Position numbers and translations under genes: made by a program. The notes under the pieces are model-generated. The model saw only the letters and a program-made list of their open reading frames with translations, did not search any database and was not told the DNA's origin. From Candidatus Hydrogenedentota bacterium (lineage in GTDB: Bacteria > Hydrogenedentota > Hydrogenedentia > Hydrogenedentales > SLHB01): a stretch of DNA of 64,000 nt. Every line of letters starts with the position of its first letter. Within the stretch, counting starts at the first letter, position 1. The stretch covers positions 1,120,001 to 1,184,000 of the forward strand of contig CAXXTH010000017.1 of assembly GCA_963668025.2 (NCBI GenBank). The letters run 5' to 3'. Shown here piece after piece: positions 1 through 64,000 of the stretch.

Positions 1-1
1 G

Positions 2-193
2 AATGCGGCCAACGAAACCGCCGTGCAGGCCTTCTGCGGCCACCGGCTTGCCTTCCTCGAAATCGCGGAAGTAGTCCGCCGTGTGATGGAGTCCTGTCCC
101 GGCTCAGTGCAGACGAATCTCGACGCCATCCTGCACGCCGATGCCGAAGCGCGCCGTATGGCGGAAGAAGTCATCCACCAGCTTGCGCACTGA
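2..193 (+). CDS. dxr: 1-deoxy-D-xylulose 5-phosphate reductoisomerase, C-terminal part (truncated by window edge)
   Basis: Manual translation NAANETAVQAFCGHRLAFLEIAEVV...AILHADAEARRMA*; NAANE motif; conserved dxr-rseP order. Confidence 0.92.
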   Translation, partial: NAANETAVQAFCGHRLAFLEIAEVVRRVMESCPGSVQTNLDAILHADAEARRMAEEVIHQLAH

Positions 194-207
194 GTTATTC
201 TCTTTTG

Positions 208-237
208 TTGACAAGTACGCTCAAGAATTTCCACAAT
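208..237 (+). promoter_or_regulatory. possible sigma70 promoter for rseP
   Basis: TTGACA-N18-CACAAT. Confidence 0.35.
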
Positions 238-310
238 TGGTGAATTTTGCCGTTGCAATCGGTGCATCGCCGCAGTGTTGAAAAGCGGTGCTTAAAGGAG
301 CTGCGTATAT

Positions 311-2077
311 ATGGTTGATTTACTGGTATTTTTTCTCGTGCTCGGGCTTCTCGTGTTTTTTCACGAGATGGGCCATTTCATCGCCGCGAAGGTTTGCGGG
401 GTGTATGTCGAGCGTTTTAGCCTTGGAATGCCGCCGCGCATTTTCGGCATCAAGTGGGGCGAGACGGATTATTGCATCGGCTTGACGCCTATTGGCGGCT
501 ACGTGAAAATGGCTGGGCAGGAAGATGTGCCCACCAGCGAGGAAGAACGAGAAAAAGAATACGCCAGCATTCCCAAAGAGCGCTGGCTGGATCAGAAACC
601 GCGCTGGCAGCGGGCCATCGTGTTCGCGGCAGGGCCGTTCATGAATATCGTGCTGGCCGTGCTGCTTTATGCCCTCGTGGCGGCTTGTGGCGAGGATGTG
701 CCCGCCTCGAAATTCGACAACCGCATCGGCGCTATCCTTCCGGATTCGCCCGCCGCGACGGCGCAGCTCTATAAGATGCCCGCCTCGGGTGAGCCGGATT
801 TCTCCGCGCAACCGGACGCCATCGGTTGGAAGACAGGCGACCGCGTCCTCAGCGTGAATGGCGAGCGCATTGAAAGCATTGCAGACGTGGCGTTCAACGC
901 CATTCTGGGTTCAGGCGAAAAAATGCGGGTGGAAATTGAGCGGATCGGCCCCGATGGGCAGCCCGCGCCATTCATATCTTTGGTTGAACCCGTTCCGCTC
1001 GAGGGAGAACGGCATCCGCGTTTTGGCATTGCGCCATTTAATGCCGCATTGGTGGGGGAAGTGCTCGATGACACACCGGCCAAGGCCGCAGGCCTCCAGC
1101 CGGATGATATTATCGTGCGCGCGGATGGCGAGCTTATTGATTCCCAGTCATTCTCGCAAGCCGTCTCGAAAAAAACGGGGAACCAGCCCGTGGATCTCGA
1201 GATAAAGCGCGGCGATGAAACGATACATATCCAAACGGTTCCCAAAGTGATTGGCAGTTTGGGGGCCGTGTTTACCCCGCCGCTGTTTTCGGAAGAAGCG
1301 GCGGAGCGGGAAGAACAGCCCACGGTAATCGCGATTGAGCGGCGGAACACCGCCGGTTCGGATGCTAAACAGGCTGGCATTTTCGAGCTCTTCCGCCGCA
1401 TGTTGCAGAAGGATACGGAAGCGCCTGGAAAATCCTGGCTGCTGCCCAAAGATCAGGTGCTCGAAATAGACGGGCAGCCCGCCACCGTGGCGGCGCTTGA
1501 CGCGCTTACGCTGGCCCGGCCAGACGCCACCGTGCAGCTTACCGTGCATCGGCCCGCGATATTGGGAGGCTTGCTGCGTCCTGAAAGCACCGAGACGTTT
1601 CCCGTGACGCTCAAGCCCGAGGGAAAACTCGGCATTGTGTGGAAAACGGAGATGGTCTTCCACCGGGTGCCGCCAATGGAAATCGCATCGGACGCGATAG
1701 CCCGCTCGAACCAGGCGCTGGCGCGCACGCTGCGTGTGCTGGGTTCGCTGGTGACCGGCGGGCTGGGCATGAAGGATTTGGGCGGCCCGGTGATGATCTT
1801 CCGCGCTACGACTCAAGCGCGCCAGATGGGCCTGACTTGGCTGATCGAGATCACGGCGTTCATCAGCATCAATCTAGCGGTCTTCAATCTGCTGCCGCTG
1901 CCGGTGCTGGATGGCGGACATTTGATGCTGCTTTGTGTCGAAGGCGTGCGGCGCAAGCCCGTCAACGTGCGCATTGTCGAAAGAGTGCAGCAGGCGGGGC
2001 TATTCCTGATCCTCGGGCTGTTTATATTTGTCATCTTTAATGACATTCGGACTTGGATCAATGATGTTATACCGTAA
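311..2077 (+). CDS. rseP: RIP metalloprotease RseP (M50) with multiple PDZ domains
   Basis: HEMGH zinc motif, GGYVKM, NLLPLPVLDGG, PDZ-like repeats. Confidence 0.95.
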   Translation: MVDLLVFFLVLGLLVFFHEMGHFIAAKVCGVYVERFSLGMPPRIFGIKWGETDYCIGLTPIGGYVKMAGQEDVPTSEEEREKEYASIPKERWLDQKPRWQRAIVFAAGPFMNIVLAVLLYALVAACGEDVPASKFDNRIGAILPDSPAATAQLYKMPASGEPDFSAQPDAIGWKTGDRVLSVNGERIESIADVAFNAILGSGEKMRVEIERIGPDGQPAPFISLVEPVPLEGERHPRFGIAPFNAALVGEVLDDTPAKAAGLQPDDIIVRADGELIDSQSFSQAVSKKTGNQPVDLEIKRGDETIHIQTVPKVIGSLGAVFTPPLFSEEAAEREEQPTVIAIERRNTAGSDAKQAGIFELFRRMLQKDTEAPGKSWLLPKDQVLEIDGQPATVAALDALTLARPDATVQLTVHRPAILGGLLRPESTETFPVTLKPEGKLGIVWKTEMVFHRVPPMEIASDAIARSNQALARTLRVLGSLVTGGLGMKDLGGPVMIFRATTQARQMGLTWLIEITAFISINLAVFNLLPLPVLDGGHLMLLCVEGVRRKPVNVRIVERVQQAGLFLILGLFIFVIFNDIRTWINDVIP

Positions 2078-2082
2078 TAAGC

Positions 2083-2124
2083 TCCGACTGATCCGACCGA
2101 TCTGACTGATCCGTCGGATTTGAC
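2083..2124. repeat. 9-nt periodic repeat (TCCGACTGA-like) in the rseP-lysC intergenic region
   Basis: tccgactga tccgaccga tctgactga tccgtcgga. Confidence 0.6.
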
Positions 2125-2171
2125 AATATGGCAAACCGCCCCGGAGGGGCCAACAGGAGCAGCATACGCAT

Positions 2172-3479
2172 ATGGGCACGCTAACATGCAAATTCGGCGG
2201 CAGCTCGCTTGCCGACGCCGGTTGTTTCCGGCAGGTCGAGCGCATCATCACCTCGAATCCCCACCGGCGCTTCATCGTCCCGTCGGCCCCGGGCAAGCGG
2301 TCGCCAAACGACAAGAAGATCACGGACTTGCTGTATGCCTGGCATAACCTGCTTAGCCAAGGGCTTGACGCTTCGGAACCGCGCGGGCTCATTGCGGAAC
2401 GTTTCCGTGAATTATCCGCCGAATTGGGCATCACCTTCGATATTGACGCCCACCTGGAACAAATCGTGGCCGAGGGCGGGCATCATCCCGAGCCGGATTA
2501 TATGGCTTCACGCGGTGAATACCTGAATGGCTTGCTTTTAAGCGGGCTGCTGGGCGCGACGTTTGTCGATCCCGCCGAGTGCATTAAGTTTGACATGGAG
2601 GGACGGCTGGATCCGTTCTCGTACGAAATGCTCGGGCAGCGCCTATTTGGGCAGGGGCTGTTTGTCATACCGGGATTCTATGGCTCCACGCCGGATGGCC
2701 AAATCAAGACGTTCTCACGCGGGGGCAGCGATGTATCGGGGGCCATCGTGGCGCGCGCCTCGGATTCGAGCATGTATGAGAACTGGACGGATGTCTCCGG
2801 TTTTCGCATGGCGGATCCGCGCATCGTGCCGGACGCCAAACGCATTGACGAAATCACGTATAGGGAATTGCGGGAGCTTTCGTATATGGGCGCGAATGTG
2901 CTCCATGATGAAGCCATATTCCCCGTGCGCGAACCGGGTATCCCGATCAACATCCGCAACACAAAAGACCCGGATAATGCAGGTACGATGATTCTGCCCA
3001 CGCGCGAAGCCAAACACCCGGTCGTGGGTATCGCGGGGCGCAGGGGCTTCACAATGCTGAGCATCGAGAAGACCTTGATGAATAAAGAGCGGGGATTCGG
3101 GAGGCGGGTGCTCTCGATCCTCGAAGAATTCAATATCAGTTTCGAGCATATGCCCACCGGCATTGATACGTTATCGGTTATCGTGGAGGACAAGGAGCTG
3201 GCCAATCATAGCGCGGCGATCCTCAAGGCCATCGAGCGCATCTGCGAGCCGGACCGCGTAACGGTGTCCCAAGACCTCGCCATGATCGCCACGGTCGGCC
3301 AAGGCATGACCGGCCACGTGGGCATGGCGGCGCGGCTCTGCTCGGCCCTGGCCAAGGCTTCCGTGAATATCCGTGTCATCGACCAAGGCTCTTCGGAAAA
3401 CAACATCATTGTGGGTGTGAAGGCGGAAGCGCTCGAGATCGCCGTGAAGGCCATCTATGGGGCGTTCGCGGAAATATAA
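2172..3479 (+). CDS. lysC: aspartate kinase
   Basis: KFGGSS, TFSRGGSD, WTDVSG, ADPRIV, two C-terminal ACT domains. Confidence 0.93.
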   Translation: MGTLTCKFGGSSLADAGCFRQVERIITSNPHRRFIVPSAPGKRSPNDKKITDLLYAWHNLLSQGLDASEPRGLIAERFRELSAELGITFDIDAHLEQIVAEGGHHPEPDYMASRGEYLNGLLLSGLLGATFVDPAECIKFDMEGRLDPFSYEMLGQRLFGQGLFVIPGFYGSTPDGQIKTFSRGGSDVSGAIVARASDSSMYENWTDVSGFRMADPRIVPDAKRIDEITYRELRELSYMGANVLHDEAIFPVREPGIPINIRNTKDPDNAGTMILPTREAKHPVVGIAGRRGFTMLSIEKTLMNKERGFGRRVLSILEEFNISFEHMPTGIDTLSVIVEDKELANHSAAILKAIERICEPDRVTVSQDLAMIATVGQGMTGHVGMAARLCSALAKASVNIRVIDQGSSENNIIVGVKAEALEIAVKAIYGAFAEI

Positions 3480-3485
3480 AGAACG

Positions 3486-3652
3486 AGACCACGAAATACA
3501 CTAAATACACTAAAATATGTAGCAAATTGAACGATCTAAGTGAATTAGGTCGCTTAGACAAGCATTTTTGTAACATATATTATTTAGATCCGATAATGCC
3601 AGATCCGACATATCCGAGTAGGCTTTAGTGTATTTAGTGTATTTCGTGGTCT
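3486..3652. repeat. 167-bp element bounded by perfect 29-bp inverted repeats
   Basis: AGACCACGAAATACACTAAATACACTAAA (3486-3514) and exact reverse complement (3624-3652) around an AT-rich spacer. Confidence 0.9.
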
Positions 3653-3674
3653 AACAACCTAGAGGAACCTCGTC

Positions 3675-5105
3675 ATGCGCCGGACAAAAATCGTATGCAC
3701 GATTGGGCCTAGCTCGGAGAGCGAAGAGCGGATCCATGAATTGATCCGCGCGGGCATGGACGTGGCCCGGCTCAATTTCTCTCATGGAGAGCATGCCGAC
3801 CATGCGCGCGCCCATCAGCGGATTCGAGAGGCCGCGTCGGATTTGAACCGGCCCGTGGCCACGCTGATGGACCTCCAGGGGCCGAAGATCCGCACGGGCC
3901 TCCTCGAAAACGGCGCGCCCATCGAGCTCAAAGACGGCGCATCTCTGATCATCACCACCGAGAACATCGCGGGAACCGCCGCGAGGATCTCGACGACCTA
4001 CGCCGAACTGCCCCAGGATGTAAAACCTGGCGATACCATCTCGATGGCGGATGGCGTCCTCGAACTCAAAGTCGAAGCCGTATCCGCGCCCGAGGTGCGC
4101 TGCCGGGTTATCCATGGCGGAAGCCTGGGCCAGCATAAGGGCATCAATCTGCCCGGCGTAGCCGTGAGCGCGCCCTCGGTCACGGAAAAAGACATGGAAG
4201 ACCTGAAGTTTGGGCTTTCGTTGGGCGTGGACTACGTCGCGTTGTCCTTCGTGCGGCGTCCCGAGGATATCCGCAAAGTGAAACGTGCGATTCAGGAGGC
4301 CGGTTCGCGCGCCCAAGTGGTGGCGAAAATCGAGCGGCCCGAGGCCCTTGAATGCTTCGAGGATATACTGGCCGAGACCGATGTGGTCATGGTGGCCCGG
4401 GGCGATTTGGGCGTCGAGGTGCCGCTGGACCAAGTGCCGCAGATCCAGAAAGATCTGATCCGCAAGTGCAACGCTTACGGCACGCCCGTCATTACCGCCA
4501 CGCAGATGCTCGAGTCCATGATGTCCAATCCGCGCCCCACGCGCGCCGAGGCCAATGACGTGGCCAACGCCATTTATGACGGCACCGACGCCGTCATGCT
4601 TTCCGGCGAGACGGCGGCGGGGCGTTTTCCCATTGAATCCGTATGCACCATGGCCCGCATCGCGCAAGCCGCCGACGAGGCCATCGCCCGCATGCCTGCT
4701 CCGCACGGGGATGACCATTTCGACGTGCATGCCAACGCCTTCAGCAAGGCCATCGGCAACGCGGTGTACCACACGTGCGAGGCGTTGCGGCCCCGGCGCA
4801 TCGTCTGTTTCACCAGTTCCGGCTACACCGCCGCCCGCATCGCCCGTTACCGTCCCCGCGCGCCCATCAGCGCTTTCACGCTCACGGAAGAAGCCCAGCG
4901 GCGTTGCGCGCTCTATTGGGGCGTCGATGCGGTGCTTTGCCAGGAGGAGCGGACTATTGATGAGATGATGGCCACCATGGACCAGATGCTGTTGGCGCAC
5001 GGCCTCGCGCAAATGGGCGACACCATCATCGTGGCGGCAGGCACGCCGCTCGCCGTGGCGGGGCGCACCAACCTAATGAAGCTGCATGTAGTGGGCGATA
5101 CATGA
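3675..5105 (+). CDS. pyk: pyruvate kinase
   Basis: RRTKIVCTIGP, ARLNFSHG, DLQGPKIR, MVARGDLGVE, MLSGETA. Confidence 0.97.
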   Translation: MRRTKIVCTIGPSSESEERIHELIRAGMDVARLNFSHGEHADHARAHQRIREAASDLNRPVATLMDLQGPKIRTGLLENGAPIELKDGASLIITTENIAGTAARISTTYAELPQDVKPGDTISMADGVLELKVEAVSAPEVRCRVIHGGSLGQHKGINLPGVAVSAPSVTEKDMEDLKFGLSLGVDYVALSFVRRPEDIRKVKRAIQEAGSRAQVVAKIERPEALECFEDILAETDVVMVARGDLGVEVPLDQVPQIQKDLIRKCNAYGTPVITATQMLESMMSNPRPTRAEANDVANAIYDGTDAVMLSGETAAGRFPIESVCTMARIAQAADEAIARMPAPHGDDHFDVHANAFSKAIGNAVYHTCEALRPRRIVCFTSSGYTAARIARYRPRAPISAFTLTEEAQRRCALYWGVDAVLCQEERTIDEMMATMDQMLLAHGLAQMGDTIIVAAGTPLAVAGRTNLMKLHVVGDT

Positions 5106-5109
5106 GAGT

Positions 5110-5159
5110 CGTAGCATGGCCGTCCCGGCCATGCGCATGGGCGGGACGCCCATGCTACG
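5110..5159. repeat. REP doublet (REPIN-like), copy 1
   Basis: GTAG-CATGGCCG-TCC-CGGCCATG followed by an inverted partner ending CTAC; 48-bp core identical (reverse complement) to 36429-36476 and 57011-57058. Confidence 0.88.
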
Positions 5160-5237
5160 GAATGCGGCAAACCGGAAACTACGGAGGCGTCCGGTATATG
5201 TGAAGGGCGTATGCATTACAATGGATTTTTTATTTCA

Positions 5238-5387
5238 CCACGGGGACACGGGGGAGCGCATGCCGCATATTCACGATAGGAGTTTTTTGACCGCATAACA
5301 GCATCTCTTCTTTCTTTATACATAATACCAGTTCTTTCGATTTAGGCCACTTTTCCCGCCTCGCTCTAGCTCCCCGTGTCCCCATGG
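5238..5387. repeat. element bounded by imperfect inverted repeats
   Basis: CCACGGGGACACGGGGGAGC ... GCTCCCCGTGTCCCCATGG with AT-rich spacer. Confidence 0.7.
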
Positions 5388-5395
5388 CAAAACAT

Positions 5396-5878
5396 TTACG
5401 CGCCCACCTGCGCTAGAATCACTACGTAGTTTTTCCCGTATTTCTTGGCGCATTTCGGGCATGTGGTGTAATAGAAATATAACTTTTCGAGGCGTTTGCC
5501 CTTGCCCGCCACGAACGCCTTCATCTCCGTAATCCATGCGCCCATGTTCCGGTACGGCCCCTCGAACACCTTCGAGAGAAACGTTCCGGAAATAGTGGCC
5601 ATTTGCGCGCCGGGCACATCTTTGGCGGTTTCGATATACACATCCGCACCCCATAAGGAATTTTCATCCGAAAGGACCACCATGTTTTCTAGCCCCGCAT
5701 CTGCCGCTTGGATGGCGGCCATATTCCGCCGCATCACCGCGCCGAAATTGAGCGGAATGTGGAACACGCTGATCACGCGGTCTTTGATGAACCGCCTGTC
5801 CTCCCAGCGCAACTCCTTTTCGTCCCAAGGCTCCGGTTCAAACTGAGGGCAACATACATCGCTTGCATCGGTATCCAT
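5396..5878 (-). CDS. conserved hypothetical ('hydrolase'/GyrI-like small-molecule-binding family)
   Basis: N-terminal CCP.F.PEPWD, KVFEGPY, C-terminal YYTTCPKCAKKYGKNYVV; GGAGG RBS. Confidence 0.75.
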   Translation of the reverse strand: MDTDASDVCCPQFEPEPWDEKELRWEDRRFIKDRVISVFHIPLNFGAVMRRNMAAIQAADAGLENMVVLSDENSLWGADVYIETAKDVPGAQMATISGTFLSKVFEGPYRNMGAWITEMKAFVAGKGKRLEKLYFYYTTCPKCAKKYGKNYVVILAQVGA

Positions 5879-5929
5879 CGGTTTTTCCTCCCTAGAAATC
5901 TAGCCCCAAAACAGAGTCATCTTTTTCAT

Positions 5930-6011
5930 CGCAGAGGCGCAGGGAACGCGGAGATTCGCGGAGAGGATTCCATCCTATGTGATATCTCTGCGCATCTCCG
6001 CGCCCTCCGCG
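5930..6011. repeat. palindromic repeat family A, copy 1
   Basis: CGCAGAGGCGCAGGGAACGCGGAGATTCGCGGAGAG...CTCTGCGCATCTCCGCGCCCTCCGCG; near-identical to 6842-6923. Confidence 0.85.
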
Positions 6012-6039
6012 TTTGGTCTCATATCATTTTTTCTTTTTT

Positions 6040-6066
6040 GACAAGATTTACAAGATGCACAAGATT
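6040..6066. repeat. palindromic repeat family B, single arm
   Basis: GACAAGATTTACAAGATGCACAAGATT, related to 53709-53740 and inverse of 16146-16183. Confidence 0.65.
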
Positions 6067-6076
6067 ACCCTTCTGG

Positions 6077-6793
6077 TCACCCTGCACCGTTTACGCCCTC
6101 AGGCTCCGGAAAACGGATCTCGATCTCTTCGTCTCTCTTCGGCAGCATCTGGAAAAAGAGCGCCATGGGCGCGAGCATACACCAAATGATAGAAAGCGGA
6201 ATCCACATAAGGATCTCATCCACGGAGCTGCGAATCCTTCTACCCGCAAGGGATCCGGGATATTTTATTTTAGTGAAACCGGACACTTCCCGGCGGGCGT
6301 CGAGCAAACTGCGAACGGAAGGGAAGGGTGTAAGGGCTGTCTCCATCAAAGATGTGGTTTTCCGTTCGCGCCGCGAGTTGAACCAGAAAAGCGCCATCGA
6401 GACGGGTCCAAACGGTAGCGCGTAGATATAGAAAAAGCCTCCCGCGATGGATGGAATCAGGCCTGGAAGGCATAGGACGAAACATATGGCGGCTATCACG
6501 TTGGTGGAGCCCCATCGCCACCGAGGAGACGCCATCCTGAGTTCCCTGGCGGACTCTAGAAGCAGGAGATGCCGGTTGAAGTAGTCCCATTCTTCTTTTG
6601 AGGCGGCGATTGGATGGTCTTTGCAATCATCGTAGAAGAACCACAGTTGCTTCCGGACGAAATGCACGGTTTCGTCACCGGATGTGGCCTCGATTTCTCC
6701 GAGCATGTCGTCAAATTGAAAAGCGGTGATCTCCTCGCTCATGTACGAACGTATCGCCTGCGCCATCTGGTTTCGAGCGTCTCGATCTACCAT
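6077..6793 (-). CDS. hypothetical membrane protein (paralogue of 6950-7660)
   Basis: 238 aa, WFFYDDCKDH motif, hydrophobic segments, GGAGGT RBS. Confidence 0.8.
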   Translation of the reverse strand: MVDRDARNQMAQAIRSYMSEEITAFQFDDMLGEIEATSGDETVHFVRKQLWFFYDDCKDHPIAASKEEWDYFNRHLLLLESARELRMASPRWRWGSTNVIAAICFVLCLPGLIPSIAGGFFYIYALPFGPVSMALFWFNSRRERKTTSLMETALTPFPSVRSLLDARREVSGFTKIKYPGSLAGRRIRSSVDEILMWIPLSIIWCMLAPMALFFQMLPKRDEEIEIRFPEPEGVNGAG

Positions 6794-6841
6794 TTATACC
6801 TCCAAATCCACCTATGTTGAAGAAAGCATACTTCTTTTCAT

Positions 6842-6923
6842 CGCAGAGGCGCAGGGAACACGGAGATTCGCGGAGAGGATTCTATTTCATGTGATATCTC
6901 CGCGCATCTCCGCGCCTTCTGCG
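6842..6923. repeat. palindromic repeat family A, copy 2
   Basis: same arms and spacer as 5930-6011. Confidence 0.85.
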
Positions 6924-6949
6924 CATCTCCGTCTTAGTTAAATTCAATA

Positions 6950-7660
6950 TTAATACGTAATCCTCGTTTTGCTTTGCTTGTCTCTTTCTGGCAGTACTTG
7001 TAGGAGAAGCACGACAGGGGAGAATAAACACCAAATCAAGAAAAGCGGGAGCGCAGTAATCCAGCTTTGTCTTGCTCGTCCACTCAATACTAGGTCTGCA
7101 CGCGAGACTAAAGAGCTTATAACTTTAACATTGTTCTTTTCGCTGTAATTATTAAGCAAGATATCTACCAAACCAAAAGACTTAAGCCTTGTTTCCCAGT
7201 TCGAATTGGCCTCTGCAATATACTTCGCGCGAAACCAGGCGAGACATATCGATACCATTGTACATCCCAACAGACAGCAACCCAACAAAAGAGTCGAATG
7301 TGGGGACTTGCTCGCTGGCAATGCGGCCGCAACAAATACGGTGTAACAGGCCGCAGCTATTGCTTGCCTGAGCCCCCATCGCCACGGAGTCACCGTGATT
7401 TCGATCTCCTGATCCGAATCTAGGAGTCGGATACAGCGTTCCAGAAATTCCAATTCCTCTTTCGTGGCGACGATCTTGTGAGCTTCCATATCGTCATAGT
7501 AATACGCCTGTATTTTCCCTATTACAAAGGCTGCTGTTTCGTCTTTGGTAGCCGCCCGGATTCCATAAGTCGTTTCATCAAATTCATCGGAGGTAGTCTC
7601 CTTGCTCATGTATGACCGTATCGCCTTCGTGATTTGCTCTCGTGTGTTTTGTTCTACCAT
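6950..7660 (-). CDS. hypothetical membrane protein (paralogue of 6077-6793)
   Basis: shares AIRSYMS.E.T, YDD...H.I.A.KEE, PWRWG, IWC..P..L..Q.LP.RD; start moved to ATG 7660 by GGAGGT RBS and paralogy. Confidence 0.78.
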   Translation of the reverse strand: MVEQNTREQITKAIRSYMSKETTSDEFDETTYGIRAATKDETAAFVIGKIQAYYYDDMEAHKIVATKEELEFLERCIRLLDSDQEIEITVTPWRWGLRQAIAAACYTVFVAAALPASKSPHSTLLLGCCLLGCTMVSICLAWFRAKYIAEANSNWETRLKSFGLVDILLNNYSEKNNVKVISSLVSRADLVLSGRARQSWITALPLFLIWCLFSPVVLLLQVLPERDKQSKTRITY

Positions 7661-7707
7661 TTTTACCTCCAAGTCCACCTAAGTTGAAGAATACATGCTT
7701 TTTTCAT

Positions 7708-7741
7708 CGCAGAGGCGCAGGGAACGCGGAGATTCGCCGAG
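7708..7741. repeat. palindromic repeat family A, left arm only
   Basis: CGCAGAGGCGCAGGGAACGCGGAGATTCGCCGAG; probable degenerate right arm at 8898-8919. Confidence 0.75.
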
Positions 7742-7777
7742 CGATTATCCGTAAAAACATCAGCAAGGTTATGAATT

Positions 7778-8830
7778 TCAAGTACAGATATTTTTATGAG
7801 TATGCCTATGTTGTATATCTGGATTATGTTCATGGGTATGGATGATCTCTTCGTGTGTATGTTCGTGGGTATGCTTATTGTGGAGATCCGGATCTATTTC
7901 ATGGACATGATTGTGATGGCCATCACTGTGAATATGCATGTGAATATGAGTGATTCTATGATGGGCGTGTGTATGGTTATGGGATGGAATGTTGCTAAAG
8001 AAAATTCCAATACATAAAATTATTACTGCAACTACTGTAATTGTGGTTACCGGTTCTTTTAGGAATATAAACGCTATGGCTATTCCCCAAAAAGGTGATG
8101 TGCTGAATAATACTTGGCTTTTCGTGGCTCCCAAGTTTTGCGCGGAAGTAATATAAAAATATATACTTATTCCATATGATATAATTCCTATGATTAAGGC
8201 GGCGCAAATATATTTTGCCGATATGCTTTCATTGCCCAGCATCATTCCTATACACAAATTTACTGATCCTCCAAACAATCCTTTAATAAAAGTGGTTGTT
8301 TGCGGGGTAATTCCATCGACAATCGATGTTAATTGATTATCAACTCCCCAGCAAATACATGCAGCAAGAACAAATAATCCGGAAAGAAATCCGCTAGATT
8401 CCTCTTGGTATGATATCAATATTCCAGCTATTAATGTGAAAATAATTCCTATTAAGGAAAATTTGTCAATATGTTCTTTGAAAACCAATACTCCTAGTAT
8501 GGCGGTAGCGGCCAATTCTAGATTCAACCATATGGAAACAGACATCGAAAGAGCAGTTTTGAGACCGAGCATCAAAAAAAGTGGCCCCAATAATCCACCA
8601 AAGAGAACGATTCCCGCTACATGCTTTGCTTTTCCAGTTTTAGCTAATGTTAGCAATACATCTCTTTTATTAGCGATAACGTATGGAGTGAAAGCTAATG
8701 CAGAACCGATATACAGCAATCCGGCCAATTGAAAGCTATTCAAAACAGACAATGAGACTTTGCTTAGAGGCGTTGCCGTTCCAAAAAGCAATCCGCTTAG
8801 CAATCCTAATAATATTGAAAACATTCTCAT
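7778..8830 (-). CDS. DMT/EamA family transporter with His-rich C-terminal tail
   Basis: about 10 hydrophobic segments, CWGVDN motif, tail with many HxH repeats; markedly AT-rich. Confidence 0.85.
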   Translation of the reverse strand: MRMFSILLGLLSGLLFGTATPLSKVSLSVLNSFQLAGLLYIGSALAFTPYVIANKRDVLLTLAKTGKAKHVAGIVLFGGLLGPLFLMLGLKTALSMSVSIWLNLELAATAILGVLVFKEHIDKFSLIGIIFTLIAGILISYQEESSGFLSGLFVLAACICWGVDNQLTSIVDGITPQTTTFIKGLFGGSVNLCIGMMLGNESISAKYICAALIIGIISYGISIYFYITSAQNLGATKSQVLFSTSPFWGIAIAFIFLKEPVTTITVVAVIILCIGIFFSNIPSHNHTHAHHRITHIHMHIHSDGHHNHVHEIDPDLHNKHTHEHTHEEIIHTHEHNPDIQHRHTHKNICT

Positions 8831-8954
8831 GCCTTAACACTTTAACCGAAAATTCTACTTATCATATTTTTATTCAATTGCACCGCTTCTTCCACGTGAA
8901 TCTCCTCGACTCTGCGTTGCATCTAAAACACCCATTGGAACGGATGGAAACAGC

Positions 8955-9890
8955 CTATTCGGTTTCGATACTGCCGGGGGCCACGGCGCATACGATTTGG
9001 TTTTTGCCCCGTTTTTTAGCTTCATACAGGAGCGCATCCGCGCTTCGTATGATGGCTTCACTAGTGTATTTCTCTTCCGCCGGAGCCCAGATAAGCCCCA
9101 TGCTGGCCGTGACCGTGAGCGCGCCGGCGAAGGTGTTAAAGGGAACCCGATTGATCGACTGAAGGAATCGTTCGCCCAAGCCTTCGATGGCGCATGCGGG
9201 TATTTCCGTGGATACGACTAGGAACTCCTCGCCGCCGTAACGTCCGACCATATCGTATGAACGGCATACGGCGTCCAAACGGCGCGCCACTTCCACGAGC
9301 ACCTCATCGCCGCAGAGATGGCCATGGGTGTCGTTTATGCGTTTAAAGTTATCCAGATCGCACATAAGCGCCGCGATAGCGCCAGAGCGGCGCTGCTGGC
9401 GCGCCAGTTCGGAATTTAAGTGTTCCATGATGGCCATGCGGTTGGCCACATGGGTGAGCGGGTCGGTGCGGACGAGTATTTCCAACTGTTCGTTGGCCGC
9501 CTTTAATTTGAGCTGGAGATCGACGACGCGCTTCCCGGCATGAATCCGCGAACGCAGTTCATCCATGTCATACGGCTTCGTGAGAAAATCATCCGCGCCG
9601 CTATTGAGGGCGGTCACGATATCTTGTTTTTGTGATTTGGCGGTGAGGATAATGATGTAGGTGAAGGCTTCATCACCGCCCTGGCGTATTTGGCGGCACA
9701 CCTCGATCCCGTCGATATCGGGCATCATCCAGTCGAGAATAGCCAGCCGGGGTGAATTGGGCGTGCGCAGAACATCGAGGGCTTGCCGCCCATTTTCGAC
9801 GGAGGTCACCTCGTTGCCCCATTCGGTGAGATGCGCCTGGAGCAAGCACCGGGACACCTTGTCGTCATCGGCGATAAGGATTCTTTTCAT
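8955..9890 (-). CDS. response regulator diguanylate cyclase (REC-GGDEF)
   Basis: ILIADDD, LDWMMP receiver; DLDNFKRINDTHGHLCGD, RSYD I-site, GGEEF. Confidence 0.93.
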   Translation of the reverse strand: MKRILIADDDKVSRCLLQAHLTEWGNEVTSVENGRQALDVLRTPNSPRLAILDWMMPDIDGIEVCRQIRQGGDEAFTYIIILTAKSQKQDIVTALNSGADDFLTKPYDMDELRSRIHAGKRVVDLQLKLKAANEQLEILVRTDPLTHVANRMAIMEHLNSELARQQRRSGAIAALMCDLDNFKRINDTHGHLCGDEVLVEVARRLDAVCRSYDMVGRYGGEEFLVVSTEIPACAIEGLGERFLQSINRVPFNTFAGALTVTASMGLIWAPAEEKYTSEAIIRSADALLYEAKKRGKNQIVCAVAPGSIETE

Positions 9891-10412
9891 GGCCGCACCC
9901 CTATATGGTGCGGGCTATTCCCCTCGATATGCGATGAGAAGCGTGCAAACATTCGAGTACAGACGCCTTTGGGTTAAACACGCTGTAACTATAATAATAT
10001 AATCCGCCGCCCCGCTGTCATCATACTTGTTCCGGCAAGATCCTGCAACAACTTGTGGGGTGATCCCAGGGCTTACGCATCTAATAGTGCTCAAGAGTCG
10101 ATTTATCCTGTTGTGCATGATTTTTTCTGTCAACGTGGCCTGGGATTTTTCGCTTGGGGGAAGGTCTTTGCGCGCTCACGGCGGGTTTGCTTGACGACTT
10201 CGTCCACGTAGCGTTCAGCCAGCTTCATGAAAGCCTGGTAGCCATTGATGGCCTCTTTTAGGAACTCGGTTTCGCGCGCCGGCACATAGCGAACCACGTT
10301 CTTCTCGTTCTCCCAGCTCTGGTGGTTAAAGTGGGGACGCCCGCCCATTTGACAGAGCTTTCCGCGCTCCATCCGCTCAATCTGCGCCATGCGCTCCAGC
10401 AATGCTTGCATC

Positions 10413-11782
10413 GGGTGCTCCCTCAATATGATAACCTCAATTGACCCCGTGGCGGGCCACGTGTTGCCAGAACTGGTCCCAACGGCCCTCGGTCATCTCC
10501 AGCGACCTGAGCGCGATCACCGCGCTCGCGCCCGCTTCCTTCCACCGCATCCCGGAGCATGCCAGGCGTTGCTTGATCAGCGTCTTGCACGCCGCCTCCG
10601 TCACTCCGCTGCCGATGGGAAGGCGCTCCGCCGTGTGCCGCCAGTATTGCATCTTCGAGCGGTGATTGCCGAAGTAGGTGATCGCCTTGCCGAGTTCCTC
10701 GCGGCAAGCCTGGGCGCGCACGCTTGGCAAGCTCGCCTTCATCTCCTCCAGCAAGCGTCCGGCTGCGCCCCTCGTGTGCTTCAGCCGGTGACTCCAGTCC
10801 GCCTCCCACTCCCGGCGGCGCGCGCCATGACCGTGAATCGCCTCCGCCGCCTTCCCCACGTATTCCCGCGCGTGATAGAAATCCAGCATCTGCCGGTCCG
10901 TGCGCGGCGTCAAAAACTTCCAGTTGTCCGGCGCGCCGTCGGCCAGGCCGATATACAGCGCCGCCGGGTGCCTCGCCCTCACGCGCTCCACCTCGCGGCC
11001 GAAGCGCTCGAGGAAAGTCTGCTTGCCGTACTCGGGCGATGCGCCCGCGTAGATCGTGTGCAGCCGCTCCCCGTCCTTGTCGTACAGGCTGATGGACCCG
11101 CACATCGCCTGACGCCAGCCGTCCTCCCTGAGCAGCATGCAGGTGCCGTCCAGGCCCACGGCCACCGACGCGACCGGCCTGTCCAATTCCGGCAGCTCGT
11201 ACTCCCACGTCTCCTCCCTGGCCTGCGCCAGGGCGCCCACAAAATCGCCGATCTTCTTCACATAGTCGCGCGAGATTGCGCGGCCTGTCGACTCGAGCAG
11301 GTCGCGGCGCATGACATCGGCGCCCATGCGGGAGTATTTTCCGCTGACGATCCGGGCGTAGCGCGGCGTGGCGTTCATGACCATTCGCGCGTCCCGCTCC
11401 AGCGGGCAGAAGGTGCGCCCGCCCGTGGCGGTGTTCTGGTAGACGTGCCGCTCGACGCGGACCGGGCCGTGGGGCGTCTCGTAGGTCTGGCCGAAGCGCC
11501 CCTTGGTTTTGAAGGTGGTGGCGCCGACGCGGATGGGCGAGCCGTCTGTGTCGAAACGGGCCAGGGCCTCGGCCATGACTGCGCGCCCCACCCCGTTCAG
11601 GGCCTCCTGGACCGCCTCCTCCATATCGAGCATCGAACCACGCAGCCTCAGCGAGAAACTCACCTCGAACGTGTCGCCGTCGCGCCTTGTCACCATCGCT
11701 GCCATCGGTCTTCCTCCGTTAAGGGTCCGGCATACTTATCGACCCGACACGAGGATTTCTTTAGCATTCTGCGGGAACACCC
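10413..11782 (-). mobile_element. ISKra4-type (prokaryotic Mutator-like) insertion sequence, 1370 bp
   Basis: imperfect IRs GGGTGCTCCCTCAATATG / GGGTGTTCCCGCAGAATG; 8-bp TSD CTTGCATC at 10405-10412 and 11783-11790. Confidence 0.88.
10437..11705 (-). CDS. ISKra4-family transposase
   Basis: GLDGT, ADGA..NW, LDFYHA.EY, PIGSGVTEAACK, CSGMRW motifs. Confidence 0.9.
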   Translation of the reverse strand: MAAMVTRRDGDTFEVSFSLRLRGSMLDMEEAVQEALNGVGRAVMAEALARFDTDGSPIRVGATTFKTKGRFGQTYETPHGPVRVERHVYQNTATGGRTFCPLERDARMVMNATPRYARIVSGKYSRMGADVMRRDLLESTGRAISRDYVKKIGDFVGALAQAREETWEYELPELDRPVASVAVGLDGTCMLLREDGWRQAMCGSISLYDKDGERLHTIYAGASPEYGKQTFLERFGREVERVRARHPAALYIGLADGAPDNWKFLTPRTDRQMLDFYHAREYVGKAAEAIHGHGARRREWEADWSHRLKHTRGAAGRLLEEMKASLPSVRAQACREELGKAITYFGNHRSKMQYWRHTAERLPIGSGVTEAACKTLIKQRLACSGMRWKEAGASAVIALRSLEMTEGRWDQFWQHVARHGVN

Positions 11783-11814
11783 CTTGCATCTTTTTGGTGT
11801 GCTTCATGGATTTT

Positions 11815-11844
11815 AATATATAGAATTCTATATACTAGAGTCAA
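11815..11844 (-). promoter_or_regulatory. promoter with overlapping perfect 18-bp palindrome driving the accessory ORF
   Basis: minus strand TTGACT-N18-TATATT, ATG 7 nt downstream; TATATAGAATTCTATATA at 11817-11834. Confidence 0.6.
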
Positions 11845-11878
11845 CAGTGCTTCGGCGCATGAATGAAAGGAGCACCCC

Positions 11879-13036
11879 ATGACCGCTGAAAAGAAATCCC
11901 TGCCCAAGCCCAAGCCTATTATCGAGTGTTTCGCGGGCCTGCCTGATCCCCGCATGGACCGGACCCGCAGGCACAACTTCATTGACATCTTGATGATTGG
12001 GCTATGCTCAGCCCTCGTGGGCGGGGAGAGCTTTTCGGATATGGAGCGCTTCGGCTGGCTCCGGGAGGATTGGCTGAAGGGCTTCCTGGAATTGCCCGGC
12101 GGCATCCCCTCGCACGACACCTTCAACCGGGTCTTTTCCGCCCTCGACCCCCATGCCTTTCTGGAATGCTTCGGCCAATGGGTGCAGGGCATTTGCCCCA
12201 ATCTAAGCGATGAGGTCGTCGCCATTGACGGCAAAGCCCTGCGGCGCGCCTTGAATCAGGGGGAGGCCATCCCCTACATCGTCAGCGCATGGGCTTGCGA
12301 GCACGGCCTGGCGCTGGGGCAGGTCAAGGTGGACGAGAAATCCAACGAAATCACCGCCGTCCCCAAACTCCTCAACGCCTTAAAGCTCAAGGGAGCCATC
12401 GTCACCCTGGACGCCATGGGCTGCCAGAAGGATATCGCCTCCCACATTATCCAACGGCAGGCCGACTACGTGCTGGCCCTCAAAGGCAACCACGCCACCG
12501 CCCTAGAAGAAGTGAAGGCCTTTTTCAAGGACGCCGTTCCCCCTTGCGCCACCCAGTGCGCGCCAACAGCCGACGCCACACGGATGGATTTCCACCAGAC
12601 CATCGACAAGGGGCATGGCCGCATCGAAACCCGCCGATACTGGCAATCCACCGACTTGGGCTGGTTCGAGGACAAAGGACTTTGGAAGGGCCTCAAGAGT
12701 TTCGGCATGGTCGAGTCCATCCGCAAGGAAAAAGGGAAGAACACCATCGAGCGGCGCTACTACTTGAGCAGCCTGCCCCTCGACGCACGACGATTCGCCC
12801 ACGCCGTGCGTGGACACTGGGGCGTGGAAAACAATTTGCACTGGTGCCTAGACATTATCTTTCGCGAAGACGACAACCGCGCCCGAACAAGAAACGCCGC
12901 CCAGAATCTCGCCTCCTTGAGGAGAATTACACTCAACCTCCTCAAGAAAGACAAGACCAACAAAGATTTCCTCAGGGGCAAGCGCTTCGCTGCTGCACTC
13001 GACCCCGAATACCTTCTACGTTTACTGGGAATTTAG
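11879..13036 (+). CDS. ISAs1-family transposase
   Basis: LPDPR, GIPSHDTF, AIDGK.LR, KSNEI, DAMGCQ, LKGN, HGRIETR, RGHWGVEN.LHW.LD..F.ED. Confidence 0.96.
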   Translation: MTAEKKSLPKPKPIIECFAGLPDPRMDRTRRHNFIDILMIGLCSALVGGESFSDMERFGWLREDWLKGFLELPGGIPSHDTFNRVFSALDPHAFLECFGQWVQGICPNLSDEVVAIDGKALRRALNQGEAIPYIVSAWACEHGLALGQVKVDEKSNEITAVPKLLNALKLKGAIVTLDAMGCQKDIASHIIQRQADYVLALKGNHATALEEVKAFFKDAVPPCATQCAPTADATRMDFHQTIDKGHGRIETRRYWQSTDLGWFEDKGLWKGLKSFGMVESIRKEKGKNTIERRYYLSSLPLDARRFAHAVRGHWGVENNLHWCLDIIFREDDNRARTRNAAQNLASLRRITLNLLKKDKTNKDFLRGKRFAAALDPEYLLRLLGI

Positions 13037-13155
13037 ATGCGTAAGCCCTGTCTTGAATCCGGGCTTTTTTGTTTCCCTTCTCCGGCCCTTGCATGCTACC
13101 TTATTAAGCCGTTTCCGTGGCGGTCTTGGCAAAACGATAGGGGAGTCCTGCTTTT

Positions 13156-14046
13156 ATGAAGATCCATTCGCACTTTGTAGGTGCGCGAACCAAATTGCTG
13201 GAAATAGACGCTACTGGGCGGTTAGGAATGAACTACGCTGCGTCAATTGATGATTATAATCCGTTGTATTTCGATGATGCGCAAGACGGTGGCGCTATCT
13301 TGCCGCCCATGGCGAGCCTGGCGCTGACGTGGCCTTTCACGGGCAATTTTTTGGAGACTTGGGATCGAAACACGCTCACCAGCGATTTTCCGGTTGAAGT
13401 CATGCGCCAGCAGGTGCATTTTGGCGAAACGCTCTTCTGGAACCGCCCCGTACAGGCCGGGGAAAAACTGCATCTTCAAGGTTCGATGGCGGCCATTTTC
13501 CCCCACCGGGGAGGCACGGAAATGGTTGTGCGCTACGATGCACGGGATATGCAAGGCAACCTAGTATTTACGGAATATGAGGGGGCTTTATTGCGGCGGG
13601 TGCGCTGCGGGGACGAAGGAACGGGGATGGAGAATCTGCCTGCCGTGCCAAAATGCCCGCCAGTGGAACATCCCTTATGGGAAGCGAGTTCGCCTATTTC
13701 AAAAACGGCCGCCCATGTGTACGACGGCTGCACGAATATGCATTTCCCGATTCATACCTCGGCTAAATTCGCCCGGTCCGTGGGATTGAAAGGCATTATT
13801 TTTCAAGGGGCCGCCACGCTCAGCATGGCCGTGCGCGATCTCACCAACCGGGAAGCGGCAGGCGATGCATGCCGGGTCAAAGCAGTGTCGTGCCGGTTTA
13901 CAGGAATGGTCATGCCGGGCAGCGAGATCACCCTCCGGCTTTTACGACGGACGCAGTCGGAAACCGGCGCAGCCCTCTTTTTCGACGTGCTCAATGCCGA
14001 AGGAAAGCCCGCTATAAGCCAAGGATATGTCTTGTTATCACCGTGA
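13156..14046 (+). CDS. MaoC-like double hot-dog dehydratase
   Basis: YAASIDDYNPLYFD and FPIHTSAKFARSVGLKGIIFQG hydratase-like motifs. Confidence 0.8.
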   Translation: MKIHSHFVGARTKLLEIDATGRLGMNYAASIDDYNPLYFDDAQDGGAILPPMASLALTWPFTGNFLETWDRNTLTSDFPVEVMRQQVHFGETLFWNRPVQAGEKLHLQGSMAAIFPHRGGTEMVVRYDARDMQGNLVFTEYEGALLRRVRCGDEGTGMENLPAVPKCPPVEHPLWEASSPISKTAAHVYDGCTNMHFPIHTSAKFARSVGLKGIIFQGAATLSMAVRDLTNREAAGDACRVKAVSCRFTGMVMPGSEITLRLLRRTQSETGAALFFDVLNAEGKPAISQGYVLLSP

Positions 14047-14051
14047 TGGGC

Positions 14052-15347
14052 TCAAGAAGCGCCTTTGCCGTTATTTTCATGGAAGACCCGTTTGGCTTTC
14101 CCTTCTTGCCGGGGCAGGCCGCCGATAGGGAAGACATCCCCTTTCGGGCTGAAGCCTAGGCTTTCCTTGAGGGCCTTTTCGACGATATACCCCGTGACGC
14201 CCGGCTCGGCCTCGACATGGATGCGCACATCGCGCACGCCATCGGCCTCTTCGATGATGATTTGGTAATTCGAGCCTACGCCGGGAATCTGCATCAAGGC
14301 CTGCTCGACTTGGCGCGGGAAGAAATTCACGCCCTTGACGATCAGCATGTCGTCCACCCGGCCCGTAATAGGGGCGATGCGCACATGTGTGCGGCCGCAG
14401 GCACAAGGTTTGCGCGACACCACACGGGTCAAATCGCCGGTGCGGAAACGGATGACGGGCAGCGCCTGACGGGTAAGCGAAGTGACAACCAATTCACCGA
14501 TTTCCCCATCTTTTACCGGGTGGCCGGAGAAGTGGTCCACGATTTCGGTGATGTAATGGTCTTCCCACACGTGGATGCCGTTATGGGCGGGGCAGTCCAT
14601 TCCTAATGTGCCTACGCCGCCGGTCTCGGTCATGCCATAGATATCGAAGGCCTCGATGTTCAGGTTCTTGCTTATTTTCTGTTTCATCGACTCCGAGAAG
14701 GCTTCCGCGCCGAAGATGCCGATTTTGAGGCTGGGCAAGCTCTGGTCCAATTCGCTTAGCACTTCCATGATGCGGATGCCGTAGCTCACCACGCCCATGA
14801 GAATGCGCGTTTGGAAATCACGGGCGAGCTGGAGCTGGCGGTGGGTGTTGCCCGCGCCGGTAGGCAGGATGAATAATCCCGCTGCACGCGCGCCGTGGTA
14901 CATGCCGAATCCGCCGTTGAATAGCCCGAAGGAGGGGGTGATCTGCACCGTGTCGCCCGCTTCGGCCCCCGCCATGCGGTAGCACCGCGCCATGCATTCC
15001 GCCCATTGCAGCAGGTCGCTCTGGGTATAGGGCATCACCACGGGCGTGCCGGTCGAGCCTGAGGACATATGCATCTCGGAAAGCATATGCTTTTCGACGC
15101 AGCATAATCCTAGCGGGTAATTCTCGCGGAAAACCTCTTTATCCATGAAAGGGATCTTGCGCAGATCATCCAGGGATTGAATGTCTTCAGGGTCCACATT
15201 CGCTTCTTCGAAACGCGCATGCTGCGCGGGGTTCAACTGATAGACATACCGGAACGTCTCCTTGAGCCGTTCGAGTTGCATGGCGTTCAGTTCATCGGCG
15301 GATGCCGTTTCCATGCGTTTGTTGTGGAAGTGGCTTCCATCGCTCAT
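14052..15347 (-). CDS. paaK: phenylacetate-CoA ligase family protein
   Basis: HMSSGSTGTP, DIYGMTE, RFRTGDL, GRVDDMLIVKGVN; adjacent to iorAB. Confidence 0.85.
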   Translation of the reverse strand: MSDGSHFHNKRMETASADELNAMQLERLKETFRYVYQLNPAQHARFEEANVDPEDIQSLDDLRKIPFMDKEVFRENYPLGLCCVEKHMLSEMHMSSGSTGTPVVMPYTQSDLLQWAECMARCYRMAGAEAGDTVQITPSFGLFNGGFGMYHGARAAGLFILPTGAGNTHRQLQLARDFQTRILMGVVSYGIRIMEVLSELDQSLPSLKIGIFGAEAFSESMKQKISKNLNIEAFDIYGMTETGGVGTLGMDCPAHNGIHVWEDHYITEIVDHFSGHPVKDGEIGELVVTSLTRQALPVIRFRTGDLTRVVSRKPCACGRTHVRIAPITGRVDDMLIVKGVNFFPRQVEQALMQIPGVGSNYQIIIEEADGVRDVRIHVEAEPGVTGYIVEKALKESLGFSPKGDVFPIGGLPRQEGKAKRVFHENNGKGAS

Positions 15348-15928
15348 TGGGCGTTCCTCCCTACTTCAAAGGCCTGCATGTTGAGTGCGCGAAAACGCTC
15401 CGGCACACTCGACGCCACGGCCTCGCGCCAGGCGTCCACGGGCAGTTCGAGGCCCCGTGACACGGCGCCTACAATAATTACATTCGCTACGCGGGTGTTC
15501 CCCAGTTCTTCGGCGAGCTTCACGGCATCCAAGTATATCAAATGCGGAAACGCCCCGCGTATCCGCTCTTCCGCGTCTTCGGGATATTTCGCCGCGCCCA
15601 TGCTCACCGTAACCGGAATGGTCATCTGGCTGCTGACGACGGCAAGCCCGCCGGGGGCGAGATAGTGGGCGAAACGCAGCGCCTCGATGCGTTCAAGGGA
15701 CGCCAGCACGCGCGCCGCGCCTTCCTCGACCAGGGGGCTGTAGACTTCCGCGCCATAACGGATCTGCGCGACCACCGAACCGCCGCGCTGGGCCATGCCG
15801 TGGACTTCGTTGGTTTTCACTTGGAAGCCGGCGGCCATGGCCGCACGGGCGACAATTTCGCTGGCCAGCAAGATGCCCTGGCCGCCCACGCCCACTAATA
15901 CGACACTCGTGGCTTGTTCTGTTTTCAT
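15344..15928 (-). CDS. iorB: indolepyruvate:ferredoxin oxidoreductase beta subunit
   Basis: GVGGQGILLAS, EVHGMAQRGGSV. Confidence 0.92.
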   Translation of the reverse strand: MKTEQATSVVLVGVGGQGILLASEIVARAAMAAGFQVKTNEVHGMAQRGGSVVAQIRYGAEVYSPLVEEGAARVLASLERIEALRFAHYLAPGGLAVVSSQMTIPVTVSMGAAKYPEDAEERIRGAFPHLIYLDAVKLAEELGNTRVANVIIVGAVSRGLELPVDAWREAVASSVPERFRALNMQAFEVGRNAQ

Positions 15929-16145
15929 CGAGTTTATTAACTCCCCACACACCGGCTCGTCCGCTTGGCAAAGCCGCGCTATTTAAAACGCGCAAAGAAC
16001 GCAGAGCATCGCAGAGAATGCGCTATGTCTTAGCGGCCCGTTTCATACGTTCGGTGGCGTATTTAATCCAGCTTTCTATAAATCAACGCAATATACGTTA
16101 ATGTATTCATGAAACAAACTACTCTATAGATAACTCTATCGAGTT

Positions 16146-16183
16146 TGTCCAATCTTGCTCATCTTGTAAATCATGTCTAAAAA
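16146..16183. repeat. palindromic repeat family B arm
   Basis: TGTCCAATCTTGCTCATCTTGTAAATCATGTCTAAAAA, matches 53824-53855. Confidence 0.7.
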
Positions 16184-16215
16184 TGGGCTCTTGCCTTCAT
16201 CCGCCAAAGTAACCT

Positions 16216-16240
16216 AAAAAAGACCTGAACAGGAGGTCTT
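16216..16240 (-). terminator. possible intrinsic terminator between iorA and iorB
   Basis: minus strand AAGACCT-cctgttc-AGGTCTT followed by a T tract. Confidence 0.4.
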
Positions 16241-16424
16241 CTTCTCCCGGCGGGCCTCCGCGTTCTTTTCCGCTATCTGGAAAAATGTTGTTTTCTAGCT
16301 TTTTTATACGCCGTTGTAAGGGCGCGTTGAATGCGCCTTCTCCTTTCTCGCATGGGCGAGACGCCCATGCCACGGGAGTTGTAAAAACATTAAAAAGATA
16401 TATTCGAGTTCATTCGCCCCGCTA

Positions 16425-18173
16425 TCATTCTTCCACGGTAATCACCGCGCCATGGCGGCATACCTGCACGCATAGGCCGCAACCGCTGCATAAGTATTCG
16501 CTGATATGCGGCTTGCCATTGCCGCCCTCGATAGCGGGACAACCCAGCTTCAAGCATAAACGGCAGCCCTCGCATTTTTCCTCATCGATTGCTTTGCGCA
16601 CGCCCACGGGCTTGTGTTCATGTAATGGGCACGGGGCCACCGAGACGATGAGCGAGGGCTCGTCCGCCTCTATCTCTTCCGTAATGACCTTGAGCGTGTT
16701 TTCGAGGTCATAGGGATTAATCACCTGGACCCGTTTGATGCCGCAGGCCCGGCCGATTTCCGCGATGGACGCCTCGCCGGTTTTCTCGCCCATGAGCGTG
16801 CGGCCCGTGCCGGGATGGTCTTGATGGCCCGTCATGGCCGTCGTGCGGTTGTCCACCACGATGATGGTGGATTTGCCCTTGTTGTACGCAATATCGAGCA
16901 GGGCCGTGACGCCCGAGTGGAAAAACGTCGAGTCGCCGACGATCCCGACGACCTTCTCCGGTTCGCCTGCCTTATCCATGCCATGGGCCATCGAGATGCC
17001 GCCGCCCATGCAGAGAATGACATCTATGCGGTCGAGCGGCTTGAATACGCCAAGGCTGTAGCAGCCGATATCGCCCGTCACCACCACATCGTGCCGCCCT
17101 AGCGCCCAAAACACCCCGCGATGGGGGCAGCCCGGGCACAGCACCGGCGGGCGGGCAGGCAAGCCCTGCGCATAAGCGGGCGGTTCTGACACCGACGGTT
17201 TCGCCCCTTCCATCCGCGCCCGCGCCGTGCGAAGCACGGTGGGCGACAATTCACCCACGCCCGGTATAAATGCCTGGCCCGCACAGGTAATACCCATAGC
17301 CAGGACATGCTCCTCCAAAAAGTCGTCGAGTTCCTCGACAACCAGCACCCGCTCGACGCCCGACGCGAACTCACGAATCAGGGCGTCCGGAAAAGGATAG
17401 GAAAAACCGAGCTTCAAAACAGACGCATCAGGCCAGACTTCGCGCACATATTGGTAAGCGATGCCCGGGGCGATGATGCCCAGGCCTTTGTCGCGCCATT
17501 CGATCCGGTTCGCCTTCGAGCGCGACGCTTCACCCTCGAGATTGGCCAGGCGCGTCTCGAGGTTCCGCCGCATCACGCGCCCCCAGATCGGGATCGGCAC
17601 ATGGCGCGGCGGATCCTTTATAAATCCAATTTCCCGGTCCAATTCCACCCGTTCGCCCAGTTCGACAAGGCTTTTCGAGTGGCTCACGCGCGTCGTGCTG
17701 CGCAAGATCACCGGCGTGCGGTAGGCTTCCGAGAGTTCGAGCGCTAGGCGGAGAAAATCCTTGGCTTCCTGCGAATCCGAAGGCTCGAAGATGGGGATCT
17801 TGGCGAACCGGGCGTAATGCCGCGTATCTTGTTCCGTCTGGGATGAATGCATGCCCGGGTCGTCGGCCACGCACGCCACGAATCCGCCTTCAACACCGAT
17901 ATAACTGAGCGTCATCAGCGGATCCGCGGCCACATTCAATCCGACATGCTTCATGGTTACGATGACCCGCGCGCCGCATAACGAAGCGCCCGCCGCCACC
18001 TCGAAGGCCACCTTCTCGTTGGGCGACCACTCGCAATAAATAACGTCTTTATATTCAACCGCCTTCTCGAGGATCTCGGTCGAGGGCGTTCCAGGATAGC
18101 CCGTGGCGACGGTTACTCCCGCCTCGAAAGCTCCCCGGCCTATCGCTTCATTACCCGATAATAACTCAAACAA
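16425..18173 (-). CDS. iorA: indolepyruvate:ferredoxin oxidoreductase alpha subunit
   Basis: GNEAIGRGA, GYPGTPSTE, MKHVGLNVAAD, LCPGCPHRG, GDSTFFHSG, C-terminal ferredoxin; TTG start chosen after GGAGG. Confidence 0.93.
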   Translation of the reverse strand: MFELLSGNEAIGRGAFEAGVTVATGYPGTPSTEILEKAVEYKDVIYCEWSPNEKVAFEVAAGASLCGARVIVTMKHVGLNVAADPLMTLSYIGVEGGFVACVADDPGMHSSQTEQDTRHYARFAKIPIFEPSDSQEAKDFLRLALELSEAYRTPVILRSTTRVSHSKSLVELGERVELDREIGFIKDPPRHVPIPIWGRVMRRNLETRLANLEGEASRSKANRIEWRDKGLGIIAPGIAYQYVREVWPDASVLKLGFSYPFPDALIREFASGVERVLVVEELDDFLEEHVLAMGITCAGQAFIPGVGELSPTVLRTARARMEGAKPSVSEPPAYAQGLPARPPVLCPGCPHRGVFWALGRHDVVVTGDIGCYSLGVFKPLDRIDVILCMGGGISMAHGMDKAGEPEKVVGIVGDSTFFHSGVTALLDIAYNKGKSTIIVVDNRTTAMTGHQDHPGTGRTLMGEKTGEASIAEIGRACGIKRVQVINPYDLENTLKVITEEIEADEPSLIVSVAPCPLHEHKPVGVRKAIDEEKCEGCRLCLKLGCPAIEGGNGKPHISEYLCSGCGLCVQVCRHGAVITVEE

Positions 18174-18321
18174 ACGTTTGCCTCCTTCGCATGGGATTCG
18201 CGCCAAGCAGTGGGAAGTTAGTTATAACATCTCGGGCGGCGCACTTTCTAGCAGGGAAGAATGGAGGGAAGGATGGAGCAATATTACAATAATATATCAC
18301 TTTTTATTTGGATGGCGTGCT

Positions 18322-19254
18322 TCACGCGTGCGGGTGGGTCTCCCGGTACACTTGCTTCAAGCGGTCAATGCTGACATGCGTATAGATCTGCGTGCTCGAT
18401 AGGCTCTCATGGCCCAGCAATTCCTGGACAACCCGGAGATCGGCCCCTGCATCGAGCAGGTGCGTGGCGAAGGTGTGCCGCAAGGTATGGGGCGAAATCT
18501 CATGGCGCGTGGGCAACACTTGGCGGACATACCGTTCGACGATGCGCTGGACGCTGCGCGTCGTGAGGGGGCCGCCCCGGGCGTTGACGAACAAAACCGG
18601 GTGGCTTGGCGCGCTTAGCCAGCCTCGAATGCCCAGATAATCATGGATGGCCGCAACGGCTGGACTGCCCAAATAAGCGATGCGCTCCTTGCGCCTTTTG
18701 CCTAGCACCCGCATGGTTCCGCCATCAAGATCGATATCTCCCAGCTTGAGCCCCGCCAGCTCCGCCGCCCGGATGCCGCTCGAGTAGAGCGTTTCGAGCA
18801 ACGCCCGGTCTCGTTTGCCCAGCGGCGTGGAGGTGTCGGGGGCCTCGATCAGGGCCGTCACTTCGGGAATGCTCAATACATCCGGCAGATTTTTCCCGAG
18901 CTTGGGCGCTTTCACGCTGGCGGCGGGATTCTCGCCAAGGCTCCCGATGCGCGTGAAAAAACGGTAGGCGGCGCGAATGGCGGCCAGTTTGCGGGCCGAG
19001 GTGCGCGGCGTGCCGCCATGGGTCTGCACATGGGCGAGGAAGGCGCGGATGTCGTTGCGCTGCGCCCGCCGCAGCGTATCGAGTGAGGCGGGCGGGCGTT
19101 CTCCTTCTTCACGCTCGAACGCGGCGGGGCCATGGGCGGCATAATCGCAAAACTGATTCAAATCGTTAATATAGGCGCGCAGGGTATGCACCGAATACCC
19201 GCGTTCCCCTTGCAGGTAATCCTCGAACTGCTGTAACACATCGCTGTTCCGCAT
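18322..19254 (-). CDS. xerC: tyrosine recombinase XerC
   Basis: SVHTLRAY, LYSSGIR, GKRRKER, PHTLRHTFATHLL, VQELLGH, TQIYTHV. Confidence 0.88.
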   Translation of the reverse strand: MRNSDVLQQFEDYLQGERGYSVHTLRAYINDLNQFCDYAAHGPAAFEREEGERPPASLDTLRRAQRNDIRAFLAHVQTHGGTPRTSARKLAAIRAAYRFFTRIGSLGENPAASVKAPKLGKNLPDVLSIPEVTALIEAPDTSTPLGKRDRALLETLYSSGIRAAELAGLKLGDIDLDGGTMRVLGKRRKERIAYLGSPAVAAIHDYLGIRGWLSAPSHPVLFVNARGGPLTTRSVQRIVERYVRQVLPTRHEISPHTLRHTFATHLLDAGADLRVVQELLGHESLSSTQIYTHVSIDRLKQVYRETHPHA

Positions 19255-19269
19255 ACGGGCGCACGCCCT

Positions 19270-20328
19270 CTATTTGTACAAGCTGCTGATTTCCACGGCC
19301 TTGCCGGTCCGGGCGGACTTATAAATGGCGTTGGCCACCACTACGCTGTGTTTGGCGCTCGATATGGGGATTAGCGGCTCCCGGTCGTTGCGGACCGCCT
19401 TCACCATATCCTCGAAAATCACCACGTGCCCGGCGAACGACACCGCCATGGGGTCCTTGGCGACGGCGGCGTCGTGCGAGGCGGAACTGAATAAACCCAG
19501 CATGCGCTCGCGCTCTTTTTCCACACCCATCGCATACGATTCCAATACGCTGCCGCGCCGGACAAACGAGCCTTTTGTCCCATACATGTAGATGCGTTGT
19601 TCGCTCTCGGGCACCGCACAAGTAGTCGAGGCGAACGTACCCAGCGCGCCATTTTCGAATTCGAGGGCCGCCGCGGTTTGGTCTTCCGCCTCGATGTGAT
19701 GGTTGTGGATGCCGAAAAATGCCGCCACACGCCTGACCGGTCCGGCAAGCCAAGCGACGAGATCGAGCGTGTGGATGCCCTGGTTCATCAGGCTGCCGCC
19801 GCCATCGAGTTTCCAGGTGCCATGCCACGCCCCATGGGGGCCTTCGTAATAGGCTTGCGCGCGAAACCAGGGCAGATGGCCATGAACGCCGATGAGCTGG
19901 CCCATTTGGCCCTTATCGATGGCCTTCTTGAGCAATACATTGCACGCATCCACGCGGGATTGAAAAATACAGCCGCATTTGAGCCCTGTTTCCGCCACGG
20001 CGTCCTCGAGCAGCTTGATACGCGCGGGCGTGATATCCACGGGCTTCTCGACGACAATATGCTTGCCCGCCCGCAACGCCTCGACGCCCATGGCGGCATG
20101 CTTGCCGCTTTCGACAGCGATGCTGATCACATCAATGCTTGTATCCTTCAGCAATTCCGAATACCGGCTGTATCCTTTACATCCGTGCTGTTTAGAAATG
20201 CACTCCAGGCGCTCTGCGTCATAATCGCATACGGCCGCAAGGCGGGCCCCATTGGCGCGCTCGAGTGCGTTGCAGTGATGGCCTCCCATCCCCAGGCCCA
20301 CGACGGCGAATTGAATATCTTTTGGCAT
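19270..20328 (-). CDS. Gfo/Idh/MocA family oxidoreductase
   Basis: VVGLGMG, GKHIVVEKP, GGGSLMNQGIHTLD. Confidence 0.9.
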   Translation of the reverse strand: MPKDIQFAVVGLGMGGHHCNALERANGARLAAVCDYDAERLECISKQHGCKGYSRYSELLKDTSIDVISIAVESGKHAAMGVEALRAGKHIVVEKPVDITPARIKLLEDAVAETGLKCGCIFQSRVDACNVLLKKAIDKGQMGQLIGVHGHLPWFRAQAYYEGPHGAWHGTWKLDGGGSLMNQGIHTLDLVAWLAGPVRRVAAFFGIHNHHIEAEDQTAAALEFENGALGTFASTTCAVPESEQRIYMYGTKGSFVRRGSVLESYAMGVEKERERMLGLFSSASHDAAVAKDPMAVSFAGHVVIFEDMVKAVRNDREPLIPISSAKHSVVVANAIYKSARTGKAVEISSLYK

Positions 20329-20628
20329 GTTATGCGGCGCTCCCCGGTTCCGGCATACAAAGCATCCTTGCAATATCTCCATATCCCATCCGGTGATTTG
20401 GAGTTTTACAGCTTTACAATAGGGCAACGCAGGTATCTGATCAAGCGCCGTTTATAGTGCTGGATACACCGCGTTACTGTTCCCCTGCACTTCACGCGAA
20501 GAGCGAAGCCGTGTAGAACGCTACGGTTCAAAGCGCGGCATAATCCCATCAACAGAGAACCGGATGGCGGGAGTTTTCATTCATGTCATGTCATGTAATG
20601 AAATGATTCATGTTCGTAACAAACATTA

Positions 20629-20657
20629 TTGACATTTAACGAACACCGGACTATAGT
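20629..20657 (+). promoter_or_regulatory. sigma70 promoter
   Basis: TTGACA-N17-TATAGT 60 bp upstream of the ATG. Confidence 0.65.
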
Positions 20658-20716
20658 CAATCTCGATCAGGCATAACAACAGGCCTTCCACCGGCAACAG
20701 AGGAGGAGTTCGTGCA

Positions 20717-21916
20717 ATGAAACATTGGATTTCCCGTCGTTCTTTCTTGAAGGGCGCCGCTATAGGCGCAGGTGTTGTGGCCGTGGGCGGCAAGGCAATC
20801 GCGGAAAACAAGCCGATACAGGGCTTTGAAGATACGAAAAGCAACACCGATACAAACAAGGCGTGGACGCCGGTGTCGGACCGCAAGATCCGTATGGGGA
20901 TTGTTGGTTTCGGAGTGTGCCAGTTCGGAGCAGCGTTTGAATTGCAAAACCATCCCAACGTGGAAGTCGTTGCCGTCAGCGATCTGATTCCCGAGCGCTG
21001 CCAAGGATTAGCGGCGGCATGCCGTTGCAACAAGACGTATCCTTCCCTCGAAGAACTGGTGAAAGATCCCAGCATCGAAGCGGTATTCGTCGCGACGGAC
21101 GCCGCCAGCCATGCCAAACATTGCATCGATGTATTGAAGCACGGCAAGCATGTGGCCAGCGCGGTGCCCGCTGTATTTGGCTCGCTCGAAGATGCGGACC
21201 GCCTGTACGAAGCGGTCAAATCGTCTGGACTGAATTATATGATGTTCGAGACGTCCTCCTTCCACGATGATTGCTATGCCATGCGCGAGATCTACAATAT
21301 GGGCGGTTTCGGGAAGATGGTATACACCGAGGGTGAATATTTCCATTACATGCCTGAGCCGATTGATTCCTACAAAGGATGGCGCGTGGGTTTGCCGCCC
21401 CAATGGTATCCTACCCATTCCAACGCCTATTACGTAGCCGTCACCGGCGGTAGTTTCACCGAAGTCTCCTGTATGGGCATGCCAAGCATTGTTTCCCATC
21501 TGCAACCAGCCAACAATCCCTACAAGAATTCGTTCGGCACGGAAATCGCCTTGTTCCGCACGAGCGAGGGCGGCATGGCGCGCATGGCGGTCAGTTGGGA
21601 CACGGCAGGCCACGGGGGAGAGATAGGGCGTGTGCGCGGGCAAAAGGGCTCGATGATAAACCTGGCCTATGATGGCATCGAAGACATTTCCAGTGTGAAC
21701 CTAGCCAAACCGCCGCTGCCGCCTACGGTGGCGCCTGGCGGCCATGGCGGAGCGCACGGCTATCTCGGCAATGAATTCGTGATGTCTATCCTGGAGGAAC
21801 GCGCGCCGTTGGTGAACATCGCTTGGGCCTTAAATATGACCGTGGCGGGAATTGTCGCCCACCAGTCCGCGCTGAAGGACGGCAAACTGCTCAAGATCCC
21901 ACAATACAAATTCTAG
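20717..21916 (+). CDS. Tat-exported Gfo/Idh/MocA oxidoreductase (GH109-like)
   Basis: SRRSFLK Tat motif, RMGIVGFG, HVASAVPA, EGEYFH, YPTH, GHGG. Confidence 0.88.
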   Translation: MKHWISRRSFLKGAAIGAGVVAVGGKAIAENKPIQGFEDTKSNTDTNKAWTPVSDRKIRMGIVGFGVCQFGAAFELQNHPNVEVVAVSDLIPERCQGLAAACRCNKTYPSLEELVKDPSIEAVFVATDAASHAKHCIDVLKHGKHVASAVPAVFGSLEDADRLYEAVKSSGLNYMMFETSSFHDDCYAMREIYNMGGFGKMVYTEGEYFHYMPEPIDSYKGWRVGLPPQWYPTHSNAYYVAVTGGSFTEVSCMGMPSIVSHLQPANNPYKNSFGTEIALFRTSEGGMARMAVSWDTAGHGGEIGRVRGQKGSMINLAYDGIEDISSVNLAKPPLPPTVAPGGHGGAHGYLGNEFVMSILEERAPLVNIAWALNMTVAGIVAHQSALKDGKLLKIPQYKF

Positions 21917-22243
21917 AAAAGACATCCGGATCTAGGGCGGAAAGATTCGTCGGGAAGAGTTTGCAGATTTTTAGACCACGGATTATAAAATACCGGAGAA
22001 GAGGGCAGCCATGCCTCGCCTATAAGGTGAGACGTGGCTTGCGCTTTTAAATTTGAGAATCACGCGTACTACTTATATGCAATAACGTCGATTTCTTGAG
22101 AGGATTTCCCTGAGAAACCATTGCATATCAAATAGGTATGCCGGGATTATATAGGCGTGTTCCTTGAGTGGTTGGGCAAGCCCCACCTTGCAAAAATTAG
22201 TGTATTTCGTGAATAGGATTCATAAGGCTTTGCCTTGATCCGG

Positions 22244-22438
22244 TTAGCGGATATCGGCATCGAGCCTGTTCAGCAAGGACAGCAGCCCCTTATCCCGCTT
22301 GAGCATGGTGGCGTATAGTCCATGGGCTAATAGCTTTTCCTCCGCCTCAATAGGTGTCCGGGCCACGACGACGCCGCCGACAAAAGATTTCTCTTTGTCG
22401 TTTTCGACGCGTATCGCTTGATATTCGAATGACGCCAT
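22244..22438 (-). CDS. small hypothetical resembling the PilC/GspF N-terminal segment
   Basis: MASFEYQA...GVVVARTPIEAEEKLLAHGLY pattern. Confidence 0.6.
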   Translation of the reverse strand: MASFEYQAIRVENDKEKSFVGGVVVARTPIEAEEKLLAHGLYATMLKRDKGLLSLLNRLDADIR

Positions 22439-22548
22439 GCCGCTGCCTTTTTCCACTTAACACCTTTTTCGCCCATGCGTAAAAGGATTATACAGCACTT
22501 AACGTAAAAAGTACGAATTTTTTTTACGCAGCATTTTTTGATCATGAA

Positions 22549-23496
22549 TCAGGAAACCGTAAGGCCGAACTCCCCTCTGCGGGCTTGTGCGGCCAATGCT
22601 TGGAGTTGTGGGTAGGCATCTCCCCGGCCAATGGCGACGAGCATGGCCTCGTCATGCGGCCCCTCATCCGGACGCACCGTGAACGCGGCGGGCGACCAAT
22701 CGACATAACGCCAGGCGCCTTCCGAACGGATGAATCCTTTCACGCGGTATAAGGCCTCGCGCAGCGCGCTAAACTCTTTTCTTAATGCCTCGATATCCGT
22801 GTCGCTGGGGAAGCGCAGGGATGCCCGCGCATAATGGGGATCCGCGCATTTGGCATACTCCCCATCGAGTCCGCGAATAGCCCGTTCGCCAAAAAGGTCG
22901 ATGCTCCCCTCCCCAGCGCCTAGGGGCGCTTCGCAAAACCGCGTGCGGAATATGCGCATGCCCGGCCGGATGCGCGTGATCTCGGCTTCGGCGCGCGCCA
23001 GGATTTCCTCGTCGAACAGGTCTGATTTATTCAGCACCACCGCATCGCTCGCTTTCACCTGGGCGATGATATTGGGGAGGGTTTGCACCAGCACGGGGAA
23101 TGTCCCGGGGTCGGTGATGCTCACGATGCAGGAAAGCCGGTAGAGTTCATCCAAGTGGGTCTCGCGCAGCAATTTCTCGATCACGCCAGGATTGGCGACT
23201 CCACTGGCTTCAATGACGACGCCGTCAATGGGCGCGCCATCGCTATGGAAGCGTGCGGGAATGCTGGTCATGGCTTGCACGAACTCCGAGACAAGGCACG
23301 TGCAGAAAATGCTGCCGCCCGGCAATGCGAGGACGCCATCTTGCTGGGTGCTCAGCATTTGGCCGTCTACATCAGCTGGCGAAAATTCGTTGACGAGATA
23401 GATGAGTTTTCTTCCGCGAAAATGGGCGATCACCTGTTGAAGGAAGGTGGTTTTTCCACTGCCGAGAAAGCCGGTGATCAGTGCCGTCGGTATCAT
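22549..23496 (-). CDS. CobW/COG0523 GTPase (metallochaperone)
   Basis: ITGFLGSGKTT, VNEF, GSIFCTC, IEASG, LNKSD, RVKGF. Confidence 0.88.
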   Translation of the reverse strand: MIPTALITGFLGSGKTTFLQQVIAHFRGRKLIYLVNEFSPADVDGQMLSTQQDGVLALPGGSIFCTCLVSEFVQAMTSIPARFHSDGAPIDGVVIEASGVANPGVIEKLLRETHLDELYRLSCIVSITDPGTFPVLVQTLPNIIAQVKASDAVVLNKSDLFDEEILARAEAEITRIRPGMRIFRTRFCEAPLGAGEGSIDLFGERAIRGLDGEYAKCADPHYARASLRFPSDTDIEALRKEFSALREALYRVKGFIRSEGAWRYVDWSPAAFTVRPDEGPHDEAMLVAIGRGDAYPQLQALAAQARRGEFGLTVS

Positions 23497-23754
23497 ATCG
23501 CACCCTCTGCGTTCCTATGCTGGCTTACGCCATGCCCAAGCATACCCGCAAGCATCCAATCGCTCCTGTTTTGGGCAGGTTTCGAGTGTTATATATAGCC
23601 ATCGCCCTCATCGGTTTTCAAAGCGTCGAATGGCCTGCACCTCATGTGTAGCATGGACAGTACTCACAGGTTCCGAAAAGAACCTTCGTTGACCGCTATG
23701 CCTTTTCGCGCTATCATCACTTTGGTGTGGGCCAAACGAGAGGAGAAAACAGCC

Positions 23755-25056
23755 ATGGCCAAGATCTGTTTTCTAGGAGCAGGCAGCACGGTCTTCGCAA
23801 AAAACGTGCTGGGTGATTCGTTATCGGTGGAGAGCCTGAAGGACGCCCAAATTGCTTTGCTGGACATCGACGGCGAACGGTTGCGGGTGTCTTACAAAAT
23901 GCTGCGCAATATCGACCAGACCCTTGGCGCGAATGCCTCCATCGAATCGTTCCTCGCCGGGGATGCGCGCAAGGCCCTTGCAGGCGCGGATTATATCGTC
24001 AACGCCATCCAGGTGGGCGGGTATAAGCCCGCGACAGTCATCGATTTCGAGATCCCGAAGAAGTATGGCCTGCGCCAAACCATCGCCGACACCCTTGGCA
24101 TCGGCGGCATTTTTCGCGGCCTGCGCACCATCCCCGTGATGCTCGAGTATGCCCGCATCATCGAGGAAGTCGCCCCGAATGCCCTGCTCCTGAATTACAC
24201 CAATCCCATGGCCATCCTTACCGGCGCACTGCTCAAAGGCGCTTCCGTACGCACCGTGGGCTTATGCCACAGCGTCCAGTGCTGCGCCAGCGGCCTTTGC
24301 TCGATGCTCGATCTGCCTCAAGACAGCCTTCGGTGGAAAATCGCGGGCATCAACCATCAAGGCTGGCTGCTCGATATTTCCCGCCATGGCGAGGATCTGT
24401 ATCCTGAAATCAAACGCCGCGCGGAACTGCCGGAAAACCGGGATAAAGACACGGTCCGCTTCGAGATCATGAAGCGCTTCGGGTATTACGTCACCGAATC
24501 GAGCGAGCATTCGAGCGAGTATATGCCTTGGTTCATCAAGAGCCACAAACCGCAGCTCATCGAGCAATACCACATACCCCTGGATGAGTATCCGCGCCGA
24601 TGCGTGCAGCAAATCGAAGGCTGGGCCAAAATGGAACAGCAGCTCACCACCGACCAGCCCCTTGTACACAAGCGCGGCCATGAATACGCTTCATATATCT
24701 TCGACGCTATCGAGACCGGCAAGCCCTATACCTTCGGCGGAAATGTGCTCAATAAGGGCCTTATCCCCAATTTGCCTAAAAACTGCTGCGTCGAGGTCAT
24801 GTGCGTCGCCGACCGCAGTGGGGTCACGCCAGCCTATGCGGGCTATCTGCCGCCTCAATGCGCCGCACTGAACCGAACCAACATCAATGTGCAAGAACTC
24901 ACCATTGAAGCGGCGCTCACCCTGCGCCGTGAACATATCTACCAAGCCGCCCTTCTCGATCCGCACACCGCCGCCGAATTGAGTGTGGATGAAATCGTGG
25001 CGTTGTGCGACGAGATGATCGAAGCACATGGCGATTATCTGCCAAAATATAAATAA
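23755..25056 (+). CDS. melA: GH4 alpha-galactosidase/glucosidase
   Basis: GAGSTVF, IPKKYGLRQTIADTLGIGG, NYTNPM, GLCHSVQ, AGINHQ; AGGAG RBS. Confidence 0.92.
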   Translation: MAKICFLGAGSTVFAKNVLGDSLSVESLKDAQIALLDIDGERLRVSYKMLRNIDQTLGANASIESFLAGDARKALAGADYIVNAIQVGGYKPATVIDFEIPKKYGLRQTIADTLGIGGIFRGLRTIPVMLEYARIIEEVAPNALLLNYTNPMAILTGALLKGASVRTVGLCHSVQCCASGLCSMLDLPQDSLRWKIAGINHQGWLLDISRHGEDLYPEIKRRAELPENRDKDTVRFEIMKRFGYYVTESSEHSSEYMPWFIKSHKPQLIEQYHIPLDEYPRRCVQQIEGWAKMEQQLTTDQPLVHKRGHEYASYIFDAIETGKPYTFGGNVLNKGLIPNLPKNCCVEVMCVADRSGVTPAYAGYLPPQCAALNRTNINVQELTIEAALTLRREHIYQAALLDPHTAAELSVDEIVALCDEMIEAHGDYLPKYK

Positions 25057-25063
25057 GGATAAC

Positions 25064-25251
25064 GTAACACTTTAGCCAAGCGGTGAAGAATGACCGGCGA
25101 GGGCGCCGGTCCCACACATGACTTGCTAGAAAAAGTGTGGGACCGACGCCCTCGTCGGTCATCAGATGGAAAATGATGTATCAATACCAGTGCAAGGCAA
25201 TAAACAAGGCTGCCAAATACCAGATGCCGCTTCAGTCGGCTAAAGTGTTAC
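25064..25251. mobile_element. 188-bp MITE-like element with an internal REP-like doublet
   Basis: perfect 14-bp TIR GTAACACTTTAGCC / GGCTAAAGTGTTAC; related copies at 39435-39696, 53675-53961, partial near 50078-50131. Confidence 0.8.
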
Positions 25252-25658
25252 AAGATAATATACTGGGAGCGACTACCGTTATTTGTTCTACTCGACCGTG
25301 GCTGGGTGTCTCGCCCATGCCACGGATGAGAACGCTCTAGGTTTCTATCCGCGCCCATGCCCCAACGCGGTCCGCCTTGCCGATATAAAGATGCTCCGGA
25401 TAATTTCCTTCGGGCCAATACACGGCTCAAGTCAGTATGCAAATATGTAGCAAATGAAGTATGGACGCATAAAGGCCGCTTTCTTTCAGACAAGGATGGG
25501 CAAAACGGAAAGGATTCCCCCGGATATCCTAAACATATATAAAGTAAAATAGCAGGCGATCCAGTAGCACTCATCGATTGGCTCGATTTCTGGGGCAAAG
25601 AAAAAACAGACGACCCGCAAGGATGTCGGTTCCACACTTCTCATTACTATTGGGGATG

Positions 25659-26996
25659 TCATTTTTTGTACCTGTAACTATTACAAAGAACCTCGCATGC
25701 CAAGTTATTCCACTTTATTATGTCTTTTCTTGCATTTTGGCTTGTCAATTGAAGCTCCTCGAACTCCCTCTTTTGACAGTGATAATAGCGTCTGTAGTTT
25801 GCGCCAAGACCCTTAAATGGCACTGGAAACATATTGATCTCACGAATATTAGATGATTTCTGTTCTTTAAGCCATCCAGATGGTGTTGGAAAAAGGCGGT
25901 CATAAAACGTGAATGCTTTACCCAATTGCGAAATAGGAATTCCCGTTTTCTGACTCAATAATAAAAACTCCTGTTCTTCATAGTCTTTGAGGATAAACCC
26001 CCCGAAAACCCAAAGAAACCATTGCCAGAAGATGGGATAAAGATGGAAATATGGTTCTTGCTGTATTTCAGGAATCACTGAGACAAAACTTTCGGGTAAT
26101 AACTTTTCGAAGGGAATCTGGATGCCTTCTTCATCAACAATTCCTCCTATTTTGTCAAACTCATCAGCCTTGTTATATAGGCAATAATCTACCGCTGCCT
26201 TTAGTATTGCGAGGCGAGCTCTGTGTTCCACATACATCGAGATTTGCAGATCTGTATACTTGGCCTCAAAAAAAGTCTTCTTGTATGATTCCTCGGTACA
26301 AATGCTATATTCCTCATCGAAACTCTCGCCATTCCCTTCATGTGAGACTTTTGCCGTTATATGGGGATTTCTGCGAAAAGCAGTATATAGTCTGTCGGCC
26401 TTATCTGTGATTGATGGACAGAAAAATGTACCGTTGTTTACTTCATATAGATATTTATCCAAAGCGACATGTCTTTTGGCAGCCTTATCCCTTTTCTTTC
26501 TCTGTTTAAGCTCTTCAATCAGTGCCTGTTCAAGCCAATATGAATAGCGCCACGTGGCAATATCCCGCGGATCTAGTTCAGAATCTCCGAGATGTGCCTC
26601 TAAAAATTTCTGCGTCAGACTAAGATCGGAAATCGGTACTAGGTCAATACCGAGGTGCTCAGCCACTTTCTCATAAGGCATAAGCTCTTGGGGTGGCTTC
26701 ATAGTAACAAATAATCCCTTCTGGAGATTTAATAAATCCATCCAGCCACGAATTTTGAAGACCTCATTCATTCCCCAGTCGCCAGATTTTACTTCCACTA
26801 ATGTCATTTTATGAAAATCCTGACGATAGTCCGTAATATGAATATCTAACTCAAGAATTTCTGTTTGGGAAAAAGCACCTTCTTTCCGAAGTATAAGGCT
26901 TCTGTCCACATAGAAACCTGCGCTGTTAAAATATGCGGCAATGTATTCCTCAAACTCTTTTCCTTCTGGTATCTCTGGAAGAGTAATGGAAGGCAT
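25659..26996 (-). CDS. hypothetical protein with N-terminal PD-(D/E)xK restriction-endonuclease-like domain
   Basis: GKEFEEYIA...ELDI...LVEVKSG; AT-rich gene. Confidence 0.7.
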   Translation of the reverse strand: MPSITLPEIPEGKEFEEYIAAYFNSAGFYVDRSLILRKEGAFSQTEILELDIHITDYRQDFHKMTLVEVKSGDWGMNEVFKIRGWMDLLNLQKGLFVTMKPPQELMPYEKVAEHLGIDLVPISDLSLTQKFLEAHLGDSELDPRDIATWRYSYWLEQALIEELKQRKKRDKAAKRHVALDKYLYEVNNGTFFCPSITDKADRLYTAFRRNPHITAKVSHEGNGESFDEEYSICTEESYKKTFFEAKYTDLQISMYVEHRARLAILKAAVDYCLYNKADEFDKIGGIVDEEGIQIPFEKLLPESFVSVIPEIQQEPYFHLYPIFWQWFLWVFGGFILKDYEEQEFLLLSQKTGIPISQLGKAFTFYDRLFPTPSGWLKEQKSSNIREINMFPVPFKGLGANYRRYYHCQKREFEELQLTSQNARKDIIKWNNLACEVLCNSYRYKK

Positions 26997-27237
26997 GGCT
27001 GCATATCTCCTTTTGGGAAATCATATAGGGACAGATTATGCTCTACTGCGCCAAGTATAAGATACTGCTACCATAGCAGTTTACGCGCAACTACATATAG
27101 TAGGTCGTTCTGATAAATTAGAGCGAAGCACACGGTTCAGTGTGGAAGGATTCATGGTACACGCCATAATACGCAAACTCCTAGCTTCAAAGCTAATATA
27201 TGTCAAAGCTAATATATAATAAAACCACACAACAACA

Positions 27238-29619
27238 TTATTCCAGCCCCCGCGTGAAGTTCATCATGGTTTCCTGCTGGGGCTCATAACCGGCCTTTGC
27301 TTCTAGTATGTTTCGCATACGTTTGATTCCATCCGTAAAGGATAAATCATACAAGAGGCCGCCCAAGCCGCGTTGGGCATAGTCACCCGCCAGGTGGCGC
27401 AAGGAGAGAGGGCGCACAGGCATGACATGCAGGAGCTCGCCTTGGCGCTCCATGCGGAGCTGTTCGCCCGGCTCCGTTAAGCGCAGCCGCATAATGCCCG
27501 CAGGGCCTGGCGCGCGGGATTGGAACAGCGGGATGGGGCCATAGACGGTGAGGGCAAGCCGGCTGGCTGTTCCAAGGGCGAGCAATTCATCCAGGTTTTC
27601 CGCATCGCCTTCCATGGCATAAGAGGCCATGGATGCGCCCATTTCCATGAGTTGTTCCAGGCAGGCGCGGTTGAGGCATCCGATGGCTGGGGACACGAGC
27701 ATAAACAGCCGTTTGCGGCCCGTGGCGTGAAGCATATGAAAATGGGATAGATTCGAGACTTCAAAGCGGCGCACGCCCAGATCGAGCGCGCGTTTGAGCC
27801 AAGCCGCTTCCTGTTTCCGCGCTTCCGTCCGGAACGAAAACGTGGGCAGGGCGAGCAGGAGGGTGTCGCGCATGCCGGGACGCAGCAAAAACCGCTGGAA
27901 TTCGGGATGGCCCACGGCATCTAGGGGCAGAATGGCGGCAAAAGGCGGGGCGGTTTCTTCTTGTGTATCAAATAATGCCTTGGCCTCCTGAAGGCCCAGG
28001 AAGCGTACGAAGCGTTCCGTATACGCTTCGGCTGGGGCGGCAGGCAAAGGCCTGGATATCTCCTCTTGAATCTCCGAAAACTGCGCATCCAAGCGCTCGA
28101 TTATGTTGCATATCACGCTGGTTCGCAGCGCCTCCACTTCCTCGACAGTCATAGGCAAATCATCGGTGTCTGCATCGGCGGCCGCTTCGATGCGTATCGG
28201 ATACGCTTCATCCTCCATGCTCAGGAGCCGGACGGCTTCGGCTGGGGAAAGAGAGGATTCCCATGAAGCGGCATGCTTGATGGAAAGGGGTGCGCCGCCT
28301 GCTTCCACATGAATGAGCACCTCGCCACGCGGGTTCAATTCGAGCCGCGCGGGAAACACGGCGCGCGATGGGCGTACGATTTCCGCCTGCCACCGTTCGA
28401 AGCGCTTTGTCGCGCCGCGCTCGACGGCATCCGCGTCAGCGGCTTTGACGATAATGGAACCGGCTGGGACGTGAAAGGGCGCTTCCAGTTCAATGCGGCG
28501 GCCCGGGCGGCAGCGTTTGACCGTACGGCCATCAATATAGATATTGCGCACGACAAAGCCTTTGGGGGCTTCATCGCGAGCGGTCTGAATGCGCAGGCGG
28601 TCGCCCGCTTTCACCATGCTGCTGGGCACGAGGGCGAACCGGCCCGGGCCCGCGTATTGGGCTTCGCCCAAGGTGCGGCCCGACTGGGTTTCACCGCCGC
28701 CCAGTAAACGGCTGGGAGTTGGCGAGAGATAATAGCCCGTGCTGGGTTCCCGGCCGACGGCGACATCCAGGCGGTTCCGGGCCTCCTCAATCACTTCGCG
28801 GGTAATCCGTGGAAACGCATCTATGAGAATACGGTAGGCCTTCACGATTTGGGCGATGGTCTCGGCGGGTTTAAGGCGGCCCTCGATTTTAAATGAGCGG
28901 ATGCCCGCCGAGATAAGCTGGGCGAGAATCGGGGCGGCCTCGAGATCATGCATCGAGAAGCAGGCGGATTCTTCGCTGTTTTCCGTTTCGTATAAGCGGC
29001 GGCAAGGCTGGGAACAGCGCCCGCGATTGGCGCTTTTGCCATGGGCGTAGCTGCTGAATAGGCATTGGCCAGAAATGGAGTAGCAGAGCGCGCCGTGAAT
29101 AAAGGTTTCCAGTTCCATCGTGCAGGCGCCCCGTATGGCGCGTATCTCGTCAAGCGTGAGTTCTCGTGCGAGAATCACGCGCTCGAAGCCCATGCATTGC
29201 GCCTGTAACGCGCCATCCAGGTTGTGGATGGTCATCTGCGTCGAAGCGTGTAACGGAAGCTCGGGAGCCATGCGCCGCACCAAGCGATAAACGCCCAGAT
29301 CCTGGATAATCAGCGCATCCGGCCCCATGCGGCGCAAGTCATCAATCAGTTCGATAAGCTCCGGCAGTTCTTGCTGCTTGATGAGGGTATTGAGCGTAGT
29401 GTACACCTTGCGCCCCTTCTCGTGCGCCCAGGCGATCATGAACGGCAAGTCATCGAGCGTGAAATTCTGTGCGCGCATCCGCGCATTGAAGTTTTGCACG
29501 CCGAGATACACGGCGTCCGCCCCCGCCTCGATGGCGGCGTAGAAGGTTTCCATGCGGCCGGCGGGAGCCAGCAGCTCAGGTTTTTGCTTAGGAGCTGCAA
29601 AGGTTTTTCTGTCTAGCAT
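27238..29619 (-). CDS. U32 peptidase family protein (RlhA/TrhP-like)
   Basis: PELLAPAG, GADAVYLG, HASTQM, HGALCYSISGQC, ANRGRCSQPCR, KIEGRLK. Confidence 0.9.
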   Translation of the reverse strand: MLDRKTFAAPKQKPELLAPAGRMETFYAAIEAGADAVYLGVQNFNARMRAQNFTLDDLPFMIAWAHEKGRKVYTTLNTLIKQQELPELIELIDDLRRMGPDALIIQDLGVYRLVRRMAPELPLHASTQMTIHNLDGALQAQCMGFERVILARELTLDEIRAIRGACTMELETFIHGALCYSISGQCLFSSYAHGKSANRGRCSQPCRRLYETENSEESACFSMHDLEAAPILAQLISAGIRSFKIEGRLKPAETIAQIVKAYRILIDAFPRITREVIEEARNRLDVAVGREPSTGYYLSPTPSRLLGGGETQSGRTLGEAQYAGPGRFALVPSSMVKAGDRLRIQTARDEAPKGFVVRNIYIDGRTVKRCRPGRRIELEAPFHVPAGSIIVKAADADAVERGATKRFERWQAEIVRPSRAVFPARLELNPRGEVLIHVEAGGAPLSIKHAASWESSLSPAEAVRLLSMEDEAYPIRIEAAADADTDDLPMTVEEVEALRTSVICNIIERLDAQFSEIQEEISRPLPAAPAEAYTERFVRFLGLQEAKALFDTQEETAPPFAAILPLDAVGHPEFQRFLLRPGMRDTLLLALPTFSFRTEARKQEAAWLKRALDLGVRRFEVSNLSHFHMLHATGRKRLFMLVSPAIGCLNRACLEQLMEMGASMASYAMEGDAENLDELLALGTASRLALTVYGPIPLFQSRAPGPAGIMRLRLTEPGEQLRMERQGELLHVMPVRPLSLRHLAGDYAQRGLGGLLYDLSFTDGIKRMRNILEAKAGYEPQQETMMNFTRGLE

Positions 29620-29719
29620 GTTTCAATCCATGTCCTTTTCCGCCAGTATACGGGGTGTCCGGCGCGGGCACAACATCAAGGAGTTGCGCGCCCTGGATGC
29701 GGAGAGGTATCGTGGGGGT

Positions 29720-30583
29720 ATGAGGAAACAGGACTGGATCATAATAATAGCAGTGGTGGCTTTTTTGGTCATCATTTCCGTTGTCATGAAATTCGGAAGC
29801 GTAACGGAGCGTGGCGTAATTAATACAAAACCATTTCGTGCTCAAAGCGGTAAAATGCGCGATAATGTCATGCCTATGGTGTCCAAGACGCAAGAAGAGT
29901 TTTCGGATGTTCAAGTAGAAACGCCAACAGAGAATCCCCCTGAAGAAGACGATACGGAGCAGCCGCTGAATATTACCGTGCATGAATCCGTCATTGCGGA
30001 AGCAGCCCAGTTGGCCTTGGACAATCCCATCCCGGAGGATGGCATTAACGATATAGAAAAACGGCTTGCGGAGCAGCACGACTCCGCTGAAGAATCCGAC
30101 ATGAACCAGGCTTTGGCGATGTTGCGTTTGCGCGTAATACCCGCCCAGGCCGATAAAGCGGAAGAAGCCGCCAAGAAAGCCGCGGAAACGGCCCGTACGC
30201 CAGAAGAACGCTTGCGAGCGGTGTTTGTGGAGGCTACTATCCAGCAATTCCGGGGCGACAACGAAGAAGCCCGGAAACGCATTCAAGAAGCGCTGGCGCG
30301 CGATCCCGAGACTACCCTTCCATCCCTCAAACTGCGCCTGCTCGATGCCAGCTTGGCGGCTCAAACGGGGGATGTAAATGGCGCTATGGAAGCCTGCCGC
30401 CGCGTCATGGCGCAGTCAAGCGAAGTGGCTCCAGAAGCCCAGGCTGCCGCCCGGGATAGTTACCGCTTGGCGGCGCTCAAACTGACACGCCTATTGCGCG
30501 GCCAAGGCCGGACTGTAGAAGCCGATGAGCTGGCGGAAGCGGTGAAGAAGCAGTTATCACCTTCGAATGAATCCCTGCCTTGA
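29720..30583 (+). CDS. membrane-anchored TPR-like protein
   Basis: N-terminal TM helix, acidic linker, Ala-rich helical repeats. Confidence 0.7.
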   Translation: MRKQDWIIIIAVVAFLVIISVVMKFGSVTERGVINTKPFRAQSGKMRDNVMPMVSKTQEEFSDVQVETPTENPPEEDDTEQPLNITVHESVIAEAAQLALDNPIPEDGINDIEKRLAEQHDSAEESDMNQALAMLRLRVIPAQADKAEEAAKKAAETARTPEERLRAVFVEATIQQFRGDNEEARKRIQEALARDPETTLPSLKLRLLDASLAAQTGDVNGAMEACRRVMAQSSEVAPEAQAAARDSYRLAALKLTRLLRGQGRTVEADELAEAVKKQLSPSNESLP

Positions 30584-30594
30584 TGTCCCGATGA

Positions 30595-32958
30595 TTAGGG
30601 ACTGCGCGCGGCGTTAAAATGCAACGCGCCTTCTTTGAATGTAAGCGAGATTCCTCCATCAAGGTCCGTGCGGAACACCTTGGCGCCTTGCTGTGCATAG
30701 CGGGCGGCAATAGCCGGATCGGCAGGTTCCCGGCCAGAGGTTCCACCTGAGGAAATGATGGCGCATTGGGGCGCAACCGCTTGAATGAATCCCATCGTAC
30801 TTGAGGTCCGGGAACCGTGATGGGGAACTTTAATAACGTTGGCGCGGATATCGAATGAACGGAGCGCGGATTCGGCGCGTGCCTCGATATCTCCCGTGAG
30901 CAAGACCCGGAAGCATCCCCCTGGAGCCGACGCATCTGGCCATACTAGCCGGAGCACCAGCGAAGCATCATTTATGCTATCCATGAGAGGCCAGCCAAGC
31001 GGCGGATGCAGCACTTCCATATAGGCCCCTGATAATGGGATGGTATCGCCGCGAGATAACAATTTCACGGGCGTATGTTGCTCGGCACATTGCTCAATCA
31101 ATTGCTGCACGAGTTTTGGCTGGGATTCGGCATAGCCGATAAAGACTGTTCCCACAGGAATTTGTTCCATAACGGAGAACAGCCCGCCGATGTGGTCGCG
31201 GTCGCCATGGGAAACAAAGACATAATCGAGCCTATCCACGCCGTTTGCACGTAAGAATGGAACGATATCGCGCGAACCGGCGTCCACGTATTCTGAACAG
31301 TCTCCGCCGTCCACAAGGGCTGTTGCGCCACCTGGCGTATGGATGAAGGTGGCGTCGCCATGGCCGACATCCAAAAACACCAACCCCGCCGGAGGAGCTG
31401 CTGTTATCCATGCAAGCAGATATGCGCCAGCCAGCCCGCCAGCCGCCACCCATCGTACTCGGGGCCATGGAATACGAAATGGCGGCGCTAACCCAAGAAA
31501 TACGGCCCCGTAGAAAGGAATTAGAGCCAGCCAGGAAGGGCTGGATATGCCAAAATGATTACCAGGGGTGGATGAAACGGCCGCCGCCGTATATCGGATT
31601 AACGCCACGACGGGCTCCAGCGCCTGGCCAAACAAAGAGGCCGCTGGTTCACAAACAAGCACCGTTAATGTCGCAAGCAAGGAAAGCCATAGCGCTGCGC
31701 CAAGCAAGGGGACGATAACCAAATTGGCTAAAGGAGCGAGTAGGGGAATTACATGAAACGCATGCACCGCGATGGGAAACGGAAGCACTTGCACCGCCAG
31801 TGAGGTGGCCAGCGGCTTGCGAAGGATGCCGGGCAGCACGGCCATGCGCCCTAAAGACCGTTCGGCGAAGAGCAGGATCGAGGCCACGCTCAAAAATGAA
31901 AGCTGGAAATCTGTTCCAAAAAGCGACAGCGGATTCATTAATAAAAGCGCAATGGCCGCTACGGCCAGCGCATTTGGCGTGTCGCGCTCGCGCCCAATCA
32001 AGTCGGCTGCAAGGTATAGGCATACCATGAAGACCGCGCGTAGCGCAGAGACACGCGCTCCGGATAACAGCGCAAACGCGCATAGAAACGCCATAACAAC
32101 ATACGCGCGGGCCTTTCGATGCGTGATCAGTATGCGAAGAAGCCACTCCACGCTCATAAAAACGATCCCCACATGGATGCCGGAGACCGCCAGGATGTGA
32201 GCCGTCCCAGTGTTGATATAGTGTTGGTATTCTTCCCCGCCCACACTACCGCGTTCTCCCAGCCAGATGGCGCAGATAAAAGGAAGTATGTTTGGCGGGA
32301 CAATATGCGCAAGCTTGGCGGCGATGGCGGCGCGAAGCCGGGATGCCCCATGGCGGGGCGGCCACCAGGAGTCTTCGCTCATGCGCTCCACCGAACTAGC
32401 GCCCCATGCGCGCAAAACACCCTCGACCCCTTGGCGGCGGTAGTAATCTTCCACGCCGGAAACACCGGGATTCGTATGCCCGATGGACGGGGAATAGCGG
32501 CCTCGAATGCGGAGATGCTCTCCCGCACGCACCCAAAACGCGGGCTTGTTCCATTGGACACGCAGGCCGCCGTTCACCTCTTCCTCATGCGAGCCGATCC
32601 GTGCATGATTTGTATCAAGGATGAACCAACAAGGCTGGTTTGGTTCGATGTTCAAACTGACCTCGCGCACGACGCCTTCGAATTCGGCGAACTCCCGTCC
32701 AGATGCGGTATTCATGGATGGCAGCCTATTCTGGGCCAGATACTGGGATTGCGCCCATTCACGTGCGCCACCGGCGGCGATGAGGCAAAGGACCACGCTC
32801 AAGGCGCGCAGGAAGGGATGGAAGCGATGCCACACCGCGCAGCAGATTCCCGCCAGGCTAAGGATAAAAATGCCTGGGAGCCGGGCGCTAGGAAAAAGCG
32901 TGGCGAGCAGCACTCCGCTGGCCAAGGCAAGGGCGGCAAGGACAAGGGGCCGTTTCAT
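30595..32958 (-). CDS. comEC: DNA uptake competence protein ComEC/Rec2
   Basis: GTAHILAVSGIHVG, FQLSF, FLDVGHGDA, SHGDRDHIGG, KVPHHGS. Confidence 0.94.
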   Translation of the reverse strand: MKRPLVLAALALASGVLLATLFPSARLPGIFILSLAGICCAVWHRFHPFLRALSVVLCLIAAGGAREWAQSQYLAQNRLPSMNTASGREFAEFEGVVREVSLNIEPNQPCWFILDTNHARIGSHEEEVNGGLRVQWNKPAFWVRAGEHLRIRGRYSPSIGHTNPGVSGVEDYYRRQGVEGVLRAWGASSVERMSEDSWWPPRHGASRLRAAIAAKLAHIVPPNILPFICAIWLGERGSVGGEEYQHYINTGTAHILAVSGIHVGIVFMSVEWLLRILITHRKARAYVVMAFLCAFALLSGARVSALRAVFMVCLYLAADLIGRERDTPNALAVAAIALLLMNPLSLFGTDFQLSFLSVASILLFAERSLGRMAVLPGILRKPLATSLAVQVLPFPIAVHAFHVIPLLAPLANLVIVPLLGAALWLSLLATLTVLVCEPAASLFGQALEPVVALIRYTAAAVSSTPGNHFGISSPSWLALIPFYGAVFLGLAPPFRIPWPRVRWVAAGGLAGAYLLAWITAAPPAGLVFLDVGHGDATFIHTPGGATALVDGGDCSEYVDAGSRDIVPFLRANGVDRLDYVFVSHGDRDHIGGLFSVMEQIPVGTVFIGYAESQPKLVQQLIEQCAEQHTPVKLLSRGDTIPLSGAYMEVLHPPLGWPLMDSINDASLVLRLVWPDASAPGGCFRVLLTGDIEARAESALRSFDIRANVIKVPHHGSRTSSTMGFIQAVAPQCAIISSGGTSGREPADPAIAARYAQQGAKVFRTDLDGGISLTFKEGALHFNAARSP

Positions 32959-32977
32959 CCAGACCTCCTGCTCATCT

Positions 32978-33020
32978 AAACAAAGGACCCCCCGCGGTTG
33001 GTACTCCGCGGAGGGCCCTT
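32978..33020 (-). terminator. probable intrinsic terminator after the outer-membrane barrel gene
   Basis: GC-rich stem CCGCGG...CCGCGG with TTTGTTT on the minus strand. Confidence 0.5.
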
Positions 33021-33082
33021 GTAGTCAGCTGCCATCTTTGTTCCGCCCACGTTACACGGCCGGAACCTTCACCAAACACACC

Positions 33083-34645
33083 TTAGAAGGCAAGCTTGGT
33101 CTCGACGAAGAAGTAATTCGGGTCGTCATCGCCAGCACCACCCGTGAAGCCAAGGCCGTTAAAGACCGAGAAGGCGCCGTCCGTCAGGCCTTCGCCAGCG
33201 AACAGGTGCGAGTAACCGGCTTTGAACGAAAGGTCTTCCGTGTAGTGGTAGGTCGCATACAGGCCGACTTCCCAGCCAAGTTCGTTGTCATTTTCGGTCG
33301 TAGCATAGGAGCGAACCGGCATGAGCGGGATGCGGAAACCGCCGAAATCCCAATATACCGGCGAATCAAACTCTTCCTGAGCCAGGAAGTAGGACACGGA
33401 CAGCAACAATTCGATGCTCTCGGTCGGCATAGCTTTTACGCTGCCATGGAACACATGAGCATTGCTCAGGTCGGTGCTATCAAGGAAATCACTGTACTCG
33501 ACATTCGAGAACAAGCGGTTGAAGCTAATGCTTGCTTTCGGCTTGTCAAAGGGCGAAATCCACTCGAGCCAGCTAATGTCGCGGTTGTCTTCACCACCAA
33601 GATAGGCATAACCCAAGCAAACACGCGGCTGCCAGGCGATGTCAAAGGTGTAACCGACGTCCAGATTGGCGCCCCATGTGCCGAAATCAGCGCCATCGTC
33701 ACCATACAGGAACGGCGCGAAATTCCAACCAACAGCAGAGGCATTGCCCCACTGATACGCAACTTCAGCATCAAAATCAAAGGCACCAATCGTGCCGGCT
33801 CCGCGGAGGCCGATGGTGTTCAGGTTGGTTACGTCGTAATCATCGACGCCGATCCAATTCTCGACGGTTTCAGGCCACCACGAGAAGTTGGTGTCATTAA
33901 AGCTGCGAGCGTCACGAACGAGCATGTAGTACGCATCAATCGTGATGTCTTCAAGGCCTAAATAGCTGCCATACAAGGCGTAGAAGTCGACGTCGCCGTC
34001 TTCTTCCGCCAAGCCGCTTTCAGCAAGCTTCGCCGCGATGGCGTCTACGCTGAACATATCGGTGGCATAGGTCAAGCGCAACGCGTCAAAGGACAAACCC
34101 GTGAAGTTCGACGCGGTGTCATTCACGCCCACGAGCCATTGGCTGCCCAATTTGATCTCTTGACGGCCAACGCGAGCGCGAAGCGGCATGCCCCACATCT
34201 CATTGGCTTCGATGTAACCCTGGTAAAGGGAAACGTCGTCATTCGCATCATTCTGGCGGAAGTCCGCGCCCGAGATGTAGTTCGAGCGGAAGTCTTCACC
34301 ATAGATGTCATAGCTGTCCATCTCGATGTATGCACTTACTTCATCCGTAAAATCCGCTTTCACGTTCAAGCGCGTGCGCTGTTCCGTAAATTTAAGCGAA
34401 TTGCCGTCCGCATCCCACGCAAATTGAGAGAGGATGCCCGTGCCGCGCCCGCCAATGGGACGGCCTTGAAGCCAGCCATTTGGCCACGCAACAGCGAAAC
34501 CGTTCGGCGACGCATACACCGAATCCACATAATTGTAGCGGATTTGAATCTCGCCGCCCACCTGTACGTTCTGCAATTCAGCGAACGCAGGCACTGCGGT
34601 GACGATCATAGCCGCAGCGAGTAAGAACATTATACTTGTACGCAT
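33083..34645 (-). CDS. alginate-export family outer-membrane beta-barrel protein
   Basis: signal peptide, EQRTRL, RVGRQEI, GLSFDALRL, C-terminal Phe. Confidence 0.82.
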   Translation of the reverse strand: MRTSIMFLLAAAMIVTAVPAFAELQNVQVGGEIQIRYNYVDSVYASPNGFAVAWPNGWLQGRPIGGRGTGILSQFAWDADGNSLKFTEQRTRLNVKADFTDEVSAYIEMDSYDIYGEDFRSNYISGADFRQNDANDDVSLYQGYIEANEMWGMPLRARVGRQEIKLGSQWLVGVNDTASNFTGLSFDALRLTYATDMFSVDAIAAKLAESGLAEEDGDVDFYALYGSYLGLEDITIDAYYMLVRDARSFNDTNFSWWPETVENWIGVDDYDVTNLNTIGLRGAGTIGAFDFDAEVAYQWGNASAVGWNFAPFLYGDDGADFGTWGANLDVGYTFDIAWQPRVCLGYAYLGGEDNRDISWLEWISPFDKPKASISFNRLFSNVEYSDFLDSTDLSNAHVFHGSVKAMPTESIELLLSVSYFLAQEEFDSPVYWDFGGFRIPLMPVRSYATTENDNELGWEVGLYATYHYTEDLSFKAGYSHLFAGEGLTDGAFSVFNGLGFTGGAGDDDPNYFFVETKLAF

Positions 34646-34887
34646 CGTGCGTAATCTCCTATCAAGTTTAACTCACCCCCGCAGGCCTATATACGCCTGC
34701 GGTCCAGTGGAGAAATCGACATTTATCTATAGACACATCGTGTTTTAACAGCCTCGGACTCTATAGCTCGGAACTCGCTTGCATCCCTCCTCTCTTGTCC
34801 GAAATGAGGCCATTAATGATGTTGTTGTCTGACGTTCCCCGTTAGGAATTCGTAGTGTAATGCTTCTTTCCCTTTATTTAGTTAGCA

Positions 34888-34916
34888 AATATAGCACCAT
34901 CGCCATAGGTTGTCAA
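34888..34916 (-). promoter_or_regulatory. sigma70 promoter with extended -10
   Basis: TTGACA-N17-TATATT with TG.; about 235-nt leader to ATG 34645. Confidence 0.65.
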
Positions 34917-34937
34917 GTAATTGTTCGCCTATTTCAG

Positions 34938-34983
34938 GCTGGCTCAGTTTCCAAACATACGCTGGCTCAGTTTCCAAACATAC
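34938..34983. repeat. perfect 23-bp tandem duplication
   Basis: GCTGGCTCAGTTTCCAAACATAC x2. Confidence 0.9.
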
Positions 34984-34995
34984 CAGTAGTTCGAG

Positions 34996-35604
34996 TTATT
35001 TCAACTCTGTTCCGCTTGCTTTCGGGGTGTCGCTTATCTCCACACGGGCGTTATCGAAATACGCCGGGCTCGAGGGCGAGCCGCCATGGCCGAGGGTAAT
35101 GGTAAAGGCCGTCTGGTCGGAATCCTTCGGCGCCTCGTACACAACCTGCAACCGGCGCCACTGCTTGTCCCCGGGGTGTTTTTCTCCATATATGGATTCG
35201 CCGCCAATCTGGATAATGAGATTGGGTTCAGAACCGGCGGCATAGGTGTCGGCATAAAACGTGATGGTTTTTCCCGCTAACGGTTTCCCGTAAAAGACGT
35301 CTTGCGAGACTTGGTTGTAATAATAAGGTGGAATAGTAGACAGCGAGGCGGTTCCACTCTTCACCGTGGTGCGGGAAGGCTCGATGGAATCCGGCAGCTC
35401 GGTTTTCCATCCCACGGGGGATTTGCCGTTCCATTCCTCGAAGCCGGGATTCACCAGTGCGGCTTCGTTAGGATTGCGCGAGGGCTCCTGCGCCGCTGGC
35501 GGCTGGCCCAGATTGGGCGGCGCGGCCACTTCGGGCGCTTTCGGCTGCATACACCCCGCCAAACTTGCCAGCACCAGCAGAGATATAGCCAGCATTCTAT
35601 TCAC
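34996..35604 (-). CDS. lipoprotein with carbohydrate-binding (CBM-like) domain
   Basis: LAGC lipobox, LVNPGFE.W...P.GW, AYFDN. Confidence 0.72.
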   Translation of the reverse strand: MNRMLAISLLVLASLAGCMQPKAPEVAAPPNLGQPPAAQEPSRNPNEAALVNPGFEEWNGKSPVGWKTELPDSIEPSRTTVKSGTASLSTIPPYYYNQVSQDVFYGKPLAGKTITFYADTYAAGSEPNLIIQIGGESIYGEKHPGDKQWRRLQVVYEAPKDSDQTAFTITLGHGGSPSSPAYFDNARVEISDTPKASGTELK

Positions 35605-35648
35605 GCTTCACCCCTCCTTGTTCGAGACCGATAAAGCCGCAGGCCGCC

Positions 35649-36230
35649 TTAATCTAGTTCATGGATGGAATGGATAATGCGCGCAATAAGGCCATATTCT
35701 TGCGCCTCTTTCGCGCTCATCCAGAAATTCCGGTCGCTGTCCGTTTGAATCTTTTCAACAGGATGGCCCGTTTCTTCAGCAATGAGCTGATTGAGCCGCT
35801 CCCGGATTTTGAGCAATTCTTGCGCCTCGATGCGTATATCCTGCAAATTGCCGCGCACGCCGCCGCTGGGCTGATGCAACAAAAAGCGGGTGTTCGGCAA
35901 TGCGGAACGATGCTCCTTTTTAGCCCCAAACATAATAGGAACAGCGATGCTGGCAACCCATCCGGCGCCAATTGCCTGCAAATCGGATTTGATGAAGCGC
36001 ATCACGTCCATGATAGCGAGACCCGAGTCCACATGCCCGCCTTGCGAGGAGACGATCACCCGAATAGGGTCATTCGATTCCGCATCCAGGACTAACAACG
36101 TGGATATTACGCGTTCCGCCAATTCTTGATCCACTTCGCCCGCCAACAGCAATGTGCGCGATTTTAAAAGCCGTTCGGCTACGCTGAAAGGCGCTTTGCC
36201 TTCTTCTTTATTCTCTTCAGGGCAACTCAT
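35649..36230 (-). CDS. clpP: ATP-dependent Clp protease proteolytic subunit (Asp-to-Asn variant)
   Basis: SQGG, VASIA, LLHQPSGG, DRNFWMSAKEAQEYGLI; start moved to ATG 36230. Confidence 0.9.
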   Translation of the reverse strand: MSCPEENKEEGKAPFSVAERLLKSRTLLLAGEVDQELAERVISTLLVLDAESNDPIRVIVSSQGGHVDSGLAIMDVMRFIKSDLQAIGAGWVASIAVPIMFGAKKEHRSALPNTRFLLHQPSGGVRGNLQDIRIEAQELLKIRERLNQLIAEETGHPVEKIQTDSDRNFWMSAKEAQEYGLIARIIHSIHELD

Positions 36231-36427
36231 GCGTCGTTCTCGCTCTCCGGGGTTGATTCCTATCACCCGCCACGGCGCGCATAGGCGCGGCGGCGCGCTG
36301 CAAACCCGTATTGTGCCATGCCTTCGAAGGAGGGTCAAGGCGCCGCACCCTTGCGAGGATAAAAGAGATGCCTGTAAGCATGTCGATACAAATAGCAATT
36401 CCACGACGCAGTCATGAACGTAGATCC

Positions 36428-36477
36428 CGTAGCATGGGCGTCCCGCCCATGCGCATGGCCGGGACGGCCATGCTACG
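36428..36477. repeat. REP doublet (REPIN-like), copy 2
   Basis: identical 48-bp core. Confidence 0.88.
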
Positions 36478-36613
36478 AGAACTGCATCTCTCTTTTCTCG
36501 TATCCGGCAATTTGAGCCGCACTGCGACGCATCATCCGTGGAGCAATATGGGCGCTCCCCGCCGCCCGCGCCAGGGATCGCGGGCGGGGGAGAGCGCCAG
36601 ATGGCAAGCCCCA

Positions 36614-39121
36614 TCAATACGCTGGAGGACTGATGCGGGCGATGATGGGCAGTTTGGCTAATGCATTGATGTCTTCGACGCGGATGCTGGCCAGCACTTG
36701 CTTGCCGCCTTCGTTCTTGGACTTGATCTTTACACCCGCCTGTTCGAGCTGCTGGAGCGCCTCATCCGACCAGTTGGCCAGCTCGATGAACACATCCAGG
36801 CGGCCATCGCGCACCTTGACCGCACCTTCCTCATACCGGCCTTCTTTCACTTTGGCCGACAGATCACGCAGCGCGGGATCAATTTTCGCCAAAGCGGCTG
36901 CGTCAAGCGCTTCCTCTTTTTTCGTGGACTCTTTGCGTTCCAATTCGGGTGATGGCTCCCCTGGTGAATTTATTATTGTATCCGCTGAAGATGAGCTTAC
37001 TCCGCTCGAATCCGCAGCGAGAGATGAGGGTGCTAATTGGGGCGAAGTGGCGCTCAAGGATTTATATTTCGTCACTCCTTGGGCTCTCACGCTCTTAACA
37101 GCCATCATTTCCTCGCCGAACACCCCCTCGTAGCTCACGCCATCGGCCATCTCGATGGGCACTTGCACCGTCTTGGTCTTGCCGTCTTTATTGATGACCT
37201 TCTCTTCGACGGCCACGAAGCTGGTGTATTGCGTCACGAGATTGAACTGCAAGCCAGTTTGGATGATCTGCTCTTTGACATCCCGTTTCGGTTTCCCCGA
37301 TTGCATGCCTTCCCAGTCCTGATTCATCAAATCCTCGACGCGCGCCCGCGCCCATAATGACGCTAGGGCGTCGTGTTCAGGGGCCGTCCGGGGCAAATCA
37401 AACGACAACGTGCGCTCGAAGGCTCCCGTGGCGGTTTTACCCTTTATCGTGACCGTACAAGGCAGCGAGGGGCCGGACGATAATTCTGGCGCGAAGCGGC
37501 CCGTCAGAATAATCGGACGCCCCGCGAAAAGATCCGGCAAATTCTTGGGATCGGGATACACCTCTTGCACGCCAGTGAGCCCCTCGATGGTGATGTCCGC
37601 GAGCAGCGGGCTTTGCGTCCAGGCGTGGAAGCGTTCCGCCGCTTTGTCGGCCTGGTTCTCTTCGGCCTGGCCGGAGATGGTAATGACCTCCGAAGCCCCC
37701 CGGCCCACGCGGCCCATGCCCTCGATGAGGAAGCGGTTGACGCTGTTGCCGATGCCGAAGGCGAATACCCGAGCCTTTCCGGCGTTCCGCTGGATGGCCT
37801 CGAGAATGGCCAAGTCGTTGCCAATGAAACCGTCCGTCATGAAACAGACCACACGCAAGCGTTCGGGGTCATCCTGCCCTTCGAGCGCCTTCTGAATCGC
37901 GGCCATCATCTCCGTTCCGCCGCCGCCCTCGAGGTTAGCCAGGTAGTCCAGCGCTTTCTTGCGGTTTTCCTCCGTATTGGGCACGGGCTTCTCGAAGCAT
38001 TCGCCTAACCCCCCCGAGAACGACACCAAGTTGAAGGTATCATTGGGATTCATCTGTTCGATGCAGAGCCGCATGGCCTTCTTGGCCTTCTCGATGGGAA
38101 AGCCGGTCATGGAGCCACTCTTGTCGATGACGAATAGCAGCTCTTTCGGCAGCACTTCCTCGGGAGCGGTCCGCGCGGGAGGCTGAAGAATCAAAGTCAC
38201 GAATCCGCCGCGTTCCGAGGCATGCACGAGCGCCGCATCGGCCACTTTTTCTCCCGCCACTTTGTATTTCAGGATAAAATCACGGTTCGGGATCTCCGCC
38301 TTGTTTTTCAATGCCACCACCGCCTTAGTATCCCCCTCGCGCTGGATATCCACCTCATGCAAATCGGAGCGGATATCCTGGAGCGGCACGCCTGCATCTA
38401 GTTTTACGGTGAGGGCGATATCATGTCCGGCCCGCGTGCCTTCGGGGGTGATAGGCGGCGTGATGCGGCTCGAATCGGGCACTTGATCCGTGCTGGCGGG
38501 CCCAGGCTTGAGGCCCGTTTCGACATCGGACTCGATAGCGTCATCCGGCGACGGCGTGATCTGGCCAGGGATATACCTCGGCCCCACCGTCATGGGAAAG
38601 GCGAATGTGTATTCACCGCCGTCATACACGAGCGTCTCGACATACGATATGGTAATGCGGATCGTGTCGCCAGGCATAATATTCGCCACGGACTGGGTGA
38701 AAATATTAGGCCGCTCCTGGTCGAGGAGGCTTGCGGCCTTGCCCTCATCGCGGGCCTTCTCATAGATCTTCCGCGCTTCCTCGCGCTCCTTGATAAGCCC
38801 TTTGATGACCCGATCCCCGATCGACATGGTCATCGAGTCCACCGCCGCCCGCTCGGACATCGGGAAGGTATAGACCGCTTCGATGGGGCTGTCAAAGGGA
38901 TTGGTGAATTCCTGGGTCAAGGTGATGCGGGCGATAAACCCGGCGATGTCGGCTTGGACATCCGTATGCTTGAGGGGGCACATCCCTTTGGGCTGGCCGT
39001 CTTCATCAAACGCTTCGAGCGCGCCCGGGTTGGACGGGCATTCCTCGAAAGCGGCCGCATTAGGCCCGCCCAGCACCGCCGCGCATATGGCAAGCATTCC
39101 GGAAACCAACAACTTGTTCAT
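36614..39121 (-). CDS. secreted VIT and vWA domain protein
   Basis: signal peptide, VIT (QEFTNP..EAVYTFP), MIDAS DKSGSM, GGTE, TDG, TQYTSFVAVE. Confidence 0.9.
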   Translation of the reverse strand: MNKLLVSGMLAICAAVLGGPNAAAFEECPSNPGALEAFDEDGQPKGMCPLKHTDVQADIAGFIARITLTQEFTNPFDSPIEAVYTFPMSERAAVDSMTMSIGDRVIKGLIKEREEARKIYEKARDEGKAASLLDQERPNIFTQSVANIMPGDTIRITISYVETLVYDGGEYTFAFPMTVGPRYIPGQITPSPDDAIESDVETGLKPGPASTDQVPDSSRITPPITPEGTRAGHDIALTVKLDAGVPLQDIRSDLHEVDIQREGDTKAVVALKNKAEIPNRDFILKYKVAGEKVADAALVHASERGGFVTLILQPPARTAPEEVLPKELLFVIDKSGSMTGFPIEKAKKAMRLCIEQMNPNDTFNLVSFSGGLGECFEKPVPNTEENRKKALDYLANLEGGGGTEMMAAIQKALEGQDDPERLRVVCFMTDGFIGNDLAILEAIQRNAGKARVFAFGIGNSVNRFLIEGMGRVGRGASEVITISGQAEENQADKAAERFHAWTQSPLLADITIEGLTGVQEVYPDPKNLPDLFAGRPIILTGRFAPELSSGPSLPCTVTIKGKTATGAFERTLSFDLPRTAPEHDALASLWARARVEDLMNQDWEGMQSGKPKRDVKEQIIQTGLQFNLVTQYTSFVAVEEKVINKDGKTKTVQVPIEMADGVSYEGVFGEEMMAVKSVRAQGVTKYKSLSATSPQLAPSSLAADSSGVSSSSADTIINSPGEPSPELERKESTKKEEALDAAALAKIDPALRDLSAKVKEGRYEEGAVKVRDGRLDVFIELANWSDEALQQLEQAGVKIKSKNEGGKQVLASIRVEDINALAKLPIIARISPPAY

Positions 39122-39179
39122 AATCGAACCTCCCTATCGTTTAGCGCACATTATGTGCGCGCACATATTTCTATCTCTA

Positions 39180-39204
39180 AGACACCATAATAGGTTTCAG
39201 GTTC
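39180..39204 (-). promoter_or_regulatory. possible ECF sigma promoter for the VIT-vWA gene
   Basis: GAAC-N17-GTCT on the minus strand. Confidence 0.35.
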
Positions 39205-39434
39205 GAACTTTTTTTTTGGTGCGCTTGATGCGTATGCACAGCCTGGCGATAGGCTCATAAAAAGATCAGAAAGCGGTAGCATGCCACCCCGCCCCACATG
39301 CGCTCTAAGCCTTTTCCAATCCAAGAGCATGGTACGGCAGCTTGCTGCCGCTTTGGGCGTGCGGATTCCTTCTGGATGCGCCATATTGGTCATGCCAAAG
39401 CGAGTCGAGCGGCAATGATGGAACGGCACTTTTA

Positions 39435-39696
39435 GTAATACTTTAGTCGGCTGAAGTAGCATCTTGTATTTGGCAGCCTTGTTTATTCCTTTTCGCCGGT
39501 ATTGATACATCATTTTGCATCTGACGACCGACGAGGGCGCAAAGTATCGCAGAGGTCCATTTTTCTCTATTCACGAATATGCGAATAAACAGTTCGAGAG
39601 TGTTTTTTCTACTTTGCGGATCTCTGCGTTCTCCGCGCCTCCGCGTTGAAAATGACCATCCGCCGGCCTTTCTTCACCACGAGGCTGAAGTGTTAC
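39435..39696. mobile_element. MITE-like element (inverted copy) carrying a family-A palindrome
   Basis: ends GTAATACTTTAGTC / GGCTGAAGTGTTAC; about 100 bp colinear with 25147-25251. Confidence 0.75.
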
Positions 39697-39753
39697 TACT
39701 ATTATTTTAAAAGAAGAGCCCAACTGGAAGCCCAACGACAGGATGCCGCTTCG

Positions 39754-42700
39754 TCAGCTATCCAGCACTTCACGCACTTTCTGGCCAAATGATTGCTGCG
39801 AAAATGGCTTCTGAAGGAAGTTGACCCCCTCGTCCAGCACGCCCTGGTGGGCAATCACATTCGCCGTGTAGCCCGACATAAAGAGGTGCTTGACGTTTGG
39901 GTAAAGCGATAAGAGGTGTTTAGCCAAATCGCGGCCGTTCATATCTGGCATCACTACATCGGTGATTAACAGATGGATGTCATCCGCGTGTTTTTCCGCC
40001 AAGCAAATGGCCTCTCCGGGAGTAGAGGCGGCCAGCACATGGTATCCCCACCGTTCAAGCATCCTCGTTCCCATCGCCAGGATGGCCGGCTCATCTTCCA
40101 CCAGCAAGATCGTCTCATGCCCCTTCGCCACCGGTTGGGATGGGATTTGTTTTCGCGTCTCGTCGTTTTTCGCGGCATTGCTCACGGGAAAGTAAATGCG
40201 GAAAGTCGTCCCTTGTCCCAGTTCGCTGTACACGTTGATGAAGCCTTGGTTCTGCTTGACGATGCCGTACACAGTGGCCAGCCCGAGGCCGGTGCCTTCG
40301 CCCACATCCTTCGTGGTGAAGAAAGGCTCGAAGACCAGCGCCTTTGTTTCTTCATCCATGCCGCAGCCATTGTCGCTCACCGCCAGCATCACGTAGGAGC
40401 CAGGTATGAAGCCTATATGGTCGGCGCAATAGGCTTCGTCAAATTGGACCTGCCCCGTCTCGATGGTGACTTTGCCGGCCTCGTGTCCGATGGCGTCACG
40501 GGCATTGACGACTAGATTGGCCAGCAATTGGTCTATCTGGGCGGGATCGATTCGAATCGTCTCCAATCTTTGAGCCGGTTTCCAGCGCAGGTCGATGTCC
40601 TCGCCAATGAGGCGCCGGAGCATCTTGAGCAAGGATTCGACGGTTTCATTGATGTCTAGAATCTTGGGCGCGACCGTCTGCTTGCGGGCGAAAGCCAGCA
40701 ATTGGCGCGTAAGATCCGAGGAGCGTTCGGCCGCCCGCTTGATTTCGTTGATGTCGGTGCGCAAGGCGCTGTCGGCGGATAAATCCTCAAGCGCCATCTC
40801 CGAATACCCGAGGATGACATTGAGCATATTGTTGAAATCGTGCGCCACGCCCCCCGCCAGCCGCCCGACCGATTCCATCTTTTGGGCTTGAGCCAATTGC
40901 CCGCGCAGCTTTTCCCGCTCTTCCTCTGATTTTTTCCGCTCCGTAATCGTTTCCGTGTAGATGATGATGCCGCCGATCACTCCATTTTTTTCATACCACG
41001 GGCGGCATTCCCATCGGCTCCAATCTACCGTGCCATCTGCCCGGTAATACGGGTCGTCTTCGGCGCTAGTTATTTCACCCGCTAACGCCTTCTGGTGGGC
41101 GTCCCGCCATTTTTGAGGAAGGTCTGGGAAAATATCGTAATGGCTTCTCCCGATAATGTCCTGTTCCTTGATTCCATACTCTTCCATGAAGCGCTGACTT
41201 ACATAAATATAATTCATATCCTTATCATACACTGCGACGGCGCTTTGGGTATGCTCGATGATGTATCGCATCATCTCATAGGAATGGGCAATCTCGTCCG
41301 CGGCGCGTTTGCGGTCCGTAATATCCCGGCTCACGGCAAGCATGGCCTCTTGGCCGCCGAAATGCACTTTCGCCGTCTTGATCTCGACTGGATACACATC
41401 ACCGTTCTTGGTGCGATGATACGATTCCAGAACGCTGCCTTCGCCAGGCGCCCATTGGTTCCATTCGCGCAGGATATCCTCCCGTCTGGATTGGCTAGGG
41501 TGCAGATCGAACACACTGCTTTGAAGCAACTCCTCTTTGGAGTATCCCGACTGTTCAACAGCCGCCCTATTCACATCTAGGATGCTCCCATTCACATCAT
41601 GCACGAAAACGCCGTCCGCCAACTGCTCGAACAGAGACCGGTATTTTTCATCACTTATACGCTGGGCTTCTTCGGCCCGTTTACGTTCGCTCAGGTCGCG
41701 GCAGAAACAAACAAACTGGCCTCCATGCTCGGGCAAGAAGGAAGTTGACACTTCAACGGGAAACGCGTGGCCGTCCTTGCGCCGATGGCATGCCTCGAAA
41801 AGCATCGAACCGCTTTGGATAATACGATGAATGAGTGCGGCGGTTTCTTCAGGCGCTTCAGTTGCGTCGACATCGCTTATGGCCCGCCCAATGATTTCCT
41901 CGCGGGTATAACCCAGCATGGCGCAATATGCGTCATTCACCTCGAGAAAGCGCCCTTGGTTGTCAAGCACAAAGAATCCGTCCGGCGTGGTTTGCAGCAC
42001 CATGCGCAGGAATTGCTCCCGTTCTTTGATGGCCTTATCCGCCTGCTTGATTTCGGTGATGTCCGCATGGGTGCCGAACATCGACAAGGGCTTGCCGTCC
42101 GCGTCATAACTCATTATCCGGCCACGGTCCGATATCCAGACCCAATGCCCATCCTTGTGTCGCATGCGGAATTCGCACTCGTAGTCGGGCTTCTCGCCTG
42201 CCACGCAACGGGCCAGGTGCTCTTGCGCCTTCTGCAAATCATCGGGATGCACCAAGCGCTTCCATGTGTTGTAATCACATGGAGCCAGTTCCTCAAGCGT
42301 ATAACCAACGATGCCCGCCCAGGTTTCGTTGAAAACGGTCGCGTTGGTCTGGACATTCCATACCCATGTTCCCTGGCGGGAGCCGTTTATGATAAATTCC
42401 AGCCGCTGGCGCTCCAGCCGCAGGGCGTCTTCGATTTGGTTGCGCTCGGTGATATCATGAATTATGGAGAAGAGAAGCTGTCTTTCTCCGAAATGAATCG
42501 CGCCGCTGTAGACTTCCACATCGCGAACCGCGCCGTTTGCAAGGCGATGGCGGAAATAGAAATGATTGCGTTGCGCTTCACGGGCGGCCTGCATATCTTG
42601 TTTGATTTCGTCGAGCGTCAGGGTGTTGACATCCGAGACTTTCTTGCGTCTCATCTCCGCCCGGCTCCATCCGTAATACCGCTCCGCCGCAGGATTTACG

Positions 42701-43374
42701 TCCACAATGCCGCCATCTTCCGGATCAACAAGCACCATAACGGCATGGTTGTTCTCGAAGAGGCTGCGGTAGCGCTCATCGCTTTCCGCAAGCGCCCGCA
42801 CTCCCAGGCGCTGCCGTTCTCCGGCTAAAAAAACTTGGGCAATCAGTAGAAATGCCGCTGGATAACACAGAAGTATGGGCAAACCGAAGTGGCGCAGGAT
42901 GATTAGTCCCATTCCTCCCGGTAGAAGCAGTTGCAGCGCCAGCATGACGGCATGCACGACAAGGGAAAATAGGAGCAGAGGGGCCGGCCGGACCCACCAT
43001 TCATTCCGGCGGCGCAGATAATGCAACCCAGCGCCCAGCGCCGCCGATTCCACTACAACCGCCGTGCCCACCCACGCGCCCGGGCCTCCGACATAAAAAA
43101 AACGATATGCTCCGCAGAACAGTGCAGCAACCGCCGCCGGGACCGCGCCGCCGAAGAGTCCAGCCAAGCTCAATACGATGGAACGCCCATCATAAATCAC
43201 GCCTGGCGCAAACCGGACGGGCGTCATCATGCCTATGACGCCCACCAGCCCAAATAGCAGGCCTACCACCAAGCGGTACTCGAAGCGGCGGCCTTCAAAC
43301 CGATGCGCCAGCATCTGGAGCGCAATGGCCAGCGCTGTCAGCAGAGCTATGTTGTGAATCAGGTCGAGCAGCAT
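39754..43374 (-). CDS. hybrid sensor histidine kinase (5TM-LytS-like, multiple PAS, HisKA, HATPase, REC)
   Basis: YDGRS membrane domain, PAS repeats, AHDFNN, NARDA, GTGLGLATV, ITDVVMP. Confidence 0.94.
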   Translation of the reverse strand: MLLDLIHNIALLTALAIALQMLAHRFEGRRFEYRLVVGLLFGLVGVIGMMTPVRFAPGVIYDGRSIVLSLAGLFGGAVPAAVAALFCGAYRFFYVGGPGAWVGTAVVVESAALGAGLHYLRRRNEWWVRPAPLLLFSLVVHAVMLALQLLLPGGMGLIILRHFGLPILLCYPAAFLLIAQVFLAGERQRLGVRALAESDERYRSLFENNHAVMVLVDPEDGGIVDVNPAAERYYGWSRAEMRRKKVSDVNTLTLDEIKQDMQAAREAQRNHFYFRHRLANGAVRDVEVYSGAIHFGERQLLFSIIHDITERNQIEDALRLERQRLEFIINGSRQGTWVWNVQTNATVFNETWAGIVGYTLEELAPCDYNTWKRLVHPDDLQKAQEHLARCVAGEKPDYECEFRMRHKDGHWVWISDRGRIMSYDADGKPLSMFGTHADITEIKQADKAIKEREQFLRMVLQTTPDGFFVLDNQGRFLEVNDAYCAMLGYTREEIIGRAISDVDATEAPEETAALIHRIIQSGSMLFEACHRRKDGHAFPVEVSTSFLPEHGGQFVCFCRDLSERKRAEEAQRISDEKYRSLFEQLADGVFVHDVNGSILDVNRAAVEQSGYSKEELLQSSVFDLHPSQSRREDILREWNQWAPGEGSVLESYHRTKNGDVYPVEIKTAKVHFGGQEAMLAVSRDITDRKRAADEIAHSYEMMRYIIEHTQSAVAVYDKDMNYIYVSQRFMEEYGIKEQDIIGRSHYDIFPDLPQKWRDAHQKALAGEITSAEDDPYYRADGTVDWSRWECRPWYEKNGVIGGIIIYTETITERKKSEEEREKLRGQLAQAQKMESVGRLAGGVAHDFNNMLNVILGYSEMALEDLSADSALRTDINEIKRAAERSSDLTRQLLAFARKQTVAPKILDINETVESLLKMLRRLIGEDIDLRWKPAQRLETIRIDPAQIDQLLANLVVNARDAIGHEAGKVTIETGQVQFDEAYCADHIGFIPGSYVMLAVSDNGCGMDEETKALVFEPFFTTKDVGEGTGLGLATVYGIVKQNQGFINVYSELGQGTTFRIYFPVSNAAKNDETRKQIPSQPVAKGHETILLVEDEPAILAMGTRMLERWGYHVLAASTPGEAICLAEKHADDIHLLITDVVMPDMNGRDLAKHLLSLYPNVKHLFMSGYTANVIAHQGVLDEGVNFLQKPFSQQSFGQKVREVLDS

Positions 43375-43645
43375 TGCGTATACCTTTAGCCTATTTACTC
43401 CCCGGCCTTTCGGCGCGAGTATCTAAATGTTTCGATGGCTATTGGCGCACGGGCTCCTTTTTTCTATGTGTATACGGCATCGGCAGATCCATCCCGCATT
43501 TAGTATCAACACTTTGGGGGGGCGGTTCAAGGTTTTGCGGTCCGCATGCTTATTCTTGGATAAACTGTACTCCGCCATTGCGGGATTGGTATGATGCTTG
43601 GAAAATAGAAATGGCCTTGTATGTCATCGTAGAGGAATACGTATT

Positions 43646-44419
43646 ATGAATCGCATTGCATGGGCATTGTTGGTGGTGTTGGGACTCAGTGGGTGCTGGC
43701 AGCCGGAGCCGATTCCGTTCGAGCCTCCCAAGGGCGAACCAGGAGTGAAGCCCGCAGCACCCGTGGATGACACATCCGCGGTCATGGGCAAAGAATTGAA
43801 GGTGGGCGATGTCGAACAAACCGTCACGATAAATATGTCCCTATCGCAGCGTTCCCAGGCCCGGAATATAACGGAGGAAGTGCTTGCCGACAAGCTCGAG
43901 CGGGTTCGATTGCTGACGATTAATATCAATCCGCCGTTCCCGAATTCCTTGTGGCTTGACACGGTAGTGAAAGCGAAAAACGACTTTCATTACACGCCGG
44001 TCGTATTGCGAGGCTCCTATCTTCGTAATGAAAAGGAATCGCTAGGGGATATCAAGCTGGTCTTGGCTGGGCGCTTCAGCGACGATTATAATTTACAGCC
44101 AATCGATGTCCTGGCGGGATTGGAGCAGGTTCCAGAGACCATGCTCATCAGCATGGACCTCGAAGCGCTATTGATGCCGCCAGGCACAGACCCTGCCGCG
44201 ATAAAGCCGGATACCGCTACTACGCCGCCGGAGCGCATCACACGGGCCATGTATTATAAGACCGCTGTTCGTATTAATTTTAACAAAGGAGGCGGCGCGC
44301 AAGCATCCGAATCGGCGGCGGCGGTTCCTTTATCGGAGAACAGCGCCGCGAATACCGCCGCGCCGCCCGCACCGTCCTTGGCGGCCCCTCCGCCCGCACC
44401 ACCGGCTTCGGCGCAATAG
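43646..44419 (+). CDS. hypothetical lipoprotein
   Basis: LSGC lipobox, GAGG RBS, Pro/Ala tail. Confidence 0.75.
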   Translation: MNRIAWALLVVLGLSGCWQPEPIPFEPPKGEPGVKPAAPVDDTSAVMGKELKVGDVEQTVTINMSLSQRSQARNITEEVLADKLERVRLLTININPPFPNSLWLDTVVKAKNDFHYTPVVLRGSYLRNEKESLGDIKLVLAGRFSDDYNLQPIDVLAGLEQVPETMLISMDLEALLMPPGTDPAAIKPDTATTPPERITRAMYYKTAVRINFNKGGGAQASESAAAVPLSENSAANTAAPPAPSLAAPPPAPPASAQ

Positions 44420-44588
44420 CGCGTTTGGCGGGCGGAACTGCTTTGCATTCCAGCCGGGGAATCTGGGATGTGAATGATGGGAAGGCTTTTTACGTTACAA
44501 TTAACGAGCATTTCGTGCAAACGCTCGTTTTTTGACAGGTTCGGCTTCACGAAATTACAATTTATTCACACTATTAGGAGGCCGTGTC

Positions 44589-44903
44589 GTGTATATTGTA
44601 CGCATAGAAGATGTGAAACCGGATCAGGTGCTTGCTAAAGCAGTGACTAACCGGACGGGCGCTACGCTGTGTCCGCCTGGATTCAAAATGACTGAGGCCG
44701 CCATTGCCCGGCTTAAAACGGCTGGCATCGAGTCGGTAATCCTGGAAGGCGGGCCCGATGAAGACACTCATTATCAAGAACGCCTAGATGAGTTGAATAA
44801 GCGTTTCGAGGGGGTCGATGATCCCATTATGTTGCAAATAAAGGCCGCTCTGGTCAAGCGCATCTCATTCATGGCCATGGAAGACGGCGAACAACGGGAA
44901 TAA
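44589..44903 (+). CDS. small protein resembling the N-terminal domain of HD-GYP/HDOD-linked proteins
   Basis: IEDVKPDQVLAKAV...G.TLCP.G..MTE..I.RL...GIESV; AGGAGG RBS, GTG start. Confidence 0.72.
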   Translation: MYIVRIEDVKPDQVLAKAVTNRTGATLCPPGFKMTEAAIARLKTAGIESVILEGGPDEDTHYQERLDELNKRFEGVDDPIMLQIKAALVKRISFMAMEDGEQRE

Positions 44904-44949
44904 GCGGCGTAAGTTGATAGCGGCAGGCAGCAAATGAAGGAGCCTTTAG

Positions 44950-45792
44950 GTGCCTCTGACCGAAGCAAAGATAGAAGCAAAAGTCATCGAGCTGGTTAAT
45001 TTGCCGACACTTCCGGGCATTTTGAAAAAGATCAGCAAGATGACGGAGAACCGCGAATCGAATGCGGCCGATGTCGCGGAGATCATCAGCGCGGACCAAG
45101 TATTGAGCGCCAAAGTATTGCGGCTGGTCAATTCGCCAGTGTATGGCTTTCCGGGCCGCATCTCCTCGATTACGCATGCGGTGGTGCTGTTGGGTTTCAA
45201 TGTGGTCAAGGGGATGGTGCTCGGAACGGCGGTGTTTAACTCGATAGGCTCCCACGGCCAGGGCCTTTGGGAACACAGCCTCGGTTGTGCGATCTTGAGC
45301 AGGCGAATCGCCAAAGAAATCGACCTTCATGATGTGGAGGAAGTCATGATCGCCGGCTTGCTTCATGACTTAGGCAAAGTCGTGTTGTCATATCTGTTTC
45401 CAAAAGATTATGAGCGCGCCGTGGCAATGGCCCAGATGCGCCATTGCCATATTAGCGAAACGGAACGGGAAGAGCTGGGAGTGGACCATCCCCGCGTGAG
45501 CCGGTGGCTCGCGGATGAATGGCATTTTCCCGACCGGCTTTCTGAACCGCTCATTTATCATCACATGCCGGAACGCGCCCGGCGCAGCCAGGAAGTCACC
45601 GATGTCGTGCATATAGCGGATATTTTGACGCGAGGCATGGGATATGGGTATCCTGGCGATTCCACGATGCCGCTGCTGGACCATGAGTCATTTCACCGAC
45701 TCGGGCTTTCTTTTGACCAAATCGACCGGATCCTTGCTGACGCGGAGATGGAGTTCCTGGCGGGCGCTGATGTATTTGCAATGGGGGCATAA
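44950..45792 (+). CDS. HDOD domain protein
   Basis: LPTLP, KVLRLVNSP.YG, WEHS, AGLLHDLGK, GVDH, W.FP. Confidence 0.92.
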   Translation: MPLTEAKIEAKVIELVNLPTLPGILKKISKMTENRESNAADVAEIISADQVLSAKVLRLVNSPVYGFPGRISSITHAVVLLGFNVVKGMVLGTAVFNSIGSHGQGLWEHSLGCAILSRRIAKEIDLHDVEEVMIAGLLHDLGKVVLSYLFPKDYERAVAMAQMRHCHISETEREELGVDHPRVSRWLADEWHFPDRLSEPLIYHHMPERARRSQEVTDVVHIADILTRGMGYGYPGDSTMPLLDHESFHRLGLSFDQIDRILADAEMEFLAGADVFAMGA

Positions 45793-45803
45793 CGAATACA
45801 ATC

Positions 45804-46742
45804 ATGACGGATACACCCAAAATCGTGCTTGTAGCCGATTCACAGTCCAGCACGCTCAATTTATTAAGCGGCGCGGTTGCGGCGGCAGGATTTCTGGTGC
45901 GTCCCGCGGCATCTTTCCACGAAGCGATTGAATCGTTTTACGCCCAGCCTCCCCAATGCATCATTACGCGCTTGGAAATGGAAGATTCGCCCTGCTCCAA
46001 ACTGCTGGATGAAATCAAACGGGATAACTTTTATGGCCATTTGCCGGTCATCCTCGTGGCGAGGCAGGAATATATCGAGCGTGGCATCGATTGGCATCTC
46101 GTTCCAGCGGATGATTATTTGATAGAGCCGTTGAGCGTATGGGAGGTGGCTTCCCGAGTCCGGTTGTGCTTGTCCAGGGCGCTGCGTGATGTCAATGCGA
46201 ATCCGCTTACGGGCCTGCCGGGCAACTTAACCATCATGCGCGAGGCCGAGCGCCGCCTCAGCACGGGCCAGCGCTTCAGTTTCGCCTATCTCGACGTGGA
46301 CAGTTTTAAATCGTTCAATGACAAATATGGCTTTTCACGCGGCGATGAAGTGCTCCGAATGACCGCCCGGATCATCGTTAATGCCGTCCGCTCCCTTGAT
46401 AGCCTCGATACTTATGTCGGCCATATCGGCGGCGATGATTTTGTCTTTATTACGCCATGTGAGTTCATGGCCCACGCCTGCCAGCGCATCGCCAGCAATT
46501 TCGACCTTATCGTCCGCGATTTTTATGATGCCGATGATCGGGAAAATGGGTTTATCCAGTCCATGGACCGCCAAGGCAAGCCCCAGACCTTTCCCCTTAT
46601 GAGCGTTTCCATCGGAGCCGTGGACACGAGCACTGCGGAAATCCAGCATGTAGCCGATATGTTCACGCGCGTCACGGAAGTCAAATCATTCGCCAAGCGC
46701 CTGCCCGGCTCGAATTTCATCATGGACCGCCGCCGCGGATAA
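45804..46742 (+). CDS. pseudo-receiver plus GGDEF (GGDDF) protein
   Basis: ANPLTGLPGN, DVDSFKSFNDKYGFSRGD, HIGGDDF. Confidence 0.88.
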   Translation: MTDTPKIVLVADSQSSTLNLLSGAVAAAGFLVRPAASFHEAIESFYAQPPQCIITRLEMEDSPCSKLLDEIKRDNFYGHLPVILVARQEYIERGIDWHLVPADDYLIEPLSVWEVASRVRLCLSRALRDVNANPLTGLPGNLTIMREAERRLSTGQRFSFAYLDVDSFKSFNDKYGFSRGDEVLRMTARIIVNAVRSLDSLDTYVGHIGGDDFVFITPCEFMAHACQRIASNFDLIVRDFYDADDRENGFIQSMDRQGKPQTFPLMSVSIGAVDTSTAEIQHVADMFTRVTEVKSFAKRLPGSNFIMDRRRG

Positions 46743-46827
46743 TACATCGCCCCCCCCTTCATGTTAGAATACCGTCAGGAAGGGCAGGGAAAATGGAATG
46801 CTTGCCCCTATGCAGAAAGGGCGCAGC

Positions 46828-47226
46828 ATGAATTCTTCCGAGCTTTTTCCCAGCAAGCCCCATCACCGCCCAACCCGGCTGGTCATCCTATGCTCCATTT
46901 TAGCGCTCTCCGTGACCGCTGGCGCCGCCCATTTTGTCCGCGTGCATCACGACGAAGACACCTTGCTGGAATATGGAAGAGCCATCGTGGAACAAGCCAA
47001 TGCGGAGGATCCGGTTCCAGTCTCCGAAGCAGGCCCTGAAGCGGATGTCGAACTCGAGGCCTACTGTTCGTACGCTTATCTTGTCGCAGGAAAGAAGACG
47101 GGGAAGATCCGCATGATTCTAAAGCCCCGCCCCCATGCGCCCGTCCAAAAAATGACCCCCATTTGTTATATCTGTGATTACCAAGAGGGTGCTTGGCGTC
47201 AGGTCGAAAGCTATTCCGAGCATTGA
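46828..47226 (+). CDS. hypothetical membrane-anchored protein
   Basis: single TM near the N-terminus; RBS-like GAAAGGG. Confidence 0.65.
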   Translation: MNSSELFPSKPHHRPTRLVILCSILALSVTAGAAHFVRVHHDEDTLLEYGRAIVEQANAEDPVPVSEAGPEADVELEAYCSYAYLVAGKKTGKIRMILKPRPHAPVQKMTPICYICDYQEGAWRQVESYSEH

Positions 47227-47291
47227 TTCGCGGCCGTTTCCATGATGCTTCCAACTGAACGGCCCGTGCAGGCGGCTGTTTTTTAGGCAGC

Positions 47292-47326
47292 AAAAGCGGG
47301 CAGCCCTTCCGGGCGGCCCGCTTTTT
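47292..47326. terminator. bidirectional intrinsic terminator
   Basis: AAAAGCGGGC...GCCCGCTTTTT between convergent genes. Confidence 0.8.
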
Positions 47327-47357
47327 ATTCCTGTTCCGCTTTCCTCGATAGGTGTAA

Positions 47358-47777
47358 TCAGTTCGTTCGGGACAATTCCATATCTCCGTAGAAGAGTTTC
47401 CCGCCGCGCACCGTGACGATATAGGACATATCTCCTGTTTTCACCGTGATTTGCCCCGCGTCAAAGGTCCATTCGCCAGATTCCGAGCCGTTGGCCGTCA
47501 ATTTGCCGTCTTGCCCGAAAGCCAGCGTGAGCGGGCCCGCGCTCCAAGCGGTTCCTGGCAGCGATTCCGCTGTCAGGGCAGCTTCGGGCGCTGGATTCGC
47601 CGCAGGTGCGGAAGCGGCGCTAACTGGTTTTACCGTTTGTGCGGGCTCTGCCGGCTTGCCGGTTTCGCCGCCACAACCAGTTGCCAGAATGACAACCGCT
47701 AATGCCATGGCTCCATGCAAGAAGATCCTCCAAGGGGCCATTTGATTGCTGTTACGCAGCCATTTCCCGCTTTGCAT
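47358..47777 (-). CDS. hypothetical lipoprotein
   Basis: ATGC lipobox, Pro/Ala linker, beta-rich C-terminal domain; AGGAG RBS. Confidence 0.75.
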   Translation of the reverse strand: MQSGKWLRNSNQMAPWRIFLHGAMALAVVILATGCGGETGKPAEPAQTVKPVSAASAPAANPAPEAALTAESLPGTAWSAGPLTLAFGQDGKLTANGSESGEWTFDAGQITVKTGDMSYIVTVRGGKLFYGDMELSRTN

Positions 47778-47795
47778 CTGTCGGACGACTCCTTT

Positions 47796-48230
47796 TTACT
47801 TTTCAGCAGCCTTGCCCAAGGCCAGCATGATGGACGATTGTGCATCATCTTTTATGACCTTGATGCTTAATGTACGCGAATCCTTGCTATAGGTCATCGT
47901 GTACATCAGGCCGCCTTGATCCGCAGACATCTCTTCCGTCCACTGATTAGCTTTCGCCTGCTCTTTGAAGCTCTTGACTACCTGGCCATACGTATCGGGC
48001 GTTACCGCGGATAGGGTATAGACGCCCTCTGCCGCACCCTTGGCGCACATCTCGATCTTCATGTCTTTGTAGAGCGGCACATCTTTTGGAAAGTCTTCAG
48101 GAATCTGTGCATCTTCACCGATCAGCACTGGCGGGGCATCGGATTTCTTCGACGCCGCCGACTCTGCGCCATCGGCCACCCCGGCTTCGGCGATAGAAGC
48201 CTGAGCCGGGGTGACCAATTGATGGTTTAG
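47796..48230 (-). CDS. globular domain (IPEDFPKDVPLY type); probable -1 frameshift extension of the upstream lipoprotein
   Basis: open -1 frame from the slippery site; only a TTG start (48218) without clear RBS and no signal peptide. Confidence 0.7.
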   Translation of the reverse strand, partial: LNHQLVTPAQASIAEAGVADGAESAASKKSDAPPVLIGEDAQIPEDFPKDVPLYKDMKIEMCAKGAAEGVYTLSAVTPDTYGQVVKSFKEQAKANQWTEEMSADQGGLMYTMTYSKDSRTLSIKVIKDDAQSSIMLALGKAAEK

Positions 48231-48236
48231 TTTCCC
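48169..48236 (-). other. candidate programmed -1 frameshift signal
   Basis: G GGA AAC TAA followed by a long GC-rich stem-loop. Confidence 0.65.
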
Positions 48237-48529
48237 GCTGGGGCCGGGGCTGGCGCTGGCGCTGGCGCCGGAGCTGGTGCCGGAGCCGCAGGGGCTGCCG
48301 GAGCTGGTGCCGGAGCCGCAGGCGGAGTTATCGGAGCAGGCATAGCCGGCGGCGCAGGCGGCTTCGGCATGTCAGGCTTTGCCGTGTCAGGCTTCGGCAT
48401 CGGAGCTGGCTTCTCGCCCACGCCTGGTTTTTGCACAGGTTCCGACGGTTTCTGTCCGCATCCTGCTACTACGAGCGTCACCGCCAGCAGTATGCAGCAC
48501 GCCAATCCAAGAGCTGCCATTTTCTTCAT
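48227..48529 (-). CDS. short Pro/Ala-rich lipoprotein (100 aa)
   Basis: MKKMAALG...VAGC lipobox, GAGGAG RBS, ends in PAPAPAGN*. Confidence 0.8.
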   Translation of the reverse strand: MKKMAALGLACCILLAVTLVVAGCGQKPSEPVQKPGVGEKPAPMPKPDTAKPDMPKPPAPPAMPAPITPPAAPAPAPAAPAAPAPAPAPAPAPAPAPAGN

Positions 48530-48717
48530 AGATGCACTCTCTCCTCTCGCTGGCAACACGAAGGCTGCCTGGTTGAGTGTTTGTTTACGTGCAAAGGGCA
48601 GACGAACTTTCGTTTGCCACAACAATTCTTCGCACGCTCCTTTAGACTACACCTGATGCACATTCACGTCAACATGCACCGGTACATTAATGTAATCCGC
48701 CGAATCTGTCAAAAGTT

Positions 48718-49971
48718 TCACCGATTCTTTTCCGCTTGTTCCATATCCCGAAACACGGCGGCGGCCAGAAAAACCAACAGCAGCGCCCCGGCGGCAGGGA
48801 CTGCCCAGAAGATGCGGTAATCAATGGCCCCGTCCGCATAAGTAAACCATTGGGCGAGTTTTCCAGCAAGAAGGCTGCCTCCGAGCACGCCTCCGCCCGA
48901 GAATATCATGGCGAAAATCTGCTGGGCCCCCGAGCGCTCGCCTGGCCGGCAATAGGTGTCCAGGCAAATGAAAGCCGCTGCGAAATACAACGCATAGCAC
49001 AATCCATGTGACGCCAAAGCCATCAATACTAATGTATCCGGTTTGCCGATAGCTAACGCGCCATAGCGGAACACCTCCGCCAGCAACCCGGCTATCAATA
49101 CCCGCTTAAACCCCCACCGCGCCAAAATGCGGCCCAGGCAAATCATGACGCCGACTTCGGTGACTTGGCCCAGGCTCATGGCGGGCATGATATAGGCGTC
49201 CGCATAGCCTCGGGCGTGCAGAAAGGGCGCCGCGCCAAAATAAAAAAAACGGTCCACCACGGCCGCCAAAAAGGTCAGTATTCCCAATCGCGCCACGGAA
49301 CCATTAAAGTATAGCTTTAGGGCGTCCCATGGAGACGCCTTTAAAGCGCCTGATTCTTGGCGGCGGCTTTGAGGAAGGGCGAGAGCGCCCGCGGCGAATA
49401 CGAACGATACGATAGCGGACAGCCATAAGGTATCTTGCAGGCGGCCCGAATTTAACTCGCCCGAAGGCGTTCGCAGCCAGCCGAAGCCGAATATGACTGC
49501 CACGACGATGCAGCTTGCCGTGCCCCATAACCGGATGATCCCAAAATCACGCCCATTTTCTTTCAAGTGGTGAAAGACAATGGCGTTGGTCAAACCGAAT
49601 GTAGGCGCGAAGCAGAGGCTGTATATTAAGTACCATATTATAAATGGACCATATTTGGTTTGCTGGGCCAGCATAAGCATGGCCAATCCGCCCAATGCAT
49701 TGCAGAGGGACAGCAGGCGCTCGTCGCTGATCCGATGATTCGCAAGACGCATGATGAAAAGCGGCGCGATGATTGCCGCCACCGCAGGCATGGCCAGCAC
49801 TTTTCCTATTTGGAATGCCTCGAAACCAAGCGTATCTTTCAAATAGAGGCTCAATATGGGCACGGTCGCACTTGGGATGAGATGTTCCAGGAACATCATG
49901 CTGTTGAGCCGCCAGCGAATGCTTCGTTTCACGGATTGATCCAGTCTGTTGTGTGAATGCCGATAACGCAA
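48718..49971 (-). CDS. MFS nucleoside:H+ symporter-like (NupG/YegT family)
   Basis: MMFLE, PTFGLTNAI, FGIIRLWGT, MSLGQVTEV, HGLCY. Confidence 0.82.
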   Translation of the reverse strand: MRYRHSHNRLDQSVKRSIRWRLNSMMFLEHLIPSATVPILSLYLKDTLGFEAFQIGKVLAMPAVAAIIAPLFIMRLANHRISDERLLSLCNALGGLAMLMLAQQTKYGPFIIWYLIYSLCFAPTFGLTNAIVFHHLKENGRDFGIIRLWGTASCIVVAVIFGFGWLRTPSGELNSGRLQDTLWLSAIVSFVFAAGALALPQSRRQESGALKASPWDALKLYFNGSVARLGILTFLAAVVDRFFYFGAAPFLHARGYADAYIMPAMSLGQVTEVGVMICLGRILARWGFKRVLIAGLLAEVFRYGALAIGKPDTLVLMALASHGLCYALYFAAAFICLDTYCRPGERSGAQQIFAMIFSGGGVLGGSLLAGKLAQWFTYADGAIDYRIFWAVPAAGALLLVFLAAAVFRDMEQAEKNR

Positions 49972-50259
49972 AATCGGGTATTCTAGCCCGGCAGGCCTGT
50001 TTCACCCGGAGCTGCAAGATGATAGCGCATCTTCGTGAACCACGCCAGGATGTTAAATCATAATAAGATTTTGCCCCGTGGTGAAGAATGGCCATCGAGG
50101 GCGGCGGCCACACACATTGCTTGCTAGAAAACAAGGCCAAAAGCCTTCAGATGCGGCTTCCATTGGGTGAGTGTTGCAGGTCAATATACGTGAATAGCAA
50201 GCCTATCTTCGCGTAATATGGGAAAGGAGGATATTTACACAGCATATGGGGAGGATGCG

Positions 50260-51684
50260 ATGGCTTGGTTATCCTGGCTGCTATTGATCAGCGAATGGAC
50301 GATCCGCATCACCATGCTGCTCGTGGTGGCGCGCAAGCGGAGGCCGAATTCGGCCGTGGCCTGGCTATTGATTATCTTTTTCGAACCGCTCATCGGATTG
50401 GCCCTATACCTGCTCATCGGTGAAAACCGCCTGCCCCGGCGGCGCATGGGCGAGTATAAGGAGGTGCTCGACGCCGGGCATGTGCGGGAACGCTTCCGGG
50501 GGCACTCCGGCATTGTGCAGCCGCGGGTCGAAGAGCGCTTCAAGGCGACGATCTCCATGGCCGAGCGATTGGGCAATCTGCCCATTCTGGGAGGCAATCA
50601 TGTGGCGCTTATCGGCTTGGACGGCGATTTTGCGGAACAGCTCGTTCAAGACATTGATCATGCAAAAGACCATGTACACTTGCTGTATTACATTTTCGGG
50701 TGCGAAGACATAGGCGAGCGTGTGGGCCAGGCGCTTGCGCGGGCGGTCGAACGGGGCGTGGCCTGCCGCGTGTTGATGGACGGCGTGGGCTCCCGAAAAA
50801 CGCTGAAGCGGTTTGGCCCCGGCTTGCGGCAAGTGGGTGTCGAGGTGCATGCGGCGCTTCCCGTGGGCGTCTTCCGGCGGCGGGTGGCGCGTTTTGATCT
50901 CCGCAACCACCGCAAGCTGGCGGTCATTGACGGCTCCATTGGGTATACCGGCTCGCATAACCTCATCGGCGCGTCATCGTATGGGCGCCAGGATTTGGCA
51001 TGGGTGGATTTATCCGTGCGCGTGCAAGGCCCGGCGGTGCTCAACTTGCAGTCGGTTTTTATGAGCGATTGGAATTACGAAACTGGCCAAGCGCTTGACG
51101 AAGAGCGGTATTTCCCCGATGTGAAACCTAGCGGGAATGTGGCCCTTCAAGTGTTTCCTAGCGGGCCAATATATAACATCGAGATTTTCCAGCGCCTAGT
51201 TGTGTCTGCTCTGCATGCCGCACAGCGGCATGTGGTGATTACGACTCCCTACTTCGTGCCGGATGAGGCGTTTTTACAGGCCATGCAGACAGCGGTTTGG
51301 CGGGGGGTCATGGTGGAGATCATCGTGCCGGAACGGTTTGATCAACTCTGGGTTGGGGCGGCGTCGCAGGCCTATTTCGAGGAATTACTCGAAGCGGGCG
51401 TACGGATTTACCAGTATCAAAAGGGCATGCTCCACGCCAAAACCTTATGCGTGGATGATGCGATGGCCTTCATCGGCTCGAGCAATTTCGACATCCGGTC
51501 GTTCGCGTTGAATTTCGAGATCAATAGCGTGGTTTTCGATCCGCATATCGTGGAAACCTTGCGACAAGAGCTGGCCCGCTACCGAGCGGATTCGCGCTTG
51601 CTGATACGGGAAGACTGGGCGAAGCGCTCGTTGGGGCTCAGGGCGTTCCACCAATTGGCCAAACTCATGAGTCCGGTATTATAG
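50260..51684 (+). CDS. cls: cardiolipin synthase
   Basis: two N-terminal TMs, two HKD motifs (RNHRKLAVID, LHAKTLCVD), TPYFVPD. Confidence 0.93.
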   Translation: MAWLSWLLLISEWTIRITMLLVVARKRRPNSAVAWLLIIFFEPLIGLALYLLIGENRLPRRRMGEYKEVLDAGHVRERFRGHSGIVQPRVEERFKATISMAERLGNLPILGGNHVALIGLDGDFAEQLVQDIDHAKDHVHLLYYIFGCEDIGERVGQALARAVERGVACRVLMDGVGSRKTLKRFGPGLRQVGVEVHAALPVGVFRRRVARFDLRNHRKLAVIDGSIGYTGSHNLIGASSYGRQDLAWVDLSVRVQGPAVLNLQSVFMSDWNYETGQALDEERYFPDVKPSGNVALQVFPSGPIYNIEIFQRLVVSALHAAQRHVVITTPYFVPDEAFLQAMQTAVWRGVMVEIIVPERFDQLWVGAASQAYFEELLEAGVRIYQYQKGMLHAKTLCVDDAMAFIGSSNFDIRSFALNFEINSVVFDPHIVETLRQELARYRADSRLLIREDWAKRSLGLRAFHQLAKLMSPVL

Positions 51685-51688
51685 ATAT

Positions 51689-52468
51689 GTGAGGGCATTG
51701 GCGATGGCAGGCCTATGGATGCTGGCTATCAAAAATCTGGTGTTTCCGCAATTCTGCAAGCAGTGCGGCATGCGGATTCTCACTGAGGAGAACTGCCATT
51801 TCTGCCCCACGTGCTGGGGCTTAAGCCCGAGGATCGAGCCGCCGTTTTGCAGCATATGCGGGCGTCCCCACCCAGAAAGCGTGGGGTTGTTTGCCATGGA
51901 AAGCTCGCAGGTTTTCCCATGCGGGCCTTGCGCATCCGGAAAGGAACAGCGGCATTATGGGCGCACCGTGGGGGCGGCCGTGTTTGACGGGCCTATCGCC
52001 GAAGCGATCAAGCTGCTTAAATTCCATGGGCGGACCAATCTCGTCCCGCCATTGGCGGCGCTCTTGCTCGATACGGCGGCACGCTGCCTGGATACCGAGG
52101 CGTACGAGGTGATCACCCCAGTGCCGCTACACCGCATACGCCAGCGCGAACGCGGCTTCAACCAGTCCGAACTGCTGGCGCAGGCAGTGCTCCCCGCTTT
52201 CACCGGGGCGCGATTCGAGCGCTTGCTGCTCCGCGTGCGGCCCACCCGCACCCAAAGCCTTCTCGAAGGCCGCAAAGAGCGCCTCGACAATGTGCGCGGG
52301 GCGTTCGCACTGGCGGAAGGGGCGCGGGTGGCAGGCGCGACGGTGCTGCTCGTTGATGATGTGGTCACCTCGCACGGCACCGTATCGGAATGCGCCCGGG
52401 TGCTCCGGCAGGCGGGTGCAAAACGGGTGGATGTGCTGGCGGTGGCCTTAGCCAGCGCGGCAGGATAG
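51689..52468 (+). CDS. comF: ComF family protein
   Basis: double zinc ribbon CxxC, PVPLH..R..ERGFNQ, LLVDDVVT. Confidence 0.9.
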   Translation: MRALAMAGLWMLAIKNLVFPQFCKQCGMRILTEENCHFCPTCWGLSPRIEPPFCSICGRPHPESVGLFAMESSQVFPCGPCASGKEQRHYGRTVGAAVFDGPIAEAIKLLKFHGRTNLVPPLAALLLDTAARCLDTEAYEVITPVPLHRIRQRERGFNQSELLAQAVLPAFTGARFERLLLRVRPTRTQSLLEGRKERLDNVRGAFALAEGARVAGATVLLVDDVVTSHGTVSECARVLRQAGAKRVDVLAVALASAAG

Positions 52469-52804
52469 CATATAAGTAAGGATTTTGCCGATCAGTGGCT
52501 AAGGATTGCATTCTAAGATCCGGATTCTTTGGCCACGAAATACGCTATAACTTGAGTAGATACTTTTGTAGGGGAGGCAAGCCAAACCCTACTATTAACC
52601 GTGTATTTGATGGCCTGGAAATCCGTATCTTTGGTTTCGGCTATGCCGTGCGGTGAATACTCGATCAAGCCGTCTTAAACAAAGTAACTATCTGCTCGTT
52701 ACTTTTGGCTCTTGAATTCAATATTTTTGTCAAGTAAACACTTTCCTTTTTCGCAGTTTTGCGGTACCATTACAGGGCGGGGGTGTTTAGGAAGGGAGAA
52801 CGTC

Positions 52805-53533
52805 ATGCGAAAGGGAAGCGACATGGCTCCATCTATACGGTTTTCGACTATGTGTTGCACCGCCGCCGCACTGTTGGCGATAGTTTTTTTGCTTGCGCCA
52901 GCGGCGTGGGCGGGCAATGTGCTGCAAGTGCGCGCCAATGACGTGGACGGCGCGGCGCAGGGGTATGTCCAGTATTTCCGATGGGATGACACGGCGCAAG
53001 CGTATAAGCCGCTCCATTCGAGATATGTCAAAAAAGGTCTGGACCGCATCGCCTTGGCCCCGGGCAAATATTGGGTCAAGATGACCTATACCGAGACCTG
53101 CGCCGAGCAAATCCAGGAAGAAAAGGACATTGTCCTGGATGACGGCCAGGAAAGGGAGTGCTTTTTCTATTTTCCAAAAGGCGTGGCGGAGTTCAGCGCG
53201 CAAGATAACGACACCTGCGTGACCGCGAACGCCATGCTGACGATTTCGTATTGTGATGGAAACGAATTTAAGCGCCTCAAAAGCCGCCGGATTGATTCAT
53301 CCATGAAATGGGACGACATCTTTCTTGCCCCAGGCATCTATAAGGTGCGCTTTGATTATCTCGAGACACGCCCCCACATGGAATACGCGGAGCGGACCTT
53401 CGAGATTAAAGATGGAGAAGTGGTGTCCATATTGGGCCTGTTCCAGCATGGGCCATGGGAAAAGATCAGTGAAATCCACGCCGAAGAGCAAGTGAACGGG
53501 CCGATGGATAAAGGCCCGGCATGTAACGAGTAA
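52805..53533 (+). CDS. secreted hypothetical protein with two internal beta repeats
   Basis: signal peptide (AAWA), repeated LAPG.Y.V...Y.ET and DG. Confidence 0.7.
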   Translation: MRKGSDMAPSIRFSTMCCTAAALLAIVFLLAPAAWAGNVLQVRANDVDGAAQGYVQYFRWDDTAQAYKPLHSRYVKKGLDRIALAPGKYWVKMTYTETCAEQIQEEKDIVLDDGQERECFFYFPKGVAEFSAQDNDTCVTANAMLTISYCDGNEFKRLKSRRIDSSMKWDDIFLAPGIYKVRFDYLETRPHMEYAERTFEIKDGEVVSILGLFQHGPWEKISEIHAEEQVNGPMDKGPACNE

Positions 53534-53674
53534 GCGCTGGGTGTTTCTTTTGGACATGATTTACTTCCGGTCAGCTCGCTAGAGCGCCGCTGCTTACATA
53601 GTTATATCCATCTAAACACCCCGGCTTCAGCCGGGTGCTAAGGAGAGCCTGTTTAGACAGGCTAAAAAGGCACC

Positions 53675-53961
53675 GTAATATGTTAGCCGACTGAAGAAAT
53701 GGCCGCTTTTTTAGACATGATTTACAAGATTAACAAGATTGGACATGATCGTAACAATTCTTTATAGAGTTGAGCCATGAAAAAGCGGACGTGCTTTTTC
53801 GTGTAGCGGAATTGCCATTAAAAAATCTTGTCCATCTTGTAAATCCTGTCTAAAATAATTCTCCCATTAACGGAGCTTGGCCATGTATTCGCGTCTATTC
53901 GCGTCTATTCGCGGTTCAAAAATCTGCCCACTGCTTTTGCTCCAGATGGCCAAAGTGTTAC
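53675..53961. mobile_element. MITE-like element carrying family-B and 10-nt periodic palindromes
   Basis: ends GTAATATGTTAGCCGACTGAAG / GGCCAAAGTGTTAC; internal IR 53709-53740 / 53824-53855 and (TATTCGCGTC)-type repeat 53886-53916. Confidence 0.65.
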
Positions 53962-54076
53962 AAGACGCCAAGCAACCTGGTGTCTATTGCATGCAAGGTT
54001 GGGTTCTCCTGGCTACCGTACTGCGCAAAAAGAGAAACATGCGTTAATCGGCCGGATTTTCGTCGGTATTCCCCTC

Positions 54077-54105
54077 TTGACAGAATGGGCGGGAAGGTGT
54101 ACAGT
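54077..54105 (+). promoter_or_regulatory. sigma70 promoter of the sugar locus
   Basis: TTGACA-N17-TACAGT. Confidence 0.65.
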
Positions 54106-54110
54106 ATTGT

Positions 54111-54128
54111 TTAGTAAACGTTTTCTGG
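54111..54128. promoter_or_regulatory. LacI-family-like operator 1
   Basis: TTAGTAAACGTTTTCTGG at the expected transcription start. Confidence 0.65.
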
Positions 54129-54242
54129 TTGCGCGGGTTTGGTGAGCAGCGGGCGCTATGGTGCTACTGGGCAATGAAGTCTGGGGCTCAGTATCGTATG
54201 AAATGCATGAGCGGGTGGGATAGGCAATTTTCGCACGCTTGA

Positions 54243-54260
54243 TTAGTAAGCGTTTTCTAA
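54243..54260. promoter_or_regulatory. LacI-family-like operator 2
   Basis: TTAGTAAGCGTTTTCTAA. Confidence 0.65.
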
Positions 54261-54366
54261 TCCAGGCGCGGGCAACGGGAAAAAGAATGGGTCAGCATTC
54301 GCATTATAGAATTGGGTGAGTTGGAGTGGTAAGGACGCAGTCATTCAAAAAAGGAGGAATGGAACA

Positions 54367-55473
54367 ATGAACAAGGTCCGCAGGCGGGGTTTCACCTTGA
54401 TTGAACTCCTAGTGGTTATTGCCATTATTGCGATTTTGGCGGCTATTTTGCTGCCGGCATTGGCGCGTGCCCGGGAAGCGGCGCGGCGCGCTTCGTGTTC
54501 GAGCAATCTCAAGCAATGGGGAATTATCCTCACGATGTTCTCGAACGAGGCGAAAGGGAATTACTTCCCGACGATGTCGCCGTTTGTATATAAGATGGAC
54601 GAAGATGCCAAGGCAACGACGTTTTATTCCCTTTCCATTAACGCTTCCACGGTTTATCCCGATTATTGGAATGATGCAAACATCGCCCTTTGCCCGTCGG
54701 ATTCCCGCGCAGGCATGAGCTATGTGGGTGTGGAGGAAGATTTTCCGGCGCAGATCACCGAAGCCGCCAAGGCGTATTCGAGCAATCCAACCCCACAAAA
54801 TAAAAGTTGCCGGGATCTTTTAATGTCAATGCCTGTCTCATACCTATATTTTGGGTACATGATCACTAGCTTGGGCGAATGGGCGCTATTTGGTGAGTTG
54901 CGGCGCAACTATTTAAATTACTATATCAATATCATTCATGAATATAATGGATATACTGGGAAATCTGGTGAAATCTGTAATACAACATGGGGGGAAGCCA
55001 TATCGGACTTTTCGGAAAAAGATCTTGCTCGAAGTTCCAAGCAAGGAGACTACAATCATACATATTGGGATGGCTATTCCTATTGTAAAGACGAAAACGA
55101 TAAAAACATCGATGTGGCGGCGAAGCCGAGTTTCATTCGTCTGCGCCAAGGCGTCGAGCGATTCACCATCACCGATATCAACAATCCCGCAGGCGGTTCC
55201 ACAGGCCAAAGTACGATTGTCACGATGTTTGACGCGTGGGGCGGCAGAAGCGTAGACCCACGTGAGGCATGGAATGGTTTCGGCCATGAGAAGGCGATTC
55301 AGAATTTCAACCATGTACCGGGCGGCTCGAATGTCCTGTACATGGACGGCCACGTGGCATTCCAACGGTTCCAGGACAACAAGTTCCCCATTGGCAGCGG
55401 AGATGTGGCGGGCAATGATGATATCTCGATTGTACCAGCGCTAGTGGGGCATTTGTATGGTGGAGTGGGCTGA
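54367..55473 (+). CDS. prepilin-type N-terminal cleavage/methylation protein with H-X9-DG motif (DUF1559-like)
   Basis: [51 protein letters not shown]; AGGAGG RBS. Confidence 0.92.
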
Positions 55474-55582
55474 TCAACCGTATCTGATGTTTTCGATTGG
55501 ATGCGGATGAATGTCAGAGAGGGGGAAGAGCTTAGTGGCTTTTTCCTGGGTAGACAGAGGAGCAGGAATGAGGAGAATGAAC

Positions 55583-56905
55583 ATGAGCAAGACGAGAATC
55601 GTTGTGGCAGCGCTGGCGCTGCTGTTCGTGGTGGCCTCCGCCGATGCGGCGACTATCCATGTGTCCAAGGCCTACGCTGGCAGTGCGGACCTGGGCGGCG
55701 GCGTGTACCAGACTCCCAATATGGGATATGCACGGTATATCGCGAGTTGGGTGTCCACGGACACTGCCGTGACTGATGAAATCATCGTCGAGGACAGTTC
55801 CACTTATTATGAGAATGATGGCGATGATGGCAATTTCCATTTTGAGAACGCCGGTCCCATCTATTTGCATGCGGCGGAGGGCGCACACCCAGTTTTCAAT
55901 GCCGATGTGACGGCAGCGAATGCGATTCTAATTCTGAAAAATCCGACGGATTGCGTCATCGAAGGCATCACGTTTACGACCAACCGTGTGTTCATGGATA
56001 ATGGCGGCAGTTACAATGAAAGCATGCTGATGTGTGGTGATTGGGCCAATGCCTACACAGCGCCGATTGTCCGGGATTGCATCTTTATCAGCACCAAAGG
56101 CCATGGCTGCATCTCGTACGCCAGTGGTGGCGTCGAAGCGACGGATGCTGTCGAGATTGATCATTGCGCCTTCTATTTTTCCGGTGATGGCGATAAGATT
56201 GAGAATCGTGATCCCATCCACTGGAACAGTGGCTGCTACGGTAATTACGACATCGACCAAAGCACGATCGTGATGAATAATTGCAACTATGTGGGTTGTC
56301 ATTTCCCGGGTGGAACTCTGATTACTTTCACCAACAGCATCATCACCAACGTGCAGGAATGGGGCGCCTTCACGAGTCCGACGACTAATATGATCGACCG
56401 CTGTTTCCTTTCCTATATGGGTAGCTGGAGCGGCAATTTCCCGTCTCCCGACACCAATCTGCCCGCTGGCCATGATGGCGGCGTGTTCGCTGATCCCGTG
56501 TGGGCGGGCGATCCCGCGGCGGGGAACTTCATGATTCAATCCCCGTCTCCCTGTGCGTTCAGTGGCGCGGACAACATCGGCTATGACATCTGGACCACGA
56601 GCGGCGCGACGCCGACCGTGCCGGATGTGTCGGGCATGACACAAACGGAAGCCACGACGGCGCTCGAGGACGCCGGATATGTCGTCACGGTTGAGCAGGA
56701 AGCGAGTGACACTATTCCCGCGGGCACGATCATCCGCACCGAGCCGGCGATTGGCAGTGAGCTTGCCGAAGGCGAGACGGTCACGTTGGTGGTTTCCACC
56801 GGCAGCGCTTCGACGGACCTGCCCGTAGCGGGCTTGTTTGGATTGATGGCGTTGGGTGGCGCTATTGGGCTTGGAGGAACGCTGCGGATTCGCCGCCGGC
56901 GCTAA
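55583..56905 (+). CDS. secreted beta-helix-like protein with PASTA domain and C-terminal membrane anchor
   Basis: signal peptide; VPDVSGMTQTEA...VTLVVSTG PASTA; LPVAGLFGL-TM-RIRRRR. Confidence 0.8.
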   Translation: MSKTRIVVAALALLFVVASADAATIHVSKAYAGSADLGGGVYQTPNMGYARYIASWVSTDTAVTDEIIVEDSSTYYENDGDDGNFHFENAGPIYLHAAEGAHPVFNADVTAANAILILKNPTDCVIEGITFTTNRVFMDNGGSYNESMLMCGDWANAYTAPIVRDCIFISTKGHGCISYASGGVEATDAVEIDHCAFYFSGDGDKIENRDPIHWNSGCYGNYDIDQSTIVMNNCNYVGCHFPGGTLITFTNSIITNVQEWGAFTSPTTNMIDRCFLSYMGSWSGNFPSPDTNLPAGHDGGVFADPVWAGDPAAGNFMIQSPSPCAFSGADNIGYDIWTTSGATPTVPDVSGMTQTEATTALEDAGYVVTVEQEASDTIPAGTIIRTEPAIGSELAEGETVTLVVSTGSASTDLPVAGLFGLMALGGAIGLGGTLRIRRRR

Positions 56906-57009
56906 TTCCCGCTCCTCTACCTAAGTAATGCATAGGTATATGGGATGGACCGCTGGCCATTTTCGGCCGGCGGTCCTCATGTTTAGGATTTGAGAAGAAC
57001 AAACATGCT

Positions 57010-57059
57010 TGTAGCATGGGCGTCCCGCCCATGCGCATGGCCGGGACGGCCATGCTACA
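57010..57059. repeat. REP doublet (REPIN-like), copy 3
   Basis: identical 48-bp core. Confidence 0.88.
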
Positions 57060-57088
57060 GGGGCTTACATTTATAAAATGGGTGTTTC

Positions 57089-58654
57089 ATGAACAATTTA
57101 TTCATATCTATCGCTTCATTTAGCCTTATTTGCGCCGCATGCCTGCCGCCAGCTTGGGCGGCGGATGTGACGGTAGATACATCCACCGTGCTGTGCCCGG
57201 ATTTCATGGGATTTGGCTGCCACGGTTTTTATTATCTCAATTGCGGATTTAATACGTCGCGGGGGGTGGGCACGGCGGACCGCACCTTGAACAATGAGCG
57301 CATCCGAAAGATGCGCATGGATGTTTGCCGTGTGTTTTGGGCGCATAAATGGTGGGAGCCCACGGAAGGCGTTCAAACTCCGGATGACGAGAATATTCAA
57401 GATCAAGTGCGTTTTTTCACGCTCCTTAAAGAATCCGGATGCCAGGTGAACCTTGTTCCTTGGGGGGACTGGTGGTCGTATCCTAGTTGGTGCGTGGATG
57501 GGGAGCGCCGTTTGCCGAAGGCGGAAAAACGGGATGCGGCCAACCGGAGTTTTGTTGATTACATCCAATACCTGCGCGAAACGAAAGGCCTGGACAATGT
57601 CTCACAAGTAACGTTCATGAACGAGCCGGACAACAATCCGGCCACCGCTCCCACCGTGCCGGAGTATCAAGCCATGGCGCTTCAGCTCGATGCCGAGCTG
57701 GAAAACCGGGGCCTTCGCGGCAAGATCTCGTATATTGGGATCGACGGCTCTTCCTGGTACGCCGCCAAATCCGGGGAATGGTTTTATGACGTGGCCCATA
57801 GCGCGCAAGGGCTCGAGTATTGCGACGCCACCGCGCAGCATACGTATGGATATAAGCTGGATCTTTCCACGGTTTTTGGCAATGTTCCCCCGATGAGTTT
57901 ATGGATTGATTCGCGGAAGAACGAGATAGGGGAAAAGCCATGGACCGTGCAGGAATTCAATATTTATAACACGGACCCGGACGCGGGCACATGGGGCCCG
58001 GCCCCCGGCTCGGATTTTTTTGAGCATGGCCTGTATGTAGCGGATTTCGCCTTGGAGTGTGTGAATCGCGGCGCATCGAGCGTGGTGTTTTGGTGCCTTT
58101 CCGACCAGATTTTGGATTATGCGGGCAATCAGCAGCATTACGGTTTATGGAAATACAAAACCGATGGGTGGGAGCCGCGCCCGGCATTCTATTCCTGGTC
58201 GCTGGTGACGCGGTATACTGCCGCGAACAGCCAAGTATATGCCCTTGATGGCTTGCCTTCCGGCCTGAAAGGAGCGGCCTTTATATCGCCCCGGAAAAAG
58301 ATGACGGTGTTCATTTTGAACCGGACCGCCTCAGACCAAACGCTAAATATGGATTTAGGCAGGCCGGTTCCCACGTCATTCCGCCATTATCTGTATGCGT
58401 CCGACACCGTGCCTACGGCGACCCAGGGCATGCTCGATGCCTGTGAATCGCTCATTTACGACCCGAGCCATCGTATGCCATTCGTGTCGCGGGCGAATAG
58501 TTTCAGCGTGTTGTCCAGCTTGAATCCCGATGCGGGGGATGATGAGCCGGTTCAAGTTCCTGCGGCGCATGCGGCAGGATTATTTTCAATGGTGGCGGGC
58601 ATTTTTGCAGGTGTTTTCCATTATGGGTGCGCCAAGCCGTCAGGGTGCATATAA
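57089..58654 (+). CDS. secreted clan GH-A glycoside hydrolase (GH30/GH39-like)
   Basis: signal peptide, MNEPD acid/base, HTY, VQEFN nucleophile, C-terminal beta-sandwich. Confidence 0.75.
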   Translation: MNNLFISIASFSLICAACLPPAWAADVTVDTSTVLCPDFMGFGCHGFYYLNCGFNTSRGVGTADRTLNNERIRKMRMDVCRVFWAHKWWEPTEGVQTPDDENIQDQVRFFTLLKESGCQVNLVPWGDWWSYPSWCVDGERRLPKAEKRDAANRSFVDYIQYLRETKGLDNVSQVTFMNEPDNNPATAPTVPEYQAMALQLDAELENRGLRGKISYIGIDGSSWYAAKSGEWFYDVAHSAQGLEYCDATAQHTYGYKLDLSTVFGNVPPMSLWIDSRKNEIGEKPWTVQEFNIYNTDPDAGTWGPAPGSDFFEHGLYVADFALECVNRGASSVVFWCLSDQILDYAGNQQHYGLWKYKTDGWEPRPAFYSWSLVTRYTAANSQVYALDGLPSGLKGAAFISPRKKMTVFILNRTASDQTLNMDLGRPVPTSFRHYLYASDTVPTATQGMLDACESLIYDPSHRMPFVSRANSFSVLSSLNPDAGDDEPVQVPAAHAAGLFSMVAGIFAGVFHYGCAKPSGCI

Positions 58655-58721
58655 AGAAGCAATGGATGAAACTAGGGCCGTTTATGGGCTGTGTCGAAAA
58701 GAATTGAAAGGATTCCAAACA

Positions 58722-60860
58722 ATGCCGGAAACAAAAAATGAGTTGAAAGAAACATGCATGGGCAATGGACAAGCCAATCCCAGCGCGTGGTATAAGCATG
58801 CCTATCGGCGAAACGTGGTCGATATGCACATACCAGACTGGCATGAGTCCTTTCTTTCGCAGTTTGATCCCAAGGCGTATGTGCAGACGCTCAAAATATC
58901 GCGGGCGCAATCAGCGGTTCTATATGCCCATTCCCACGCGGGCCTCACATTTTATCCCACAAAATATGGGCAGATGCATCGCGGCCTCGATGGGCGGAAT
59001 ATTTTCGCGGAGACGGCGGAAGAATGCCGCAAAAACGGCATCGCCGTGCAGTTATACTTCAGCCTTATCTACGATACATGGGCCTATCGCACCCATCCCG
59101 ATTGGCGCATCCGCCGGGCCGATGGCGCGGGCGCGGGCGATGAGAGCCGTTATGGCGTTTGCTGCCCCAACTCCCCGTACCGGGAGCATGTCGCGCGCAT
59201 GGTGGCCGAGATCTGCCAGGAACAGAAATTCGATGGCATCCGTTTCGATATGACCTTCTGGCCTACGGTCTGTTATTGCATTCATTGCCGCAATCGATTC
59301 CGCGAGGAAGTGGGCGGAGAATTGCCCACGACGGTCAACTGGGATGATCCGGCGTGGGTGGCCTTCCAGCGGAAGCGGGAGGAATGGCTGACGGATTTCG
59401 CGGGCGTGGCCACATCGACCGTGAAGCAATACCGGCCAGACGCCAGCATTGAACACCAGTCCTCGACCTATAGCCTTTCGTGGCGGTTTGGGGTCGCATG
59501 GCATCTGGCGCAACAGAATACGTTCTTGCAGGGCGATTTCTACGGGGATATTTTGCAGGGCAGCGTGGCGCGCAAGATGTTCTATAACTTAACGCCCGAG
59601 CATCCCTTCGGCTTCGAGACGAGTTTCAGCGTGAGCCTGAACAACCACACGGCGAAGAAGAGTTTCGATTGGCTGCGGTGCAAGGCGTATGCGGCCATTG
59701 CGGATGGGGGCGCGTTTGTGTTTATCGACGCCATAGACCCCGTAGGTACGATGAATCCCCGGACCTACGAATGCATGGGGCGCATTTTCAGCGAGACCGA
59801 AGGGTATGACCCGTATCTTGGAGGGAAACGCTTACAGGATGTGGCCGTGTATTTGAGCACGGAATCCAAGTACTCGCTCAATGAAAACGGTTTGCGCCTG
59901 ATAGGGGATGATTCCGCCGCCACCAATCAAGAGGCCGCCCCGAGCATGCCGCACGTGGACGGCCTGTTCTACGCCGCCGAGGCCCTTATTCACAACCATT
60001 TGCCCTATGGCGTGCTCACGCGCAAAAGCCTGGGCGATTTGAGCAAGTTTAAAATTGTCATTCTGCCGAATGTGCTCATGATGTCCGAAGAGGAAGTGGA
60101 AGCCATCCGCGCCTATGTGGCGGGCGGCGGCTGCGTGTATGCGAGCAAATATACCTCGTTGCAGCGTACGGACGGGGTGAAGCCTGGCGGCTTCATGTTG
60201 GGCGATGTGTTTGGCGTTTCCTATGTGGGCGAGACGCCGGAAAACTTCACCTTCATTGCACCGGCCAAGGATAAGGAAGAGTTTTTTGATACATATACGG
60301 AGAGCTGGCCCATCGGCATGGCGGAAACGCAGATTCGCGTGAAGGCGAATCCGGGCGCGGAAGTGTGGGCTTCGCTGGTGCTGCCTTATTCCAATCCTGC
60401 GGACTATGAGCGCTTTGCCTCGATCCATAGCAATCCTCCCGGCATCTGGACCGGCGAGCCAGCGATTGTCTTAAACCGGTATGGAAAAGGCAAAGCGATG
60501 TACTGCACGGCTCCCCTCGAGACGCCGCGCATGTTTGGCGATATCTTTGTCAATCTGCTTCGTGTGTTGAGCAATGATTTCGCCTTTGAAGCCAGCGCGC
60601 CGCCCTGCGTTGAAGTCACGGCCTTCGAGCAGCCGGAACACAAGCGCAGCATGATCTGCCTGCTCAATTTCCAGAAAGATCTGCCCAATGTGCCCGTGCA
60701 AGGCGTGCGTGTTTCCGTGCGCACCGATGGCCGCGCTGTCCAGCGCGTCGTGGTGGCGCCGCATGAGAAAGAACTCGATTTCACGGTGCAAGAGGGCCGT
60801 GTGTGTTTTGAATCGCCCGTGGTGGAGAACTTCCAGATGATCGCCGTCGAGTATAAGTGA
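58722..60860 (+). CDS. glycoside hydrolase (GHL6/alpha-fucosidase-like) with beta-galactosidase trimerisation domain
   Basis: DMHIPDW, HAGLTFYPT, CPNSPY, FDGIRFDM, VILPN, GKGKAMY. Confidence 0.78.
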   Translation: MPETKNELKETCMGNGQANPSAWYKHAYRRNVVDMHIPDWHESFLSQFDPKAYVQTLKISRAQSAVLYAHSHAGLTFYPTKYGQMHRGLDGRNIFAETAEECRKNGIAVQLYFSLIYDTWAYRTHPDWRIRRADGAGAGDESRYGVCCPNSPYREHVARMVAEICQEQKFDGIRFDMTFWPTVCYCIHCRNRFREEVGGELPTTVNWDDPAWVAFQRKREEWLTDFAGVATSTVKQYRPDASIEHQSSTYSLSWRFGVAWHLAQQNTFLQGDFYGDILQGSVARKMFYNLTPEHPFGFETSFSVSLNNHTAKKSFDWLRCKAYAAIADGGAFVFIDAIDPVGTMNPRTYECMGRIFSETEGYDPYLGGKRLQDVAVYLSTESKYSLNENGLRLIGDDSAATNQEAAPSMPHVDGLFYAAEALIHNHLPYGVLTRKSLGDLSKFKIVILPNVLMMSEEEVEAIRAYVAGGGCVYASKYTSLQRTDGVKPGGFMLGDVFGVSYVGETPENFTFIAPAKDKEEFFDTYTESWPIGMAETQIRVKANPGAEVWASLVLPYSNPADYERFASIHSNPPGIWTGEPAIVLNRYGKGKAMYCTAPLETPRMFGDIFVNLLRVLSNDFAFEASAPPCVEVTAFEQPEHKRSMICLLNFQKDLPNVPVQGVRVSVRTDGRAVQRVVVAPHEKELDFTVQEGRVCFESPVVENFQMIAVEYK

Positions 60861-60895
60861 CGCCGCCAGGGAGGCAAGGCGGGAATGGGGATGCA

Positions 60896-61714
60896 TCACG
60901 CCCCCTTCGGGCGCAAATCCGAGGGGGGCATGCCCGCCACTTTTCGGAAAACACGGCTGAAATAAAAGGGATCATCGTAACCCACCGACTCGGCCACCTG
61001 GTTGATCGGCAGCGTGGTTTCCCGAATCCAGTACATCGCTTGTTGAATGCGGACGCGCGTGAGAAAGGCGTTGGGCGTTTGGCCGGTGCGGCGCTTGAAC
61101 AAGCGGTGGAGATGGCCTTCGCTGCATCCAAACCGGCGTGCAAGATTGGCGACCGATATGGGCTCGGCGAAATGGGCCGTGATATGGCGCACGACTTCCT
61201 CCACTAAATAGCCCTCGGAGGCATGCGCGCCCGATTCGAGCGCGCGCAAGAAACGGCCTAAGACCGCTTCGATCAATCCATCGAGTTCAAAACCCGTTCC
61301 GGGGCCGCCGTGCTCGCCCACCATCCAAATCTGCTCGACAAGCGGAGCTAATTCGGGCGCTTGCACCCCTACCGGATGCCGGATATCCCATTTGCCAAGG
61401 CGTGTGCCGTTAAACTCCACCCAGATGGTGTCCATGGGGGTGCTGGCCCATTCGTCGTGGAGATACAGCGGAGGTGTGACGCACACCAAGCCCCCCGACA
61501 TATCGAGCTCGTGTTCGCATAACAGCCGCCCTTTGCCGCTGATGACGCAGGTGAGTTCCCAATTGTCGTGTGCGCGGCGAGAATCGCTCAGGCGTATGCC
61601 TCGAAAACGGCCAATCCCGCAGACCGTGAGTTCTTGGGAACGTCCCGCAAGGGGGCCTTCCCAGAGCGAATCAGGCAAAGCATGCAGCGTATTGTACCCT
61701 ACCATTTGCACCAT
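60896..61714 (-). CDS. AraC family transcriptional regulator
   Basis: cupin H..WE; HLHRLFK..TG.TP; VAESVGYDDPFYFSRVFRK. Confidence 0.93.
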   Translation of the reverse strand: MVQMVGYNTLHALPDSLWEGPLAGRSQELTVCGIGRFRGIRLSDSRRAHDNWELTCVISGKGRLLCEHELDMSGGLVCVTPPLYLHDEWASTPMDTIWVEFNGTRLGKWDIRHPVGVQAPELAPLVEQIWMVGEHGGPGTGFELDGLIEAVLGRFLRALESGAHASEGYLVEEVVRHITAHFAEPISVANLARRFGCSEGHLHRLFKRRTGQTPNAFLTRVRIQQAMYWIRETTLPINQVAESVGYDDPFYFSRVFRKVAGMPPSDLRPKGA

Positions 61715-61960
61715 CCTGTTTTATTTTCAGTTATACGCCTCAATGGAGCATATCAGAATTGTCTATCCCTTAGGATTCTTTTGTGCATGGATTTTATACA
61801 GGTATTGATTAAAAATAGCGCTCTGAAACAAAGCAACCGTATCGAGTGCCTAAACAGAATAATGCATGCGGCCCGGCAAGGCAAGCAGCCGTGCGCAACT
61901 GGCTCGATTGTAGGCGGGAGCTTGGCGTAAGGCCTCAAACCTGGAGAAGGATTTCGAATC

Positions 61961-63025
61961 GTGAAGCTCAACGTAGGCGTCATTGGATGCGGCAATATCG
62001 CCCGGTTCCATTTTGATGGACTCGAACAGGCGGGCGCGCGGATTGCCTGGGTCTGTGATGTGGATGCGGAACGCGCCCGGGCCGTTGCCTCGAGGTTCAA
62101 TGCGCGCTGTACGCAATCATACCAAGATATGCTTCAGGATCCGGAAGTGGATGTGGTGGACATCGCCGCGCCCTCCTCGCTGCATCTTGAGGCTGGCCTT
62201 GCCGCCATCGAGGCCGGCAAGGCGGTTATCTGTGAGAAAACACTGGCGACTAATGCCGAAGATGCATTGGCTCTGGTCCAGCGGGCGCGGGATAAAGGCG
62301 TGATTCTGTATACGTCTTACATGAAGCGCTTCATCCCCGCCGTGGAGCGGCTCAAGGAATTGCTGCCACGAATCGGCCAGCCCATGAGCGCCTCGATTCG
62401 CTCCTACCAGCAATGGGGGGATTTATGGAGTGTGACACCGCAAGAAGGTTTCTTTCACACGCCGCCAGGCGGCGTGTCCGAGCTGGTGAACCGGTATGGC
62501 GGCGGCGTGCTGGTGTGCGGCGGCAGCCATCTGCTGGACCTAGTGAATTTCGTATTCGGCAGGCCTAAGCGCATTTACGCCCAGATGCATATCCCGGAAG
62601 GCCGTGACTACGATTTAACTGCGACCGCGATTCTCGACACGCCCGAGTGCCCCGTCCACTTTGAAGCCGTGGCCCATCCGTTGAAACATATTGGTTTCTT
62701 GCGCGATGGATGGGACGAACGATTGGAAGTATCGGGCACAAAAGGCCGGCTCGAGTTTTTCAGCGCTGCATGGGACCAATTCGAGCACAAGGCCTCCATG
62801 CTGGCGCATTATGATAATGAAACCGGCGCGTCCACCGAACATCGTTTCGCGCCCTGTTCGCCCTTTGCCCGCGCCTTGGCCTTCTTTTGCGAAAATATTG
62901 CCCGTGGCGAACAAGGAGCCCAGCCCGCCACGACCGGCTACGATGTGGATGAATGCATCGCCGCCATCACGCGCAGTGCGCGCGAGGGGCAAGCCGTGGA
63001 TGTCACCTATAGGATCGAGCCGTAA
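61961..63025 (+). CDS. Gfo/Idh/MocA family oxidoreductase
   Basis: GVIGCGNIA, ICEKT, GGSHLLD. Confidence 0.9.
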   Translation: MKLNVGVIGCGNIARFHFDGLEQAGARIAWVCDVDAERARAVASRFNARCTQSYQDMLQDPEVDVVDIAAPSSLHLEAGLAAIEAGKAVICEKTLATNAEDALALVQRARDKGVILYTSYMKRFIPAVERLKELLPRIGQPMSASIRSYQQWGDLWSVTPQEGFFHTPPGGVSELVNRYGGGVLVCGGSHLLDLVNFVFGRPKRIYAQMHIPEGRDYDLTATAILDTPECPVHFEAVAHPLKHIGFLRDGWDERLEVSGTKGRLEFFSAAWDQFEHKASMLAHYDNETGASTEHRFAPCSPFARALAFFCENIARGEQGAQPATTGYDVDECIAAITRSAREGQAVDVTYRIEP

Positions 63026-64000
63026 TGATGGACGGAAAGCAGCGGATGCTCAATGCCTATCGCGGCGTGTTCAGCGACCGAATCCCGATAGCGCCCGAAT
63101 TGTGGTATTACTACCCCGCCAAACTGATGGGCGTGGATATGCTGGCGTTCCAGCGGGAAGTGCCGTTCCACCAAGCATTGAAAAATGCATTTGCCCATTT
63201 TGACTGCGAAGGCTGGGGGATTGCCTTTGGCGATAGCTTGGCCCCAGATGTGAAGCGGACCGTGAAAGAGACCTGGCGCAATCCAGACACGCTCGAAGTA
63301 TGCACCACTTTGCACGCGCCATCGGGAGACATCGAACAGCGGGAAGTTTATGCGCGCCACGAACCTTCCTGGCTCACCGAACGCTACATCAAAGATCCGG
63401 CGCGCGATTTGGATGTATTCCTGCATGCGTGCATGGCGGACCCCGAAAAAATGGATGTGTCCCCTTTCACGCGCGCCTGGGAGGAAATCGGCGATGCCTA
63501 TTTGCTCGAGGCTTGGCTTGGCGTGCCATTTTTTGATTTTTACGGGGGTAATCGCGAAGGCGGGCTCGAGGCCGCCGTCATGGACTTCTTCGTGCAAGAG
63601 CCTCTTTTTGAAGGTTTGCAGGAGCGATATACCGATTATATGGTCCGCTTGGCGCGCACGATTTGCGAGCGTACGCCGTTCGAGAGCCTGTGCATCGGCT
63701 GTTCATGGAGCTGTAACAGCTTGATTGGCCCGGAGATGTGGCGGCGGTGGGACAAGCCGGTCATCGCCGCCGTGGCGCAAGAAGCGCACCGCCACGGGCG
63801 TCTGCTCCATATCCATTTCCATGGGCGCTGCATCGAGACCGTGGCGGACTTCGCCGAGATGGGGATTGATTGCGTCTGCCCCTTCGAGCGCCCGCCCGGC
63901 GGCGATGTCGTGGGCCTGGACGGGCTTCGCCAAGTGGTGCGCCTGCTGGATGGCCATACCACGATGAACGGGAACATCCACACCGTCGAGACCCTCATTC
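63025..64000 (+). CDS. uroporphyrinogen decarboxylase/methyltransferase superfamily protein (truncated by window edge)
   Basis: manual translation MMDGKQRMLNAYRGVFSDRIPIAP...HIHFHG...PFERPPGGD...MNGNI; TAATG overlap with the upstream stop. Confidence 0.8.
   Translation, partial: MMDGKQRMLNAYRGVFSDRIPIAPELWYYYPAKLMGVDMLAFQREVPFHQALKNAFAHFDCEGWGIAFGDSLAPDVKRTVKETWRNPDTLEVCTTLHAPSGDIEQREVYARHEPSWLTERYIKDPARDLDVFLHACMADPEKMDVSPFTRAWEEIGDAYLLEAWLGVPFFDFYGGNREGGLEAAVMDFFVQEPLFEGLQERYTDYMVRLARTICERTPFESLCIGCSWSCNSLIGPEMWRRWDKPVIAAVAQEAHRHGRLLHIHFHGRCIETVADFAEMGIDCVCPFERPPGGDVVGLDGLRQVVRLLDGHTTMNGNIHTVETLI

Follow-up and report, generated by a model that had tools for sequence, protein, structure and literature searches.

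A lipoprotein gene split by a one-base offset in a Hydrogenedentota bacterium: candidate −1 ribosomal frameshifting or recent gene breakage

Introduction

Can a lipoprotein gene whose two parts lie one base out of register still yield a complete protein, or is it simply broken? This question is raised by a locus on the minus strand of a 64,000-nucleotide stretch of DNA (the window, meaning the whole of what was analysed) from a Candidatus Hydrogenedentota bacterium. A short lipoprotein reading frame (ORF-A) ends there at a stop codon that adjoins the heptamer G GGA AAC, a stable hairpin follows, and the −1 frame (ORF-B) continues into a folded domain. The sequence-only reading that singled out the locus took it for a programmed −1 ribosomal frameshift that makes a short and a long form of one lipoprotein at a set ratio. 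To our knowledge, few −1 frameshifts have been verified in non-mobile bacterial genes, the usual examples being dnaX and copA, and the literature that we searched (frameshifts in Hydrogenedentota and programmed frameshifts of bacterial lipoproteins) contained no published description of this case.

Results

Architecture of the locus

ORF-A starts with M-K-K-M and a hydrophobic core that leads into V-V-A-G-C-G (a pattern read by eye, not by a dedicated predictor); it has the signal peptide ending in a lipobox with invariant Cys that marks bacterial lipoproteins, and after the lipobox a Pro/Ala-rich tail without a folded domain (Table 1). Read from 48236, the −1 frame begins G K L N H Q L V T P A Q... 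and meets its first stop at 47798-47796; it is also open for 45 codons 5' of the heptamer. Each element that had been described before was recovered: the 100-aa minus-strand ORF with lipobox and Pro/Ala linker but no folded domain, the in-register heptamer at 48236-48230 abutting the stop, the hairpin at 48225-48169, which starts 4 nt after the heptamer, lacks a U-tract and refolds into exactly the structure described, and the 144 open −1 codons leading into a globular domain. The description of ORF-B as having no signal peptide and only a TTG without a ribosome-binding site was equally accurate: neither a signal peptide nor a Shine-Dalgarno is present in its sequence, and no AGGAG-type motif precedes 48218, unlike ORF-A (AGGAG) and the next gene (AAGGAG before ATG 47777), which have one each.

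Table 1. Coordinates of the features at the split locus.
Feature	Position	Strand	Basis or remark
AGGAG, Shine-Dalgarno-like, 11 nt 5' of the ORF-A ATG	48541..48545	-	sequence
ORF-A (0 frame), lipoprotein N-terminal part	48227..48529	-	ATG 48529, 100 codons + TAA 48229-48227
Lipoprotein signal peptide, lipobox V-V-A-G-C, Cys24 at 48460-48458	48458..48529	-	sequence
Pro/Ala-rich linker, frame 0, residues 25-100	48230..48457	-	translation
Candidate slippery heptamer G GGA AAC, X XXY YYZ register	48230..48236	-	0-frame codons GGA, AAC
0-frame stop TAA, adjoins heptamer	48227..48229	-	sequence
ORF-B (-1 frame), heptamer to TAA, 146 codons, 144 after the slip	47796..48236	-	translation
Hairpin, candidate frameshift stimulator, 4 nt 3' of heptamer	48169..48225	-	dG -40.6 kcal/mol, z -6.7
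TTG, only listed ORF-B start before the domain, without Shine-Dalgarno, at the hairpin foot	48216..48218	-	ORF list
Possible pseudoknot partner (speculative), 7 nt including G-U, complementary to loop 48193-48187	48155..48161	-	complementarity only
Folded C-terminal domain, about residues 37-146 of P0001, motif I-P-E-D-F-P-K-D-V-P-L-Y	47799..48128	-	PF27226 (AF_1845) by precomputed labels
Next gene, second lipoprotein, lipobox L-A-T-G-C, own AAGGAG	47358..47777	-	sequence

An AlphaFold2 model of the ORF-B domain has block-mean pLDDT values of 83-98 over residues 41-146. The local Pfam-A search returned 0 matches with a copy that lacks the PF27226 model; the family label comes from the precomputed annotation of the proteins P0003, P0005 and P0006, and 79% of the members of the nearest Atlas cluster (score 0.90) carry it as well. 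ORF-B thus shares its domain label with the PF27226 (AF_1845) lipoproteins, and its own homologues are lipoproteins. The best PDB matches of the model (DcrB, PA1624, PsbP and LpqN) are weak (E >= 1.3e-3, TM 0.4-0.5), so that no function can be transferred from them; among these nearest folds are proteins of the periplasm and the lumen as well as lipoproteins. Judged from its sequence, the domain has no export route other than the signal of ORF-A. The next lipoprotein gene, for which no family was found, starts 18 nt downstream of ORF-B and probably shares an operon with the split gene.

Elsewhere, the parts of this locus belong together. Signal, lipobox, linker and domain form a single ORF in 22 of 23 homologous loci, the remaining one being masked by N, and an N-terminus of the M...G-C-G type occurs in 22 of the 23. 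The split gene has one copy in the genome. Among closer relatives, the junction is visible only in P0005 (208 aa), where a Pro/Ala-rich linker is in frame with the domain; ORF-B aligns to it without gaps from residue 6 to the end, at 62% identity, and A-P-G stands in P0005 at the position of the residues encoded by the heptamer. The linkers of ORF-A and P0005 are alike in composition only: composition adjustment left BLASTP between the two without a significant alignment, and a protein search with ORF-A (P0002) gave 0 matches in 8000 scored candidates, a weak result for a query of such low complexity. Taken together, these comparisons indicate that ORF-A and ORF-B are the halves of one lipoprotein gene.

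Another explanation is that of two separate products, a small Pro/Ala-rich lipoprotein and a cytoplasmic domain with a start of its own. The domain might be initiated at TTG 48218, which lies 8 nt past the TAA, by termination-reinitiation, or at the GTG from which the protein database calls ORF-B (P0003, 127 aa), and the purifying selection on ORF-B (see below) also speaks for it. Yet both starts lack a Shine-Dalgarno and lie inside a hairpin of -40 kcal/mol, the −1 frame 5' of both is homologous to the P0005 linker, the domain stands behind a lipoprotein signal in every readable homologue, and its nearest folds include the exported proteins named above. We regard independent initiation as improbable. 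Stop-codon readthrough was rejected, since frame 0 past the TAA never enters the frame of the domain.

The offset in the DNA

The apparent split might be an artefact of sequencing or assembly, the true genome being one base longer and the gene intact. The GC-rich, repetitive sequence and the breaks of metagenome assemblies at 48237 would fit this, and the library types of the two runs that cover the junction (X1 and X3) are not on record. Against this, a Logan contig of run X3, from a different sample of the same study and with a depth of 52, covers 47879-48689 and matches it with neither a difference nor a gap, and a contig of run X1 covers the whole stretch identically; independent k-mer re-assemblies of two samples thus agree exactly. 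The runs concerned have only 3-4 bases, and on the ORF map of the window, with its 54 long ORFs, this is the only split gene. The 33-nt stretch 48236-48268, behind the assembly breaks, exactly matches another contig of run X1, which might point to a mis-join via a repeat; this was rejected, as the stretch occurs once in the genome and X3, in which no exact copy competes, runs across the junction. These re-assemblies speak against the indel that the original description named as a possible refutation. The one-base offset is real DNA, and an error of sequencing or assembly is very unlikely. Transcriptional slippage or phase variation is also unlikely with runs of just 3-4 bases.

Heptamer, stop and hairpin

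The 57-nt hairpin has a lower stem of 5 bp (CCAUC/GAUGG) and an upper stem of 13 bp with one G-U pair, with a 4-nt bulge between them, and is topped by a 3-bp apical stem. None of 200 shuffles was as stable when 48229-48165 was folded alone, and z is -4.6 in a 91-nt context. No U-tract follows it, no terminator-like site was called on the minus strand, and Rfam gave 0 matches at E <= 1 over 47300-48800, which rules it out as a known RNA family or terminator. Nor is it a repeat element or inserted palindrome, for blastn of 62 nt against the whole genome found itself and matches of at most 15 nt.

Counted by strand, 1635 hairpins of 13 or more pairs occur in the 6.1-Mb genome, and this one ranks 47th among them in stability; those that are more stable mostly lie outside long open frames, and several are repeated palindromes. 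Of the 256 hairpins at or below -30 kcal/mol, only 50 sit within 150 or more open codons on their own strand. A slippery heptamer occurs 0-14 nt upstream of 112 of the 1012 hairpins at or below -20 kcal/mol, and at 4 of these both frames are open for at least 60 codons; an immediate end of the 0 frame together with a long −1 frame is found at this locus alone. PMC4066793 gives a spacing of 4-10 nt for bacterial stimulators, a range within which the 4-nt spacer falls at the short end. With an X XXY YYZ heptamer in 0-frame register, a stable structure at an acceptable distance, an abutting stop and a −1 frame that is open, coding, selected and continuous with the upstream ORF in homologues, the cassette is complete and statistically exceptional. 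A Shine-Dalgarno-like stimulator upstream of the heptamer is absent from the sequence.

The heptamer itself is less convincing. The genome encodes tRNA-Gly(UCC), a single tRNA-Asn(GUU), and both tRNA-Lys(CUU) and tRNA-Lys(UUU), and the shift from AAC to AAA would be a non-cognate re-pairing for tRNA-Asn(GUU). In E. coli, as PMC4066793 reports, high-level −1 shifting needs cognate re-pairing in the A site and AAC to AAA is poorly tolerated, which places G GGA AAC in a poorly shifting class. The E. coli rule may not transfer to a genome with two tRNA-Lys (CUU and UUU), and motifs that end in AAC are in natural use, in one IS cluster (A_AAA_AAC; PMC4066793) and in a haloarchaeal virus (G_GGA_AAC; PMC5009743). 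IS3-type frameshift sites might have served as an internal control, and a search for PF01527 found no match in this genome.

Distribution among relatives

Outside this species the offset is not conserved: each of the 22 distant homologues that can be read is in frame. The sequence-only reading had counted orthologues fused in frame, or lacking heptamer and stem, as evidence against itself, and such orthologues are what we found: P0005 is fused, and so are the 22 homologues, which also lack the hairpin (z -1.8 to +1.7, as against -5.9 in the window and -6.7 at the same place in the metagenome contig L022). A heptamer, offset and structure shared with orthologues, with compensatory changes in the stem, are thus not seen, and a conserved, ancient programmed signal is not shown. 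By its presence in the window and L022 and its absence from the 22 in-frame loci, the hairpin seems to go with the offset. Yet P0004 and the in-frame P0005 keep the residues that its arms encode (V/A-T-P/S-A and E-A-G-V/A-A). The hairpin may therefore be older than the offset and have a different role, and less coincidence would then be left to explain.

The searches reached few close relatives. Of 60 relatives, 43 had a match (best 42% identical), and no genome of the same genus was present among all 53 other family genomes searched; genome contigs gave 6 loci (best 45% identical) and metagenome contigs one, L022, which starts at the heptamer (48237). The protein search with P0001 gave 4 matches at near lengths and 0 of 796 candidates at longer lengths. 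Closer relatives suited to a covariation test were found in none of the genome, family, genome-contig and metagenome-contig searches. The relatives that bear homologues are labelled Candidatus Hydrogenedentota. One apparent second split gene, P0004 (140 aa, 64% identical, with a start equivalent to the TTG), was set aside as uninformative: its 942-nt contig would end near the end point of L022, and the start is therefore probably a contig-edge call.

Variation among strains

Strain variants indicate that ORF-B is under purifying selection: of the 17 listed, 11 are synonymous changes and the other 6 conservative replacements (P = 2e-4 to 8e-3); these variants are not tied to strains that carry the offset. 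In ORF-A, frame 0 fits the variants better (3 of 6 synonymous) than the −1 frame (1 of 6). The heptamer is identical in L022, which is 97% identical to the window, and in a contig from the RNA library of run X4. The signal region as a whole differs at 0 of 161 nt in the X4 contig (48077-48237) and at 0 of 181 nt in L022, against a difference of about 2.5% elsewhere (P ~0.01-0.02 for each, the two being non-independent). No contig of X4 or X5, which are independent sludge or wastewater runs, bridges 48238-48255 and L022 starts at 48237, so that the upstream frame of these strains is unseen and the purifying selection may stem from strains with an intact gene. RNA-library contigs of X4 cover both halves; DNA carry-over is possible in such a library, and we do not count them as evidence of transcription.

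The main rival explanation is a gene inactivated by simple mutation. The GC-rich linker may recently have lost 1 nt (or gained 2 nt), for example in a short C, G or A run between 48231 and 48255, and the gene may have been broken by this; heptamer and hairpin would then be coincidental, any full-length product a background leak, and the locus a pseudogene in the making. Frameshifted genes far outnumber recoded ones as a matter of general knowledge, the reading frame is disrupted relative to the orthologues, P0005 and the 22 distant homologues being in frame, and for the other strains no contig shows the frame across 48238-48255. A deletion in a homopolymer run might by itself leave a run-rich site that looks slippery, and it may have fallen beside an older hairpin, given the arm residues conserved in an in-frame relative. 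The class of the heptamer is also inefficient in E. coli according to PMC4066793. What this explanation must accept is a large joint coincidence, namely an in-register heptamer, a new stop and a hairpin among the top ~50 at a distance of 4 nt, once in 6.1 Mb. Moreover, ORF-B is under purifying selection among strains, heptamer, stop and hairpin are identical in three separate sources whose flanks differ by about 2.5%, and both halves appear in RNA-library contigs (weak evidence, as DNA can occur there). There is no further decay: both halves are otherwise intact and the variants of ORF-B mostly synonymous. A simple breakage of the gene is quite possible, if somewhat short of an even chance.

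Discussion

Our results show that the locus is one gene with a true one-base offset, encoding a signal peptide, a lipobox, a Pro/Ala linker and an envelope domain of the PF27226 type, with its halves in frames 0 and −1. How it is decoded is a matter of weighing: −1 ribosomal frameshifting, probably a lineage-specific answer to a compensated 1-nt deletion, is the explanation to which we tentatively incline, with a chance that approaches one half without reaching it. Most ribosomes would stop at the TAA and release the 100-aa linker-only lipoprotein, while a fraction would slip back one base. The slip might occur in tandem on G GGA AAC, with tRNA-Gly(UCC) moving from GGA to GGG and tRNA-Asn from AAC to AAA, or alternatively in the P site, by tRNA-Asn, while a slow TAA occupies the A site; the very stable hairpin 4 nt downstream would assist in either case. 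The product would be a 244-aa lipoprotein in which Asn100 of ORF-A is followed by Leu3 of the −1 translation. We infer the slippage, its efficiency and the origin of the arrangement.

Such frameshifting would be young and compensatory rather than ancient and programmed. In this lineage, a 1-nt deletion may have been tolerated because slippage at the site restores enough product. Suppression of this kind has a precedent in E. coli, where PMC10861913 reports that −1 slippage suppresses single-base deletions, at 1-10% in aggregate. A lineage-specific frameshift, possibly compensating a 1-nt deletion, is as likely as a plain broken gene. A stronger version, in which the signal was newly born from a compensated 1-nt deletion and has since been selected to set the amounts of full-length and linker-only protein, would be a programmed, lineage-specific −1 frameshift in a chromosomal gene of an uncultivated-type phylum, with the stop directly behind G GGA AAC and a hairpin of 21 bp, a type of signal considered inefficient in bacteria; we consider this version unlikely. 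Of the original frameshift proposal, the two halves of one gene and the complete cassette stand; the conservation that it named as a check does not extend beyond the species. A set ratio of two useful products is not supported; the 100-aa linker-only product has no evident function and is probably useless.

Frameshift decoding and recent breakage are not told apart by the sequence alone, and the locus would be instructive either way. If slippage occurs, it adds a case from a little-known phylum, one that affects a secreted lipoprotein and lies at a heptamer rated poor in E. coli; it would show how a recoding site is born, when a deletion falls next to a stable hairpin and is tolerated thereafter; and it would affect annotation, as gene callers split the locus into unrelated small ORFs. 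If it does not, this is an ordinary young pseudogene and a caution that complete-looking cassettes can arise by chance.

Among known systems, dnaX of E. coli offers an obvious comparison. Its stimulators are an upstream Shine-Dalgarno and a downstream hairpin around A AAA AAG, and its signal is conserved among relatives. The heptamer of the present locus ends in AAC instead of an AAG that allows cognate re-pairing of tRNA-Lys, lacks the upstream Shine-Dalgarno and abuts a 0-frame stop, and its signal is seen solely in contigs of about 97% identity, unlike the conserved signal of dnaX. The likeness, on the account of PMC5009743, is that of a chromosomal, non-mobile gene with a heptamer and a stable simple hairpin a few nucleotides downstream, which gives two products from one mRNA. 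The shift in dnaX leads to the shorter product, whereas here it would lead to the longer one.

The A AAA AAC frameshifts of insertion sequences, including cluster A_AAA_AAC_1, which we take to be IS1 (insAB'), resemble the locus in that an AAC-ending heptamer extends an upstream ORF into a downstream one. That cluster is a proven case of bacterial −1 shifting according to PMC4066793. These sites belong to mobile elements and have no established stimulator; ours lies in a cellular gene and has a very strong hairpin. A closer heptamer is found in the tail-assembly chaperone genes g-t, that of phage lambda being G GGA AAG. As summarised in PMC5009743, these genes use the same or nearly the same heptamer, G GGA AAC occurring naturally in the haloarchaeal virus HCTV-1, and make the long form by a −1 shift near the end of a short ORF. 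They are viral, however, and both of their products have known roles at a fixed ratio, while our locus lacks a phage context; the case with G GGA AAC is archaeal and ours bacterial.

The signals of BWYV and SRV-1 combine G GGA AAC with a pseudoknot, and the likeness drawn to them in the sequence-only reading is right as to the heptamer. They act on eukaryotic ribosomes through compact pseudoknots, whereas the bacterial site has a long hairpin and at most a speculative 7-nt pairing between loop and downstream sequence. The efficiencies need not carry over either: G_GGA_AAC ranks among the most shifty heptamers for mammalian ribosomes in the account of PMC5009743, but it belongs to a class that shifts poorly in E. 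coli. Corrective and compensatory frameshifting is defined as a class in the same source, and leaky or compensated frameshift mutants, in which −1 slippage rescues a 1-nt deletion, resemble the decoding that we propose. Ordinary leaky mutants lack a full stimulatory cassette; this site has one.

Two open frames of one lipoprotein gene

ORF-A and ORF-B are two halves of one lipoprotein gene lying one base out of frame. ORF-A encodes a lipoprotein signal peptide with the lipobox V-V-A-G-C (Cys24), followed only by Pro/Ala-rich sequence, and ORF-B encodes a C-terminal domain in the -1 frame, which is open for an additional 45 codons upstream of the heptamer. That they belong together follows from the homologues: in 22 of 23 distinct loci a single ORF contains, in this order, a lipoprotein signal (M...G-C-G), a linker that varies in length and the conserved domain with its motif I/L/V-P-x-D-F-P-K-D-V-P-L-Y; the remaining locus is masked by N. 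Homologues of the ORF-B product occur in 43 of the 60 relatives searched (best 42% identical). Of the 53 further genomes in the family, none of them from the same genus, 32 have such a homologue (E <= 1e-10); the relatives with named entries are Candidatus Hydrogenedentota or Hydrogenedentales MAGs. The window genome has a single copy.

Features of the split lipoprotein locus, in window coordinates
Feature	Position	Strand	Remarks
Shine-Dalgarno-like AGGAG	48545-48541	minus	precedes ORF-A ATG 48529
ORF-A	ATG 48529 to stop 48229-48227	minus	100 residues, end GCG GGA AAC TAA
Slippery heptamer candidate G GGA AAC	48236-48230	minus	X XXY YYZ, in register
ORF-B (-1 frame)	48236 to 47796	minus	146 open codons
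Hairpin	48225-48169	minus	5-bp lower stem, 4-nt bulge, 13-bp upper stem (one G-U), small apical stem
Hairpin loop segment UCGCCGA	48187-48193	minus	7 nt
Downstream segment UCGGCGG	48155-48161	minus	8 nt past hairpin
Next gene	47358-47777	minus	139-aa small lipoprotein, lipobox L-A-T-G-C, own AAGGAG, 18 nt downstream of ORF-B; no family in Pfam or NCBIfam

For the domain, both the precomputed labels and the Atlas cluster closest to it point to PF27226 (AF_1845); the Pfam and NCBIfam profile copies that we used gave nothing significant for it. Its AlphaFold2 model, confident over the domain (block-mean pLDDT 83-98 over residues 41-146), has the order two-strand, helix, four-strand (beta-beta-alpha-beta4) and is weakly like DcrB, PA1624, PsbP and LpqN (E at least 1.3e-3, TM 0.4-0.5), some of which are lipoproteins or extracytoplasmic proteins.

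The offset in independent assemblies

An assembly or sequencing artefact could also place two halves of a gene in different frames, and we regard this as very improbable here. Public sequencing runs were queried with 47358-48700 and the contigs of four of them compared with the locus. The near-identical run X1, possibly the source, gave a 9834-nt contig over the whole stretch with no differences, and X3, another sample of the same study, gave an 814-nt contig (depth 52, 47879-48689) with neither differences nor gaps, which bridges signal peptide, linker, heptamer, stop, hairpin and most of the domain. The offset, which an indel error might have created, is thus reproduced in the re-assembled contigs of two runs. 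The window's ORF map shows long unbroken ORFs throughout and no other pair resembling a split gene. ORF-B is conspicuous in this map for its 51 open codons ahead of the first start; that it is separately initiated, or reinitiated, seems to us unlikely.

Assemblies from other samples (X4 contig 20, and L022, a JGI metagenome contig) end at 48237, likely because the 33-nt Pro/Ala-coding stretch 48236-48268 is repeated across organisms: it occurs once in the window genome, and an identical copy lies in an 8762-nt X1 contig of another organism or locus. Behind 47792, in the spacer that separates the ORF-B stop from the gene downstream, the X4 and X5 contigs have one T more; this is an intergenic indel, and these strains thus do differ by indels near the locus.

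Heptamer, stop and hairpin

Sequence and folding bear out in every detail what the sequence-only reading had described: the two ORFs, the heptamer, the abutting stop, the hairpin and the open -1 frame. Folded alone, 48229-48165 reaches -40.6 kcal/mol (z -6.7; none of 200 shuffles as good), and the upper stem is kept in a 91-nt context fold (z -4.6). The hairpin is followed by no U-tract, no terminator was called on the minus strand there, and Rfam gave no match. Seven nucleotides of its loop are complementary, with G-U pairing, to the downstream segment, and by base complementarity could form a pseudoknot.

Among 1635 strand-specific hairpins in the genome (at least 13 consecutive pairs, loop 3-25 nt), that of the locus ranks 47th in stability and is unique in sequence; of the hairpins that exceed it in stability, the majority do not fall within a long open frame, and several are members of repeated palindrome families. 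At or below -30 kcal/mol, only 50 of 256 are enclosed by an open frame of 150 codons or more on their own strand. At or below -20 kcal/mol, 112 of 1012 are preceded, at a distance of 0-14 nt, by a heptamer of the form XXXYYYZ, and four of these sites have at least 60 open codons both upstream (frame 0) and downstream (frame -1). The locus is the sole site where frame 0 ends at once (2 codons) and frame -1 then runs for 146 codons. In the 22 in-frame homologue loci, the 120 nt preceding the domain have folds no more stable than those of their shuffles (z -1.8 to +1.7; 100 mononucleotide shuffles each; motif not found in the homologue locus L020); the corresponding z is -5.9 in the window and -6.7 in L022.

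The only other site of such geometry in the genome (contig C18, minus strand, about 80764-80770) carries the heptamer A AAT TTC, followed after 9 nt by a hairpin of -31.8 kcal/mol; frame 0 closes there after 12 codons, and frame -1 stays open for 70 codons. It is much weaker than the locus and may be due to chance. A stable palindrome between genes (-37.1 kcal/mol), at 25101-25151 of the window (G000:C17:1145101-1145151), begins GGGCGTCGGTCCCACAC and has at least five copies on contigs C10, C17 and C24. Further repeated palindrome families begin GGACGCGGAGTTTCGCGGAG, CCGCGAAAGCGGGGATCC and GTAGCATGGCCGTCCCGGCCATG, and all these look like REP-like elements.

Relatives and the position of the frame change

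Apart from the window's own call, the protein database has just three relatives. P0005 (208 aa, 62% identical, N-terminally incomplete) speaks against the conservation in orthologues that a programmed signal would imply: 67 residues of its Pro/Ala-rich linker share a frame with the domain, an arrangement that the sequence-only reading itself had counted as refuting, and A-P-G aligns opposite the window's heptamer-encoded residues. P0004 (140 aa, 64% identical) begins at the TTG-equivalent position on a 942-nt contig; we set it aside as uninformative, as this contig would end about where L022 does. Protein searches found no fused forms of greater length for the ORF-B product, and no matches to ORF-A alone. 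The residues encoded by the hairpin arms (V/A-T-P/S-A, E-A-G-V/A-A) are kept in the window's protein, P0004 and P0005, the loop and other linker residues varying, which hints from sequence that the in-frame relative may also carry the hairpin; if so, the hairpin is older than the offset.

Strain variants upstream (up to 48287) suit frame 0 (three of six synonymous, versus one of six in the -1 frame), and the -1 frame is gaplessly alignable with P0005 from residue 6 on, an alignment that MAFFT extends back to residues just past the heptamer. The frame change therefore lies between about 48286 and 48231, an interval that includes the heptamer. One A added to the A-run would join the frames (Ala-Gly-Lys-Leu...), the DNA counterpart of a -1 slip.

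Selection among strains

In the X4 and X5 contigs and L022 (97% identical), 11 of 17 ORF-B variant sites are synonymous (chance expectation 23-33%; P = 2e-4 to 8e-3) and the other six are conservative replacements; five more differences lie outside the 17 counted. The heptamer-stop-hairpin stretch has no differences in 161 nt (X4) or 181 nt (L022), with neighbouring sequence about 2.5% different (P about 0.01-0.02 each, the two tests being non-independent). These patterns are evidence for ORF-B being still in use, in strains whose contigs stop short of the offset (X4 lacks only 48238-48255, L022 all upstream of 48237) and whose variants are thus not tied to offset-bearing strains.

Slippage or mutation

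We tentatively propose, at slightly less than even confidence, that -1 ribosomal slippage at this site supplies functional full-length lipoprotein. Such slippage would most likely compensate a 1-nt deletion, as a recent development in this lineage, and would not be an ancient two-product device. A plain disabling mutation is a serious possibility that we hold somewhat doubtful: recoding in a cellular gene has a low prior probability, and this, the relatives that are in frame and the class of the heptamer speak for it and against programmed frameshifting, but it leaves as joint coincidence a register-correct heptamer, a stop that abuts it and, 4 nt on, an exceptional hairpin, and it must face the selection on ORF-B. 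In E. coli, according to PMC10861913, -1 slippage suppressed single-base deletions at 1-10% in aggregate; given the 45 codons over which slipping back one base would put translation in frame again, some full-length product would be expected even without a programmed signal.

For slippage itself, the genome's tRNA-Gly(UCC) could re-pair from GGA to GGG; its single tRNA-Asn(GUU) would have to move from AAC to AAA, a non-cognate pairing. P-site slippage of tRNA-Asn might take the 'slow A-site' route, with TAA abutting. PF01527 (IS3 OrfA-type) has no match in the genome, so no native frameshift site is available there as a comparison. In PMC4066793, efficient E. coli heptamers are V_VVA_AAR and similar, the AAC to AAA shift is poorly tolerated, and an A_AAA_AAC IS cluster is a proven frameshift case. 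The E. coli rankings may not apply to this genome, because aragorn finds both tRNA-Lys(CUU) and tRNA-Lys(UUU) among its 48 tRNAs, and special AAG shiftiness is, in the review PMC5009743, confined to bacteria with a single tRNA-Lys. The hairpin, starting 4 nt past the heptamer, agrees with the empirical stimulator rule given in PMC4066793 (17-140 nt, start 4-10 nt past the motif). PMC5009743 also places G_GGA_AAC among the most shifty heptamers on mammalian ribosomes and describes it as the g-t shift site of the haloarchaeal virus HCTV-1.
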